Position numbers and translations under genes: made by a program. 64,000 bases of DNA. It comes from Macrostomum lignano. Taxonomy: Eukaryota. Positions 1 through 64,000 of this stretch are shown here, piece after piece (position 1 is the first letter of the stretch; each line of letters starts with the position of its first letter). The stretch lies in assembly GCA_002269645.1 (NCBI GenBank), contig NIVC01001470.1, positions 5,944-69,943 on the forward strand, given 5' to 3'. A model generated the notes under the pieces. It did not search any database. It had not been told where the DNA came from and worked only from the letters and a program-made list of their open reading frames with translations.

Positions 1-3000
1 TTGCAGATGCTTGGCGATCGGGTACGGCTTGCACTGAATTGGTTCCGTGTGCGGCAGAAGTTTGATTTCCTGTTTGATGTCCTTGGCTCGTCCGATGTCG
101 TAATCATGATGGCAGAAGGCTTCGTTGTACTTCCACAACAGCTGTCGAACTTTCCTCTTTTGCTGTTCCGTAATCGGGCTGTCATCCAAATTGATCTTCT
201 TTTGAAATTCTTCCTCTGTTAGTCGTGGAGTCGCTTGTTCAATCAGCATAACCGATGCTTGGGTGTTGAGATGACCGATGCACATTCCTTGTCGTAGATG
301 AACCGTTTCTGTGTTCGGGTTGAAGATTTGTACTGGCAGTTGCTTATCCTTTGCAACCAGCACTAGTGCCGTAGGCATCATGATTTGATGTTTTGCCGTG
401 ACTCTCCTGTGTGGATCAAATATCATTGCTTCATCTGCCGCGCTGGTCGTTTTCGCTCTGACCCAGCATGCGCTTTCAGGCTGGATAATGACATCTTGCT
501 GCAGAGTTACTTTCGGTAGTACTCGAATCTGGTTGATCAGCGGTTGCTCCACCGTGTCGATCCTAAACGTTTGCTTGTTGAAGTCGAAGGTCAATGGTAG
601 TTGAAGCTGCTTGAACGTGTCGATTCCAACGATGACGTCTTGGTTTGGTAGTCTGTCGATGATGTACGTCGGGACCGTCAGCTGTTTATTAGCAATTTTC
701 AAGTCGATATCTGCTTTTCCTAGGATGTTGAGTGAATGTCCTCCTGCTCCTGCAACTGCGATTGCTGCTGGTCGTACCGCGAGTCGTAGCTTGTTGCATA
801 ATTGTTGCGAGATGACTGTGATCGAGCTGCCTGAATCCAGTAGTGCTCGACATGGCAAGTTGTTGACAATGACCTGAGCCATTGCTTTGCCAATCTCGGC
901 GTGTAGCGTACAGACGTAGTTTTCCGGCCATTTTGGCTCGTGCTGTTCTGCTTGATAGTTGGGTGGTTGTATCCTTGGTGCCGTTGGTGTTGTCGGAATC
1001 GATGGATATAGCCGCGTTGCTAGTGTCGGTTGCCCTTGAACCTCACAATGTGCAGTTTCTGTTAGTTCTAAACTGTTGTCGCTTTCCGTTGTCGTTCTTT
1101 GCATTATGGCATTCACTGTCTTCTTAGCTCTTGGACAAGTTTGACTGAAGCACCGTACGATCGATGAAATGATGAAGATTGCCGTGACAATCCACACAAT
1201 GCAAGCACCGTAGAAGATGAATCCTTGATAGAGACTGCCTCTTCCATTGAGCAGCTCCCAGAAGCTATTTGTCCAAAATGATTTGATGGCGCTGTCCATT
1301 GAAACAAGGACGGGAAATCTTCCTGTCCCGGTTCCTTTGTCCTTTCTTGTGAACAGCTGGTGAATCATCTTGCGTTGGGTGATGAACGCTTGCAAGAAGT
1401 CGTTGATCGTCCATCCTGGTGTTATCTCGTCAAGTTGGATATCGGCGAATGGCGTATACTTCGTTCTGTTGAATCGGATTTTCAAATCCTCCATGTCGTA
1501 GTTTTCGTCGACGATTACTTCCGGTTCTGTGACGTTTGCTGTCGTTCCAGTTGTTTTGATGACGTGTAGTGCATTGTCCAGTTGATAGTAGTTTACTGCC
1601 GTGGTGCAAGGTCTCGGTATTGCGGTGCCAACGATGATGTTGTGTACCGTGTCCAAGAATCCCTGAATTCGTTTTCCTTCGTAGAACGCTTCAATCCTTG
1701 GCTTATCGTAGCAGGTTGTTGACGTGTTTGACGGCAAGATGTTAAAGTGCTGTATCGGCGTGCACTTGTATATCAACAGATGCTCGTATATTGGAACTGC
1801 CAAAACGTTCGTCATTCCGGTGATTTTACGAAAAGTCATCGTAGGGTTGACATAGTAGTTTTGTCTGGCATAATTTAAGTTGATTGCGTGCATTTTGCAA
1901 GTTAGCTGGACCAGTGTTCGATGCAAGTGGTTTAACTGGTTGTGTAGATTGTGATCCAAAGCCGTTATCTTTGCTGACAACAGCCGGTTTGACACCAGTT
2001 TGGGACGTTCGATGTCACGTCGTCTTCTATTCTGTTTTTCTTGTTGCTGATACGTTCCATTGATGATTGCCAAGAAGGTTTGTTTGTCTTCATCCTTTAC
2101 GTAGACTGGTATCTCTTGTTCCGAGATGAATAGTGTCTTGTCTGTATCCTTGCATTTCAGTTTTTGCTCGACTGGTTTCTTTTGAAACGTCAGTGCCAAG
2201 TCTCCTGACTTTGCCAAAAACGTATTTGACAGTAGTCCTCCTTCAACTGTGTGATACTTTTGAAGCTTGCAGTCAATTTCCGGCTCAACTTCCCACGCGA
2301 AGAAGTATTGTCGTGATTTGTACGGTTCCTCATAGTGTGATTGTGCTCTGTGCTCAATCTGCCATCGATAGTCTTGATGATATGTTGGACTCAGTGGTAG
2401 ACTGTGTAGTTCTTCCTTCCGTAGAATCGGCGTTGGACACCATCCTTCACTGTATCGACATTCGCTTAGTTGCAGCTGTAACGATTCCATTTTCTCGTAC
2501 GGATTGTAGTAGAATGGAATATTTCTGATCAAGTAGCTGTTGCGTGCCATATATTCTTTCCATTTTCCGAAGAAGTGAATATATCGACCGTTGGCTGAAT
2601 TCTTTGTTCTGAACAGCTGTGCGTTGCCGACCTTCTCATCTGGTTCCAGTTCACCATCCTTTGAAAATAGTGTTTGATTCCATTGTAGGCATTCCGCGTG
2701 CGACACATGTAGCTCATGTTGTTTAAATCGGATCCGGTTCCATTGTCCGCGCCAAACTTTTTCCACCAGGTGCTTGTCTCTGAAGCATACTATCCCGTGT
2801 TGTCGATGCTTCTTGATGTTAGCCTTGTAGAGATCGAGTGTAATCTTCTTTGGTTTTGTCTGGTTTGTCTTGAAGTAACTGCATTTGATGTCGGTTGGTA
2901 TCTTGTAGATCATCGGTTGGATATGCGCATCCGTTGGACAAATCATTGGCTTTTCCGTTGCCGTTGCTTTGGCGACTACTGCTATCAGTAGTATCACGAT

Positions 3001-4869
3001 GATCCAGAATAGCCAGTTTTTCCACTTCTTGGATTTTGCCGTTGTCCTTGCTGGCATTGGCTGCGATCGCCATTCGTTATCTTCCATGTCCGCATCATAT
3101 TCTTTCGGTTGTTCCATTGGCTGATCCAGGCGGAAGGCTTCTGATTCGCTTTGCTTTTTGGTTATTTCATTATCTTCGTCTGCGGCTTCTTCCGATGTTT
3201 CCGTTGTTTCACTCCATTGCGTTTGGTATCTTTTCTCTGTCTTGTAGTCGACCGTTTGAATATAGGCTTCACCATTTCGTTTGTATCGGATCTCGTAGCA
3301 TTCGTCGCTGTCGGAACTCGGCTTTTCTTTCACCTGTTCTTTTTCCATTTCTTCATCTTTCCATTGTATTTCGTAGCCTTGATCGCTGTCGGAACTTAGA
3401 TTCTCCGCTCTCGGTTCTTCCTGCATTCCTCTTTCGGCTTGGTAGTCGTTCGTGTCATCACGCACCTCGCAGTCGTGGTCGTTGCCGTAACTTCTACATT
3501 CTTCTTCTTCTTTCATTTCTTTGTCTTTCATGCTCGTTTTGTCGTCATCCACTGTTGTCGATTCATAGTTGTTTTCTTCGCCGGTTTTCATCTTTTCTTC
3601 GTTGCCGATGTCGCTCTCCGCCTCCTCCCTTGTCTTGTGATTTACTTTCTTCCTGTTTTCTCTGCTGTCTCCGGTGGTCTCTTTTAATTTGATCATTTCG
3701 GTTTCATTCGTCTCTTTCGTGTTGTCAGTGTTGTCCTCGTGCGTCGTCTTCTTTTCGATCAAGCTGATGTCAAGTTCCGGGACTGTGAAGTCCATTTCCA
3801 AGTCGTCAATTGTGAACACTTGCTGTTCTTGCTGTTCATTTTCCGGTGTGTACGTGATGGCATTCGCGTATCGTGGCATTGCTTGCGTCGGCTGTCTTTG
3901 TGTGTATCTGACGTTGCGTGGCCTGTAGCCATTACTTCTGAAGCGGCCTTCGTTTCCGAAGCGGCCATCATTTCCGGAGCGGTCATTATTTCCGAAGCGT
4001 CTATCATTTCCGAAGCGTCTCATTCCTTGTTGTTGGCGATTTTGATAGTGCTGCCATGGTTTCTGCGGCTTCTGATTGTTGAATATCTGTCGCGGCTTGT
4101 CGTATCTTGTTGACCAATGAGGACAATTAATCTGATAATGTCCTTCTTGTCCGCAGTAGTAACATCTGGCTGAGGCTTGTTCATTTCGTCTTTTTTGTTC
4201 GGCGATAGCAGCTGTCTGGTGCTGCATTAACTTGTTTAGTTGCTGCGTCAGTTTCTGCACTTCATTGTTGCCTGTCGTCATTAATGGGGCACTGGCTTCC
4301 CATTGCATTCCGCAACGCAAAAGGTCTTCTTCGGTTTCGATATTTTCACGCAAAAGTCTATCCCGAAGTGACGGCTGTGCGTTGTTTATTACGTGCAGGA
4401 TGAGGTTTTGTTCACGATCCATCAATCGTTGTCTTTCTCTGGCGGCCAATTCTGCCGCTCCCAGTGGTGGTTGGTCCGCAGCTTGCAGCGGTGGCTGATG
4501 CAGTGCCTTAATTATCTGGCGGATATCGTCCACAAAGGCGAGGAAGGATTCTGTTGCTTGCATCCTTCTGTTATGCAACTTGTGCAGCAGCACTGATCTG
4601 TTTGTGCCGCAACGGTTGAAATGCGCGCGCAGTTGAATGATTAGTGCTGGATAATTTTGCTGTGTTGCCGCATCCAGCTTGCCGTAAATTTCTCGCGCAG
4701 TACCTTGGAGAAGAGGTGGCAGCAGCTGTGCCTTCTCTGGATTTTGTAGGTTGTATTCCCTACATACCAGGTCAAAATGGTCGACAAATGTGTTAAAATC
4801 TTTCTCCATCGAGAAAGTACCGACCGTTTCTTTGATGTCTCTGTGTACCGTTGGATTGCGCCGCGCCAT
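1..4869 (-). CDS. Gag-Env-Protease-Pol polyprotein, single ORF, at least 1623 aa, 3' partial
   Basis: Translated in 60-nt blocks from ATG 4869 to position 1 with no stop or frameshift. The nearest upstream in-frame stop is TAA at 4992-4990. Absent from the ORF track because it has no stop in the window. Confidence 0.92.
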   Translation of the reverse strand, partial: MARRNPTVHRDIKETVGTFSMEKDFNTFVDHFDLVCREYNLQNPEKAQLLPPLLQGTAREIYGKLDAATQQNYPALIIQLRAHFNRCGTNRSVLLHKLHNRRMQATESFLAFVDDIRQIIKALHQPPLQAADQPPLGAAELAARERQRLMDREQNLILHVINNAQPSLRDRLLRENIETEEDLLRCGMQWEASAPLMTTGNNEVQKLTQQLNKLMQHQTAAIAEQKRRNEQASARCYYCGQEGHYQINCPHWSTRYDKPRQIFNNQKPQKPWQHYQNRQQQGMRRFGNDRRFGNNDRSGNDGRFGNEGRFRSNGYRPRNVRYTQRQPTQAMPRYANAITYTPENEQQEQQVFTIDDLEMDFTVPELDISLIEKKTTHEDNTDNTKETNETEMIKLKETTGDSRENRKKVNHKTREEAESDIGNEEKMKTGEENNYESTTVDDDKTSMKDKEMKEEEECRSYGNDHDCEVRDDTNDYQAERGMQEEPRAENLSSDSDQGYEIQWKDEEMEKEQVKEKPSSDSDECYEIRYKRNGEAYIQTVDYKTEKRYQTQWSETTETSEEAADEDNEITKKQSESEAFRLDQPMEQPKEYDADMEDNEWRSQPMPARTTAKSKKWKNWLFWIIVILLIAVVAKATATEKPMICPTDAHIQPMIYKIPTDIKCSYFKTNQTKPKKITLDLYKANIKKHRQHGIVCFRDKHLVEKVWRGQWNRIRFKQHELHVSHAECLQWNQTLFSKDGELEPDEKVGNAQLFRTKNSANGRYIHFFGKWKEYMARNSYLIRNIPFYYNPYEKMESLQLQLSECRYSEGWCPTPILRKEELHSLPLSPTYHQDYRWQIEHRAQSHYEEPYKSRQYFFAWEVEPEIDCKLQKYHTVEGGLLSNTFLAKSGDLALTFQKKPVEQKLKCKDTDKTLFISEQEIPVYVKDEDKQTFLAIINGTYQQQEKQNRRRRDIERPKLVSNRLLSAKITALDHNLHNQLNHLHRTLVQLTCKMHAINLNYARQNYYVNPTMTFRKITGMTNVLAVPIYEHLLIYKCTPIQHFNILPSNTSTTCYDKPRIEAFYEGKRIQGFLDTVHNIIVGTAIPRPCTTAVNYYQLDNALHVIKTTGTTANVTEPEVIVDENYDMEDLKIRFNRTKYTPFADIQLDEITPGWTINDFLQAFITQRKMIHQLFTRKDKGTGTGRFPVLVSMDSAIKSFWTNSFWELLNGRGSLYQGFIFYGACIVWIVTAIFIISSIVRCFSQTCPRAKKTVNAIMQRTTTESDNSLELTETAHCEVQGQPTLATRLYPSIPTTPTAPRIQPPNYQAEQHEPKWPENYVCTLHAEIGKAMAQVIVNNLPCRALLDSGSSITVISQQLCNKLRLAVRPAAIAVAGAGGHSLNILGKADIDLKIANKQLTVPTYIIDRLPNQDVIVGIDTFKQLQLPLTFDFNKQTFRIDTVEQPLINQIRVLPKVTLQQDVIIQPESACWVRAKTTSAADEAMIFDPHRRVTAKHQIMMPTALVLVAKDKQLPVQIFNPNTETVHLRQGMCIGHLNTQASVMLIEQATPRLTEEEFQKKINLDDSPITEQQKRKVRQLLWKYNEAFCHHDYDIGRAKDIKQEIKLLPHTEPIQCKPYPIAKHLQ
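600..880 (-). other. Retropepsin (aspartic protease) domain
   Basis: ALLDSGSS with catalytic Asp at 835-837, flap-like VAGAGG, and C-terminal VIVGID motif. Confidence 0.9.
1156..3036 (-). other. env: Envelope glycoprotein domain (signal peptide, ectodomain, furin site, heptad repeat, TM), probably class III fusogen-like
   Basis: Signal-like KSKKWKNWLFWIIVILLIAVVAKATA (2959-3036). About 580-aa Cys-containing ectodomain with CRYSEGWC and at least 6 N-x-S/T sequons. NRRRR-DI at 2017-2028, then LSAKITALDHNLHNQLNHLH. TM FIFYGACIVWIVTAIFIISSIV (1156-1221). Confidence 0.8.
4123..4869 (-). other. gag: Gag region: capsid-like helical domain plus CCHC nucleocapsid zinc knuckle (4123-4164)
   Basis: aa 1-249: DFNTFVDHFDLVCREYNL...LHKLHNRRMQATESFLAFVDDIRQIIKAL (retrotransposon capsid-like), then CX2CX4HX4C, followed by an R/G/N-rich RRFGND repeat. 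Confidence 0.8.
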
Positions 4870-5520
4870 GTTGTTGATAGGGTAGAACGGTAGTTCAAGA
4901 TCTGGATCGATTTGTAACGGATCGTCCAGTGTGGTGTTTGCCTCGGAATAAACCTCGACTGTAACGAATTGCCTTGTGGTGTCGATTTGTTATTCGCTGG
5001 CCTCGGATGCGGTGTGGCTTGCTGCCACTGGTTGTCCTCAAATGAACTTGTTCTGTTCGCTTGCTGATTTCGCACTTATGCGGCGTCCCGCAAAGTGTAT
5101 CTTCAAGTTGAAGTGGACTTGTCTTCTTGCTTTGCAAAGTCTTTCTTCTCTTCTTTGACTCTCTCTCTTTTGTCAATTAACTCTGCTCTCCACGAAGTTT
5201 CAATTAATTTCGGTTTTGTTTTAGTTTTTGTGCCGGCAAAATGTTTCAGTTATTTTTTGTTTGTTTTGCGTCGACGATTCTTTTTATTTTTGGTTTGTTT
5301 TCAGTGTACCGACGAAGTTAATTTCGGTTTTGTTTTAAACTCACACTTGCTCGAGCTCGTCAAAACAAAATTTTAACACGCGTGCTCAAACTGTACTCAA
5401 ATTTGACAGGTGCTCAAACCTGTACACCAAATTTTACTCGAGTTTCAAAACGTAACGGACCTAAAAAGTGTTAACTCTAACACGTGCGCGCAAAATTAAT
5501 GAAGTCGCTCTGTCGTCACT

Positions 5521-6326
5521 TTACAATAGCTTGGCCAGGCTATTGCTCAAGGTTTGAGTAGTGCCGAGAGGGCGAGATCACCAATTGATGTGTTCCTTAT
5601 TACCCGACTTTCGATAATCAAGGAACAATCACTTCTAGCTCAACAGCTAGGCAACCCAGTAAGTCAAACGAAGGTATTCAATTACCTTTAATCCGGATTT
5701 GAATTTCTTGAGTAGTTCTCGCTAGGAACTTGTCAGTAGATCTCGTAGATCAGGCGCCTTGATTCTTCAGTTGCTCTGGTCCTGGTTCCTCTTGTACTTC
5801 CGATAAGTTCTTCCGGCCGGTATCTTCCGTCAGGACCAATCAGAGGCCTCGTAGCAACAATGGGTACCCTGCGCCAAACTGCGGTCTAAATTAAGCCTCC
5901 TTCTTCTAGCAGTGCCTCTATGCACTCTAGGTATAGCTCCGGAAACCACTGATAGTCCTCTAAGATCTATCAGGGGCAGTCCTTCTGGAGACTGCAACCA
6001 ATGGAGTCTAAACAGACTCAAGAGTCTCAACAGACTCAATTAGACTCAAGTCTCAATAGACTTGAGCGAGACGTCTCTAACACAACGGGCGCAAATAAGG
6101 AAGGCTTACCGCAACAACTCGACCGAGTCTCGATTGACTTGGTAGATCAGGAAGTCCTCCTAAGGCTTCCTCTTCGGAGCGCTCCTCTTCCGTGGGGAGA
6201 ATGGCTCCGGTACCGCTTCAGATCGCTTGTATTTATAGACAAGTTTTTGATCCAAAATAGTATCATGACAATTCACGTGTTGCGCTAAAAGGGGAAAATG
6301 GCTCATGGCGTATTATTCTGGTAACA
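5521..6326 (-). repeat. Putative 5' LTR
   Basis: The minus strand begins TGTTAC at 6326 and ends GTAA at 5521 (imperfect inverted termini). It contains TATAAATA at 6237-6230. The partner LTR is outside the window, so the boundaries are inferred. Confidence 0.5.
6230..6237 (-). promoter_or_regulatory. TATA box of LTR promoter
   Basis: TATAAATA on the minus strand about 90 nt inside the LTR start. No ATG occurs on that strand between it and the gag ATG. Confidence 0.6.
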
Positions 6327-7037
6327 TCTTTTTCTGGTAGCGTGATTCATTCAAAGCTTAGGCGCACATGCGTGTACTTACTTACTTATAGTAGTATTAT
6401 ACGATTATCTTCTTTTTTCCTTTTTTAACGGGAGGTAGAACACTCTACAATATATAGCGCCTGCGGCACCAAACACGAGTTCCTGCAGCGCAAAAAATGC
6501 CTGCGACGCCAAATGAGCGCTGACAACACCGATTCTAAAAATAATGTAAAATGTTAAAATGTATAATTCTTGCGGCTTAATTTGTTCCCCACCATAAAAT
6601 CAATCTTGTGACGCCCCTGCCACAACAGTACATGTAACTCACAAACCTTCTGTCGTAAATGCACATGCAAGTCGTATATAGCCAGTAGAAGTGACTAAAA
6701 AGAGAATCAAAGTTGTAGATGGGGTTGGTACATGTTTGTTAGCCCGACAAACGACGAGAGTGTAGGCCTGAAGCCATAACCATGCCTAGACTCATTCGTC
6801 TTTTTCTCTTTTGATTTCCATTTACCTTAAGATATTGAGTTTAAATACTTTTAGTATTTTTAACATTAATTTACTTGCACTTCTTATTCATACAGCGAAA
6901 ATATTTTTACTTCCTTTTAAATATTAGTTGACGTATGCTCCGGTATCTGAGGCTTACTCTATGTTTCAAGTAAATAATTGTCGTAAAACACGAAAATGTT
7001 CATGTATTACTACCACATTAAAGACAGTGTTGCCTAG

Positions 7038-7056
7038 CCAATCAACAGCCGCCATG
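7038..7056 (+). promoter_or_regulatory. ERSE-like element upstream of calreticulin
   Basis: CCAAT-caacagccg-CCATG has exact N9 spacing and one mismatch to the ER stress element CCAAT-N9-CCACG, 140 nt before the ATG. Confidence 0.45.
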
Positions 7057-7195
7057 CAAAACACGCTACGAATTTCAACTTAAATGCGTCAACCGAAAGA
7101 AATCTAGATATTTCTTTACCAATTCCCCTCCTCGTATTTTGCGCTAGTGTGTTGTCCTGTTAAAACTATATTTTGATTGAAATTCTTACGTTAAT

Positions 7196-8968
7196 ATGTG
7201 GCTGTCGAGCTTTTTGGCATTTGCTCTGCTTGCTCTCGCATGCGGTGAAGTTTACTTCAAGGAGGAGTTTTTAGATGGTAAGTTAGTTCTCGCTCTGACG
7301 TTTATTTTGTTTAGATTCTCAAATTCCCTTGTGTTGCTGCAATACTAGAATAGGGCATTGTCTTGTTGGTTTTCTTCATTTCAACCATATCAGAATATTA
7401 AAGTAACTAAAAATAGTATTGAAATCATTCCATTCTTTTTAACTTTGCACATTCAAGCAGTTAAAATAACCCCCTTGTGTTAGCTTTGCATTTTGTTCTA
7501 AAAGAATAAACTGTGGTTACTGGTTTACTTTTTTATAGTTTTTGAAAGATAATTCATTAAAAAGGCTTCTATTATTGAGTATGAGAGAGAAAGGAAGTAT
7601 AGGTTTCTAGCTAGCTACTTTAATTTAATTGTAACATATTATAAGATTGTTTTATAACTTCACAATTTTTTTGTTTCCTTAAAGACTATTTGTATATATA
7701 TATATTGCCTATCTTTACATTTTTCTATGTTTCTCCTAATGTAAAATCCTTTGATTTAAATATTTATTTTTTTCTTTTAATTTTAATTATATGCTTTGCT
7801 AATTTGTCTTCACAAAATATTTATTTCAGAGTCATGGAAGGATCGGTGGGTAGAGTCAACCTACAAGGGTAATGACCAAGGCAAATGGGAATGGACTGCT
7901 GGCAAGTTCTACAATGATGCTGAAAAGGACAAGGGAATAAAAACCTCCCAGGATGCCAAATTTTATGGCATCAGTGCCAAGTTCAACTCTCCATTCTCCA
8001 ATGCTGGCAAGACTCTGGTGATCCAATTCCAGGTCAAGCATGAGCAGAACATTGACTGCGGTGGTGGCTATGTCAAAGTCCTTGGCAGCGATGTTGACCA
8101 GAAGAACTTCCACGGCGACACACCCTACAAGATCATGTTTGGTCCTGATATCTGCGGCCCTGGCACTAAGAAGGTGCACGTTATCTTCAACTACAAGGGC
8201 AAGAATTTGCTCACCAAGAAGGAGATTCGCTGCAAGGATGACGAGCTAAGCCACCTGTACACCCTGATTGTGAAGCCTGACAACACCTACGAGGTGCTGA
8301 TTGACAACGAGCGAGCCGAAGGTGGAGAACTCGAGGCCGACTGGGACTTCCTGCCACCCAAGAAGATCAAGGATCCGGCCGCCAAGAAGCCAGACGACTG
8401 GGACGAGCGCGAGAAAATTGACGACCCGAACGACAAGAAGCCGGAGGACTGGGACAAGCCCAAGACCATCCCGGATCCCAAGGCCAAGAAGCCGGACGAC
8501 TGGGACGACGAGATGGACGGCGAATGGGAGCCGCCGATGATTGACAACCCGGACTACAAGGGCGACTGGAAGCCCAAGCAGATTGACAACCCGGCCTACA
8601 AGGGCAAGTGGATCCACCCGGAGATTGACAACCCGGACTACTCGCCGGACCCCGAGCTGTACAAGTACACCGACATCGGCGCCATCGGCTTCGACCTGTG
8701 GCAGGTGAAATCTGGCTCCATCTTCGACAACGTCTTCGTTGGCGACGACCCGGCCGAGGCCAAGGCCTTCGCCGACGAGACCTTCAAGAAGACCGTCGAA
8801 GGCGAGAAGAAGATGAAGGAGAAGCAGGACGAGGAGGACAAGAAGAAGGCGGAGGAAGAGGAGAAGAAGCGCAAAGAGGAGGAGGAGAAGAAGAAGGCCG
8901 AGGAGGGCGACAAGAAGGAAGCGGACAAGAAGGAGGACGACAAGAAGGACACCAAGGACGAGCTGTAG
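7196..8968 (+). CDS. CALR: Calreticulin; exons 7196-7277 and 7830-8968, 406 aa
   Basis: Exon 1 encodes signal peptide MWLSSFLAFALLALACG-EVYFKEEFLD. GTAAGT...TTTCAG intron with matching phase. KHEQNIDCGGGYVK, MFGPDICG, P-domain repeats (IxDPxAxKPEDWD), acidic tail, C-terminal KDEL. AATAAA at 9086-9091. Confidence 0.97.
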
Positions 8969-10980
8969 AGAGCGGCTTCCGTTGCCTAGGGCCTCTGTAT
9001 TTGCGGTTGGGCGGCTGGCACTCCAACTAGTTTATAAATAGTTCTTAAATTTCAATTTCGAGCTCACGCAACAAAATTTTGGCTGAATAAATTGACACGC
9101 AAAACGGCATTTCCAGCGGCCCCGTGCAACTGCAACTCCCTCTGTCTGCTTTCCTGTGTCGAATAGCCATCTCTCTCTCGTACCGCACAATATTTGTCCC
9201 TATCCCGGCATAGATGTGGTAGAACTAATTACACCTGGTGGATCAGCTATTATCTATCGTTGTTATTAATAATACTCCCAATATAGTAAGTAGCTAGACT
9301 TAATTAACGTTGCTTAATGATTTTTTACTCCTTTTCTCTCCATCCAGCGGACATTTTGTCACTCTGAGCCCCGACTGCTTGTTAGTTAAAAAGGGAAAGT
9401 TTTTTATACGTTCATTATTGTTATTTATTTGTTAGAATGATTCTAATTAATACACGCTTAAGCCTAATTTTTTGCACACATTTTTTGGTTGCAATCGGAG
9501 GCACAAGTTTCCATGCTTCACAATATAAAACCATAATTGCCACACTGATCCCAGGCCCATGCGCAATAATTGTGCCAATGCTAACCAAAATAAATGCCAT
9601 CCCGTTTAAAACTGGGTCTAGTAATAGCCATATTATTATATAGTAGCGCCCAGTCAACCAGGGGCTGCAATAATTACTTTTCTTATTTGTAATATTGAAA
9701 TCTATCGGAACTCACCCAGTGTCTTTGTTTGGCCACAACAAACCCCGCAATGATTTGTTTAAAACTTCCCGCTCCTTGCTCTGGTGTCATTTAAATAAAC
9801 CCAACCTTCTGTCTGTTTCCTTCGATTATATATCGACTATTTATGTTGTCACGTTGAGTAAATATATAATATCTCTGTTTTTTGGAACTCATTCTGTTAT
9901 GCGAAACTATGCTAAATAATAAATAAATAAATATGGAATGTTTAGAACAAATTAACTATGTTCAAAGATCTTACATACACAATCTCAAAGGTAATATATG
10001 ATATAATATATGAGTAATTATGTTATAGTCTAATTAGCGCGCAAAACAGCTATAAAGTGCTTGTAAACTACTGATCTCGAATTTGTCAGTAGTCTTGCCG
10101 CAACTTTTATTTCTACCAGATATCATCACTGGTTCTAGCTCGTAATACATGTAGCTTTACATGAAAAGACGAAGCAGAACTCTGAAAATTAGTGCTATTT
10201 TCGTGAAGTCAAAGAAAAAAGACTCGAATGAACTGCAACTATTTATTCTCTACTAATAGTAGAGCTTATAGAACCGCGTTTAGCAAACAAAATTGTTGAA
10301 ACTGTTGGAATGCAGCTCAATCTTAGTGGTCCTACGTGTGCTGTGCATGTACAGTATGTGCTGGTCCGATCTATTTATAAAGACCAAGTTTCAAATTTGC
10401 ATAAGAGAAAAAAGCACAGCAATTCTTCTTTCGGCAAAAAAGACGGCCAAGTCCGCGAAACTAAACTGTGCCAATTGCAAGTCATTCCAAGGCAAACAAC
10501 ATTTTATTGGCACACTTTACAGCCTAAATTTATCCATTCTGATTCTCTCGCCGTCTGTCTCCTGTCAGCTCTAATTCACAGAAGTGTAGTGTGCAGGTGC
10601 AGGTGCGTTCATAAACTCAACTCTTGACACGCCTAAAAGGGGGCGGTTGTGCGCGAGTACGTGCGTCTACGAATACGTTACAGATTCATTATATGCAGAG
10701 AAATGCTAAAAAAGCGAAACAGAAAAACACCCGAACACCGAGACAGCTATAAGCTCTATTTGCGCTTATAAACAGCTCGTCCTGTCTGCACACCAACTAT
10801 TAGCTAAAGTGTCAACTTTACTCTCCGTGGGTCTCTCAGTTAAACTGCAGAACTTTGATATACACCTATAACAGCACTGCTTAGTTGCTCAGCGACCTCC
10901 GAGTGTGACCCGATGCTGACCGACAGATCGATGTGAGTTCGTTTATAATACACAATTTTTTATTCCCCTTACAGGTGTAT

Positions 10981-12600
10981 GTTTGATTCCCATGCAGATA
11001 TTTTGTTTACCCTGCAGATATCTGTTTGATTCCGCTGCAGATTAGCTGTTTGATTCCGCTGAAGATAGCTGTTTGATTCCCCTACAGATATCTGTTTGAT
11101 TCCCCTTACAGATATCTGTTTGATTCCCCTTACAGATATCTGCTTGATTCCCCTACAGATATCTGCTTGATTCCGCTGCAGATATCTGCTTGATTCCCCT
11201 ACAGATATCTGTTTGATTCCCCTACAGATATCTGTTTGATTCCCTACAGATATCTGTTTGATTCCCCTACAGATATCTGTTTGATTCCCTACAGATATCT
11301 GTTTGATTCCGCTGCAGATATCTGCTTGATTCCCCTACAGATATCTGTTTGATTCCCCTACAGATATCTGCTTGATTCCGCTGCAGATATCTGCTTGATT
11401 CCCCTTACAGATATCTGCTTGATTCCGCTGCAGATATCTGTTTGATTCCCCTACAGATATCTGTTTGATTCCGCTGCAGATATCTGTTTGATTCCCCTTA
11501 CAGATATCTGCTTGATTCCGCTGCAGATATCTGTTTGATTCCCCTACAGATATCTGTTTGATTCTCTACAGATATCTGTTTGATTCCCCTACAGATATCT
11601 GTTTGATTCCCTACAGATATCTGTTTGATTCCGCTGCAGATATCTGCTTGATTCCCCTACAGATATCTGTTTGATTCCCCTTACAGATATCTGCTTGATT
11701 CCGCTGCAGATATCTGCTTGATTCCCCTTACAGATATCTGCTTGATTCCGCTGCAGATATCTGTTTGATTCCCCTACAGATATCTGTTTGATTCCGCTGC
11801 AGATATCTGTTTGATTCCCCTTACAGATATCTGCTTGATTCCGCTGCAGATATCTGTTTGATTCCCCTACAGATATCTGCTTGATTCCCCTACAGATATC
11901 TGTTTGATTCCCATACAGATATCTGTTTGATTCCCCTACAGATATCTGTTTGATTCCCCTACAGATATCTGTTTGATTCCCCTACAGATATCTATTTGAT
12001 TCCCCTACAGATATCTGTTTGATTCCCCTACAGATATCTGTTTGATTCCCCTACAGATATCTGTTTGATTCCCCTACAGATATCTGTTTGATTCCCCTAC
12101 AGATATCTGTTTGATTCCCCTACAGATATCTGTTTGATTCCCCTACAGATATCTGTTTGATTCCCCTACAGATATCTGTTTGATTCCCCTACAGATATCT
12201 GTTTGATTCCCCTACAGATATCTGTTTGATTCCCCTACAGATATCTGTTTGATTCCCCTACAGATATCTGTTTGATTCCCCTACAGATATCTGTTTGATT
12301 CCCCTACAGATATCTGTTTGATTCCCCTACAGATATCTGTTTGATTCCCCTACAGATATCTGTTTGATTCCCCTACAGATATCTGTTTGATTCCCCTACA
12401 GATATCTGTTTGATTCCCCTACAGATATCTGTTTGATTCCCCTACAGATATCTGTTTGATTCCCCTACAGATATCTGTTTGATTCCCCTACAGATATCTG
12501 TTTGATTCCCCTACAGATATCTGTTTGATTCCCCTACAGATATCTGTTTGATTCCCCTACAGATATCTGTTTGATTCCCGTGCAGATTATCTGTTTGAAT
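10981..12600. repeat. 23-bp minisatellite (TTTGATTCCCCTACAGATATCTG)n, about 70 units
   Basis: Direct tandem units with palindromic core CAGATATCTG. Variant units to about 11900, homogeneous after that. Confidence 0.95.
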
Positions 12601-12917
12601 TTCCCTAACAGGTGTCTGTAACAAACTTTTTGAAATATTTTCCATAATTTGAAAATTTACAGAACGCGCGGCAGTGGCTACCACCTGACCGGCCGTTTAA
12701 CTGCGGGCTACTCAACCTTGCAGCCTCCATCAGCCGCTGCAACTCAGGAGACAATTGCACAATTCCGATTGCCGAAGCTGCCAGCCGAGCCCCCGGCAAC
12801 GAAGCTGACACGTCGGAAAGCAACGAAATTTGGCGCCGAGACATCCGGCGTCTACACCAGATACGGCTTCGTTGCAGAGTAACGCAACACTTACTTACCT
12901 TTTCTTTCTTTTCCCAA

Positions 12918-13352
12918 CAATTAGGCTCCCTCTTCCCCGAGAATTAGGCTCCCTCTTCCCCGAGAATTAGGCACCCTTTTACGGGAGTATTAGGCTTCCT
13001 CTTCGCCGAGAAGTAGGCTCCCTCTTCTTCCGAGAATTACATGTAGTTCCCTCTTCTCCCGAGAATTCGGCTCCCTCTTCTCCCGAGAATTAGGCTCCCT
13101 CTTCCCCGAGAATTAGGCTCCCTCTTCCCCAAGAAGTAGGCTCCCTCTTCCCCGAGAATTAGGCTCCCTCTTCTCCCGAGGATTAGGCTCCCTCTTCCTC
13201 GAGAATTAGGCTCCCTCTTCCTCGAGAATTAGGCTCCCTCTTCCCCAAGAAGTAGGCTCCCTCTTCCCCGAGAATTAGGCTCCCTCTTCTCCCGAGGATT
13301 AGGCTCCCTCTTCCTCGAGAATTAGGCTCCCTCTTCCCCCCGAGAATTAGGA
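12918..13352. repeat. About 23-bp minisatellite (AATTAGGCTCCCTCTTCCCCGAG)n
   Basis: About 18 imperfect tandem units. Confidence 0.9.
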
Positions 13353-13440
13353 GCCCCTTCAGCGCAAACAGGCACATGAAAACAGAACATGAAAGATCAA
13401 AGCTCATGAAACCCTGCAAACTCGCCCATGCAGCAGTCAG

Positions 13441-14590
<1,150 letters not shown>

Positions 14591-15596
14591 CTACGCTATC
14601 TGATTAGTAGCACTGCACGCTAAGCTGCTTATTTATTATGAAATACAATGCAACTTTTGGGCTAGCACAGCACTTTATTTTATCAACAATAACAGTTAGT
14701 TGAAAATAACTAAAAAACGACAGCATTTAAACCAGTAGTGATATCAATATTGAACTAATAGATAGATATAATAAACAGTGTTCCATTACAGACGATTGTT
14801 TGTCATGCAAAAGCGAAGTAAACTGCAGTCTCTCAAATGCTAATCTTGGATTTTTGAGATATAAAACTCAATAAGTGTAGTAGCAAGTATAGTCAGTATA
14901 GCTTATTATATAGGAATTCTTAATAAAGCATTGGCAGAACAAAACGACATGGACCTAAACCGCATTGATTTAAACAAACTGAAACACATAAGTATAGCTG
15001 GAATGCCACTTGATACATAGATTTATAGTTGGCAAAAAAAACTCACATCTAGTTAAATTTAAACAAAAGCCAGAATAATCAGTTGTTTTTTAGCACGCCA
15101 GCGCATCAAGAAGTGCATTAGTTAGACAATTGCAACTAAACGAAAGAATTAGCGAAAATTTCAAACGGTTGTTTTACATTTACTTAAACAATTTCTATAA
15201 TTTTCTATATCGCATTCACAATGCTCCTTGGTAACCCGCGCCACAATGTACAGTGTACTAGAAGAAGTACATCGTTCTATTTATAGCTTTTCAATGGACG
15301 TAGAAAGGGCAGGGAGTTAGGCGGGGTGGAGGGATGGGGTGGATTGATAACAGACCGAGAGTACGCGGGAAGTGGAGAGAATATTTGAATGTACATGCTA
15401 CAACGAATAGAAATGTACGAAGGGAATGGGGTTCATTGTAAAGTACATATCGCGAAAATTGTAAAGTACATATTGTAGTGTACATTGTAAAGTACATATC
15501 GTCACGAGTCGAAATTTAGCAGTTTAGATATGTTGTTTTTGCCTTTTTTCAACAAACTGTCAGTAAAAGTAAGCCAATGAGTTGCTAATTAAACAT

Positions 15597-18500
15597 CTAA
15601 TTAATGGAGAAGGGTGCAGACTTTCTCTTCCTTGCTCCAGTAGGCACAGTTGCCATCGGCGCGACCATGAACTCGTACTCAGGCCTGCTCTCCTCCACCG
15701 GTGACGATTGTCTCACCTGAAAACAATTCAAGATTATAGGAATTAATAAATGTATGCTATATGAAATTCTCAAGATTTTCACACAAAGCTTTTATCAAGC
15801 TTCACAAACTTGGCATAACCCGCCGGCCAATTTTGTGAACAAGTCGCAAATGATCACGTGACCGCGCACGGAATCAAACCAGGGGTCGTGGCGTGAGAGT
15901 CGGATGCGCGTTCACCGCTGAGCTGCCCTGCCCCACCCCTTCCGGAACTTACTTTCGGAGGCTCGGGCGTCACAGAGTCGATCTCGTGAGCCTCCTTTAA
16001 GTGCCGATTGAGTAGTTCGAATGTCGGATAGGAGCCGCCGCACTCTGAGCACAGATAGGCCTCGGCATCGGCGAACTGATGGAGAAAAAAAAAGTTGTTG
16101 CGTCATGCTTCAAAAATGGAGCACAAGATCAACTTATTGAGTCCGCATCACCTCAATGTCATCGACAATCTCGAAGTGCTGATGATAATCGTCTCTGTCG
16201 GACGCGTCTCCAGCATCGATGGCTGAATTATTGTCAAACCGCTGCTCCGAGCTCGACTGAGCCGGTTGCGGCGGCGACAAGGGTGAGGACTCATCTTTTC
16301 CATTAGCAGCATCGGCCAGAACCAGACTGCCGGGAATTTCTGCAGCCTCTTCCTCCCCTGCCTCGGCTTCATCAGCGGCATGGTTCTGAATGACGACTAG
16401 ATTAGAATGCACGCTAGCCAGATGGTCCCGCAGGCGGCCGGCAGTGAGAAAGGCCCGAGGACACTGCGAGCACCGATGCGGCAGGGACAGCAGCGGACCC
16501 TGATCAGCTGTTGAGGGCAGCGTAGGCGTTGAAGCAGCGCGTTAGCTGACGAAGGAGTCATGGCAGCAGTGGCAGCAGCCGCGGCAGCCGCAGCAGCAGC
16601 CGCAGCCCGCCGATGACTCGGTCCGTAGAACTGCGGATGACACTTAGACCGGTGGACAACCAGGCCTAGCGAGGAGGAGAACTGCGACGGACAGATGTCG
16701 CAGGGAAAAGCCAGCGGCTGGTGTTGCGCCGGGTTCAGACGAGGCGCTTTTGCGGCTGGTGGAGCGTCGGCTCCGGCAAAGCTCCTGGTGCCACGACAGC
16801 TGGTTCGCAAGTGGGCCTCCAGCACATCTTTTCGGCAGTAGGTCTTGCCGCAGTTCGGGCAGGGGACTCGCTCGCGCTCCGGCTGGGTAGTTACTCGCTG
16901 CAGCGGCTGCTGGGGTCGTGAGTCAGCTGGGCCAGTCAGACCCATGAGGCTCCTGCGGGTTGCGTGCATTTTGTACATATTAGACTCGGTTTTTTGGTAT
17001 AATTTCTTAGTGTCTTAGATGCTTGCCTATCTGTCTTCTTGTCAGTCTTACCTAGCAACAGAGGGCTGCTGCTGAGGCGGCGCCGGTGGCGGCATCTGCC
17101 GCTGTCTGACCTGCTGCTGAGCAACTTTATTCAGACTGCAGACGGCGGTGTGCCGGTCGAGCGACGCCCTATCAGTGAAAGTCTCGTTGCACATCGAGCA
17201 CTCGTGCTCCTCGTCTTCGCAGTCCAGCAGCAGCATCTGGCCAGAGGCGGCCTCATCCGATTCCTCCTCGTCCTGCTGTCCGAGGTCGCCGCGGCTGTTT
17301 GGAAGAGCAGAGGTGCCGTGCTGCTGGCAGAACCGACGATGGACAGTCAGATTATCAGCGTACTGGAATGTCCGATGGCACATATCGCAGCGGTGGCTGC
17401 TGCCAGTTTCTGGGATCACCTGTACAGAAGTCGACGGACACACTTCAGATTGGAGCTGCTGCTGCTGTTCCTGTTGCTTCTGAGCCTCGCAGAAGTGGCG
17501 CGCTAAATGGCAGGGCATGCGGAATTCGCGATGGCAGAGCTTGCAACTAACCGAATCGTTGGAGTGAACCACGCTGTGCTTAACGAGGTTGGCAGTGGAG
17601 CTGAAGGACCTGCCGCACTCAGTGCAGTCAAATTTGGCTGCAGACTGCTGGCCCGTCGGAGTGTTGGAAGGTCAGATTGATTGAGTCAAGGCGGGAGTTT
17701 ATAGAAAACTGTTTAGTTAAGTTTAAATATTAAATAAACTGCATTTGCTCACACATCATTACAAGATTATAAAAATGTAAGTTTACCTGTAAAACAGCGA
17801 AGATATTATTTGTTGACTTATATTTTGGCATGATCTTCTCAATAATAGTTTTAGGGTTTCTGAATTTGGAATCCTTATAACTGGATCAGATCTGACAGAT
17901 TGACATCGATGAAACACTGTGGGGCAGGGGGCTTCGTTCAAACGAACGATAGACATTAGACGAGGTCCAGTTGCCATAGACTATTACTTTCGAGCTGTTC
18001 AGGGATGATGCGTTTCCAGAATTTCCTCATTCATTCGTGGGGACTGCTTAACTTGACATGCGGACAAAATATGCTGAGCAAAAATGGCCTAATAGCGGTT
18101 TCTGGTAATAACGCTGGTGATTATCAAGTGGTTCCTGCACAACCCCCAATGTAAACCCGTACAATCTACAAAGTAAAGGAAGAATGTGAAACAGCTAAGA
18201 TTGTAGAGGAAGAGGGTAGGGCGTGGAGAAATATGAGAGCAAAGTTTATAGAATAATTACGAGGGGCCTATAAAAGCAAGATCCCATACGTTTTCACCAC
18301 GTAAAAATACTCACATGCGATGTTGATCCGTCCATGGGTACTCCAGCCATGGAGACTAGGTCTCCCATCTCCAGCTCGCCGTCGGCCAGCGCTTCGGCGA
18401 AGCAGCGTCCGAGATGATCGCACAGGAAGTACCTGTCAGCGAAGACTTTGCCACACTTCGGACAGCCGGCCCGAGACGAGGCCGCCAATGTCCAGCTGCC

Positions 18501-20806
18501 AGTGTCAGAGATCTGCAGACGGCCTTCCATGGACAAGTCCTCGCCTCTGTCGCCGCTGTCGTTGCCGTCCTGGTCTAGACAAGCAGCATTGGTCAGTCCG
18601 TTAGAAGACTTCAACACACCGGTGCCGAACTTGTGCACCCGATTGTGCTGAGCCAGGCTGCGCGCCGACGGAAAGCAGGACTGGCAGATGCTGCAGAAAT
18701 GCCGGTCGGGTCGGTCTTGCGATGCCGACATCGACACCGAGGATGGAGATGATGAAGGTGAGGCTTCTGGTGACAGCTCGCCTGGTTCTCTAGCGCTGGC
18801 AGCGGCAGCAGTATCAGATTGACTGACCGCAGCCCAGTGCACTCGAATGTGGAGCAAAAGACTGCGCCGGCTGCTGTGCACTGTGTGACAGAGGTGGCAC
18901 ATGAAGCGGACTAAGCGGTCTGACTCGCCGTCTTCCGACTCGTCATCAGCGGGTGGCAGCGGCTCGTCGGTGGCCTGGTGTCGTTCAACTAGATGTCGCT
19001 TTAACTCATCGGCAGAGCCGAATGCGGCCTCGCAGCAGTGACAGACGAACACGATGTCTTCCTCGTCCCCTTCTTCAACGTCGTTAGCAAAGTCCTCCGT
19101 AGGTTCATCGGCTGTCTGCGGCTGGGTCCCCTGCTTGGACATCGACGGGCCGTACTTGTGAATCCGCAGGTGCTGACTGAGGCTACTGGGCTTGTCAAAT
19201 ACTCGGCCGCACTCGCCGCAACGACAGACCTCGTTGTTAAAGGCATTCGTCTTGATTCTCAGCGTCACCTTGCTCGAAGATGAATCCGGTGCAGCCGTTT
19301 CTGCCGCTGCACCTGTCACTCCACCAGAAATAGACGATGTCGACGCAGTCTCCATCAGCGGCACAGTGATGCTGATACCGTTCTTCTTGCGCGCCTCGCG
19401 TCGCTTTAGCGCTCGCTCCGACATCTCCTTGGGGTTACCGCAGGCGCTAATCTGGCTGGGTACAAATCGAAGAGGAACAATGCCGAATTTTCCAGCCTTC
19501 CACTCCTGGTACTGCTCATGGTGGAAGTAGATGCAGTGCTTGCCCATGCCCTTGGAGAAGATTAGCTCGCCGCAGAACGGACACGGTGTGGCCTGCTTGT
19601 CATCGTCGAAATGGGTGGGGTTAGCAGCAGCGGCGGGCGCGGTTGCGGCTGCTCCTGACGCCTTGTTGCCGTTGCAAATGACTTCAGCAGACGCCGATTT
19701 CACGGAGGGCGGCGGTGTCGACGGCGTGGGTGTGGCCGGATCGGATTCGTCCAACTCAATTTCTTCTTTATCCATCGATCGCTGATCTGCATCCTCTTGC
19801 ATCTCGTCGATGGTAATCTCATCCGACTGCTTTGTGAACTGATCGTACTCGTTGAGCGTCTGGCTGAGGATGTCCGGGTTTGGTTTCACGTAACGCAGCT
19901 GAACGGAGCCGAACTTGCCGTTCTTCCAGCTCGTGTACTCATCGAGGTGGTGATTGACACAATGCTTGGCGAGGCCTTTGATTGTAGTTTTGTGCGTGAT
20001 GCAGAACGGGCAGTTGATGTCGAGTGGATTCTCGTTGGTGTTAAACTCCAACTTGCCTTCCTTGCTCATAAAGAACGGCGCCGTGGTTGCTAGCTGAGTC
20101 TTCAGCTTTGATCGTTTCCCAGGCCGCTGCGCTAGAAGACCATTAGAGCTTGGAATTCTACGGATTGGCTCCGGTGTTGGCGCAGCCTTCGTCTGCAGTT
20201 GCTGGTCGTTGGTGGATGGGCCAGACAGGTTGGTGGAGTCATCATCGACCTCGTCAGCACCATCTAGAACCATGCCTGTGACCAACGGCTCTTCTGTGTC
20301 CTCGACAATCGGCGGGCCCGTCCTTTTCATGGCTACACCAGCAGCACTGGACACGGAAGACTCCTCGGAGGCGTGAAAACTGCGGATCATCTCCTTGGTC
20401 AGGTCCATTAGGCGGATGCTGCGGCCAAACCAGCCGGACTTCCAGGCGGCGTACACACCATTGTGGAAGCACATGTAGTGCTTAGCAACGCCCTTCTTGC
20501 TCTTGATGGTGCCGCTGCACTCTGGGCAGACAATGACGACCTCATCTAGCGACGCTTGACTGACGGAGCCGACGTTGGTCACTGGCACTGTTAGCGTGAG
20601 GATGTCTCCCTTTGCAGCGGACACCATCCGTTGATGGTCGTCGGAGGATGCCGAATCAGCCAAGTTCACCCCGGGCTGGCCCTGCCCACCAGGCTGTGGG
20701 CGTGGTGCTTCTTGCGCAGGTGCTTGTTGAGACTCTTCTCGGACGAATAGGCCTTAGTGCACAGGCGGCAGTGGTGAAACGGACTGTCGTCCAGTTTGAG
20801 GCTCAT
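15597..20806 (-). CDS. Multi C2H2/C2HC zinc-finger protein (about 16 fingers); exons 20806-18315, 17647-17052, 16952-16152, 15716-15597; two apparent 1-nt deletions (about 20700 and 16540)
   Basis: Many CxxC...HxxxH/C motifs. All three introns have GT-AG ends and matching phases (0, 2, 0). Frame switches join finger CRLC...HLRKKH to the 791-aa ORF, and finger CSQC...HLASVH to the upstream ORF. Ends in an NLS-like RKRKS. Confidence 0.85.
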
Positions 20807-23800
20807 GGCTTCGCTGGTCTGGGCAAAGGCAATACGAATTGGATCTGTTATCGCTCTTTGCTTAGGGCCTCTTCTCTGTCTCTCTTGCGAGGCCCTTGAC
20901 TGCTCACCAGCTTAAATCTATAAATGAGACCGCCTACAGGACTAGGGGGTTCAGTTCAGAGCCATATCTTGGACGATCCAAAGTTGGCGCCCAGCACAGC
21001 GGAGGTTTTCACCCTTCTCTCTCTTTCCGCACTGATACTGATATAAACTCCTTCCTTTTATTGATTTTTATCAGGTCGGACCCACCAGGCTGTTTGATTG
21101 TGAGGGGGGTTGGGTGCGCTGGTGTCTAGCTGAGGTAAGAACAATCAACAAATTGGTCTGCTGCGCTCACCAAGCTGTGGCCTGTGGTTGTGGTTAGCAG
21201 TCGAAATTGTTAGTGGCGGCCAGACAATACAAAAACTAAGGCAGATCTCGCTGAGGGGCCCTGTTACTCAGTCAGCGATTTAACTCAGCTCAGAGCTCTC
21301 TGATGCTTTGAACCTCTTCTATTTAATAGCAACGAGGCCACGAAAAATGGTGGGCCCCCGTCCTGCTACAAGTTGCTTTTCAATTCGCTCGCCTTGTTTT
21401 CGCTCGCCAGCCTATAACAGGCCTCTCTCGGCAGCGCCTGCTTTCGCGGCCCCAAAACCCTTCCTCCCCTCACCCGCCCCTCCCCGCTCAATCCTGCCTT
21501 CCTATCTCCACTGCTGAAGCCGCCTGGTGGTTGAATTAAAGATTTGGGCGGGGGAATGGCGCGGAGGGTGGGGTGGCTGCCCCCAATGTACGCAACGCGC
21601 GGCGGGCCTCCCTTTGCTCAACCAGAGGTCCCCCCTCGCCAACTTGGGGGCATGTTTCGGCTTGGGCCGCTGGCACCCCTGCCGTATCAGGCCCTGATGA
21701 ATTTCAGTTCTACTGGCTGCTGCAAAATAATGGCGCTTAAACTAAATGGAAGCGGAGGCAACAGTCAGGACTTGGATATGGCAATTTGCATCCGAGGTAG
21801 ATTTCAATCTCAGATGCCATTTGCGTTGTTTGGCCTCCGCTTTCAGAAGGGCCATCTGTCTGTCCTGTACCTCCAGTGCACCGCAACGGGAATGAATGAA
21901 ATATAATCATCATATTGCGCAAAATTTGCTTCTGCAGAACTGTCTGCACTAGCTGGCATCTTTGAATTTCTAAACTTGTGCCCAGTCTGAACTGCATGGA
22001 ACTAGCTGTCTCTCGTTGCACTTCTCTTAAAAAATCTACGCTCGTAGCATTGACTTGTTGGACAGCACTGAGGACCCTATCTCCGTTTCCTGTACTAGCT
22101 CTGGCTCCTCCTGTATGCTCAGATTGATAGGGTTTTTGCCACTGGTCCGCATCCGCTTTCTGCAGTTTCTGCAACACTCTCTACACTACAGTGGCCAGGA
22201 ATTCGCTTGTATCTGCATTGCGGCTTGAGCAGTTAATCTGCCAGGTCTGTTGCACATAGTAGAAAAACTGCCTCTTGACCCTGCTTTGCTTGTATAGTCA
22301 GTCTGACTGCGCACTCACATTTCCTGTTGCATTCGCAATGACCAATAGACAATAATGCTTCCTAGAGCTCACATTATTGGAAACCGATTTTGTGAAGTGT
22401 AAGGTTAAAAATCCGGTGAAAATTACTGAGTAGCATTACTTCTTAGCTCTTAGTTCTTCGTTGAAGAATGCCAACACCTGCAGCATTGCTCTTGTCAGCA
22501 GCTCGCTGAGCTGAGTCATGTGTGACAGGCTACGGAATACAAGAAAAGCATTGGATGAGCATAGCAAAGGTTTCATACTGCATTGATGCTGAATATAGCT
22601 TGGTGCGCGGCACAGTGTATTTTATATTATATATTATTGTACAATACTGTATTTTGTATTGACCAGCATGATGCTAATGTATTTTGTCTCGTTTAATGAT
22701 AGCAATGTTTGCAGCAACAGGCAACAGCAGATGCTGAAAGCAGGCAATTTAATAAGCCTGAGCTGCCTGGAACTGTACCAGTGAGTAGAGAAAATAGCCA
22801 TGCAGTTTTCGGTTTAGACTGGAGAAAGAAAAAATGGTATCCAAGGCTCATGTCAGCAAAAGCAATGGCTCGTATACGGCTTGTACAAGCGTTAGCAGTA
22901 AAGAGTTTTCCGACTGCTAGAGGGCTCGCTGGAGCAAGGGTTCTCCAAGTTCTGTTGCTGCCAGATGAGCGCAGAGTGAGTCATAGTCTACAGCCCAACA
23001 CTGGCTCGCACTGGCACGCACCATGCAGGCATCATGGAGTCCCAGTCCAGCTCCGGAGGGCAGAGTGTGGGGTGGGACACTTCTCACTCCGCCGCACGAA
23101 CGAACTCAACGTGCCAGGCTCTTAGCACCGGACCGCGGACGAATTCAATGGTGCCAAATACTGCCAGCCAAAGCAGAAATAGAGTGGGGTAGACAAGAGG
23201 ACGAGAGAAAATAAGGAGAGCAAGTAAAAGAGGAGTGGGTGGGGCTGCAGCCTGCAGCCACGTCAGACCTGGTGAGAACACAAAGCTGAGCGCGGGGACC
23301 ATCAACAAAGCGCTTTGAGTCGAACTGAGAATTGTTTACCCAGAGCATGTGTGGCCCCGCAAGGTCTGCACAAATGGAGCGAATCTCAATGCTCGAGACT
23401 GCAGATGGGGTGTCCAACTTCACTCCAGCCACAGTCACCAACCGCAGCAACCATGCAGATGCTTGCGTGTGAGCTGTGTGTGCTCTCTTTCTTCGTGGCA
23501 ATTTTGCTCGCAGTAAACGATTCCAGCTTTTCTTGATGCTCGGGCTCTGCTGCAGCGACTGCTCATTTACTTATTAGTCCTTTTCGATGTCAGCAAAGAA
23601 AATTCCGGACCTGGTTGAGTGAAGGGCATGATAAAAGCATCAAGCAGAGGGTGCAACAAATTGATGCACAAGCAGGATTCAATAAAGTACAAATCAGTAC
23701 TACGAATATTAATAGGATGTCAGTACTGCCAATCGAATTGCGAGCAGCTCCTACAAAAGTCAGGTAGGAACGCCACAAGGTGTATAGTGTTGTAACAAAG

Positions 23801-25191
23801 AGATGAGTTGCTAAGGTTTCCACATTTAGCTCTCGTCTCAAATCTCTAATAGTTGCAAAGGTCGCACCCATTTAGTCAGTTGCTGTTAAATGTCAGCAAA
23901 GGGAATTTGCTTAGTCAAGTCTTGCTCGCCAAATTAATGACACTTAATAATAAAAGCCCTGTCGGAAAGGAACAGGGTGTAGCAATTGCGTGCCAATCTT
24001 GCTGCCTAATTGGGCTGGATGGGAGACAGGAATTGTCGGCCTCGAGGTGGCTCCTCCCCGACTCAGAGGAGCAGGTGCCGGCCGCTCGAGTTGCGAAACC
24101 CTTTGAAAAAATCCGCGTCTCAAGGCTGCCTCCGGGCGCTCACGATGAGGATAGAGGGAAGGGAAGGAAAGTGCGTTCTTTTTGACCTCTTTCCTTTTAG
24201 CCTATCCATGAGCTATACATTCTCTGGTAGGAAGGGAGATAAAATATCCTGACAGGTGACTGAAGGCACTAACAATTCTATTGAAGCTAGTGGGGTCTTT
24301 TTCCCCTGCAGATCCCTAGATTTAGCTGTCTATGAATTTGTGTTTACAAAAAATTCATGTAGGTAACATTGAAATGTATTTTACTGTCTTCACAGTCGAC
24401 ATAAAGACAAACCACCTCGCAGATTATCACGCGAGAATTCTTAAAGCCGAAGAAGTGGTTGGTTGATTGGTTGAACTGAATGATGAGGCGGTTTGATTTT
24501 CTCTGCGGCAGCTGCGAACTGATCGCATTTCCAGCAGGAAGGCGGGAAACAGAAGGGGATGGAGCTCGTCAATCGAGATCAGCATCACTTGGGAGTTTTT
24601 AGTTGTCATGAAATTCGGGAAAGCATGGGATTCGGCGGAGTCTCTGATTTCCTCATCCAAACCGTCAAGTAGAGGAAGTGAGTTGAACCCTGGGGACACA
24701 GCTCTGAGCGGTTTAGTGCCTCCGACAGCAATCTTTTGTGTCAGATTGTATGCCCCCTCATCCATCGGAAAAGCTGGTTCAAGGCATTTAATTTTTTGTC
24801 CATTCAATTAAACAAAATTTCCCTATTCAGCTTCATGCGCTGTTTACGAACAGCCTTTGCAATCAGCTTGCAGCAGCACCAGCAGTGCCACGGCTGCAGC
24901 TTGCTACGTGATCAGAACTAAGGCAATGGTGGATGAGAACAATGACGTACGAGTAGGTACCCCCCCCCGCAGAAGAGTGTCTCCCTCTCCCCTCACCATG
25001 CATCTTTTCCACGTTCCCCACTCGCCGGCTGCAGATCCAATGTGAGCGCAGCTTCTCAAAAATTGACTGCATTGCGCGCGCGGCGTCACGTCACGGCCCT
25101 TTTTTCACCCTGCATCCGCTACTGGCATGGCCCCCAGGGAGGAGCGGGGAGAGAGAGACGAAGTGACGGGAAGTGGAGAGGCCTTCTCAGA

Positions 25192-25223
<32 letters not shown>

Positions 25224-26585
25224 CGTTTCTGCCGTTGCTGGTTTGCCGCTGCTGTCATGTTGTCTGTTGCTAGGCTGTTACGGAGTGCAGGATAGAGATA
25301 GAAAGGACGGCCCGAGAATATGAAGACAATTTTGTTTTGCATTTCAGCTGGCTCAGCTGGTGGGTAGTGCTTAAAAATGGAATGCCACACGCTTTTAATT
25401 TCCTGGAACCATGCGGCAGTCTTAATCAAAGAGTAGTACGGTTGGTTTTTTGTATCTCTGCTCTGTATTTCTTGGAATGGAATTATTGGCCTCGTTCCTT
25501 CTCTCTCTCTCTTTCTCTCTTTCTCTTTTTTGTCTCTCGCGAGCATGTTCAGAGATTCGTTTATTCGTTTCATCTCTTTCAGTTTTTCTCGAAGCCCGGT
25601 GACGATGGAGATGAAGTCTGCAAAGTCTGCTGAGCAAGATGCAGATGTAGGCGAATGGTTGGGAGGCTGTGTAGGGAATTGAACACGAGCATCGGGGCAG
25701 AAAAGGACAGGTAGGCAGGTAGGACAGAAGCCTTGCAGTTCTTGTCCAGAAACTCGGACTGCAGAAGAAACAGAAGAAAAAACTGCATGAAGGAGCAAGC
25801 AAAAAGAGCTCAGAAGATGGGAAATCAAAGGGAAGCGTTGGGTTGCTCAGTGAGCAGCAGCCGCTGCAACTGGCCATCTCTCATCACTCTTTGTACTCGG
25901 CGTAGGCAAGAGGCTCAGTGAAAATGGCGCCACCGTGCGACTTCGTTTCGGGCAAATTTTTCTGGCAGAAAGAAAAATAAAATCTAAGCTAAGTAGGAGG
26001 GTTGGTTTGGATGAAGCCGAGGTTGAATAGACAGGCAGAGGCACAATGATAGAGAGACAGGCAGAGCAGAAAGCATGAGCGGAAATGATGGCAGCAGGCC
26101 GCTCCAATCCAATTCGTGACTAGATCGCAGACGCAGAGGCAGCTCCATCAGCAGAGATGAAACAATGGAGTTGCTTTTTTCCAATTGCTGGCTTCGACTT
26201 GCTTGGCTCAGATTCTCTATCGGAACTGTGATAGAGCTACCACAGCTGAGACAAGTTCAGAAAGCTCAGAAACCCGAGACGAAGTTTTGCCGCCAAAGTT
26301 CCATCCTTTCTGGGGCATTGACAGATCAACCTTTCGGCCCATAGCAACTGTAGTGTTCCAACTGTGCAAGCTTCAGTGCACGCTTCAAACGGTCCGCAGC
26401 GGCAGGGAATAGCTTTAGTCGCCTACCATTATCTAGTGGGACGCAGGTACGCGGGTCTCTGACTGCAGAATTGGTGGACTGCAGCTTCAGACATGTCTGG
26501 CGCTGCCTTTAACCCCGCTCCACCTCTACCTTCCTTCCTGTGGTGACATTTCCCCGCGAAAATCCCATCCCCCTTGGACGAGGAA

Positions 26586-27015
26586 CCCGAAGCTCTGCAC
26601 TCGATAGACACGGATGGGGAGGAAGGCATAGCGCAAAGAATTTTCGGCTTTCGCCCAGCTTGGAAACGCAATGACTCACCGGGCATGCACTGCTGGATGG
26701 GATGGGGATTCGGACTGGTCCGTTGTTGGCTTTCACTCCTCTGCTTCTACGCACTGAATTCACCCCGAAGGTACAAGAGCAAGCGCCACTGGATAGATGG
26801 CCCGAAGCTCTGCACTCGATAGACACGGATGGGGAGGAAGGCATAGCGCAAAGAATTTTCGGCTTTCGCCCAGCTTGGAAACGCAATGACTCACCGGGCA
26901 TGCACTGCTGGATGGGATGGGATTCGGACTGGTCCGTTGTTGGCTTTCACTCCTCTGCTTCTACGCACTGAATTCACCCGAAGGTACAAGAGCAAGCGCC
27001 ACTGGCCATAGATGG
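26586..27015 (+). repeat. Tandem duplication of a 215-bp segment (26586-26800, 26801-27015)
   Basis: The copies are identical except for three small indels, two of them homopolymer length changes. Confidence 0.9.
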
Positions 27016-27160
27016 CCAGGCTGGAAGAGGTCTCTGCCCCTTCAGGATCCAAGCTCTGCTTCAGCCGGTCCGGTGCCAAAGAAAATCACAGAGACCAGAA
27101 CGGCTTTTCTGGAGCTAGACTTGGTCCTAGGACAAATACTAAAGACGAAGCTTGAACAAA

Positions 27161-28918
27161 ATGACGCAGGATGTGGCGACTCAGCCATCGTCGGCTCAGA
27201 AGCAGCCAGCTCGGCGGCGAGCCCGTCAGATGAGGGGCTATCATGGCGCTCGTACTGACGCTGCCATTCCGCTGACCTTCAAAGATCCCGACCCGGAGTC
27301 TCCACCGCCTCCGAATCAGTCTGCTGCTGCCGCGCAGCCGCAAGCTGCTGCAGCAGTCAGCCGACACTGTCGAAAGAGTCAACTGGAGCAGTTGCGAAGC
27401 GACCTCGAGAAGCTGGGCCAGCAGCTGGCCTCACTGCGCGGCGGTGGAGCGGGCCCAGCGCAACCAGATCCAGCGAAGCAGCCTGAGAAGTCGCCGCTGA
27501 AGCTCCAGGCACCGAAGAAACCATCGCCGCCACCGTCGCCACCGAAGCAAACATCGCCAACGCCCCCACCGCCGCAGTCATCCCCGCCTTCGTGGAGGCG
27601 AAGGATGGTGGCAGCGGCAACGACAGCAACAGCTGCAGACAAGGAGACCAAAGAAACTTCTAAAACTGAGACAACACTCAGAATGGAAATGGCGTTGAAC
27701 AACCACCAGTGGTTGAGGAGGCGACTTCGACGCGAGTGGAACGGAGGAGGCCCCGGCGTCGCCGGTCCCTAAACGAGGACGAGTCAGCACCACACGGAGC
27801 CCGCAGAGCCGGCGGAGCTCGGAGGCGAACCCGCCGTGGCGCTGGCCTCCTGTGCAAGGAGAAATCACCTTATCGAGATGACTCAGACGGCCATCTGATC
27901 TATGCGTTCGGCGACGTACTAAAAGATCGCTACCGGATCGCTCGCACACTTGGCGAGGGAACCTTTGGCAAGGTGACGGAGTGCATTGATATGCAAGACC
28001 TCTGCCAGACTCGCGTTGCGGTGAAGATTGTGAAGAATGTTACTAAGTACCGTGAAGCAGCCATGCTTGAGATCAACGTTCTCAAGAAACTTGAGGAAAA
28101 CGACCCTAACGGAAGGCATCTGTGCATCCGACTACTGAGTTGGTTCGACTTCTTTGGCCACGCTTGTCTTGTGTTTGACTTGCTTGGCAAGTCAGTGTTT
28201 GATTTTTTGAAGGAGAACGACTTTGCTCCCTACCCAATTGAGCATGTGCGACACATAGCCTACCAGCTGGTGTACTCAGTGGCTTTTCTGCACGCCAATC
28301 AGCTCACCCACACCGACCTCAAGCCTGAGAACATCCTGCTGGTGAAGTCCAGCTACACGACTTTCTACAATCCGCGCCGCAAAAGGAAGAGCGAATGCTT
28401 GACCGCACCGACATCCGACTGATTGATTTCGGTTCGGCAACCTTTGACCACGAGCATCATTCGAGCGTGGTATCGACCCGTCACTATCGCGCACCGGAGG
28501 TCATCCTGGATCTTGGCTGGGCGCAACCGTGTGACGTCTGGTCCATCGCTGCATTCTGTTTGAGCTGTACACCGGCTTCACCCTGTTCCAGACGCACGAA
28601 GATCGCGAGCACCTGGCCATGATGGAGCGAGTGCTCGGCCATGTGCCCTACAGAATGACTCGAGCCTCGCGAGCCGGCCTCTTCCGGCATGGCAGGCTCG
28701 ATTTCGACCATCACGGAGTTGAAGGCCGATTTGTGCGCGAGAACTGCCGCCCGCTGCATAGATACCTGCGAGACGAGACGGTCGATTCGCGCAACCTCCT
28801 GGATCTGATGCAGCGGATGCTGGAATTCGAGCCGGAGGAAAGGACGACGCTCAAAGTTGCGCTGCATCATCCGTTTTTCGCCTCGATACCGCCGGAATCA
28901 GTTCTGCACTCGGGCTAG
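27161..28918 (+). CDS. CLK: CLK/LAMMER dual-specificity kinase, intronless, with three apparent 1-nt deletions (about 27700, 28390, 28548)
   Basis: [55 protein letters not shown] and [11 protein letters not shown]. The frames rejoin if one G is restored (aag-gag-cga; atc-ggc-tgc). The start codon is uncertain. Confidence 0.9.
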
Positions 28919-30377
28919 GCTGCGGCCTGGCAGCTCTCTTTTGAAAGCAAAAGCATGTACACGTGTTATAATCAAAGGATATAGTAATTTATGCTTATAG
29001 TACCGAACTGCGCAAATACTTAGACAATGCTTTTATGTACATAGCCGCATCAGCAGTAGAAAAAAGATTTCTGTAATTGTTCTTGCATGCTTCAGGGGTT
29101 TTGCTTTGCCTTGCTTTACAGTATTATTGCAGACATCAAGGGAGCGATCGTTTGTCAAGTTTTTGTGGCCCTCAGCTTCTGCAGAACTTACGTTTCTGAA
29201 TAACTCTGCTATATTCTTTCACACACAGCATGGCTCGTTACCGCACCATCTACTTTAACTGCCAAAAAGCTTTTTTAAAACACAAAAAAACTTTTGCCAT
29301 GCGGTGATTTTTAAGCGCAGACACCTGACGCTTTGGACGTCACGCACCTGCCCAGACACAATCGGAAATAACGGCATAGATTGGAATCTTCTGATAGATC
29401 TCGTTGCAAAACTTACCTTCCTGTAGACAGCTTTAACTACCGAAAACTTTACCTCCAGTTTTTGCTATTGCCAGCAATCCGACTGCATATTTATATTGCG
29501 TCTGTTTTGCCAAAGGTACGTATCCATCAGGCATCTCTCCTGGCGTCCTCCGCATACTTCAAAAATACCTCAAAAGTGAGCACGAATAACTTGCACAAAC
29601 ATTTCTTGAGCAGCTTGAAAGTCAAAGAAAAACTTTGGCTTAGAAAGAACTCAGCTAAAAATAAGCTCTGCGCGCATTAGCCTTTTCGTTGCTACCCGAA
29701 ATAACTTTTGCGTATATTTTCTGAATCTGTGCATTACGCAACTACTGAATGCCATATGCGGTCCGTACTCGTACTTGCTCAATTGTATGAGGCGGTCGTT
29801 TCTATCTGCTGTACGCTGCAAATTGGTACGAAAAGTGGAACTTTGCTAGTTCAACCCTGACAGTTTAATAATTCTTGTCTTGTCTCACCCTCTCTGCCTT
29901 GGCCTGTGCAGAGCTGCTCAGCTGAAACCAACCGTGAATATTTACTCACCGATACTAACCTACTGTTAGTAGAGCTGCTTGTTGATTACTTAAAAAGACG
30001 ATTTTACTGCTCGAAACTTGAATAACATTGAAAAATGAAACGCGTTTATTTATGAAGAGCTTTAAGTTTCTAGTTTTGCAATTTTACAGGAACAGAAAGC
30101 TTGAATAAAGTTTTTCTTGTACTAAAGCAATTAAAATAGCAAAAATGATCGAGCTTTTGTACTTTTATAGTAGCCAATTCCGTCTACAGTTGACTGCCAA
30201 GCGATCGGGTGCGCGCGGAACTCCACATGAGTTCAACAAGCATTCAACTCTATTGTTAGAGATGTCAAATCTAAAAGTAACACTCTGACAAGGTCAATCT
30301 CGTGTCCCCTCCTCACGGCACAATACATGCTCATGCTTCCCCACGGCACGGTACAAACAATGCAGTGTTTTCCATTG

Positions 30378-30848
30378 TCACGCGTCTCCTTCCTTAGCTA
30401 CGGGTTTCTCCTTCCCAGGGAACTCGAGCGTCCTCGGTTGCCAGGCCAAGCAGATGGACAGCAACCTCTCTGGCGGCTTGCGCAACATCGGGCCCACGAG
30501 TGGCCGGAGGTTGTCCCATTTTGGCACCGACCGGTGCCCCATCCTGTCAAGCATCGCGAAGTCCTCTCTGGCCGTCACCCAGAAGCCTCTGTGCATCAGG
30601 GCGCCCTGCACGATGGCTTTGTCAGCGTTCAGACGGGCTAGGAAGCGTCTGTCCTCGCCTAAAATCCATGCGAGCAGCCAGGCGCGCCGCTCTTTCCGCA
30701 GGCTGAGCTCGAACAGCTGGGTCAGGCACCTGGCGAAGTCGCCGCGTCGAAACACGGCCAGCTGGAGGAGATAGCGATTGCTGGAGCTCATCCCGCTGCC
30801 TGACATCAGGCTGTTAGACTTGTCCGATGACACCGCCGAGCTCACAAT
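30378..30848 (-). CDS. Orphan protein, about 142-155 aa (first ATG 30806; acceptor-like TTCAG ending 30849)
   Basis: GC-rich coding-like ORF in AT-rich flanks, with AATAAA on the minus strand near 30050. No family recognised. Confidence 0.55.
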   Translation of the reverse strand: MVSSAVSSDKSNSLMSGSGMSSSNRYLLQLAVFRRGDFARCLTQLFELSLRKERRAWLLAWILGEDRRFLARLNADKAIVQGALMHRGFWVTAREDFAMLDRMGHRSVPKWDNLRPLVGPMLRKPPERLLSICLAWQPRTLEFPGKEKPVAKEGDA

Positions 30849-31459
30849 CTGAATTGACGATCCAATGCAAATAGTGTGCTAGATAGCGCGATGCTATCGT
30901 GTAAATGGAGTGACGATGGAGTGAAAAGCTAAATTGACGCGTGAAAAGCTGTCACAGGGCACAGTAACTCACAGTGCATGATCTAGTATCACGAGCATGC
31001 AAAAGTGCCGTCACTTGTCGAGGCATCTTGGTCACCAACCTGGTACAAAGCTTGTATTGTTGGTTAGGATGCCAAGATGAGAGTGACGGCACTTTTGCAT
31101 GTTCGTAGTACTGTTGCTGAATAACACCGGATAAAGCTAGTTCACGCGCCTTCAAATGAGGTAAAATTTTCTGATGCGACTCTGATATGATTTTTCGTTT
31201 CTTGGTGGCACATGAGTCGTGTGATTTGATGGCTCAATCGATCGGGGTTTTGAAAGAGCCTTTACGAGCGTAGTTTATTATTAGAGGCAGGCGGCTGTGT
31301 GCACCCTGGCGCACTTTAAGCGACATTGTCGCACAACCGGCGAGAGGCATTGCCGACTCAGGGGAGTCGGCGGAAGGCACACAAGCGCGTGGATACGTAC
31401 GCAGTCACATACACAGACACACACTCACAGGCATGTACACTTCACTGTGCCCTGGGGGT

Positions 31460-31599
31460 TAGCCCTCAATGGCATTAACTGCACGAGCAGACCCAAGCCG
31501 AGATTCAAATTTAGCCTCAAATTAATGTGACTGCACTTGGAATCGAGCCTGGGCCGCTGGCACATCAGCGCCGCGCTAGACCACTGGTCAACGGCCCCC
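31460..31599 (-). mobile_element. tRNA-derived SINE, family A, copy 1
   Basis: The minus strand has A-box-like TGACCAGTGG and B-box-like GGCTCGATTCC. About 105 nt is similar to 48313-48417. Confidence 0.65.
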
Positions 31600-32138
31600 C
31601 AAGAGCAGTTAGTCTGACATATTTAGTCGGTTAGTTTGTCCTCAGGGAGGGTCGATGGCACTTTTTTGACACTGTCGCCAGTCAAAGCGACTGAAGATTT
31701 TGTGATCGGTAGTGACGTTTCCTTACAAAAAAATCGAACGAAAGACTTGCCCTCAATGAATCGAAAGCCGGCTCAAATTGTTCGGTCTCGGAGCACTTGA
31801 TGAAGATTTTGCAGCGATTCTTTTCCAAGAAATCGCCTAGACGAACCGGTTCCGCTTCAGCCTCCATGGCTAGCCAGCGTGAGGGGCGTGGCACTGGGAT
31901 GAGGAGGCAGTCAGCCTAGTGAATCTCACTGCTGCAACGCTACATATTGAGCTTTGCGTAGGGCCAACCTATGATTACGCAAGTCCTTTAGTCTGTGGCA
32001 AATCTAAAACAAGAAGTTGTTGTTTCCCTGACTACTTTTGAATCAGATTGCACTGCAGTTGTCACCGAGAATACGAATGGTCTCAAGCGTAGCCTTTATT
32101 GTGCTAGTGTCTGCTAAAAAACCACAGTGCACTAGATA

Positions 32139-32723
32139 TAATGGGTGTCTCAATAAAAAAAGAACCTCTGATCGGATAAGTTTTCATTGAGCTTCGCAAC
32201 TCATGAAAAATAGTCATTGTCTACCTCAAAAACCATAGGCACAATCTACCATTGTCCGACTCCAAGACCATAGGCACAATCTACCATTGCCTGACTCCAA
32301 GACCATAGACAAAATCTACCATTACCTGACTCCAAGACCATAGACACAATCTACCATTGCCTGACTGAAAAGACCATAGGCGCAATCTACCATTGTCCGA
32401 CTCCAAGACCATAGACACAATCTACCATTGCCTGACTCCAGAACCATAGAAACAATCTAACATTGTTACAGCAGCCCTGAGCCGACCTTATAAAGACAGC
32501 GTTTGCAATCTTCAACGTTAGGATGTGCCATAGACAAAATCACTGCATGTTGCATATAGTAAGCCCGACTCCTGTTTAATCAGGTATCAATTGAAGCTTA
32601 AACTTTGCAGAAAAAAACTTACAAGCGTTAACAACTGAACTGTTGACTTTGGAACTTATCTGATGAGAGGGACTGTCACGATATACATTTATTTCGGCAC
32701 CTTTTTATTTGAGAAACCCAGTG
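32139..32723. mobile_element. Tc1/mariner-type MITE remnant enclosing a 35-bp minisatellite (32232-32462)
   Basis: TA-flanked imperfect inverted ends TGGGTGTCTCAATAAAAAAAG and CTTTTTATTTGAGAAACCCAGTG. About 7 internal units of CCATAGGCACAATCTACCATTGTCCGACTCCAAGA. Confidence 0.55.
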
Positions 32724-33319
32724 TACTATGTCTCGTTGCGTGCTTTATGATGCAGAGCAGCCTCAGCAAGTGCCTCTCTTGTTTGTATCCAGCTACTAAA
32801 AGTTGCTACTTCGATTTCCGCGGCTGATCCAAGTCAGAAAATCTGCCAGTTTCGCTAGAAGCTGAGCCCCATCAATGCGGACTTCCATTGGATGCGGTTG
32901 CCCTTTAGAAAAGCCTTTGCTAGCAAAAAATTGATTGATTGATTTCATATTTAATCTTGAGTTCGTCTCAATCGATTGGACTCTAAATAATAAAATACTA
33001 TTGGCAATCTTTTCGAATCAAAATACTGCTAGAGAAGTCCCTGCCCTGCTGTGAGCACTGCTCAATCCAGACTTGACCTAATTAATCCCATCTCTCAGGC
33101 CTGGGGATTCGGTTTGGGGCAGCGTTTTAAGAATAAATGAGAATGGGGGCTGGTCAGAAACCTTTAGCCGGAGTGAATCTGAGGTAATTTTTGGCCTAAC
33201 AAGAGGCTTCTCACATCCCACGAGCATTTAGAGCATTCAAAGTTAAATTTGAGCGAAATTGTTGAGTATGCGCTTAAAAAGCAACTTTACGTCTGATAAG
33301 ATCATCCATGTACTTACCG

Positions 33320-33579
33320 CAGGGGTCGGCAAACTCCTGCCCGAGGTGCCACATGCGGCCCCGCAAAGCCATCTTTCTCCATCTTGCCCTCGGGTCCTTT
33401 GAAACTTTACAATAGAAATCCGGACCGCTCAAGGTTTGTGTCTCTTCTCATCTGCCTTCTCTCGAATCTCCTCTCCTCTCTTCTCTTTTCTCTACTCTCC
33501 TCTCTCCCCTCCTCTGGCACGCGGCTATGCTCTGGGTTCTCTATCTGGCCCTTGGAGTAAAAAAGTTTGCCGACCCAAC
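33320..33579. mobile_element. hAT (Charlie-like) MITE just downstream of the KChIP stop codon
   Basis: Left end CAGGGGTCGGCAAAC...CCACATGCGGCCC and right end AAAAAGTTTGCCGACCC, which are typical hAT-Charlie termini. The last bases of the right end are degenerate. Confidence 0.6.
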
Positions 33580-33674
33580 ATGCTCTGGAAGCTCATTTTT
33601 CATTTTTCATTTTTCGCTCAAGGTGGCTCGTATAATTTTAAAAATCACTTTAAGAGTTTTGTAGCCAAATTTAT

Positions 33675-36600
33675 TCAAGCCAGCAGCGTCTGCAGCGAGT
33701 CCATGCCGATCAATATGGCCGGATTGCTGCGAAAGTAGGAGCAGAAATCTTCCCAACTGATGACGCCGTCCCCGTCGGCGTCCAGCTGGCGGAAAACGGC
33801 CTCCGCTCGCTCCTCCACCGTCACCGAAGTCACTGGCGGACGGACTCGATGTCCGAGAAGGTCGTAAACGGAGCTCACCACTTCGAAGACCTCCCGCCTG
33901 TTGATCTCGCCGTCCTTGTTGGTGTCGTACATGTTGAAGATCCACCCGAGGCGTTCTTCCCGACTGCCTTTCAGCAGGGTGTTGAGGCATAGGGCGAACT
34001 GCTCAAAGCTAACGGAGCCCGTGCGGCCCCGATCAAAGCCGCAGAACACGAAATGGGCGAAAGTGTGCGCATTTCCCAACGGGAAGATCTGCGCCAGGAT
34101 TTGTTCCAGCACCTCCTCTTGCATCAATCCTAAAGGTGGGAGCATTAGAGTGAGTCGTAATCGAGTTGAAAAAATCTACACATCTGAATGCTGAACTCAA
34201 GCCACAATATTCGTATTTTCTGCCGCAATGTAAATTCCTATCGATCTATCTCTAATTCGTTCCAGCCAACCCCTAACAACCCCAAGCCCTGTCCCTGCCT
34301 GTGCAAACCGGCCAACCTCACTCCACTCCTGCCCCTCCAGCAACCCCAGGCTCTGTCCCTGCCTGTACAAACTAGCCAACCTCATTCCACTCCTGCCCCT
34401 CCAGCAGCCCCAAGCCCTGTCCCTGCCTGTGCAAACCGGCCAACCTCACTCCACTCCTGCCCCTCCAGCAACCCAGGCTCTGTCCCTGCCTGTACAAACT
34501 AGCTAACCTCATTCCACTCCTGCCCCTCCAGCAACCCCAGGCTCTGTCCCTGCCTGTACAAACTAGCTAACCTCATTCCACTCCTGCCCCTCCAGCAACC
34601 CCAGGCTCTGTCCCTGCCTGTACAAACTAGCTAACCTCATTCCACTCCTGCCCCTCCAGCAACCCCAAGCCCTGTCCCTGCCTGTACAAACTAGCCAACC
34701 TCACTCCACTTCTGCCCCTCCAGCAACCCCAAGCCCTGTCCCTGCCTGTACAAACTAGCCAAACTCACTCCACTTCTGCCCCTCCAGCAACCCCAAGCCC
34801 TGTCCCTGCCTGTACAAACTAGCTAACCTCATTCCACTCCTGCCCCTCCAGCAACCCCAAGCCCTGTCCCTGCCTGTACAAACTAGCCAACCTCATTCCA
34901 CTCCTGCCCCTCCAGCAACCCCAGGCTCTTTCTCTGCCTGTACAAACTGGCCAACCTCACTTCACTTTGGCTAGTAAACATTTTTTTCTTTTATGCCTCA
35001 TGCTTCACTCATGAGCGTATATGATTGTTTCTCCTATTTGTCTCCCTGCCACAGTATCTATGCAGGAAAACTGAACCACTGGTATGAAGAAAAATAAAGA
35101 AGTTTCCGTATTTTTTCTTTTGCAATTTGTCTTGAAAGACACTATAGAGATACTGAGCCGGAGAAGGCAATGCTAGTCAAAGTGGCCAGATTAGAATGCC
35201 AATCGTGAGAATAAGAAAATGACTTCAAGGCACTTCAACCAGGGAGCTAAAATAGAACCAGGACTGGGAGCTGAAAAAAACACTGGCTGAGCTTTCTCAA
35301 TGCTGCAGCAGCCACTGAAAAAAAGCAAACTGACAAACTGGCAGTCCCGTCACGAAGTGCGGAGAGAGATAGGAAATTGGATCCGACACTCTCCCGCTTG
35401 GCCTTCTTTGCTACTTCTTAGGCAGCTCCCCTATTCCTTCTTTCTCAGATCCGGTCCTACCCCCCTCTAAGCTGTCTCTCTCCCAATCCCCCAGCCTATT
35501 CCCTGCGCTGCGATCCCAGCAGCACAGTTGCTACGCGACGGCAGATGCGCTCGATCGAGAAATTTGGAAGGGAATCGAAAGCTTTATAATTTAAGTACCG
35601 GATCAAGCAAATGATTTAGCTATAATTACTATTTAGCTATTATTCCCATCATTTTCCTAAAAGCTTCTATCTGTCATATTTCCAACCAACAATGTCTCTG
35701 ACTAACGACTAATGATAATTAACTAACCTCATGGCTCCTGACCTCATGGCTCCTGACCTCATGGCTCCTGACCTCATGGCTCCTGACCTCATGGCTCCTG
35801 ACCTCATGGCTCCTGACCTCATGGCTCCTGACCTCATGGCTCCTGACCTCATGGCTCCTGACCTCATGGCTCCTGACCTCATGGCTCCTGACCTCATGGC
35901 TCCTGACCTCATGGCTCCTGACCTCATGGCTCCTGACCTCATGGCTCCTGACCTCATGGCTCCTGACCTCATGGCTCCTGACCTCATGGCTCCTGACCTC
36001 ATGGCTCCTGACCTCATGGCTCCTGACCTCATGGCTCCTGACCTCATGGCTCCTGACCTCATGGCTCCTGACCTCATGGCTCCTGACCTCATGGCTCCTG
36101 ACCTCATGGCTCCTGACCTCATGGCTCCTGACCTCATGGCTCCTGACCTCATGGCTCCTGACCTCATGGCTCCTGACCTCATGGCTCCTGACCTCATGGC
36201 TCCTGACCTCATGGCTCCTGACCTCATGGCTCCTGACCTCATGGCTCCTGACCTCATGGCTCCTGACCTCATGGCTCCTGACCTCATGGCTCCTGACCTC
36301 ATGGCTCCTGACCTCATGGCTCCTGACCTCATGGCTCCTGACCTCATGGCTCCTGACCTCATGGCTCCTGACCTCATGGCTCCTGACCTCATGGCTCCTG
36401 ACCTCATGGCTCCTGACCTCATGGCTCCTGACCTCATGGCTCCTGACCTCATGGCTCCTGACCTCATGGCTCCTGACCTCATGGCTCCTGACCTCATGGC
36501 TCCTGACCTCATGGCTCCTGACCTCATGGCTCCTGACCTCATGGCTCCTGACCTCATGGCTCCTGACCTCATGGCTCCTGACCTCATGGCTCCTGACCTC

Positions 36601-38518
36601 ATGGCTCCTGACCTCATGGCTCCTGACCTCATGGCTCCTGACCTCATGGCTCCTGACCTCATGGCTCCTGACCTCATGGCTCCTGACCTCATGGCTCCTG
36701 ACCTCATGGCTCCTGACCTCATGGCTCCTGACCTCATGGCTCCTGACCTCATGGCTCCTGACCTCATGGCTCCTGACCTCATGGCTCCTGACCTCATGGC
36801 TCCTGACCTCATGGCTCCTGACCTCATGGCTCCTGACCTCATGGCTCCTGACCTCATGGCTCCTGACCTCATGGCTCCTGACCTCATGGCTCCTGACCTC
36901 ATGGCTCCTGACCTCATGGCTCCTGACCTCATGGCTCCTGACCTCATGGCTCCTGACCTCATGGCTCCTGACCTCATGGCTCCTGACCTCATGGCTCCTG
37001 ACCTCATGGCTCCTGGCCTCATGGCTCCTGACCTCATGGCTCCTGACCTCATGGCTCCTGACCTCATGGCTCCTGACCTCATGGCTCCTGACCTCATGGC
37101 TCCTGACCTCATGGCTCCTGACCTCATGGCTCCTGACCTCATGGCTCCTGACCTCATGGCTCCTGACCTCATGGCTCCTGACCTCATGGCTCCTGACCTC
37201 ATGGCTCCTGACCTCATGGCTCCTGACCTCATGGCTCCTGACCTCATGGCTCCTGACCTCATGGCTCCTGACCTCATGGCTCCTGACCTCATGGCTCCTG
37301 ACCTCATGGCTCCTGACCTCATGGCTCCTGACCTCATGGCTCCTGACCTCATGGCTCCTGACCTCATGGCTCCTGACCTCATGGCTCCTGACCTCATGGC
37401 TCCTGACCTCATGGCTCCTGACCTCATGGCTCCTGACCTCATGGCTCCTGACCTCATGGCTCCTGACCTCATGGCTCCTGACCTCATGGCTCCTGACCTC
37501 ATGGCTCCTGACCTCATGGCTCCTGACCTCATGGCTCCTGACCTCATGGCTCCTGACCTCATGGCTCCTGACCTCATGGCTCCTGACCTCATGGCTCCTG
37601 ACCTCATGGCTCCTGACCTCATGGCTCCTGACCTCATGGCTCCTGACCTCATGGCTCCTGACCTCATGGCTCCTGACCTCATGGCTCCTGACCTCATGGC
37701 TCCTGACCTCATCACACAATGACCTCATTACACACTGACCTCATCACACACTGACCTCATTACACACTGACCTTATCACATAGTGACCTCATCACACAAT
37801 GACCTCGTCACACAATGACCTCATCACACAATGACCTCATCACACACTGACCTCATTACACACTGACCTCATTACACACTGACCTCATTACACACTGACC
37901 TCATCACACAGTGACCTCATCACACACTGACCTCATCACACACTGACCTCATCACACAGTGACCTCATCACACAGTGACCTTATCACACACTGACCTCAT
38001 CAAACACTGACCTCATCACACAGTGACCTTATCACACACTGACCTCATCACACAGTGACCTCGTCACACAGTAACCTTATAAATCTGATACCTAACTTTG
38101 CACTTTTGAAGTCCCAATATCTAACCACATATGATCTAATATATCAACTCCATAATCCCTGATCATTGACCTTTATCCGATACTGAGACATTCCAACCGT
38201 ACCGTACGGGCACTCAGACTTGAAGCGCCTGTAGATCGCTTTGAGCTCCTGGCTGGTGAACCGAGTCCGCTGAACCAGGCTGGCCAGGCTGACCGTCCGC
38301 GGCCTCCTGGCGAACAGCGTAAGCTCCAGCTGGCTGGCCTCGTCCGGCAGGTGGCCGCCAAGCACCGCGGCTGATTTCCGGCGCACCTGGCCGAACAGGC
38401 TGGACGGTGCCGATGTGAATCGGCGCAGAAATCGTTGGAGACGGCCGCCGGCGCCCGCGCTTTCCATTGTTGGCAGCGCGATGGCGCCGGATCGCTGCTG
38501 GCGCCGCTGGGCCAACAT
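33675..38518 (-). CDS. KCNIP: KChIP-like neuronal calcium sensor; exons 38518-38203 and 34129-33675
   Basis: [40 protein letters not shown]...[10 protein letters not shown]...[20 protein letters not shown]...[14 protein letters not shown]. The phase-1 GT-AG intron joins the exons in frame. Confidence 0.88.
34262..34965. repeat. 64-bp minisatellite, about 11 units (KChIP intron)
   Basis: GTCCCTGCCTGT recurs at 34291, 34355 and onward. Confidence 0.9.
35726..37710. repeat. 15-bp satellite (ACCTCATGGCTCCTG) x about 132 (KChIP intron)
   Basis: Perfect tandem array except one A>G at 37016. Confidence 0.99.
37711..38075. repeat. 16-bp minisatellite (TGACCTCATCACACAC)n sharing the TGACCTCAT core with the 15-mer
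   Basis: About 22 imperfect units directly abutting the 15-bp array. Confidence 0.9.
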
Positions 38519-38537
38519 GATTGGCTGCCTGCTTTGG

Positions 38538-38833
<296 letters not shown>

Positions 38834-39195
38834 GTAAACACGCGACAGTTATGGGGCCGCATCAAGTGTTAGAAAACGCACAGCCTTCTCAGCCAATGAC
38901 GGGTCTCATAGCACATTGGATAAATGCTGCATGCGTGGGCCTCAGTCTTCTCGAACATGGAAATAATCTTTTTTCCTGAGCAGCCAATCAAAGCTGTCTT
39001 TATGTGTATGTAATCCATTCAAATATTTATTTCTCAGGCCCCCAAATTTCACTGCATTCGGAAATTTGATCCCTTTAAAAGGAATTCCAATTCGTCTGAC
39101 ATCCAACTGTCGTCAGATGTCTTCTCTCTGCGTTTTTTCTCCACTATCTTCCCCAGGGGAATCTCTGCGCTCGGATGTGGATGTGGATCGGCAGT

Positions 39196-40032
39196 CCATG
39201 TCCACAATCCAATATCCAAAATCCATTATCCACAATCCAATATCCACAATCCAATGCCCACAATCCAATGTCCACAATCCAATATCCACAATCCAATATC
39301 CACAATCCAATATCCACAATTCAATGTCCACAATACAATATCCACAATCCAACATCCACAATCCAATATCCACATACCAATATCCACAATCTAATATCCA
39401 CAATCCATTATCCACAATCCAATGTCCACAATCCAATATCCACAATCCAAAATCCACAATCCAATGTCCACAATCCAATATCCACAATCCATTATCCACA
39501 ATCCAATGTCCACAATCCAATGTTCACAATCCAATGTCCACAATCCAATATCCACAATCCAATGTCCACAATCCATTATCCAGAATCCAATATGCACAAT
39601 CCAATATCCACAACCCAATATACACAATCCAAAATGCACAATCCAATGTTTACAATCCAATATGCACAATCCAATATACACAATCCAATATCCGCAATCC
39701 AATGTTCACAATCCAATATCCACAATCCAATATCCACTATCCAATATCCACAATCCAATGTCCACAATCCAATATCCACAATCCATTATCCACAATCCAA
39801 TGTCCACAATCCAATGTTCACAATCCAATGTCCACAATCCAATATCCACAATCCAATGTCCACAATCCATTATCCAGAATCCAATATGCACAATCCAATA
39901 TCCACAACCCAATATCCACAATCCAATGTCCACAATCCATTATCCACAATCCAATATCCACAATCCAATGCCCACAATCCAATATCCACAATCCATTATC
40001 CACAAACCAATGTCCACAATACAATATCCACA
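39196..40032. repeat. 14-bp minisatellite (TCCACAATCCAATA)n, degenerate
   Basis: About 60 imperfect units built from a 7-nt sub-unit. Confidence 0.92.
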
Positions 40033-40606
40033 AAACAATATTAAAAAAACTGCAAATAAATGCCACCTTTGATAGTCTACTATGAGTAGCGAATACAGCA
40101 ATGGAAAATTAGGAGTCTCTAAACAATTACTGCAACCAGACCTGAATAGCATTACGAGTATAAGAATATCATTTCAAGACAAAATTCCAATTAAAAATTT
40201 TCAATTGTTTTAAAGTCTACCGAATTAATAAATGCCAAATGCAAATTTATATGAGACCAACTTGATTTGAAAAAGAAAATATTTCTGGATCGCAGTTTTT
40301 TAATCTCAAATATATATATATAAATACCTTTCAGGATTTGGAAAGTTCTGAGACTTTTAGTCCGCTAAATTCTTTGCAACTGCGCGTGTCTCAACGCTGA
40401 GTCCTCAGGCCTTTGCGATGCCCGGGCGCTGGGAAGGGAGAGAGGAATGTGAGCTCTGCAATCTGCCTACTGGATGAGGGGCGGTGGTTAGGGAAGCGAG
40501 TACGGAAGGAATCGAGCTGAGGCGTCGCCATGATGAAACGTGTTCAACCCAACTATCCAGTCTTATCCTTCCTTGTGGCAGTCTGTCTGCTCGGAGACAG
40601 AAACAG

Positions 40607-41330
40607 AGATTAGCTAGTCATTGTGTGCTCACCTGAAAGCAGATTAGCTAGTCATTGTGTGCTCAGTTGAAAGCAGATTAGCTAGTCATTGTGTGCTCAG
40701 TTGAAAGCAGATTAGCTAGTCATTGTGTGCTCACCTGAAAGCAGATTAGCTAGTCATTGTGTGCTCACCTGAAAGCAGATTAGCTAGTCATTGTGTGCTC
40801 ACCTGAAAGCAGATTAGCTAGTCATTGTGTGCTCAGTTGAAAGCAGATTAGCTAGTCATTGTGTGCTCACCTGAAAGCAGATTAGCTAGTCATTGTGTGC
40901 TCACCTGAAAGCAGATTAGCTAGTCATTGTGTGCTCACCTGAAAGCAGATTAGCTAGTCATTGTGTGCTCACCTGAAAGCAGATTAGCTAGTCATTGTGT
41001 GCTCACCTGAAAGCAGATTAGCTAGTCATTGTGTGCTCACCTGAAAGCAGATTAGCTAGTCATTGTGTGCTCAGCTGAAAGCACATTAGCTAGTCATTGT
41101 GTGCTCACCTGAAAGCAGATTAGCTAGTCATTGTGTGCTCACCTGAAAGCAGATTAGCTAGTCATTGTGTGCTCACCTGAAAGCAGATTAGCTAGTCATT
41201 GTGTGCTCACCTGAAAGCAGATTAGCTAGTCATTGTGTGCTCACCTGAAAGCAGATTAGCTAGTCATTGTGTGCTCAGTTGAAAGCAGATTAGCTAGTCA
41301 TTGTGTGCTCACCTGAAAGCAGATTAGCTG
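40607..41330. repeat. 34-bp minisatellite (GAAAGCAGATTAGCTAGTCATTGTGTGCTCACCT) x about 21
   Basis: Near-perfect tandem units with no spacers. Confidence 0.95.
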
Positions 41331-41540
41331 ATTACTTGTTCGAGTAGATGGTGAACAAAGGGCGAGTTGTCACTCAGGAAAGAGGCGAGAGACGAGAATA
41401 CCTGGTAGTCATTTGTATTTGTAAGTACGAGCTTACTTGCAAACGATTCACCGCTGTGACAACGCTGTGAAACTAGCGAGAGACAATTAGATAACATTTG
41501 ATGTGTGTGCGGCATCATGAGTGAAATTTCAAGTTAATGA

Positions 41541-42012
<472 letters not shown>

Positions 42013-43425
42013 TAGTGGATTTGGGGAACTGGATGGAACTCAAGCATATTCGCATTATTCAGCTTTCCTTCCTAATCCTGATTGGCTTTCTTGCTGCTGG
42101 ACTGTCAAAGTGCGTTGGCAGGGTTTGGGATCTGTAGCAGCAGAGAAGGAAGGCCAGCAGCCCTGCCCCCCTGTCCTTCGTCTCCCCCGAGCCTCGCTTG
42201 CCGCACCCGGGGGGGGAGGCAGTTGCTCTATTTTCGTCCTGTCTGCAGGGGGTCCGCGACGGCGGGCTTTGAGAGGCGGCGGGGCAGGGGATGGGGAGGG
42301 ACAGGAGACGCGGGTAGCCTGGGATCTGTCCGTATAGCCAGCGATCCCTTCCCCCCAGCCCCACCCAATCCGTCCGGACCGAGTGAATGCATGCTTACCA
42401 GGCCAGCCACCCTCGCCATCCTATTTTCTGGCCCTTCATTCGCTTAAAAACTCCCCTACCCCGCCCTCTATTCTTCCCACACTGCGCCCAGCAGCAATCA
42501 ACTACATACCTACTGTAGTGTTGTAAAGTGTAAAGTCGACTTTGAAGAAGCCCGGGTCTCTCAGAGCCTCCCACCGGCGCATAACCAGAGAGGCCAATCG
42601 GACACTGCAGCAAAGCGGCAACCCCCGCCCCTGCCGCTTGCTCACCACCGTGCACTCTTCTCAACACTAGTGTGCGGAGCAGAGAGAGAGAGGGAAACTC
42701 AACTCTACCTTGTCCAGAGAAAAACCCTGTCTCAACCCCTGATTGGAGAACTCGAGCAAAAAAGCAATCGGGGCCGACAAGCACCCAACAAAAGCCAGTG
42801 ATGCTTGTGCACGCGACGAAATAAGTAGCTGGAAATCGATACTCCCAGTCTCTGTTTTGTCGCTTCCCCTGCTTTTGATTCGATATCCCGCATTGCTGAG
42901 ATCTGCATCGCAGTTTCTTGTCGCGCATTCGACAGCTTACCTGAGCAAGGCACAAACCAGTTCAGATAGAGACGGAGAGGGAACCGAGCTCTCCCTCGCT
43001 CTCTCTCGGCACCTCGGTCGCAAATGCTGCAGCAGTTATTGCCGGCACCTCTTGTCGCTGGAATCGTCCACTTGGGACAGCTGAAATAAGCCAGTCTATA
43101 GCCAGCGAGTTGCCGGGGACGGAGACAGCTGAGAGACACAGAGAGCTCGAGTGTGCCAGCAAGACGCGGAGGAAAGACTAGTCCAACTAAAAAAAGATCG
43201 AAGGCAAGACAAGCAATCAGGCTCTGTCTTTTTTTCTGTTTTTATTCACTGCCGCCAGCGGTGACTGCCCTGCCGATTCGCGAAGCCCCTCCGGATCGGG
43301 ACTCCCGCGGGCAGCAGCGCAGGGAAAGAACAACACTAATTCTGTTGCTACGAAAACAAAACAAAGGCGCAGTCGTCGACGACTGCTTTTAGCGCTCTGA
43401 ACCTCAGCCGGACTAAGAAAAGTGA

Positions 43426-44118
43426 ATGGACGAAGGGCCGGGTGTGGAACAGCAGCAGCAGCAGCTACAGCCGCTGGAGCCTACGCAGCAGCCGCATCCG
43501 ATCCTGCGAAAGAAGCGGCTCAACCAAGACAGCAACTCGGCGTCAAATCATCACGTTCGAATAGCTCCGTCGCCGACCAGCCACGACGAGAACGAGAACG
43601 AAGATGATGGGATCGTCGAGGAGCCGTGGAAAGACAGGGAAAATCCTTTTCGACCTGGCAGCGACCTGGACCGCCAGGCGGACAGTTTGTTAAGAAATTC
43701 GCGCATATCCCGGAACTCTGTTCACCTGGCGCAGTTGGAAACCGATTCCGAGCAAAAACCAGAGCACGAAGCTGAACAGAAAACGGAAGCAGCATCAACA
43801 GAGGCGACAGCAGATCCTACGACGGCTACATTGGAGGCGACACTCCGCGAAGACACGGTCGGACTGCTGACGCCGTCGATGGCGGTGGCTGCCATCATTG
43901 CAGACGACGCTGCTGATTCCTCTGGGCCGGACGACGAGCCAGAGGAGCTGCTGGTCGCTTCAACGTCCGCCCCAGCCGCCGCCTCGTCCGCCCCTCCGAA
44001 TCGCCAACAGGAGGCTCCGAATGGGTCAGCATCGCCGAAAACAAAAGCGCCGACAAAGGAGGCAGCTGGTCCTGTCCAAGCCAAGGGAGTCGGTCGGGCC
44101 TGCTGCGACCTTATGTGA
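43426..44118 (+). CDS. Disordered acidic protein, 230 aa, with ENPFRPGSDL motif and C-terminal CCDLM (CaaX-like)
   Basis: Single-exon ORF with coding-like composition. The paired Cys at the C-terminus is consistent with prenylation and palmitoylation. Confidence 0.75.
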   Translation: MDEGPGVEQQQQQLQPLEPTQQPHPILRKKRLNQDSNSASNHHVRIAPSPTSHDENENEDDGIVEEPWKDRENPFRPGSDLDRQADSLLRNSRISRNSVHLAQLETDSEQKPEHEAEQKTEAASTEATADPTTATLEATLREDTVGLLTPSMAVAAIIADDAADSSGPDDEPEELLVASTSAPAAASSAPPNRQQEAPNGSASPKTKAPTKEAAGPVQAKGVGRACCDLM

Positions 44119-47059
44119 ACCTTCGGGGTCGGATCGCCTGGCCCCATTGTCCATCCCGACACTCGGCACTTAACGCGAAAAACTCCCGGTCGATTCTGTC
44201 CCGTTGCCGCACCATCTCAAACTGCTCCCCTTCTACACTCGTTTTTCCGTGCTTCGCGATCGCTTTAATAATATCCTTGTTGCTTACTTGGTAAGGTCGG
44301 GCTATCATTTCTTGAGTCACATCTGCGTTCCTAGTAACAAATCGACACGTGTACCGCATTTCATTGGGCGGTACGAGGTGATGTGCAGTATGGAGCGGAT
44401 TAAAGCTGTTGCAGAAAAAAACGGAAAATTAATTTAAAAAGCGAAAAGGGACTAATATTATTAGCTTAGGCAATAAAAGTCAAGTTTATTATCATTCATT
44501 TGCTGATACTGATCAGTTAGTATTGTGACAGCTTTCATTTTTTGATTTTCGCGTTTTTTAAAGTACATAATCTAATATTTTAAATGTGCAATTTGAATAA
44601 GTTTACGTAATCTATAAATTCGGTCATTTCATCAATTGTAACCCAGTTACATTTAATTATTGTACTTCTCAATGCCATACTGCATGTAGTGTATTGTATT
44701 CTATACATGTATATCGGTATATTCTAGATTTTTCAGTTCCAAAAAGCATTCATATGTAAGCATCGGTTATTTACAGTCATTGTTCCTTTTTATTCGAGTC
44801 TGAATTGAAAATTCAAAAACATTTTGCTTATCTGCAGCTTTTGGGCTCTTCTGTTAGAACTGCGTCGCAATACTGTTTCATCATCTGAAAATGCTGTTTA
44901 AAGGGAACTTGAATTGTTCCAGCCCACAGATTTAAACAACTGAAAATTCACTCACAGATTCTTGCAAAGTATCATTATTAATTTTATTTTTTTCTTTGCG
45001 ATTAAACCCGTAAATTTCACGATGATTATTATGCGTAAGCAAGTAAAATTGTATCCGATCGTATAAATATACATTTTACATTCGTGCTAGAGACTCCTAT
45101 ATTCTTCACATGCGCATGTAAAATAGCACATGTTGCCATAAATTGGTTTTTTATTTTTATTTAAACTGCTGTGTAAGAAGTATAAAGGAAGCGATTGTAA
45201 GATTGCCGTTTTTGGCGTATGAAACATTCGAAATTTGTTATTCTGCATAGATTCTCTTCACGTGAAGAAGAATGTTAAATTTGTCCAGGACACTTCCTAA
45301 TTCATACTTAATAAAATAATGCAAAAAAAGCTTAAAATAAAGCAGTTTACTGGTAGTTTGTAAGGAATAAACAAATTTAATGCTTGTTCCTACGATTCGT
45401 ACGACAGAAACTAAAGTGTCTGTAGAAGTGTCTGAATAAGTGTCGGCCAATGTTTCATACGTCGATTTTGTAGTATATCTTGTCAATTGTCAAACGCAAC
45501 ATTTTGTTTAAATAACAGAACGCCAACTATTACAATCACTAACTAAGTTTAACAGGTTACTTAAGTTAAGTTTCAACCGACGGTTTTTGCTTCAGTATAA
45601 GGCATTGAATAGTTTATATTTTTTAAACTTTGAATCAATCAATAATTCATGAAAAACATAAATTTACTTAATTGTTTCCAAGACATTCAATTAGGTGACC
45701 TGTGTGTCAGTATTGTGCCCATCACGGAAGTAACATTGTCATTGATTAAAGCGTTTGTTCCATAAAATTATACCTTGTTCGTTAGTTGCGTTAAGTGATG
45801 TCGCATTGCGCAAAGCACACTGTTCAACCGGTTAGCCGAATTAGACCAGAGAAGAGACAAACTGCACCGCGAAAAAAACGAAGATTAGGGAGAAAGTCAT
45901 TTGTAAAAGTTTGCCACAAACTGCACTCGCTTCCTACACGTTTTTTGGTGCGGACTTTGCTGCTTTTGCAGGGTTGAGGGGCGGCCGGCGGTCACACGGC
46001 TTAACCCCCGAGGCCTGCATGGGCTAGAATTCCAAAAACAGCCAAGCGAGGCGAGGGAGAGCATTAAAAGTGCACAATAATATGCGGGAAGGAGGCGACA
46101 TTCCATTCCTTTGCACTCGGAATATATTCTCTTTCCCTCTCAGGCCCCAACCCCCCCGGGTTCCTAACCCCTTAAAGCCCACCGAGACTAGCGCCTCACA
46201 TAATATTATTAGCAAGCAGTATACAACACCAAGTGGAGCGGAGGAGAGGTTAAGGGGAAGAGATATTGTGGCTTTTAGCATTGCAGGGCACGTGCATTGC
46301 CCGTTGCAAGCCCTGGATAAAGCACATACACACACAAATTTAATGCCCAAACTATTATAGGAATTAGGGACTGTTATTTTCTAATACGGTGAGTACGGTC
46401 CACGACTCAACAGTCAAGTGCAGACACATAAGACTTGAATTTCTAATAGGAAAGGGAGAGAGCGAGTGCGAATGACAGTACTGGGCCGAGTTTTTTGGCC
46501 AACTGCCAGAATAAATTACTATAATAATGTCATCAGTCTTCTTTTGCCTCTATTCATATCAGATCTTAGACAGCTCTGATTGCACACCCTGCTGAGTCAA
46601 GCAGCGTGAGTCGCGTGGCTCATTTAGTCGCAAAGCCCCAGCAATATTTGTTCTCAAAGTCAGGCCCTGTTCTCGAGTTGAGGCCGGAAAATCAGCGCGA
46701 TATGAAAACAAATGTTTGTGCAGCCACGGGCCACGTGGGAGAAGGTTCAAGATAAATGGCTATTTATATATCTGCGAGTGTTTCTTCGGCAACTTTGCGT
46801 TATTATATATTGGCCAACCGGTTACGTAACTGGCATGCACAGTTGGGGACACTCGAGTTGATTGCATCTGATTGCTGGATTTTATTTCTAGAAATTTATG
46901 GGCCAGATAGAAACGCAAAATTGCTGCTAAAGTCAAAAATTCTTTATAGCTTTTCGATTCTGTGCTGGATTGCTTGCTGATGAAAGCAATTGATTGAATG
47001 AGAACCGAATAGAAACGAATTGATGAAGGAAACGACAGCGGCGTTAATGAGGGAGGAGA

Positions 47060-47665
47060 GAGCCAGGTTCAATAGAAGAGTCAGGTCTAATAGGAGAGAG
47101 TCAGGTCTAATAGGAGAGAGTCAGGTCTAATAGGAGAGAGTCAGGTCTAATAGGAGAGAGTCAGGTCTAATAGGAGAGAGTCAGGTCTAATAGGAGAGAG
47201 TCAGGTCTAATAGGAGAGTCAGTTCTAAAAGGAGAGTCCAGATCTAATAGGAGAGAGTCAGGTCTAGTAAGAGAAAGTCAGGTCCAGTAAGAGAGAGTCA
47301 GGTCCAGTGGAGAGAGTCAGGTCCAGTAAGAAAAAGTCAGGTCCAGTGGAGAGAGTCAGGTCCAGTAAGAGAGAGTCAGGTCCAGTGGAGAGAGTCTGGT
47401 CCAGTGGGGAGAGTCAGGTCCAGTGGAGAGACTCAGGTCCAGTAAGAGAGAGTCAGGTCCAGTGGAGAGAGTCAGGTCCAGTGGAGAGAATCAGGTCCAG
47501 TAAGAAAGAGTCAGGTCCAGTGGAGAGAGTCAGGTCCAGTAAGAGAGAGTCAGGTCCAGTGGAGAGAATCAGGTCCAGTAAGAAAGAGTCAGGTCCAGTG
47601 GAGAGAGTCAGGTCCAGTGGAGAGAGTCAGATCTAGTAAGAGAGAGTCAGGTCCAGTGGAGAGTC
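47060..47665. repeat. About 20-bp minisatellite (GGAGAGAGTCAGGTCTAATA, grading into ...GGTCCAGT)
   Basis: About 30 units with a polarised change of variant along the array. Confidence 0.9.
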
Positions 47666-48312
47666 ATGTCAAAAAATCTACAAACCCCAACCCACAATCC
47701 ACAATTCAAAAACTACAAACCAGAATCCAGAACTTCACCATCAAACATTGAGGCGAATGTCTCAATCTGATATCAGATTTGGTCCCAGAAACTGCGCCAT
47801 CAATGCAGACAGATGCCTCAGCTGCTGCTCAAACTGAATCGGTCAAGTTGACAATCCTCTATCGCCCTCTCCCTGGCCCAACGGCAAAATCGATCGGCGA
47901 GAAATCAATGCCCAATACTACAAACGACGCTGTTTGCCTCGAACCACCACGCAAAATCCTGGGAAAGCAAACAGCGCTGCCAAGTCCCTGGCCTCTTCCC
48001 GCGAACCCCGCCCCCCGTTCATTTTCTCCCAAATCGAGCCTGATCCCCCATGCAATTCCCAAGCAACCTCGAGGGGATTTCTGTCTTTATATTAGCCACG
48101 CTGACTGAGTGCGAGTTGCGGGGGACCCCGAGGTGAAAAGCAATTATATTGGCTAGCTAGACTGGGCTTAGTATCGCATACAGGAAACTCAGCTGATGTA
48201 CATACAGACCGCAAACCAAGGACACCCAGGGCCAGAGCCTGGAGTAGCAACTTCCCTAAACCTCATCTTTCCAGACAACTGTAGGCCGACTGCAGCTTAC
48301 CTACTGCGCTCC

Positions 48313-48417
48313 GATGTGCCAGCGGCCCAGGCTCGATTCCAAGTGCAGTCACATAAATTTTAGGCCGAATTCGAATCTCGACTCGGCTCTGCTCGTGCAA
48401 TTAACGCTCTTGAGGGC
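48313..48417 (+). mobile_element. SINE family A, copy 2 (5' truncated)
   Basis: GATGTGCCAGCGGCCCAGGCTCGATTCCAAGTGCAGTCACAT... matches the reverse complement of 31460-31566. Confidence 0.65.
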
Positions 48418-48835
48418 CAATCGAAGTTTAATAAAAGATGACCCAGAGAAACTCCACCTGGCTTTTCTAAGTAAACTGAAGCACTTCAGTCAGCCTGAAG
48501 TTGTCAGAAAATTGGGAATTTTGGGAAAGAGTTTGGATTCTGGTTCTCCTTGAAACCAGCTCATCCCCACTCTCTCTCTCTCTGCCCCTCTCGCCCAGAA
48601 TCCTCCAGACTACGAGTATAAGTGTACTTTCTGTTTACGTACTCTACATCAAAATCGGCGGGCCAGCCTCCCCCGTCTGTCTGCTCTCACTCTCTCCCCC
48701 GCATTCTGCTTGATTCGCATGACAAAGTTTCCTTATGCATTGTATATAGAATATACTAATAATAATGATATAATAACATAAGGTAGCTGCAGACGTCTGG
48801 ACAGAATACCGGGCTCTCATGTATTACCGGACAGT

Positions 48836-48894
48836 GCAGACAGACAGACAGACAGACAGACAGAAAGACAGACAGACACTAAGGCAGACAGACC

Positions 48895-48942
<48 letters not shown>

Positions 48943-49033
48943 CTAAGACAGACACTAAGACAGACAGACAGACAGACAGACACTAAGACAGACAGACAGA
49001 CAGACACTAAGACAGACACTAAGACAGACACTA

Positions 49034-49066
<33 letters not shown>

Positions 49067-49162
49067 TACAGACACACAGACAGACAGACACTCTGACAGA
49101 CAGACACTCTGACAGACAGACGGACAGACAGACAGACAGACACTCTGACAGACAGACACTCT

Positions 49163-49202
<40 letters not shown>

Positions 49203-49205
49203 GTC

Positions 49206-49246
<41 letters not shown>

Positions 49247-49247
49247 C

Positions 49248-49285
<38 letters not shown>

Positions 49286-49287
49286 GG
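48836..49287. repeat. (GACA)n microsatellite with CTAA/CTCT variants
   Basis: Tetranucleotide run. Confidence 0.95.
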
Positions 49288-50639
49288 ACTAGCGGTCGGA
49301 CATAACCAAAACCTAAATTTCTCTTTCTCTCAAGAGCCCCAAGCCAGCAACCAGTTTCTGCACAAACAGCATTTTATTGTCGCCAATCAAATTATTGCTG
49401 GTGAATGTAAATATTTTTATTATTTTGCAATGCAATATTGTTATTCACTGGTGTGTACAAGAAGTTATGAATAATAATTTTGCTTTTATAGGGCTAAGAG
49501 TTTTGCACGATTTGCTTGAAATGGCTTTTGCCACTGCTTGAGCTGTGCAGTAAAGAATTAATATTCTGCAGGCGTGGGACTAATTACTAATGTGAATTTA
49601 TGACTGGAGCGGAATTGACACTATAGGCTGCAATATGGAAGCCTGCATGCAATGCATAAATATGGATTGTAAGCCCCTATCAAGCGAGGCTTCTGAGGAA
49701 TTAGAGGTCCTCCTCTTTTTGTACTGTAATATCGCTGACGTCAAGGACCACTATTGACTCTACTTGGACTGGAAGCGATTGGCAGAAACGCTTCAAACCA
49801 GTTCACTACGAGGCGGGGGGTGTCCGGAAAGTTCTGACACTTAATCCCGGAGCAAAAAACTGTGTTCATGTTAAAGCAACAGATTTCTTCTTTCTAATCA
49901 CCTCAATATCGTATTTTTTGGTCAGGCATAAAAAATTATCGTAATGCCACTGACTGGCAACGAATGTAAAAAGGTTTGGTTTGTCCTTATACTCGTAGAA
50001 ACAAATTGTTGGCTTTATTCATCATCATCGGGCTTAAAGGCAGCCTTCTCAACACTGCAGCAACACACTTCTCCTATCGCTTGAGCATCCCGTCAGTCGC
50101 ATCAGAGTAGCACTGTCCTGAAAGACCATGGGATAAACCTTGCCCTCCAAATGATCCCTGCTACATGTTGGCATAAACTCGCCCCTCATACCGGTACGGT
50201 TCTTCAGCTGTGGAAAAATAAAGAAATCCGGAGCCCGTTTCGTGCTTGTAGCTTGTTTAGCTTCCAGTCCAGGGAGTCAGCAGCAGTCCCTGGCTTACAT
50301 ATACACCGTATTATAGAGCTATTGGATAATTTTGATTTATGGGGATCTAACAACAGATGCTGCTTGGGGGAATGTGCACACACAACTGCGAGAGAGAGAG
50401 AGAGAGAGGACGGGTTGGGCCGGTGACCTCAAGCAGGCACAGCATGCGGCACGCAGTGGCTCAGCAGGGAACACTGCGGGATCGGGTCAGCTTGGCATTT
50501 TTGATAAAAAAGGTTTTTTGAAAATGTCAAAATATTTTGCGCGAAGGATGTGACAAGAGAATTTGTGCGGCTGGTGCCGAATCATCAAGACTATGAATTC
50601 TGTGCAGATTTTAACTGCATGTCATTGAGGTTCAAACTC

Positions 50640-51685
50640 TAACAAGGCGGATCGCAACACTATCAAGGTTGATCGCAACACTATCAAGGTTGATTGCAAC
50701 TCAATCAGAGTTTGATTGCAGTTCTATCAAGGTTGATTGCAACACTAATGAATGTTGATTGCAATTCTATCAAGGTTGATTGCAACTCTATCAGGGTTGG
50801 TTGCAACTCCATCAAGGTTGATTGCAACTCCATCAAGGTTGATTGCAACTCTAATGAATGTTGATTGCAATTCTATCAAGGTTGATTGCAACACTATCAA
50901 GGTTGATTGCAACTCAATCAGGGTTTGATTGCAATTCTATCAAGGTTGATTGCAACTCCATCAAGGTTGATTGCAACTCTAATGAATGTTGATTGCAATT
51001 CTATCAAGGTTGATTGCAACTCAATCAGGGTTTGATTGCAATTCTATCAAGGTTGATTGCAACTCAATCAGGGTTTGATTGCAATTCTATCAAGGTTGAT
51101 TGCAAATCTATCAAGGTTGATTGCAATTCTATCAAGGTTGATTGCAACTCTATCAAGGTTGATTGCAACACAATCAGGGTTTGATTGCAAATCTATCAAG
51201 GTTGATTGCAACTCCATCAAGGTTGATTGCAACTCAATCAGGGTTTGATTGCAATTCTATCAAGGTTGATTGCAACTCAATCAGGGTTTGATTGCAACTC
51301 TATCAAGGTTGATTGCAACTCCATCAAGGTTGATTGCAACTCTATCAAGGTTGATTGCAACTCAATCAGGGTTTGGTTGCAACTTTTTCAAGGGTTGATT
51401 GCAGTTCTATCAAGGTTGATTGCAACACAATCAGGGTTTATTGCAATTCTATCAAGGTTGATTGCAACTCAATCAGGGTTTGATTGCAACTCTATCAAGG
51501 TTGATTGCAACTCTATCAAGGTTGATTGCAACTCTAATGAATGTTGATTGCAATTCTATCAAGGTTGATTGCAACTCAATCAGGGTTTGATTGCAACTTT
51601 ATCAAGGTTGATTGCAACACAATTAGGGTTTGATTGCAATTCTATCAAGGTTGATTGCAATTCTATCAAGGTTGATTGTAGCTCT
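50640..51685. repeat. 21/22-bp minisatellite (TCAAGGTTGATTGCAACTCTA)n
   Basis: About 48 units of interleaved variants, each with a TTGCAA palindrome. Confidence 0.93.
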
Positions 51686-52364
51686 AACGAGGAAGTGGAC
51701 TGCAGGTTGGTAAAGCCTATATAGCCTGAAATGACTGAAAGAAAATGAACTATCGACTCAGTCTCCCTGCAAGTGATCGCAAATTAATGCTCCTTAGAAG
51801 GGATATGAAGCTTGAAGCTCCTATTGACTCGGCCATTAATCCCGCGGGTTCCAACGCCACATCAGCAGGCAGCTGCAGCCGAAAAAGGGCGCTGACTGTG
51901 ATATGGGAGAAATGCTAATGAAGTCGGGCGGCGCCGGTGCGAAATTCCTACAGAAAGCGCGGAGATCTCGAGGAACCCCCCCCCCTTCGGCCATTATGCA
52001 GCTGCGGCATGCTGGACTGGGGGGGGGGGTTGCACCGACCCATCGAGCTGAAGAAGGCGACTTCGTTAGGCCGAGTTGTGGCAGCTGAGGGAGAGAGTGA
52101 GAAATTTCGCAACCCCCCCCCATAAACAAATAGTAATGGCCCAACAGTTCACAGCGCGCGAGATTCTGCGGCCATGAATTCATTTTTTATCTTTCTTCAC
52201 CCGGGCGTTGGTGAGAAAGGCTATGCGAGAATTTTTTAAGGCCTTGTAGCGGTTGCGTATCCTGAGGGCTTCTGAGACACCCCCACTCTGCAGCTATCCA
52301 GTCAAAATTTATCCTAGTGGCTGGCTGGGATCCTGGACGGCATCCCCATTCAACAGAGGCCTCA

Positions 52365-53381
52365 GTCTCGCTGTCTCCCCGTCTTCCTGTCTCCCCGTCT
52401 CCCTGTCTCCCTCTCTCCCTGTCTCCCTCTCTCCCTGTCTCCCTCTCTCCCTGTCTCCCTCTCTCCCTCTCTCCCTGTCTTCCTCTCTCCCTCTCTCCCT
52501 CCCTCCCTGTCTCCCTGTCTCCCTCTCTCCCTCTCTCCCTGTCTCCCTCTCTCCCTGTCTCCCTCTCTCCCTCTCTCCCTGTCTCCCTCTCTCCCTCTCT
52601 CCCTGTCTCCCTCTTACTGTCTCCCTCTTACTGTCTCCCTGTCTCCCTGTCTCCCTCTCTCCCTGTCTCCCTGTCTCCCTCTCTCCCTGTCTCCCTGTCT
52701 CCCTCTCTCCCTCTCTCCCTGTCTCCCTCTCTCCCTCTCTCCCTGTCTCCCTCTCTCCCTCTCTCCCTGTCTCCCTCTTACTGTCTCCCTCTTACTGTCT
52801 TCCTGTCTCCCCGTCTCCCCGTCTCCCCGTCTCCCTGTCTCCCTCTCTCCGTCTCCCTCTCTCCCTGTCTCCCTGTCTCCCTGTCTCCCTCTCTCCCTCT
52901 CTCCCTGTCTCCCTCTCTCCCTCTCTCCCTGTCTTCCTCTCTCCCTCTCTCCCTGTCTCCCTCTTACTGTCTCCCTCTTACTGTCTCCCTGTCTCCCTGT
53001 CTCCCTCTCTCCCTGTCTCCCTGTCTCCCTGTCTCCCTCTCTCCCTCTCTCCCTGTCTCCCTCTCTCCCTCTCTCCCTGTCTTCCTCTCTCCCTGTCTCC
53101 CTCTTACTGTCTCCCTGTCCCCCTCTATCCCTCTCTCCCTCTCTCCCTCCCTCCCTCTCTGACTGTCTCCCTCTCTCCCTCTCTCCCTCTCTCCTTGTCT
53201 CCCTCTCTCTTTGTCTCCGTCTCTCCCTGTCTCCCTCTCTCCCTGTCTCCCTCTTACTGTCTCCCTGTCCCCCTCTCTCCCTCTCTCCCTCTCTCCCTCT
53301 CTCCCTCTCTCCCTCTCTGACTGTCTCCCTCTCTCCCTCTCTCCCTCTCTCCCTGTCTCCCTCTCTCCCTGTCTCCCTCTC
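52365..53381. repeat. Pyrimidine-rich 8-bp repeat (CTCCCTGT/CTCCCTCT)n
   Basis: About 1 kb of almost pure C/T on the plus strand. Confidence 0.93.
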
Positions 53382-53838
53382 CGCACCTTTTGTATTTGCT
53401 TCGCACACCAGATTTTTCTCTCAGCGTAAAAGTGGTTAGTTACTTAAAAGAAGCAAGCCAAAGATTAAGCTGATTCAAGTGCTGAAGGAAATCATCATTT
53501 CCGTTCTGTGAACTGTGCAGATTTATTTTTGCAGAGCAGGTTTTGCTTTCATTACGCTTCGTTGAAATTCAGAATTTCAGTTTTGCATGGTTTTTGCCAT
53601 TCGAAGATGCAACACAGACTGGCTGGTGGGGGGACCGCAACTGCGCAGCATCGAGTAGCTGCTCCATCGAATTCCTCGGAGCAGGGGGGGGGGCACAGCG
53701 CAGTGATTTGAGGTCTGCTTCTGCTTTTCTGAATCAAAATTTTCCAACTTGAATTCGATGGCTGTTCCTGTAGCTGAAAATCTGCGCAGCAGTTTAATTA
53801 AATCAGATAGTTTCCGGGAATTGAAAAAATCCCGCAGA

Positions 53839-54610
53839 GCAGCTGGCAAAGTAGCTGGCAAAGTAGCTGGCAAAGTAGCTGGCAAAGGAGCTGGCAAAGT
53901 AGCTGGCAAAGGAGCTGGCAAAGTAGCTGGCAAAGGAGCTGGCAAAGTAGCTGGCAAAGGAGCTGGCAAAGTAGCTGGCAAAGGAGCTGGCAAAGTAGCT
54001 GGCAAAGGAGCTGGCAAAGGAGCTGGCAAAGTAGATGGCAAAGGAGCTGGCAAAGTAGCTGGCAAAGTAGCTGGCAAAGGAGATGGCAAAGTAGCTGGCA
54101 AAGTAGCTGGCAAAGTAGCTGACAAAGTAGCTGGCAAAGTAGCTGGCAAAGGAGCTGGAAAAGTAGCTGGCAAAGGAGCTGGCAAAAGGGATGACAAAGG
54201 AGATGACAAAGGAGATGACAAAGGAGATGACAAAGGAGATGGCAAAAGTGATGGCAAAACAGCTGGAAGAGAAGCTGGCAAAGGAACTATCAGAGGAGCT
54301 GGCAAAAGAACTATCAGAGGAGCTGGCAAAGGAACTAGCGGAGGAGCTGGCAAAGGAACTATCAGAGGAGCTGGCAAAGGAACTAGCGGAGGAGCTGGCA
54401 AAGGAACTATCAGAGGAGCTGGCAAAGGAACTATCAGAGGAGCTGGCAAAGGAACTATCAGAGGAGCTGGCAAAGGAACTATCAGAGGAGCTGGCAAAGG
54501 AACTATCAGAGGAGCTGGCAAAAGAACTATCAGAGGAGCTGGCAAAGGAACTAGCGGAGGAGCTGGCACAGGAGCTGGCAGACGAGCTGGCAAAGTAGCT
54601 GGCAAAGTAA
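53839..54610. repeat. Compound 12-bp (GCTGGCAAAGTA) and 24-bp (GCTGGCAAAGGAACTATCAGAGGA) minisatellite
   Basis: 12-mers give way to 24-mers and return to 12-mers. Several frames are stop-free. Confidence 0.9.
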
Positions 54611-55731
54611 CTTTCAAGGCGCCAGTCAATGCGCGTTATTTTAGGGCGCCAGCCACCATAGCTAGGGCGATAGCTGATGCAGACGCAAGGATAGCATGAC
54701 TTGCAGTCCACAAGCAATATTGAAAAATCATCATTTGTACTCATTGCATTGAATCAGTACTAATAGGAAGCACAAAAGACAACCATTATTATCATACACT
54801 TTATTAGTAATTTTAGAAGCAGAGGCAGGTGGTTGTGCCGAAAAGTCTTCTTGAAGTCAACCTTCGAGGCAGGCAAAAAGCTTGGAATGCAGGTTAACAA
54901 GAGTAGACATACACAGCGAAGCAAGTCAAGTATAGTCGCATGGCAACAAACCCGCGGACCTCTGGAGATTCCCGGATGGCCGGGGGATGAAGTTGAACTT
55001 GCTCGGTGCAACAACTCGCGCAGGGATTCGGATTAGGTTCCGAGCCTGTGCACACGATTCCAACCTAAATCAGCGGCGCTGATGAAATCTGGCTGGCCAT
55101 GACTGCTGGTACCTCAGGCCTATCTATTTCTCTGACCCCTTCCAGCTTCAGCGAGAGGAGAAAAGACTGCTGGGACCTCGTCGACTTTCCATCAGTTTTG
55201 GCAGGCCGAATGCACAAGCATAGGTAGTTGTATACTGTGTATGGCCTCTCGAAACCACGTGGCCAGACCCTTTAAAGCCAGCGATTCAATGAGGGGAAAT
55301 TTCAAAGATAATAATTACCTAGGGAAAATTTGCGTCACATTCTACTGAGATTGGTAAGTAGTCTGCCTTGTCCAGCTCGCCCAAGGCGCGGCGCGAGACA
55401 CAAAGCGTTTCGCTAATTTTCTCACCTGATATTTAATTAGCCTGCGCGCAATTAAGCGCCCACGTGGACTATAATTAAAGCCAGGCACGGCAAATGTGCG
55501 ATGACTAAAAAGGAAACGATAAAGCTACCCCCGATGCATGGGGAGGCGCAGGGACAGACAGGGCGAGCCAAGGTGCGGGACTCTGTCTGAGCTACACGCA
55601 ATTTGCTGGTATCAGGTTTCAGAGTCAACATGCCCCTCGGATACAGCAAATGTCTCTACATTATATAAATTACTCGAGATCAGGAGTGTCTGCATTGTGC
55701 CAGTTTGCATCGGAACTCGAAAAATCGCAAC

Positions 55732-56232
55732 ATGTCGTCAGCTTGCACGGGCCTCACTCTGCTCAGCCTGGCGTGCAGCTTCAGCTCAATCGGGATGCTT
55801 CTGCTAGACTCGAGCGTCATCAACGCCGAGACGGAGCCGCTGGACGCTGCGAGCTCCCTGACTGTTGGCGCGGTCGGCCTGGCAACTCTGGCCTGGTCGA
55901 TCGTCTTCGCACAGCGCAGCCGAGACTCTGCTGGCCAGCAGCTGGAGTCTGGCGGCAGCGTGAGCAAGCGCAGCTGCCAAAACGCGATGAAGCTGCTGGG
56001 CCGGCTGCTGATCGCTGCTCAGGCCGCAGCGGCCGGTCTGTTGGGTTTCGTGCTCGCGCTAAGCACCGTTCAGCTGCACCGCAGGCGAGTCACTTGCACT
56101 CCGATAGACGGCCTAGGCTTAGCCGTGAAAGCGCTAGCCGAACTGTCTCTGGTTGCTATGGCGATTGTTACCATGGCAACCGTATGGCCAAGTTCAACGG
56201 AAGATAACAGCAAGTCAGCTGATGGGTTCTAA
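55732..56232 (+). CDS. Small four-TM membrane protein, 166 aa, unknown family
   Basis: Four hydrophobic segments (TGLTLLSLACSFSSIGMLLL; LTVGAVGLATLAWSIVFA; LLIAAQAAAAGLLGFVLAL; LAELSLVAMAIVTMATVW). Coding-like GC content. Confidence 0.65.
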   Translation: MSSACTGLTLLSLACSFSSIGMLLLDSSVINAETEPLDAASSLTVGAVGLATLAWSIVFAQRSRDSAGQQLESGGSVSKRSCQNAMKLLGRLLIAAQAAAAGLLGFVLALSTVQLHRRRVTCTPIDGLGLAVKALAELSLVAMAIVTMATVWPSSTEDNSKSADGF

Positions 56233-56879
56233 ATAGACTGCATGGATAATGATAAGATTTGGAACCGCATTTTTTTATTTTGTAAAGAATTTTAAACTAC
56301 TAAACAGGAATACAAAGTTTTATTTGTGTTGTGTGATTTTTTTTCATTAAAATCATGCTAAGGAAAGTTCGATCTTTTTCTTTTTGGGGGCTGTACATGT
56401 AGCTGTCAGCGCCCCTTTCGGCGTCCTTAACCCATGCAGTCAGTGCGAAAGTACTAAGACTTCAGTGCGTCTGCACTCATTTTCAGATATGACTATGTGG
56501 CTTCTGCCTTCTGATGTCAAAATGTGACATTTATTAAGAAACATATTCCAGTGCACGCAGACTGTATAAAGCCGGTGGGTGTGGCTTCATCGGAATTTCT
56601 TTTTCTCATCGAATCTTTGATCCTCTAGGCAAAGACAGCTAGGCGCCCAGTGGACTCAAAGAAGGCCGGGTAATAAAATGCTTCCATTGCTACACGATCG
56701 CGTCTATTTAAATGAACACATCTGATTCTTGAAATCCGAAGAAATCCGATTCTTGTCTGTTTCAAACTAAACACTTGTTGAGCAATCATGGTTTTCTTTC
56801 ATGGAAACGTTACAGGTATGTAAGTGTACTGGTGCATACAGTGTTGTGCACAGGTTATGAATTGACAATCTTGAACCTA

Positions 56880-57177
56880 GTGGGTTGCAACCTAATGGTT
56901 TTGGACTCACGACTTGAAAGTCGGGGGTTCGATTCTCGACTCACTCTGAACAATTTGGTTCCTTGAGCAATTGACACTTAATTCTGTATTGCTTCAATTC
57001 ACCCAGCTGTAAAATGGGCACCAGCATTAGCTGAAGTAGTGGCGACACTCATGCAGTCCTTGGACTGAAAAGCCGTACGCAGCCTTCAGATGCCCCGCGC
57101 AATAGCTGCGGCTGAGCTGTCGGTTGCACATCTAGCCCAATTGGGACAGGTGTAATCAATTATTATTATTTATTATT
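56880..57177 (+). mobile_element. tRNA-derived SINE, family B, with central domain and (TTA)n tail
   Basis: A-box-like CCTAATGGT and B-box GGGTTCGATTC, then CCTTGAGCAA...CACTTAA...CACCCAGCTGTAAAATGGGCACC, and a 3' TTATTATTATT tail. Confidence 0.75.
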
Positions 57178-57453
57178 GTCCGTGATCAGAAAGAGAAAGT
57201 AAGGTCTGTTGTATGAACGCATGCCTGGCGTACGCATTCGTAGGAATGTACGTACACGAAGATCAGCTTCAATGCATCAATAGTTTAACTCTCAACTCTC
57301 ATCTTTTTAATTTACACGTCGACAAACAAATAGATTAAGGTTTTAAAAAACTTCTTTTTAATTTATTTTTCAGCCATTCTACTTTATTACTACGGCACAG
57401 CGAATCGCTCGCTATTTTCGCCTGAAAATCTTACTCACATCATCACCTTTCGA

Positions 57454-58411
57454 ATGCGTTACGAAGCTGAACTGGTGCTGAGTTTCGTTATTTCCATCTT
57501 GAAAAGCATCGGCTATCCCCTGGGCCTGCTGCTACAGACCCTGGCCGTTATCTACCTGGTTCGCGGAAACCATGGCTACCCTCCATCAGCCCGCAGCTGG
57601 TTCCTCCTGGTGCTGGGAGCGGACATCGGCAGCACACTCTACCGACTGTACGACCTCATTACGGTGGACTTTAACATTACAAACCCGTTCATTGAGAATG
57701 CGGGCGTGAAAGGCAATTTTGGCCAGCTCTTTATTGCCCTGATGTGGGGCCTGCGACGAAGGAGCGACGCTTTAATGCAGGGAATCTTCTGCAAGGCATT
57801 CTTCATGGTCCTGTACTTCCCTATTTATCTATCACCCATCGCGCTCACGATCAACTCGCTGATTCGTTGCTACTGCGTCAAACATCCGCTAAGAGCCGCT
57901 GAATTGCCAACCGTTTGCGCAGACAGAGCTCTCAAAGCCTTTGCCGTGGTCTTGTCGTTGACTATTGCGATCACTGTGGGTATGCTGTCCGTGGATGGTT
58001 GGTTTAGCTTGCAGCCAGTCATTACCACCTTGGGAGAAACGGTTTTCTATGGCGATTGTGCCATACCGAGAATGCACGCGATTAATACAGATTTCAAACT
58101 TGTATTAGTCAGCTATTGGTTTACTCTGGCCATTGTATTCATCATCTGCGCGTTGAATATCCTGTCGGCTGTTATCATCATCAAAGTCCTGTTTAGTGGC
58201 GAGATTCGCGCCTCAACTAATGATTCGAATGCCGAGATCCGGGCCGCTGCGATGATCCTGGGCATGAATATTACACTCTTTGTTTGTTTCTTCGGTTCTC
58301 GAATAATGTTGCTGGTCAGCGGCATGATCGATAAGATCGATCACCCATTAGCATGTTAGTTACTATTTTTTATTGACTATTTTTATTGCTTGCAATTCCT
58401 TTGATCTATTG

Positions 58412-58477
<66 letters not shown>

Positions 58478-58540
58478 CATTTATTCAATCATTCAATCAA
58501 TCAATCAATCAATCAATTAATCAATCAATCAATCAATCAG

Positions 58541-58577
<37 letters not shown>

Positions 58578-58617
58578 CATTTATTCAATCATTCAATCAA
58601 TCAATCAATCAATCAAT

Positions 58618-58699
<82 letters not shown>

Positions 58700-58977
58700 C
58701 TCAATCAATCCATCAGTTGAAATGACTTAACAAATTAACCAGAATCATATAATTTGTTGTTCAATTCTTGACTTGCTCCGCAGACGTTGTCCTCGAGCGC
58801 ACGTCCGCCTATCTGTTCAACATTCCCTACTACACTAATGTACTGTTCATTGCCGGGTTCACAAAAAAGTTCTACAGATTCTTCATGCCTTGCCTATCAA
58901 GGAGAGAAAGTACGATAACTACGACTGCTCCGGCAACCAGCATGAAAGTCCTGAATAGAGAGCAAGATATGGGCTAA
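57454..58977 (+). CDS. Divergent class A (rhodopsin-like) 7-TM GPCR; exons 57454-58354 and 58784-58977, 364 aa
   Basis: Six TM segments in exon 1, with a TM3 end INSLIRCYCVKHPLR (DRY-equivalent) and Cys in TM3 and ECL2. The phase-1 intron (T|GTTAGT...CCGCAG|AC) supplies TM7 (YLFNIPYYTNVLFIAGF) and a helix-8-like KKFYRFF. Confidence 0.82.
58409..58712. repeat. (ATCA)n microsatellite in the GPCR intron
   Basis: Tetranucleotide run. Confidence 0.97.
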
Positions 58978-61828
58978 GCTTAACTTGAAGTTAAAGCTGA
59001 TCTGCTTCATCGATATGCTTCAGCTGGCAAGGCCCGACTGATTCAATAACAACAATTCATGCATATACACGTCATGCATGCGGAAAGCAAACAATATCAG
59101 ACAATTTACTTACTTTTTAACGGATGCAAAGGTATAAACGCACGAGTAACATGGACACTGAATTTACTTAATCGGCAAACACGCGTACCAGGAGCACTAT
59201 TTTTTAGATAATCAATTGCATACCTTCCTTACCATAGACGGATACATGATAGATAGATGAAACTTTTTATAACGGGGATTATATGTACACCCCGTAGAAC
59301 TGAGGACTTGGTATGTTGGTTACGTTTTTATTATTTACGATTAATTAACCAAGATTGGCATACCGTAAAGCAATAAAAGCTTTAAAGCTATAAAATAATC
59401 AATTTATAACGTGATGAGGGTGCATAGTCTCATGAAAACCCTCATTGGACCCTAATTCATATCGATTAGAAATGAGATTATTTTCTTGCAAGAATATTTA
59501 CTTGCAAACATTCTTGAATGTCGAAATTGATGTAGGAGCTATTGAAAGTACAAATTATTAACGAACTTGTTGATTGAACATACACCCGTATGGCACCAAC
59601 AAATGCGATGAAAAAGGTACACCCTATTTATACGATCGCATGAGACAAACGAGATGTCGCATGTCTGCTCGGCATGTTTCCTGGTTATTCTTATCGGTCT
59701 CTAATACATTTGAAGAACATAAGGAAATTACATGTCAAACTAAAATAAACAAAACTAACTATTAAACTATATTATTGAAAACTAAATTATGAAGGTAAAA
59801 CTGTCTCAATATGTACTAACAGGGACTTAAAGTAATAATGTACATATATTGGTATTTTCTGAGAGCGATCAGTCTCCAAGTAACATGGTTCTACTTCTAC
59901 TTCTTCTAAAATACGTGCGTATTTATGCCCGTGTCGATTCGTTAAAACAATATTAGGCACTAATTTAAACTGGATTTTTTATTACTGTCCGAATATGCCG
60001 ATCGAGCTCGCAAACCCTCGACATGCGATTTGATGTGTAGCATAAGAGTTTATAGATTTTAAATTTTGAGCCCGTAAATCTAGCATATACTAAGTAGTGT
60101 GCACAGAGGTATCGATTCGGCTTGGACTCAATGCTCATCAGCTGGTAGATGTAGTATAGTTGAACAGTAAATTTCAAATTGAACAGAACATACTTCTAGC
60201 CAAAATAGCATAAGCATAACATTAATATACCAGTTGATATACCATCCAGTATGGCCGTATTGGATCGAATGTATTCTAGGGCATGTAAATAATCTGCAAT
60301 GTAATCATGTCCCATTATAATTGGCATTATAAAAGTACTAAAATGTAGGAGTCCAGGAGACAATTTTATAAATAAAATTTGGCTTAAATGAATAGGCCTA
60401 TAACTAAAATAGTTTCTAATCAGTTCCTGCCCATATAGATATCTAAGCCTGTGCCTGTCTATTTATCTATCTGATTACTTGCTATCTTCCATGAATTATG
60501 ATAAATAGGCTACAGCTACAAGAAAAAAACTATTTAAAATTGTTCCATTTTTTTTAAAAACTTAGGCTAGTTATTAATAGGCCTTAGGGTCTAATCTATA
60601 TTATAGGTTTGTTGAAAAGTTCAAATAGATCTACAAGGTATTTATATATAGTTAATACTAATATTAGAAAACTAGATAGCTTGTAGGCCTATTTAAGATA
60701 GATTTACAAAGTACAATCATAGGCATTATTTTTTATTAATCAATTATTTATCTTATTTTATTTTTTATTTATCAATAGAGATAGATAGAGTTCTACTATA
60801 GCATAACCAAATTTTCCTAATATTGGGGTCTTGTTAAATAGATAGTCTTGAACTGCCAAAGCAAATTCAATTAATAGCTTTTTAAATTGAAAGTTGATAG
60901 TTGAAATGCTCACAAGCAAGTTATTTACTCTCTCAGTTTTTAGTTTCTATTTATACTAAATTTAGAGAACATGCATAACAAATTTTATGTGTATAATATT
61001 TTCTCTAATCACTATGTTGAAAGTTAAATAGGAATTCAAATATGATATTTTTTAAAAAGTATTAGAGCTATAAATATAAGTATTATATAATTTTAAAGAG
61101 AATATACTACATTATATGAGTAAAAAGTACATAATCTCATAATTATTATAACAATAATTCAAATTAGTAGGGTCTTTAAAAGATTCAACCAAGTATCAGA
61201 AATTGTAATATGCAATAAATTAAAAAAGGAAAGGAAGCAAATTGAATAGTTCAAGTTAAGGCAACAAAATATTTAAATTAAATATAAAGAAAGCTATATT
61301 GGAAGAAGGCTCTTGATATAACTATTTATATAATTCTAGAAAACTAGTAAATTCAAGATTATACATATATATATTTATACATTGGCTTAGGATTTTGATA
61401 TTGCTTGCATATCTTAAAATCCCTAGGTCCTAGTAAAAATTTAAATCTTAATTCCAAAAAATCAATCTTATCTAAGCTTTAGAAATTGAAAGTGAATATT
61501 TAGAATTAGAAAAAATGAATTTAAACAATAAAATCATACAAACAAAAATGAATAATGATATTCAAAGATCAATAAAAAAGTAATGATAATTTATTCTCCT
61601 AAATGTCAAACTTTAAATGGGAATCTACTTTTTTATATAGTCTTATTTGCATAGAACTCAGAAAGATACCCAACAAGCCACTTTATAATAGCCTTTTGGT
61701 AGCTTTTTTTGTCATTGTGTTGGACTCCTTTGATTGCTTCTTTTAGCTTAAAAAGCAAAAAAGTCCAAAGGAGCCAAAGCAAAGCTATATTAGCTTTGCT
61801 AATATAATTCATTATTTAGCCTTTCTTA

Positions 61829-63574
61829 GTCAATAGTGTGATACACATAGTCAGTTTCTAGACTCTTACAATCTGGTTTGCAGAATTTTTCTGTCCATCA
61901 TCAGTCATGCAAAAAGTGCAAATAGTTTCACACGTTTGTTTGCACTATTGATTTATTATATTTCAATATCTCCTCATCCATTTGAAACCAATTTAGCTTC
62001 ATATCAAACCAATACAAGTCAATAATTGTGTGCAGCAATCTTGTTAACTGTCTGGTTCAAACTCAAAATCAACTCAAAATCACATCAACAATATCAAAAA
62101 GAGTTCAATAAATTATTAATTATCCATTGATGATTGGCCTGTCCGCTAGTGAGTCAGGCATGAAGTAGACAGTCACACCAGTTTTGATACTTCAAATGGT
62201 GATAGTGTCTTAAAGCAATTCACCTACTTGGATTAGAATCTTTGCATGCCAGTCTCAGAGGCTAAAGCCTTCATTCTGGCAATTATTTTTAGCATCAGCT
62301 ATTTGATGCACCATGGTAGGTTTGGCAAGTTCCCACTTAATGGCAGCTTTGAAGTAGCTGTAAACCTGGGTTTAACATTGGGCTATAGGCTGGCAATATG
62401 CCCAATCGGAATTGGCTAGCAAACTGCTATGGTACAGAAATACAAAGCTGTAGTCTGATGCTATCAAAGATGATAGTGCAGGTTTCATTGTTTAGCAGCA
62501 TTGCAGCTACTAGCTGCATTAGCTTATTGATGAACCCTTGAAACATTTGACAAGTAATAGTTTCTTGTTGCAACCAGTGATGCACAAGTCTAAGCATTGA
62601 AAAGATTGCCAATATAAGTACAAAGTTTCAACCTCTTAACCCACATACTTGGCGTCAAACTTACTCACCTCGTGTTGCTCTGCCAATAGTTCTCCTTTTG
62701 TGCAGATTGTAGCTGCATTTGTCTAAGAAGATAAGATTGTGATTGGCCCCTAGATTAACAAAGAAGCAGGCAAAATCCTTCTAGGCAACAATAACATCAA
62801 GCCAAAATCTCTCCAGAGGTGCATTGGCATCCTTGCCTGCAACTTTGCAGGTGATAAGCTGCTTTCCAGCACTCTGGCAATGGTAAGAGATAGACACAGG
62901 CAGCTTTCTGGGCAGTCTCTGCTGCAGAAGCTCATTGATTTCAATGAGAGTTACAAATGGTTTCTTAATGACAATTTGGGAGACTAGGTCTTTCATTTTG
63001 GTGTCCATCTTTATATGCCTTCTTCCACCACACCTTAGCTTGGCAGTCTAAGCTTCTCGAACCCTTCTTGATGTTTAGGATGTTAGCCAGCGCCTTCTAG
63101 TCGTTGCCAGCTATTGCTGATCAGTATTTGTCATTTGGTTTCTATGGCCTTGCTCAGCCATATTGAATCACAGGAATAAATTTTCAGTGCTAAATAAGCA
63201 AGGGTTACTATAGAGTAACATAGCCATTTTGAGATTTGAGTTAAATTTTGAGTATGCAATGCCAGCAGTGATAGTCGTTGAGTTTTAAAGGTATGAATTG
63301 CATCATATAGTAACTAAATTGATTGCTAGACTCAATAATGATTTCCACATGTGTGAAAAAGATTGCTGAACATGATATTGACTGCACTGAATTGTATGAT
63401 GTGAAGCTAAATTGGTTTCAAGTGAATGAGTAGTAATCAAAATATAATAAATCAATAGTGCAGACAAATGTGCGAAACTGTTTGCACTTTTTGCACGACT
63501 GATGATGGACAGAAAAATTCTGCAAACCAGATTGTTGGAATCTAGAAACTGACTATATGTACCGCACTATTGAC
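61829..63574 (-). mobile_element. Decayed Tc1/mariner (IS630-Tc1-mariner) DNA transposon, 1746 bp, about 215-bp TIRs, TA target duplication
   Basis: TA|GTCAATAG...CTATTGAC|TA. 61829-62042 is the reverse complement of about 63358-63574 with scattered, largely CpG-type differences. Confidence 0.9.
62330..63130 (-). pseudogene. DDE transposase pseudogene
   Basis: Fragments ALANILNIKK (HTH), GGRRHIKMD, VTLIEINELL...TIARVLE, LIFLD(K)CSYNLHKRRTIGRATRGE, IIFDS and LPAYSPMLNP, broken by stops and frameshifts. Confidence 0.85.
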
Positions 63575-64000
63575 TAGGAAATACTATAGTATTTTCTAAT
63601 CCTTTAGCTAATTAGTATAACAAAAATTATCTAAATTATTTATTGGTTTGAAATAATTGTTCAGAAAGAACCTAGGAAATGTATTTTTGTATGCTTGTCC
63701 ACAATGCCTAGAAAAATTTGAACTATGATTTTCTAAGATTAGTCATACCTAGACTAGATGGACAAATAAAGTATAATAGGTTACTTATTGCTCATATAAC
63801 GTATGTGTATGTATGAATGAAGCAAGTCGTGTGACTTGATTGCCAGTTGGCTTTAATTAAATCTATAGGATCATACATGTGCAACCCGCCTCTGATTTAC
63901 ACTGGCCCTGCAACTTACCTATAAAAAAAGTAAAAATGATGTTTTTCGAGTAAACAGCAGGAGTAGCTATGACTGTATTATTTAGGTTAAATGCCTCGTA

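Follow-up and report, generated by a model that had tools for sequence, protein, structure and literature searches.

The retroelement that begins on the minus strand of the DNA stretch analysed here (the window: 64,000 nucleotides of Macrostomum lignano contig NIVC01001470.1, positions 5,944 to 69,943) is almost certainly a Ty3/gypsy element (Metaviridae-type) of the GAG-ENV-POL errantivirus kind, with env between gag and pol, a gB-like envelope ectodomain and many near-identical copies. The observations as a whole are very probably best explained by a young multicopy element of this layout, whose single polyprotein would be threaded through the membrane and whose budding would be driven by the cytosolic tail of the envelope. 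The remainder of the element was read in the leftward contig piece L009, which overlaps the window by 1,057 nt of identical sequence, and the whole element measures 11,673 bp.

The 5' LTR of 864 bp (5586..6449, -), located by blastn and by reading of its TG...CA ends from the sequence, is paired with a 3' LTR of 862 bp outside the window (L009 1581..720, -, blastn), and in the blastn alignment the two are 99.77% identical, with no mismatches and two one-base gaps. The flanking sequence contains a 4-bp target-site duplication, ATAT (6450..6453, -), which is repeated past the 3' LTR. Two nucleotides past the 5' LTR lies a 12-mer tRNA primer-binding site (5572..5583, -), the same 12-mer as in a published entry discussed below, and the leader (4870..5585, -) comprises 716 nt without an ATG. 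All terminal hallmarks of Ty3/gypsy elements are present (paired TG...CA LTRs, PBS, PPT and a short TSD). The insertion is very young, and the element has recently been spreading in the flatworm. Some 1.3 kb beyond the 5' LTR, a calreticulin coding exon ending in KDEL (7787-8968, +; Pfam E 1.5e-85) points away from the element.

The original prediction of a stop-free ORF of at least 1623 codons with the order Gag, Env, protease was confirmed from the ATG by ORF reading, Pfam and hydropathy, the first 1,623 codons of the Gag-Env-Pro-Pol ORF filling positions 1..4869 (-). Leftward extension recovered the RT, RNase H, integrase and 3' LTR, all in L009: the frame stays open across the RT, with its YVDD, the RNase H and the integrase, with HHCC, rve and GPY, and ends with the stop codon at L009:3316, which gives a full ORF of 2,498 aa, the same length as in identical copies. 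The order in this one frame is Gag with its CCHC, acidic linker, internal signal, Env, TM, tail, PR, RT, RNase H and integrase. Gag (4123..4869, -; dN/dS 0.03) comprises a capsid-like region and a CCHC knuckle (4123-4164; aa 236-251 in Pfam); the capsid-like region has no Pfam match in the query protein, while related proteins match Ty3_capsid/Retrotrans_gag. The basic Arg/Gly-rich repeats and the long acidic linker that follow (3034..4122, -; 31% D+E in the linker) are the fastest-evolving part, with 54% and 24% identity between subfamilies and dN/dS of 0.42-0.57. Downstream of Env and its tail are the aspartyl protease (LLDSG; 592..903, -; Pfam PF13650 at aa 1332-1421, E 1e-9) and a conserved domain of about 105 aa between PR and RT (250..564, -; dN/dS 0.06). 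Rotifer elements carry a dUTPase at the matching PR-RT position (PMC5408684); this identity was tried for the spacer domain and gave no match, and neither Pfam nor PDB returned one. The pol is of the gypsy type, with PR-RT-RNase H-IN order, H2C2, rve and GPY; the BEL/Pao pol markers Peptidase_A17 and DUF5641 are absent from the query in Pfam and present in the control P0056.

Just two segments stand out as strongly hydrophobic, aa 614-644 and 1212-1245 (Kyte-Doolittle 2.4). The gB-like ectodomain sits between them, and the interval contains 12 Cys, six sequons for N-glycosylation and, at aa 948 (window 2017-2028), a furin-type RRRR; no sequons are found past aa 1134 in the window part of the polyprotein. 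The putative internal signal or signal-anchor (2959..3033, -; hydropathy), which is retained in three subfamilies, has a basic N-flank, a hydrophobic core and A-T-A ahead of the predicted cut at aa 637/638, where signal peptidase would cleave. The predicted Env transmembrane helix (1156..1224, -; hydropathy and model), which would act as the stop-transfer, is followed by Cys and basic residues. The signal and TM were assigned on the strength of the hydropathy, the A-x-A site and the basic flanks. The signal-ectodomain-TM topology suggested originally is highly probable.

As to the envelope itself, profile, fold and model indicate that it is a class III fusogen, its predicted ectodomain (1225..2958, -) resembling gB and nyamivirus G. 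A profile of 46 Env sequences matches herpesvirus gB chains (best E 2e-15), and the Pfam Monjiviricetes_fusion family is matched at E 9.5e-6, under its cut-off. The AlphaFold model (pLDDT 78.5, pTM 0.53) retrieves in Foldseek HSV-1 gB (E 2.7e-22, TM 0.41) and, as the top viral match, Nyavirus G (E 1.5e-25). Word-based protein searches with Env returned its own family only; an HMMER library search yielded 57 database relatives, the family's own gene model left out. The ectodomain fold is shared with herpesvirus gB and with Mononega- and Chuvirus G, but in our element it occupies a place between Gag and protease. In Retroviridae, by contrast, Env is of class I and lies 3' of pol, and in two relatives, the BEL/Pao element P0056 and the gypsy element P0078, the gB-like env comes after the integrase. 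P0078 is a single-ORF element; P0024 has several protease domains around an env, and P0029 and P0052 have two protease motifs after it.

The topology and processing that we infer for the polyprotein are modelled on membrane-protein biogenesis and on the polyproteins of flavi- and alphaviruses. Gag would be translated in the cytosol, after which the internal signal would direct the ribosome to the ER and the ectodomain would pass into the ER lumen until the TM helix halted transfer; synthesis of the tail, protease, RT and integrase would then again be cytosolic. For processing, signal peptidase and furin would act in the lumen or the Golgi, and the cytosolic cuts would be made by the viral protease. 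Gag would be tied to the membrane via the linker and signal anchor and Pol to Env via the tail, and Gag, Env and Pol would be assembled 1:1:1 with neither frameshift nor env splicing. The tail motifs PTAP, YPx(I/L) and PPxY could recruit TSG101, ALIX and NEDD4-type ligases, respectively, after which an enveloped particle would be pinched off and fuse with a different cell, probably one of the germline.

The layout is constant among the copies. A 2-kb env probe found 93 candidates, and all 40 of those scored match, 11 of them being identical over 2 kb; a search with the Env protein gave at least 76 matches (72 of 264 candidates scored), including subfamilies at 62-63% Env identity, which retain the layout in frames of about 2,500 aa. 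All 20 fetched copies, picked partly for long frames, show the order gag-env-PR-RT-RH-IN, and in none of them is the middle domain missing or placed after the integrase. The same order occurs in divergent subfamilies; among the 57 Env relatives, CCHC is found upstream in 19, PR/RT downstream in 17, and both in one protein in 10. Between subfamilies dN/dS is 0.01-0.03 for RT, RH, IN and Gag, 0.05-0.09 for Env and 0.14-0.41 for the tail, with the most distant comparisons saturated, and 0.09 and 0.19 for the two RING ORFs described below; all domains are under purifying selection. Patchy dS suggests recombination. Since the order is constant in the copies and env is under purifying selection, env is not chimeric, nested or decaying. 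We found no support for an assembly chimera, for the nesting of a viral glycoprotein gene within the element or for an env that is a passenger in decay; this reading is extremely improbable and is ruled out by the copy survey together with the selection on Env. On contigs C2121, C1130, C87, C272 and C4009, several copies or fragments of the element or its RING genes are no more than tens of kb apart and point the same way; these clusters may be tandem arrays or piRNA-cluster-like loci.

A single ORF could, however, be a coding layout only, with splicing, early polyadenylation or internal starts giving separate products and the full polyprotein remaining minor. Retroelements normally need far more Gag than Pol, and this excess speaks for separate products; a 1:1:1 ratio is unusual among them, and unseen shorter RNAs may for this reason exist. 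The use of internal env promoters by Tor elements (PMC4402516) points in the same direction. In eight of the 20 copies, nevertheless, a single frame covers the whole of Gag through IN, which supports the single-polyprotein reading; breaks elsewhere are scattered, and none recurs at the gag/env or env/pol border. Among the best 40 of 653 LTR candidates, the pairs fall into a long class (spacing about 10,811, at least three pairs) and a short class (9,727-9,759, at least eight), and no env-less spacing is met among these 11 pairs. We therefore regard separate products, the main rival of the single membrane-threaded polyprotein, as unlikely. Contigs from four runs, whose RNA origin is a guess (no element-bearing run is recorded as RNA), cover 28-30 of 30 element bins, with joints confined to the 3' RING region and none skipping env; assembled contigs prove neither transcription nor absence of splicing, and this coverage was not counted as evidence.

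The predicted cytosolic tail that links Env to the protease (904..1155, -) has late-domain-like motifs at 955-1011: LYPSI, PTAP and PPNY are packed into 19 residues (aa 1287-1305). YPxI is present in 20, PTAP in 19 and PPxY in 16 of the 20 copies, and in subfamilies with about 38% tail identity PTAP and YPxI are retained in swapped order. In retroviruses, such L-domains are represented by PTAP and YPXnL of HIV p6 and by PSAP, LYPAL and PPPY of MLV (PMC8402826). The likeness is that all three motif types occur together just upstream of the protease; the retroviral ones, however, reside in Gag or the matrix protein, and the motifs predicted here in the Env tail. For these motifs, picked after being noticed in the query, 32 of the 57 relatives had a usable tail and 25 were left aside: P[TS]AP is present in six of the 32 vs 0.26 expected (0 of 1,500 shuffles) and YPx[LI] in five vs 1.03 expected (5 of 1,500 shuffles), and PPxY, in two vs 0.74 expected (245 of 1,500 shuffles), is not enriched. 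We take the enrichment of P[TS]AP in these sequences to be real but partial, and ESCRT recruitment through the Env tail to be somewhat more probable than its opposite; a TSG101 UEV domain that matches human TSG101 at E 2e-44 is encoded in the host genome.

The same motifs might serve something other than budding, being either chance words in a proline-rich linker or signals for ESCRT-dependent degradation of excess Env-Pol. This would agree with the richness of the tails in proline, with the lack of PPxY enrichment and with the distribution of the motifs, any of which is present in 11 of the 32 tails and none in the other 21. NC-to-signal linkers also hold such motifs (3/16; 49 of 1,000 shuffles). 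On the other side, the enrichment of P[TS]AP outlasts the removal of the close kin P0006, P0008 and P0056 (4/29 vs 0.24 expected); none is found in 28 pre-protease control segments, taken from RT relatives whose protein includes no env; permuted words, other than the overlapping SAPP and TAPP, hardly occur; and the motifs persist while their order changes. A non-budding role of the tail motifs is thus doubtful, though a serious possibility. With regard to late domains in retrotransposon Env tails, the literature searched contained nothing relevant; subscription papers could mention them.

Between pol and the 3' LTR, ORF reading revealed two further ORFs (L009 3195..2527 and 2456..1824, -), 222 and 210 aa long, whose Cys/His patterns resemble those of RING domains; the two are paralogous and 24% identical. 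Across ten RING sequences, 22 columns are invariant, and the 13 that are Cys or His fall into two zinc modules. The RING profile matches the RINGs of SIAH1, TRIM5, TRIM21 and RING1B (E 1e-5 to 1e-4) in the first module only, and RING matches in Pfam stay under the cut-offs. In Foldseek the structure model (pLDDT 84) has RING domains in its top rows and no match at E<=0.001; an Atlas search with the first RING ORF gave a weak lead, a viral C3HC4 cluster at 0.91, with a recognition value under the threshold. The RING genes are probably accessory E3 ligases, and E3 activity itself appears reasonably likely. Both ORFs are whole in seven of the 20 copies, the second is broken in one, and a single truncated ORF is left in 12, and the pair is for this reason dispensable for recent spread. 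The window copy is of the long form (spacing about 10,811) with both ORFs whole. Related RING ORFs occur at no fewer than 151 places (150 of 249 candidates scored); in the 4.5 kb after one copy of the P0006-type sister family there is none. Three RING ORFs in a row are apparent in some relatives (C1063, C1064, C1405; L022:7859-9802). The first RING ORF (L009:3195, -) starts with MGNAxS, which we take to be a myristoylation-like start, and two of five sequences compared begin in this way, including that in L015. For rotifer LTR elements, the passages covered of PMC5408684 contain no mention of RING ORFs. Concerning RING ORFs in LTR elements generally, nothing relevant was met in the literature searched, and subscription papers could mention them; a catalogue of M. 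lignano LTR families (PMC12801592) has, in the parts accessible, no discussion of env or RING.

The original prediction that this could be a distinct class of enveloped LTR retroelement, with a layout described for no other element, held as to the enveloped layout; the suggestion that it was undescribed was not borne out, GAG-ENV-POL elements being in print. Errantiviruses of Nematoda, Bryozoa and Platyhelminthes with gB-type ENV have been reported as GAG-ENV-POL Ty3/gypsy elements (Chary & Hayashi, eLife 2026, PMC13524379), the preprint agreeing on the layout, and Supplementary file 1 of that paper lists Platyhelminthes_Rhabditophora_Mlig_errantivirus_2, an entry with 16 copies whose LTRs measure 863-864 nt and are spaced by 9,727 nt. 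Our element has in common with this entry the gB-type ENV, the GAG-ENV-POL grouping, the PBS 12-mer, the LTR length and the multicopy state; the spacing of the entry is that of the short form seen here, whereas the copy in the window has the longer spacing and both RING ORFs intact. Judged by the values in the table, the two most likely belong to the same family. The main text of PMC13524379 treats three ORFs and does not contain the terms "polyprotein", "single ORF", "RING", "late domain" or "ESCRT". The layout is thus already known, and the tail motifs and RING genes appear undescribed as far as the literature search reached. The flip of ENV and POL in nematode elements (Sacco et al. 2022, J Gen Virol 103:1739) is cited in PMC13524379. 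It is shared by our element and the nematode endogenous retroviruses (NERV). The latter are said to occur in nematode hosts, within one clade, and reportedly have a continuous gag-env-pro-pol ORF, a nyamivirus-like env and extra 3' ORFs for a small protein and an Upf1-like helicase. The continuous ORF is also met here; the host, in contrast, is a flatworm, and the extra ORFs ascribed to NERV are unlike the RING genes.

The closest full relative, P0006, is a named M. lignano protein, a single ORF of 2,852 aa with the same layout, a larger Env, and PSAP and LYPTL in the tail. Its family is also present in this genome, which named flatworm proteins match at 100%, and it groups with our element in the RT tree (support 100/96); the layout is consequently old in the flatworm host. 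In this tree, built from 70 rows (every second RT hit) with neither named Ty3/gypsy references nor an outgroup, gag-env-pol rows fall in three places, and a single gag-env-pol clade is not rejected (p-AU 0.64, the constrained tree being 6 log units higher). GAG-ENV-POL elements are reported as non-monophyletic in PMC13524379, where one of the eight parts of the node table places the flatworm entry in RT clade S and nematode entries in R and Y. One copy of the P0006 family is followed, on the opposite strand, by an ORF of 84 aa that is hydrophobic and rich in Cys (L031:637-891, -).

It is conceivable, although we stop just short of calling it probable, that all these features belong together: a class III Env would be flanked by Gag and Pol, both held at the membrane through the one polyprotein, the late domains would have moved from Gag to the Env tail, budding and Pol packaging would depend on Env, and the element would be a "complex" errantivirus that carries a duplicated pair of RING E3 ligases, whose target may be host silencing. 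Such assembly logic is not known to have been described for retroelements. Within the literature searched, late domains in an Env tail would be a novelty among Ty3/gypsy elements, and so would accessory genes of the RING type. The layout is known and the mechanism seems unstudied; since the family has recently been active in a flatworm that is a laboratory model, it offers a native system for the Gag:Env:Pol ratio, budding and germline access.

Elsewhere in the window, many tandem arrays extend across 10958-58715 (among them a 23-bp unit x 72, a 15-bp unit x 132 at 99% identity, and several of 4 bp), and spurious long ORFs at 35-54 kb are due to them. According to Pfam, the window also contains C2H2 zinc-finger ORFs (16397-20753, -), a protein-kinase exon (27670-28422, +) and a rhodopsin-type GPCR-like ORF (57334-58359, +).

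Follow-up and report, generated by a model that had tools for sequence, protein, structure and literature searches.

Recurrent TSG101- and ALIX-type motifs in the predicted cytoplasmic tail of a gB-type Env of Macrostomum lignano errantiviruses

We report that the predicted cytoplasmic tail of the Env protein of a Macrostomum lignano retroelement carries a cluster of late-domain motifs of the kind that recruits the ESCRT machinery, and that two of these motifs recur in further families of the same genome. The element lies at the left end of a 64,000-nucleotide stretch of genomic DNA, here called the window. Judged from the sequences compared, the conserved core is the pair of a TSG101-type motif (PT/SAP) and an ALIX-type motif (PhiYPx[LI]), whereas the complete triple with a NEDD4-type PPxY motif is specific to the window family. 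The two recurrent signals suggest that these elements pinch off enveloped particles. In the reading that we prefer, with a probability of roughly 0.6, Env-tail-Pol would, once signal peptidase has cut, sit in the membrane and draw in ESCRT for the scission of a budding particle.

The coding part of the element is a single minus-strand frame (1-4989) that is open to the window edge; in full it comprises 2538 codons and continues past the edge through reverse transcriptase (RT), RNase H and integrase (Table 1). It encodes, in this order, Gag, an acidic linker, a hydrophobic segment that resembles a signal, an ectodomain, a hydrophobic helix, a tail and a retropepsin, followed by the rest of pol. 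The Pol order PR-RT-RNase H-IN is that of Ty3/gypsy elements, and the paired TG...CA LTRs, the primer-binding site (PBS), a purine tract preceding the 3' LTR and a 4-bp target duplication (ATAT) flanking the element agree with this class. With env placed between gag and pol, the arrangement is that of GAG-ENV-POL errantiviruses. On the basis of domain order, Pfam matches and the match to a published element, the element is a Ty3/gypsy errantivirus. Retroviral proteases cut at aromatic-Pro sites, and by analogy the W-P dipeptide in front of the retropepsin is read as a putative cleavage site.

Table 1. Features of the element in the window.
Feature	Position	Strand	Remarks
Pol continuation (tether into RT)	1..591	-	RT, RNase H, integrase beyond window edge
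Retropepsin protease	592..927	-	catalytic DSG at 829-837; Pfam Asp_protease_2 E 1.1e-9, RVP E 3.5e-6
W-P, putative N-terminal cleavage site of protease	925..930	-	W-P before protease in 8/9 families
Predicted Env cytoplasmic tail / spacer to protease	928..1146	-	ORF aa 1282-1354; between hydrophobic helix and W-P; predicted topology
PPNY	955..966	-	NEDD4-WW-type PPxY motif; specific to window family
PTAP	976..987	-	TSG101-UEV-type motif
LYPSI	997..1011	-	ALIX-type PhiYPx[LI] motif; fits YxxPhi too
Env C-terminal transmembrane helix	1147..1224	-	ORF aa 1256-1281; hydropathy peak 2.43; helix 573-602 of model
Predicted class III fusogen ectodomain (herpes gB / chu-, nyami-, rhabdo-like G)	1225..2949	-	AlphaFold model, Foldseek
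Furin-type RRRR in ectodomain	2017-2028	-	
Internal signal peptide or anchor lying between Gag and Env	2956..3015	-	hydropathy peak 2.41, then A-x-A; predicted cleavage
Gag and acidic Gag-Env linker	3016..4869	-	CCHC knuckle at 4123-4164
Primer-binding site	5572..5583	-	same 12-mer as in Mlig_errantivirus_2 listing
5' LTR, TG...CA	5586..6449	-	864 nt; 99.8% identical to 3' LTR

The ectodomain between the two hydrophobic segments was modelled with AlphaFold (pLDDT 74.5, pTM 0.43). In a Foldseek search with this model the top matches were all herpesvirus gB, with an E value of 8.8e-21 for HSV-1 gB at a TM-score of only 0.36, and a viral library gave further matches to chu-, nyami- and rhabdo-like glycoproteins. 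The ectodomain is thus predicted to have a class III, gB-type fold. Model and structure search together support the sequence-only reading in its assignment of the segment behind the helix to the cytoplasmic tail of Env, which is here of the gB type. A genome search showed that, among the best 40 of 93 candidates, at least 10 matches reach the full score and are 100% identical over 2.4 kb; the family has therefore been copied recently. Env-pol elements of nematodes are reportedly the subject of Sacco et al. 2022, to whom the errantivirus survey refers. Gypsy elements with the GAG-ENV-POL order and a gB-type Env have been described in nematodes, bryozoans and flatworms by Chary and Hayashi (PMC13524379). 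The row for Mlig_errantivirus_2 in this survey has the PBS 12-mer and the 864-nt LTR length of the window element, in addition to the common gene order and the gB-type Env. By primer site and LTR length the window element corresponds to Mlig_errantivirus_2, and the element, its gene order and its Env class were therefore already known. The window copy is approximately 1.1 kb longer than the element listed. Late domains, ESCRT, PTAP, budding, a cytoplasmic tail or a polyprotein are not mentioned in the main text of the survey (PMC13524379). Two RING-like frames lie downstream of pol in the window copy; a supposed parallel, the Cer1 CERV protein as a RING protein, was not borne out by passages of PMC10309623. 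The queried stretch is present in 19 of 24 sequencing-run rows listed, and none of these 19 is recorded as RNA.

Translation of window positions 955-1011 on the minus strand gives LYPSIPTTPTAPRIQPPNY, which carries LYPSI, PTAP and PPNY within 19 residues. This confirms the clustering of the three motifs in the segment that leads from the Env transmembrane helix to the protease, as had been noticed from the sequence. The peptide corresponds to ORF residues 1327-1345, or 1287-1305 when numbering begins with the first Met (nt 4869). LYPSI starts 46 aa past the end of the hydrophobic helix (approximately residue 1281), and the Asp of the protease DSG (residue 1385) follows 40 aa beyond the Tyr of PPNY. 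The final residue of LYPSI is Ile, not Leu. No other matches to P[TS]AP, PPxY or LYPx[LI] occur anywhere in the 1663-aa frame, and in Gag and the linker of the window family P[TS]AP, PPxY and PhiYPx[LI] are all absent. To judge the influence of composition, sequences were shuffled. Single motifs were less rare in shuffled tails (PTAP 1.9%, PPxY 4.6%, YPx[LI] 3.6%) than the triple. All three motifs together were found in 3/200,000 shuffles of the 76-aa tail and in 19/200,000 shuffles of its 32-aa proline-rich core alone, and shuffling of the whole ORF placed all three within 30 aa in 0/20,000 cases. Since the triple is rare in shuffles that keep the composition, the cluster is not a composition effect.

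Within the window family, 78 loci were fetched, which a hand count reduced to 47 distinct places with 21 tail haplotypes. All 21 haplotypes carry [LM]YPSI, in which the first residue varies only from Leu to Met, and PTAP is present in 20, the remaining one reading PPAP. PPxY is likewise present in 21/21 haplotypes, with N, T, I or G at the x position while both Pro and the Tyr are constant. Amino-acid changes affect 1 of 10 core motif positions compared to 25 of 58 positions in the rest of the tail (Fisher p 0.045). Because divergence within the family is shallow and several non-motif neighbours (1330 and 1332-1334) are unchanged among the haplotypes as well, motif conservation at this level is weak evidence.

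Greater divergence is available between families. Protein searches of the genome revealed further gag-env-pol families with Env identities from 63% down to approximately 25-28%. We read 39 loci, 37 of which have the protease motif, and grouped them by eye into nine families with one representative each, scoring the TSG101 motif as P[TS]AP and the Tyr motif as [LMIV]YPx[LI]. Beside the window family (F1, LYPSI-PTAP-PPNY), the tails of F2a and F2b show PTAP followed by IYPKI, that of F4 PSAP and then IYPTI, and that of F5 PSAP and then LYPTL. The F3 tail has PPAP, which does not count as PT/SAP, and then LYPKI; F6 and F7 carry PSAP alone with no Tyr motif, and the F8 tail has no motif. In total, P[TS]AP is found in 7/9 families (0.23 expected) and PhiYPx[LI] in 6/9 (0.045 expected), each matched by 0/20,000 shuffles; leaving out F1, the counts are 6/8 and 5/8. 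PPxY occurs in F1 only (1/9; 0.32 expected) and is not enriched. Ten permuted control motifs matched 1 of 80 motif-by-family cells (8 families). Exceptions were seen among non-representative copies: PNAP stands in one F2 copy, PSAP is missing from two broken F7 copies, and in one frameshifted F6 copy PSAP is not read.

The tails around the motifs are mostly 18-33% identical between lineages, compared to a shuffled baseline with a mean of 19 and a maximum of 28. Closer tails, with 43-54% identity, are F2a and F2b, F3 and F4, and F7 with either F5 or F6, so that the nine families represent about four lineages rather than nine independent cases and the shuffle counts overstate independence. The PT/SAP and PhiYPx[LI] motifs are thus kept while their flanks diverge, and their position is variable. 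YPxI precedes PTAP in F1 and follows PT/SAP in the other four families with both motifs, as expected of L-domains, which work independently of their position and frequently in combination (PMC7995964, PMC8402826, PMC2958808). The motifs lie in a disordered segment that is predicted to be cytoplasmic from the two hydrophobic segments. Gag-Env linkers, which are longer and predicted to be cytoplasmic too, have PhiYPx[LI] in 0/6, P[TS]AP in 1/6 and PPxY in 2/6 families. We considered that PPxY might have moved to the linker where the tail lacks one, but 2/6 linkers (0.36 expected, 461/10,000) are not persuasive. One of the two linker PPxY motifs sits in an RGG-like low-complexity stretch. It was because PT/SAP and PhiYPx[LI] recur across families, and PPxY does not, that we defined the core as the pair.

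In order to look beyond this genome, we collected 55 proteins by a HMMER search. After 15 that do not reach the helix, 4 without a tail and P0002, a member of the window family, had been taken out, 35 tails were left, one of which is F5 itself; where no protease was found, tails were limited to 200 residues. P[TS]AP is present in 6/35 of these tails (0.30 expected, 0/5,000) and [LMIV]YPx[LI] in 3/35 (0.16 expected, 1/5,000), while PPxY in 2/35 (0.62 expected, 619/5,000) is at chance level. Six permutations of PT/SAP gave no match among the 35 tails. The notion that all three motif types belong together in such tails therefore holds for the window family and not as a general feature, and the expectation that motifs would be kept while flanks diverge is borne out for PT/SAP and PhiYPx[LI] and fails for PPxY. 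Reading the motifs as ESCRT-related was probably right. No motif was found in 26/35 database tails with the same kind of Env, and F8 is motif-free as well, so that not every gag-env-pol element needs the module. In a quick Env tree with 43 rows and long branches, the nine families grouped with the database proteins P0005 and P0006 (SH-aLRT 99). PT/SAP or the Tyr motif is present in 10/11 rows of this clade, and any motif in 6/32 rows outside it; the scattered occurrences outside include one Haemonchus protein. On these sequences, the late-domain module appears as a feature of the clade with scattered occurrences elsewhere. Two word-indexed homologue searches with the Env alignment returned only proteins of the same host or the same family (2 and 1 matches). 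The sister-family protein P0004 is from Macrostomum lignano by its NCBI name, and its tail reads identically to loci L104-L106 of the genome of this species.

Taken together, the arrangement would allow the following course of events. The polyprotein would be threaded into the ER membrane, where the first hydrophobic segment would open translocation and the second would stop it. Gag would then be cytoplasmic and the ectodomain lumenal, and the tail, protease, RT and integrase would prolong Env into the cytoplasm, where ESCRT adaptors could reach them. Signal peptidase would cut after A-x-A, giving Gag and Env-tail-Pol as separate chains made at a ratio of 1:1, and with Gag and Env coming from one chain, late domains on the tail would be just as numerous as late domains on Gag. 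Env-tail-Pol and a signal-anchored Gag would gather on the membrane. There PT/SAP would bind the UEV domain of TSG101 and PhiYPx[LI] the V domain of ALIX, PPxY in the window family would open an accessory third route by way of NEDD4-type ubiquitin ligases, and ESCRT-III would cut the neck of the particle budding away from the cytosol. The protease would subsequently cut W-P and free Pol inside the particle. If Pol hangs on the tail, prompt scission before its release by the protease would matter; the importance of prompt scission relative to protease action has been reported for HIV (PMC4900648). Budding could also proceed into an internal compartment. A tentative extension, to which we give somewhat less than even odds, is that the fusogen is Pol carrier and ESCRT recruiter at once, with protease, RT and integrase entering the particle as its cytoplasmic extension.

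The conservation of the motifs indicates a function, but it does not single out one of the tasks of ESCRT. The same pattern would result if ESCRT sorted Env or Env-Pol to multivesicular bodies, exosomes or lysosomes with no scission of a Gag-containing particle. Such sorting has precedents, since herpesvirus gB carries ubiquitin and is routed to MVB membranes (PMC7995964) and cellular proteins bind TSG101 via PSAP (PMC7073217). On the other hand, the single frame fuses Pol to the end of the tail, so that Pol has to accompany the tail; degradation of Env-Pol would destroy the replication enzymes, and vesicles loaded without Gag-RNA would be unproductive. In addition, the PT/SAP and YPxL pair is the arrangement of lentiviral p6 (PMC8402826). 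We consider sorting without particle scission unlikely, if still the main competitor. The sequence-only reading had gone on to an extracellular infectious particle, a step that reaches further than the motifs, which on a membrane protein would fit endosomal budding or the sorting of Env alone as well. It is also conceivable that the Tyr motif serves as a YxxPhi signal recognised by the clathrin adaptors AP-1/2/3, and that only PT/SAP is ESCRT-related or that it is incidental. YPSI fits YxxPhi, motifs of this type steer Env trafficking in HIV, MLV and MPMV (PMC1592117), and generic YxxPhi is found in 7/9 family tails (2.7 expected, 60/20,000). However, in all six Tyr motifs scored at the family level, the Tyr is followed by Pro at +1 and preceded by L/M/I at -1, which would be superfluous for YxxPhi. 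The ALIX motif consensus requires Pro at +1 and a hydrophobic residue at -1, whereas YxxPhi does not. A clathrin signal would moreover leave P[TS]AP in 7/9 families unexplained, and we regard this alternative as improbable.

Two further explanations concern the segment as such. The tail is of low complexity and rich in Pro and Thr, the Tyr motif stands 3-4 residues before W-P in F3-F5, and PPxY taken by itself occurs across families no more often than by chance, all of which would fit a flexible spacer or a protease cleavage context in which motifs arise from a Pro/Thr/Ser-rich composition. Neither composition-preserving shuffles nor permuted motifs reproduce the motif counts, though, and the distance of the motifs from W-P ranges from 3 to more than 40 residues. 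For PT/SAP and PhiYPx[LI], an origin as spacer or by composition is thus largely refuted, and we give it very little credence. Comparably slight is the chance that splicing connects Gag with the tail or removes the motif segment from the transcript, which would create a p6-like Gag extension or make the motifs optional. The gene model of P0002, a close copy, skips exactly these 33 residues, and the 99-nt motif stretch of the window copy has GT...AG ends. But P0002 also skips several other blocks of Gag, Env and Pol and has unrelated sequence fused to it, and several families keep the single frame open. We also considered P0002 as a natural lineage without motifs and rejected it, the skipped blocks and the unrelated fusion making it a probable gene-model artefact.

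Recruitment of ESCRT by the Env tail, the reading that we favour, has partial counterparts in known systems. The NS3 protein of bluetongue virus is a membrane protein. Like the window tail, it bears late domains, PSAP and PPxY, on a viral protein other than the capsid (PMC7995964); unlike the Env tail, it is non-structural, is not a fusogen, comes from a dsRNA virus that lacks an envelope, and is not followed by a polymerase. MLV Gag combines all three classes in one protein (PSAP, LYPAL and PPPY; PMC8402826), as does the window tail, and HIV-1 p6 has PTAP and YPXnL in a segment that likewise lies just before the protease. Thus, neither the triple nor a location outside Gag is new in itself. 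Compared to retroviral Gag late domains, the motifs here follow the transmembrane helix on Env, and the Gag of the window family has none. Herpesvirus gB shares the ectodomain fold with the window Env and uses the MVB pathway (PMC7995964), but its MVB traffic is attributed to ubiquitylation, whereas the window tail has PT/SAP and PhiYPx[LI] and continues into Pol. The Env tails of HIV, MLV and MPMV share YxxPhi with the window tail (PMC1592117) but have no PT/SAP; in the tails studied here, the conserved Pro at +1 and the hydrophobic residue at -1 point to ALIX.

A literature search by titles and abstract starts, with subscription papers outside its scope, returned no late domains in a gypsy or errantivirus Env tail, and no late-domain module that sits on the fusogen tail of a retroelement, is kept throughout a clade and shares its chain with Pol. 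For enveloped particles of the ancient, envelope-carrying Ty3/gypsy elements of non-insect animals, the argument in the survey is built on intact frames and predicted folds (PMC13524379). A conserved, order-shuffled TSG101/ALIX pair on the part of Env predicted to face the cytoplasm adds another type of sequence evidence, which speaks for the use of ESCRT. If the favoured reading is true, late domains extend from capsid and matrix proteins to the tail of a fusogen. If the tentative extension holds as well, scission would be tied to the packaging of Pol, and even ordinary retrotransposition would run via an enveloped, ESCRT-released particle. This extension would also be an assembly route for retroelements unlike that of Gag/Gag-Pol, with signal peptidase separating Gag from Pol co-translationally. 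The motif pair names the host partners, and recently copied elements in what seems to be a laboratory flatworm make the question testable.

As to these partners, a TSG101 UEV domain is encoded in the host genome (E 1e-44 to the human domain). In this domain His replaces Tyr63 and Val replaces Phe142, both presumably residues lining the PTAP groove, and PTAP binding is therefore not to be taken for granted. M95, Y68 and N69 are kept; the mutation M95A in the TSG101 UEV domain impairs PTAP binding (PMC7073217). The host genome also encodes many ligases of the HECT class. ALIX is present as well, and the KFY-EL segment around its pocket Phe, which we take to be F676, is kept.

The boundary between the Env cytoplasmic tail and the protease carries a W-P dipeptide that is a candidate signature of protease cleavage. 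One database gene model omits the 99-nt stretch that holds all three late-domain motifs (LYPSI, PTAP and PPNY) of the tail, and this omission is probably a prediction artefact. In the UEV domain of host TSG101 (L071, a fetched genome locus, 1471-1875), the expected partner of PTAP, His is found at the position of human Tyr63 and Val at that of human Phe142.

Positions of features in the window, in related genome loci and in a database protein
Feature	Position	Strand	Remarks
W-P dipeptide	window 925-930; loci L062-L126		directly upstream of protease; 8 of 9 families and several database relatives
99-nt stretch with all three motifs	window 948-1046		GT...AG ends, in frame
Env segment, ~38 residues	window about 2314-2430		Env residues 174-211 of window Env
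Gag-Env linker	window 3016-4120		370 residues, strongly acidic
Thr-rich, mucin-like insertion, ~185 residues	database protein P0004, residues about 1025-1210		F5 family Env, upstream of furin-type site
Host calreticulin gene	window 7196-8968	+	Pfam E 1.5e-85
Minisatellite	window 10990-12000		unit ~20 nt
819-codon frame	window 18294-20753	-	C2H2 zinc fingers
Tandem array	window 35588-37740		15-nt unit, near-perfect

Two tandem frames after pol encode twin RING-like zinc fingers (Pfam zf-RING_2/Sina_RING, E 2e-4, below the cut-off). The first opens with a myristoylation-like Met-Gly start, in which it resembles arenavirus Z; inspection of this frame by eye revealed no late motif. Homologues at 41-44% are located next to the F2 family, and the frame is broken in many copies of F1, the family of the window element. 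The frame could contribute ubiquitin ligation or membrane targeting.

The Gag-Env linkers vary widely between families in sequence and length (126-370 aa), and that of the window contains two repeats of an SSDSD-x-[GC]-YEI motif. Within the Env ectodomain, the profile match in the majority of distant relatives passes over residues 174-211, for which the confidence of the predicted structure is low. The host calreticulin gene lies ~750 nt from the 5′ LTR of the element and is transcribed away from it.
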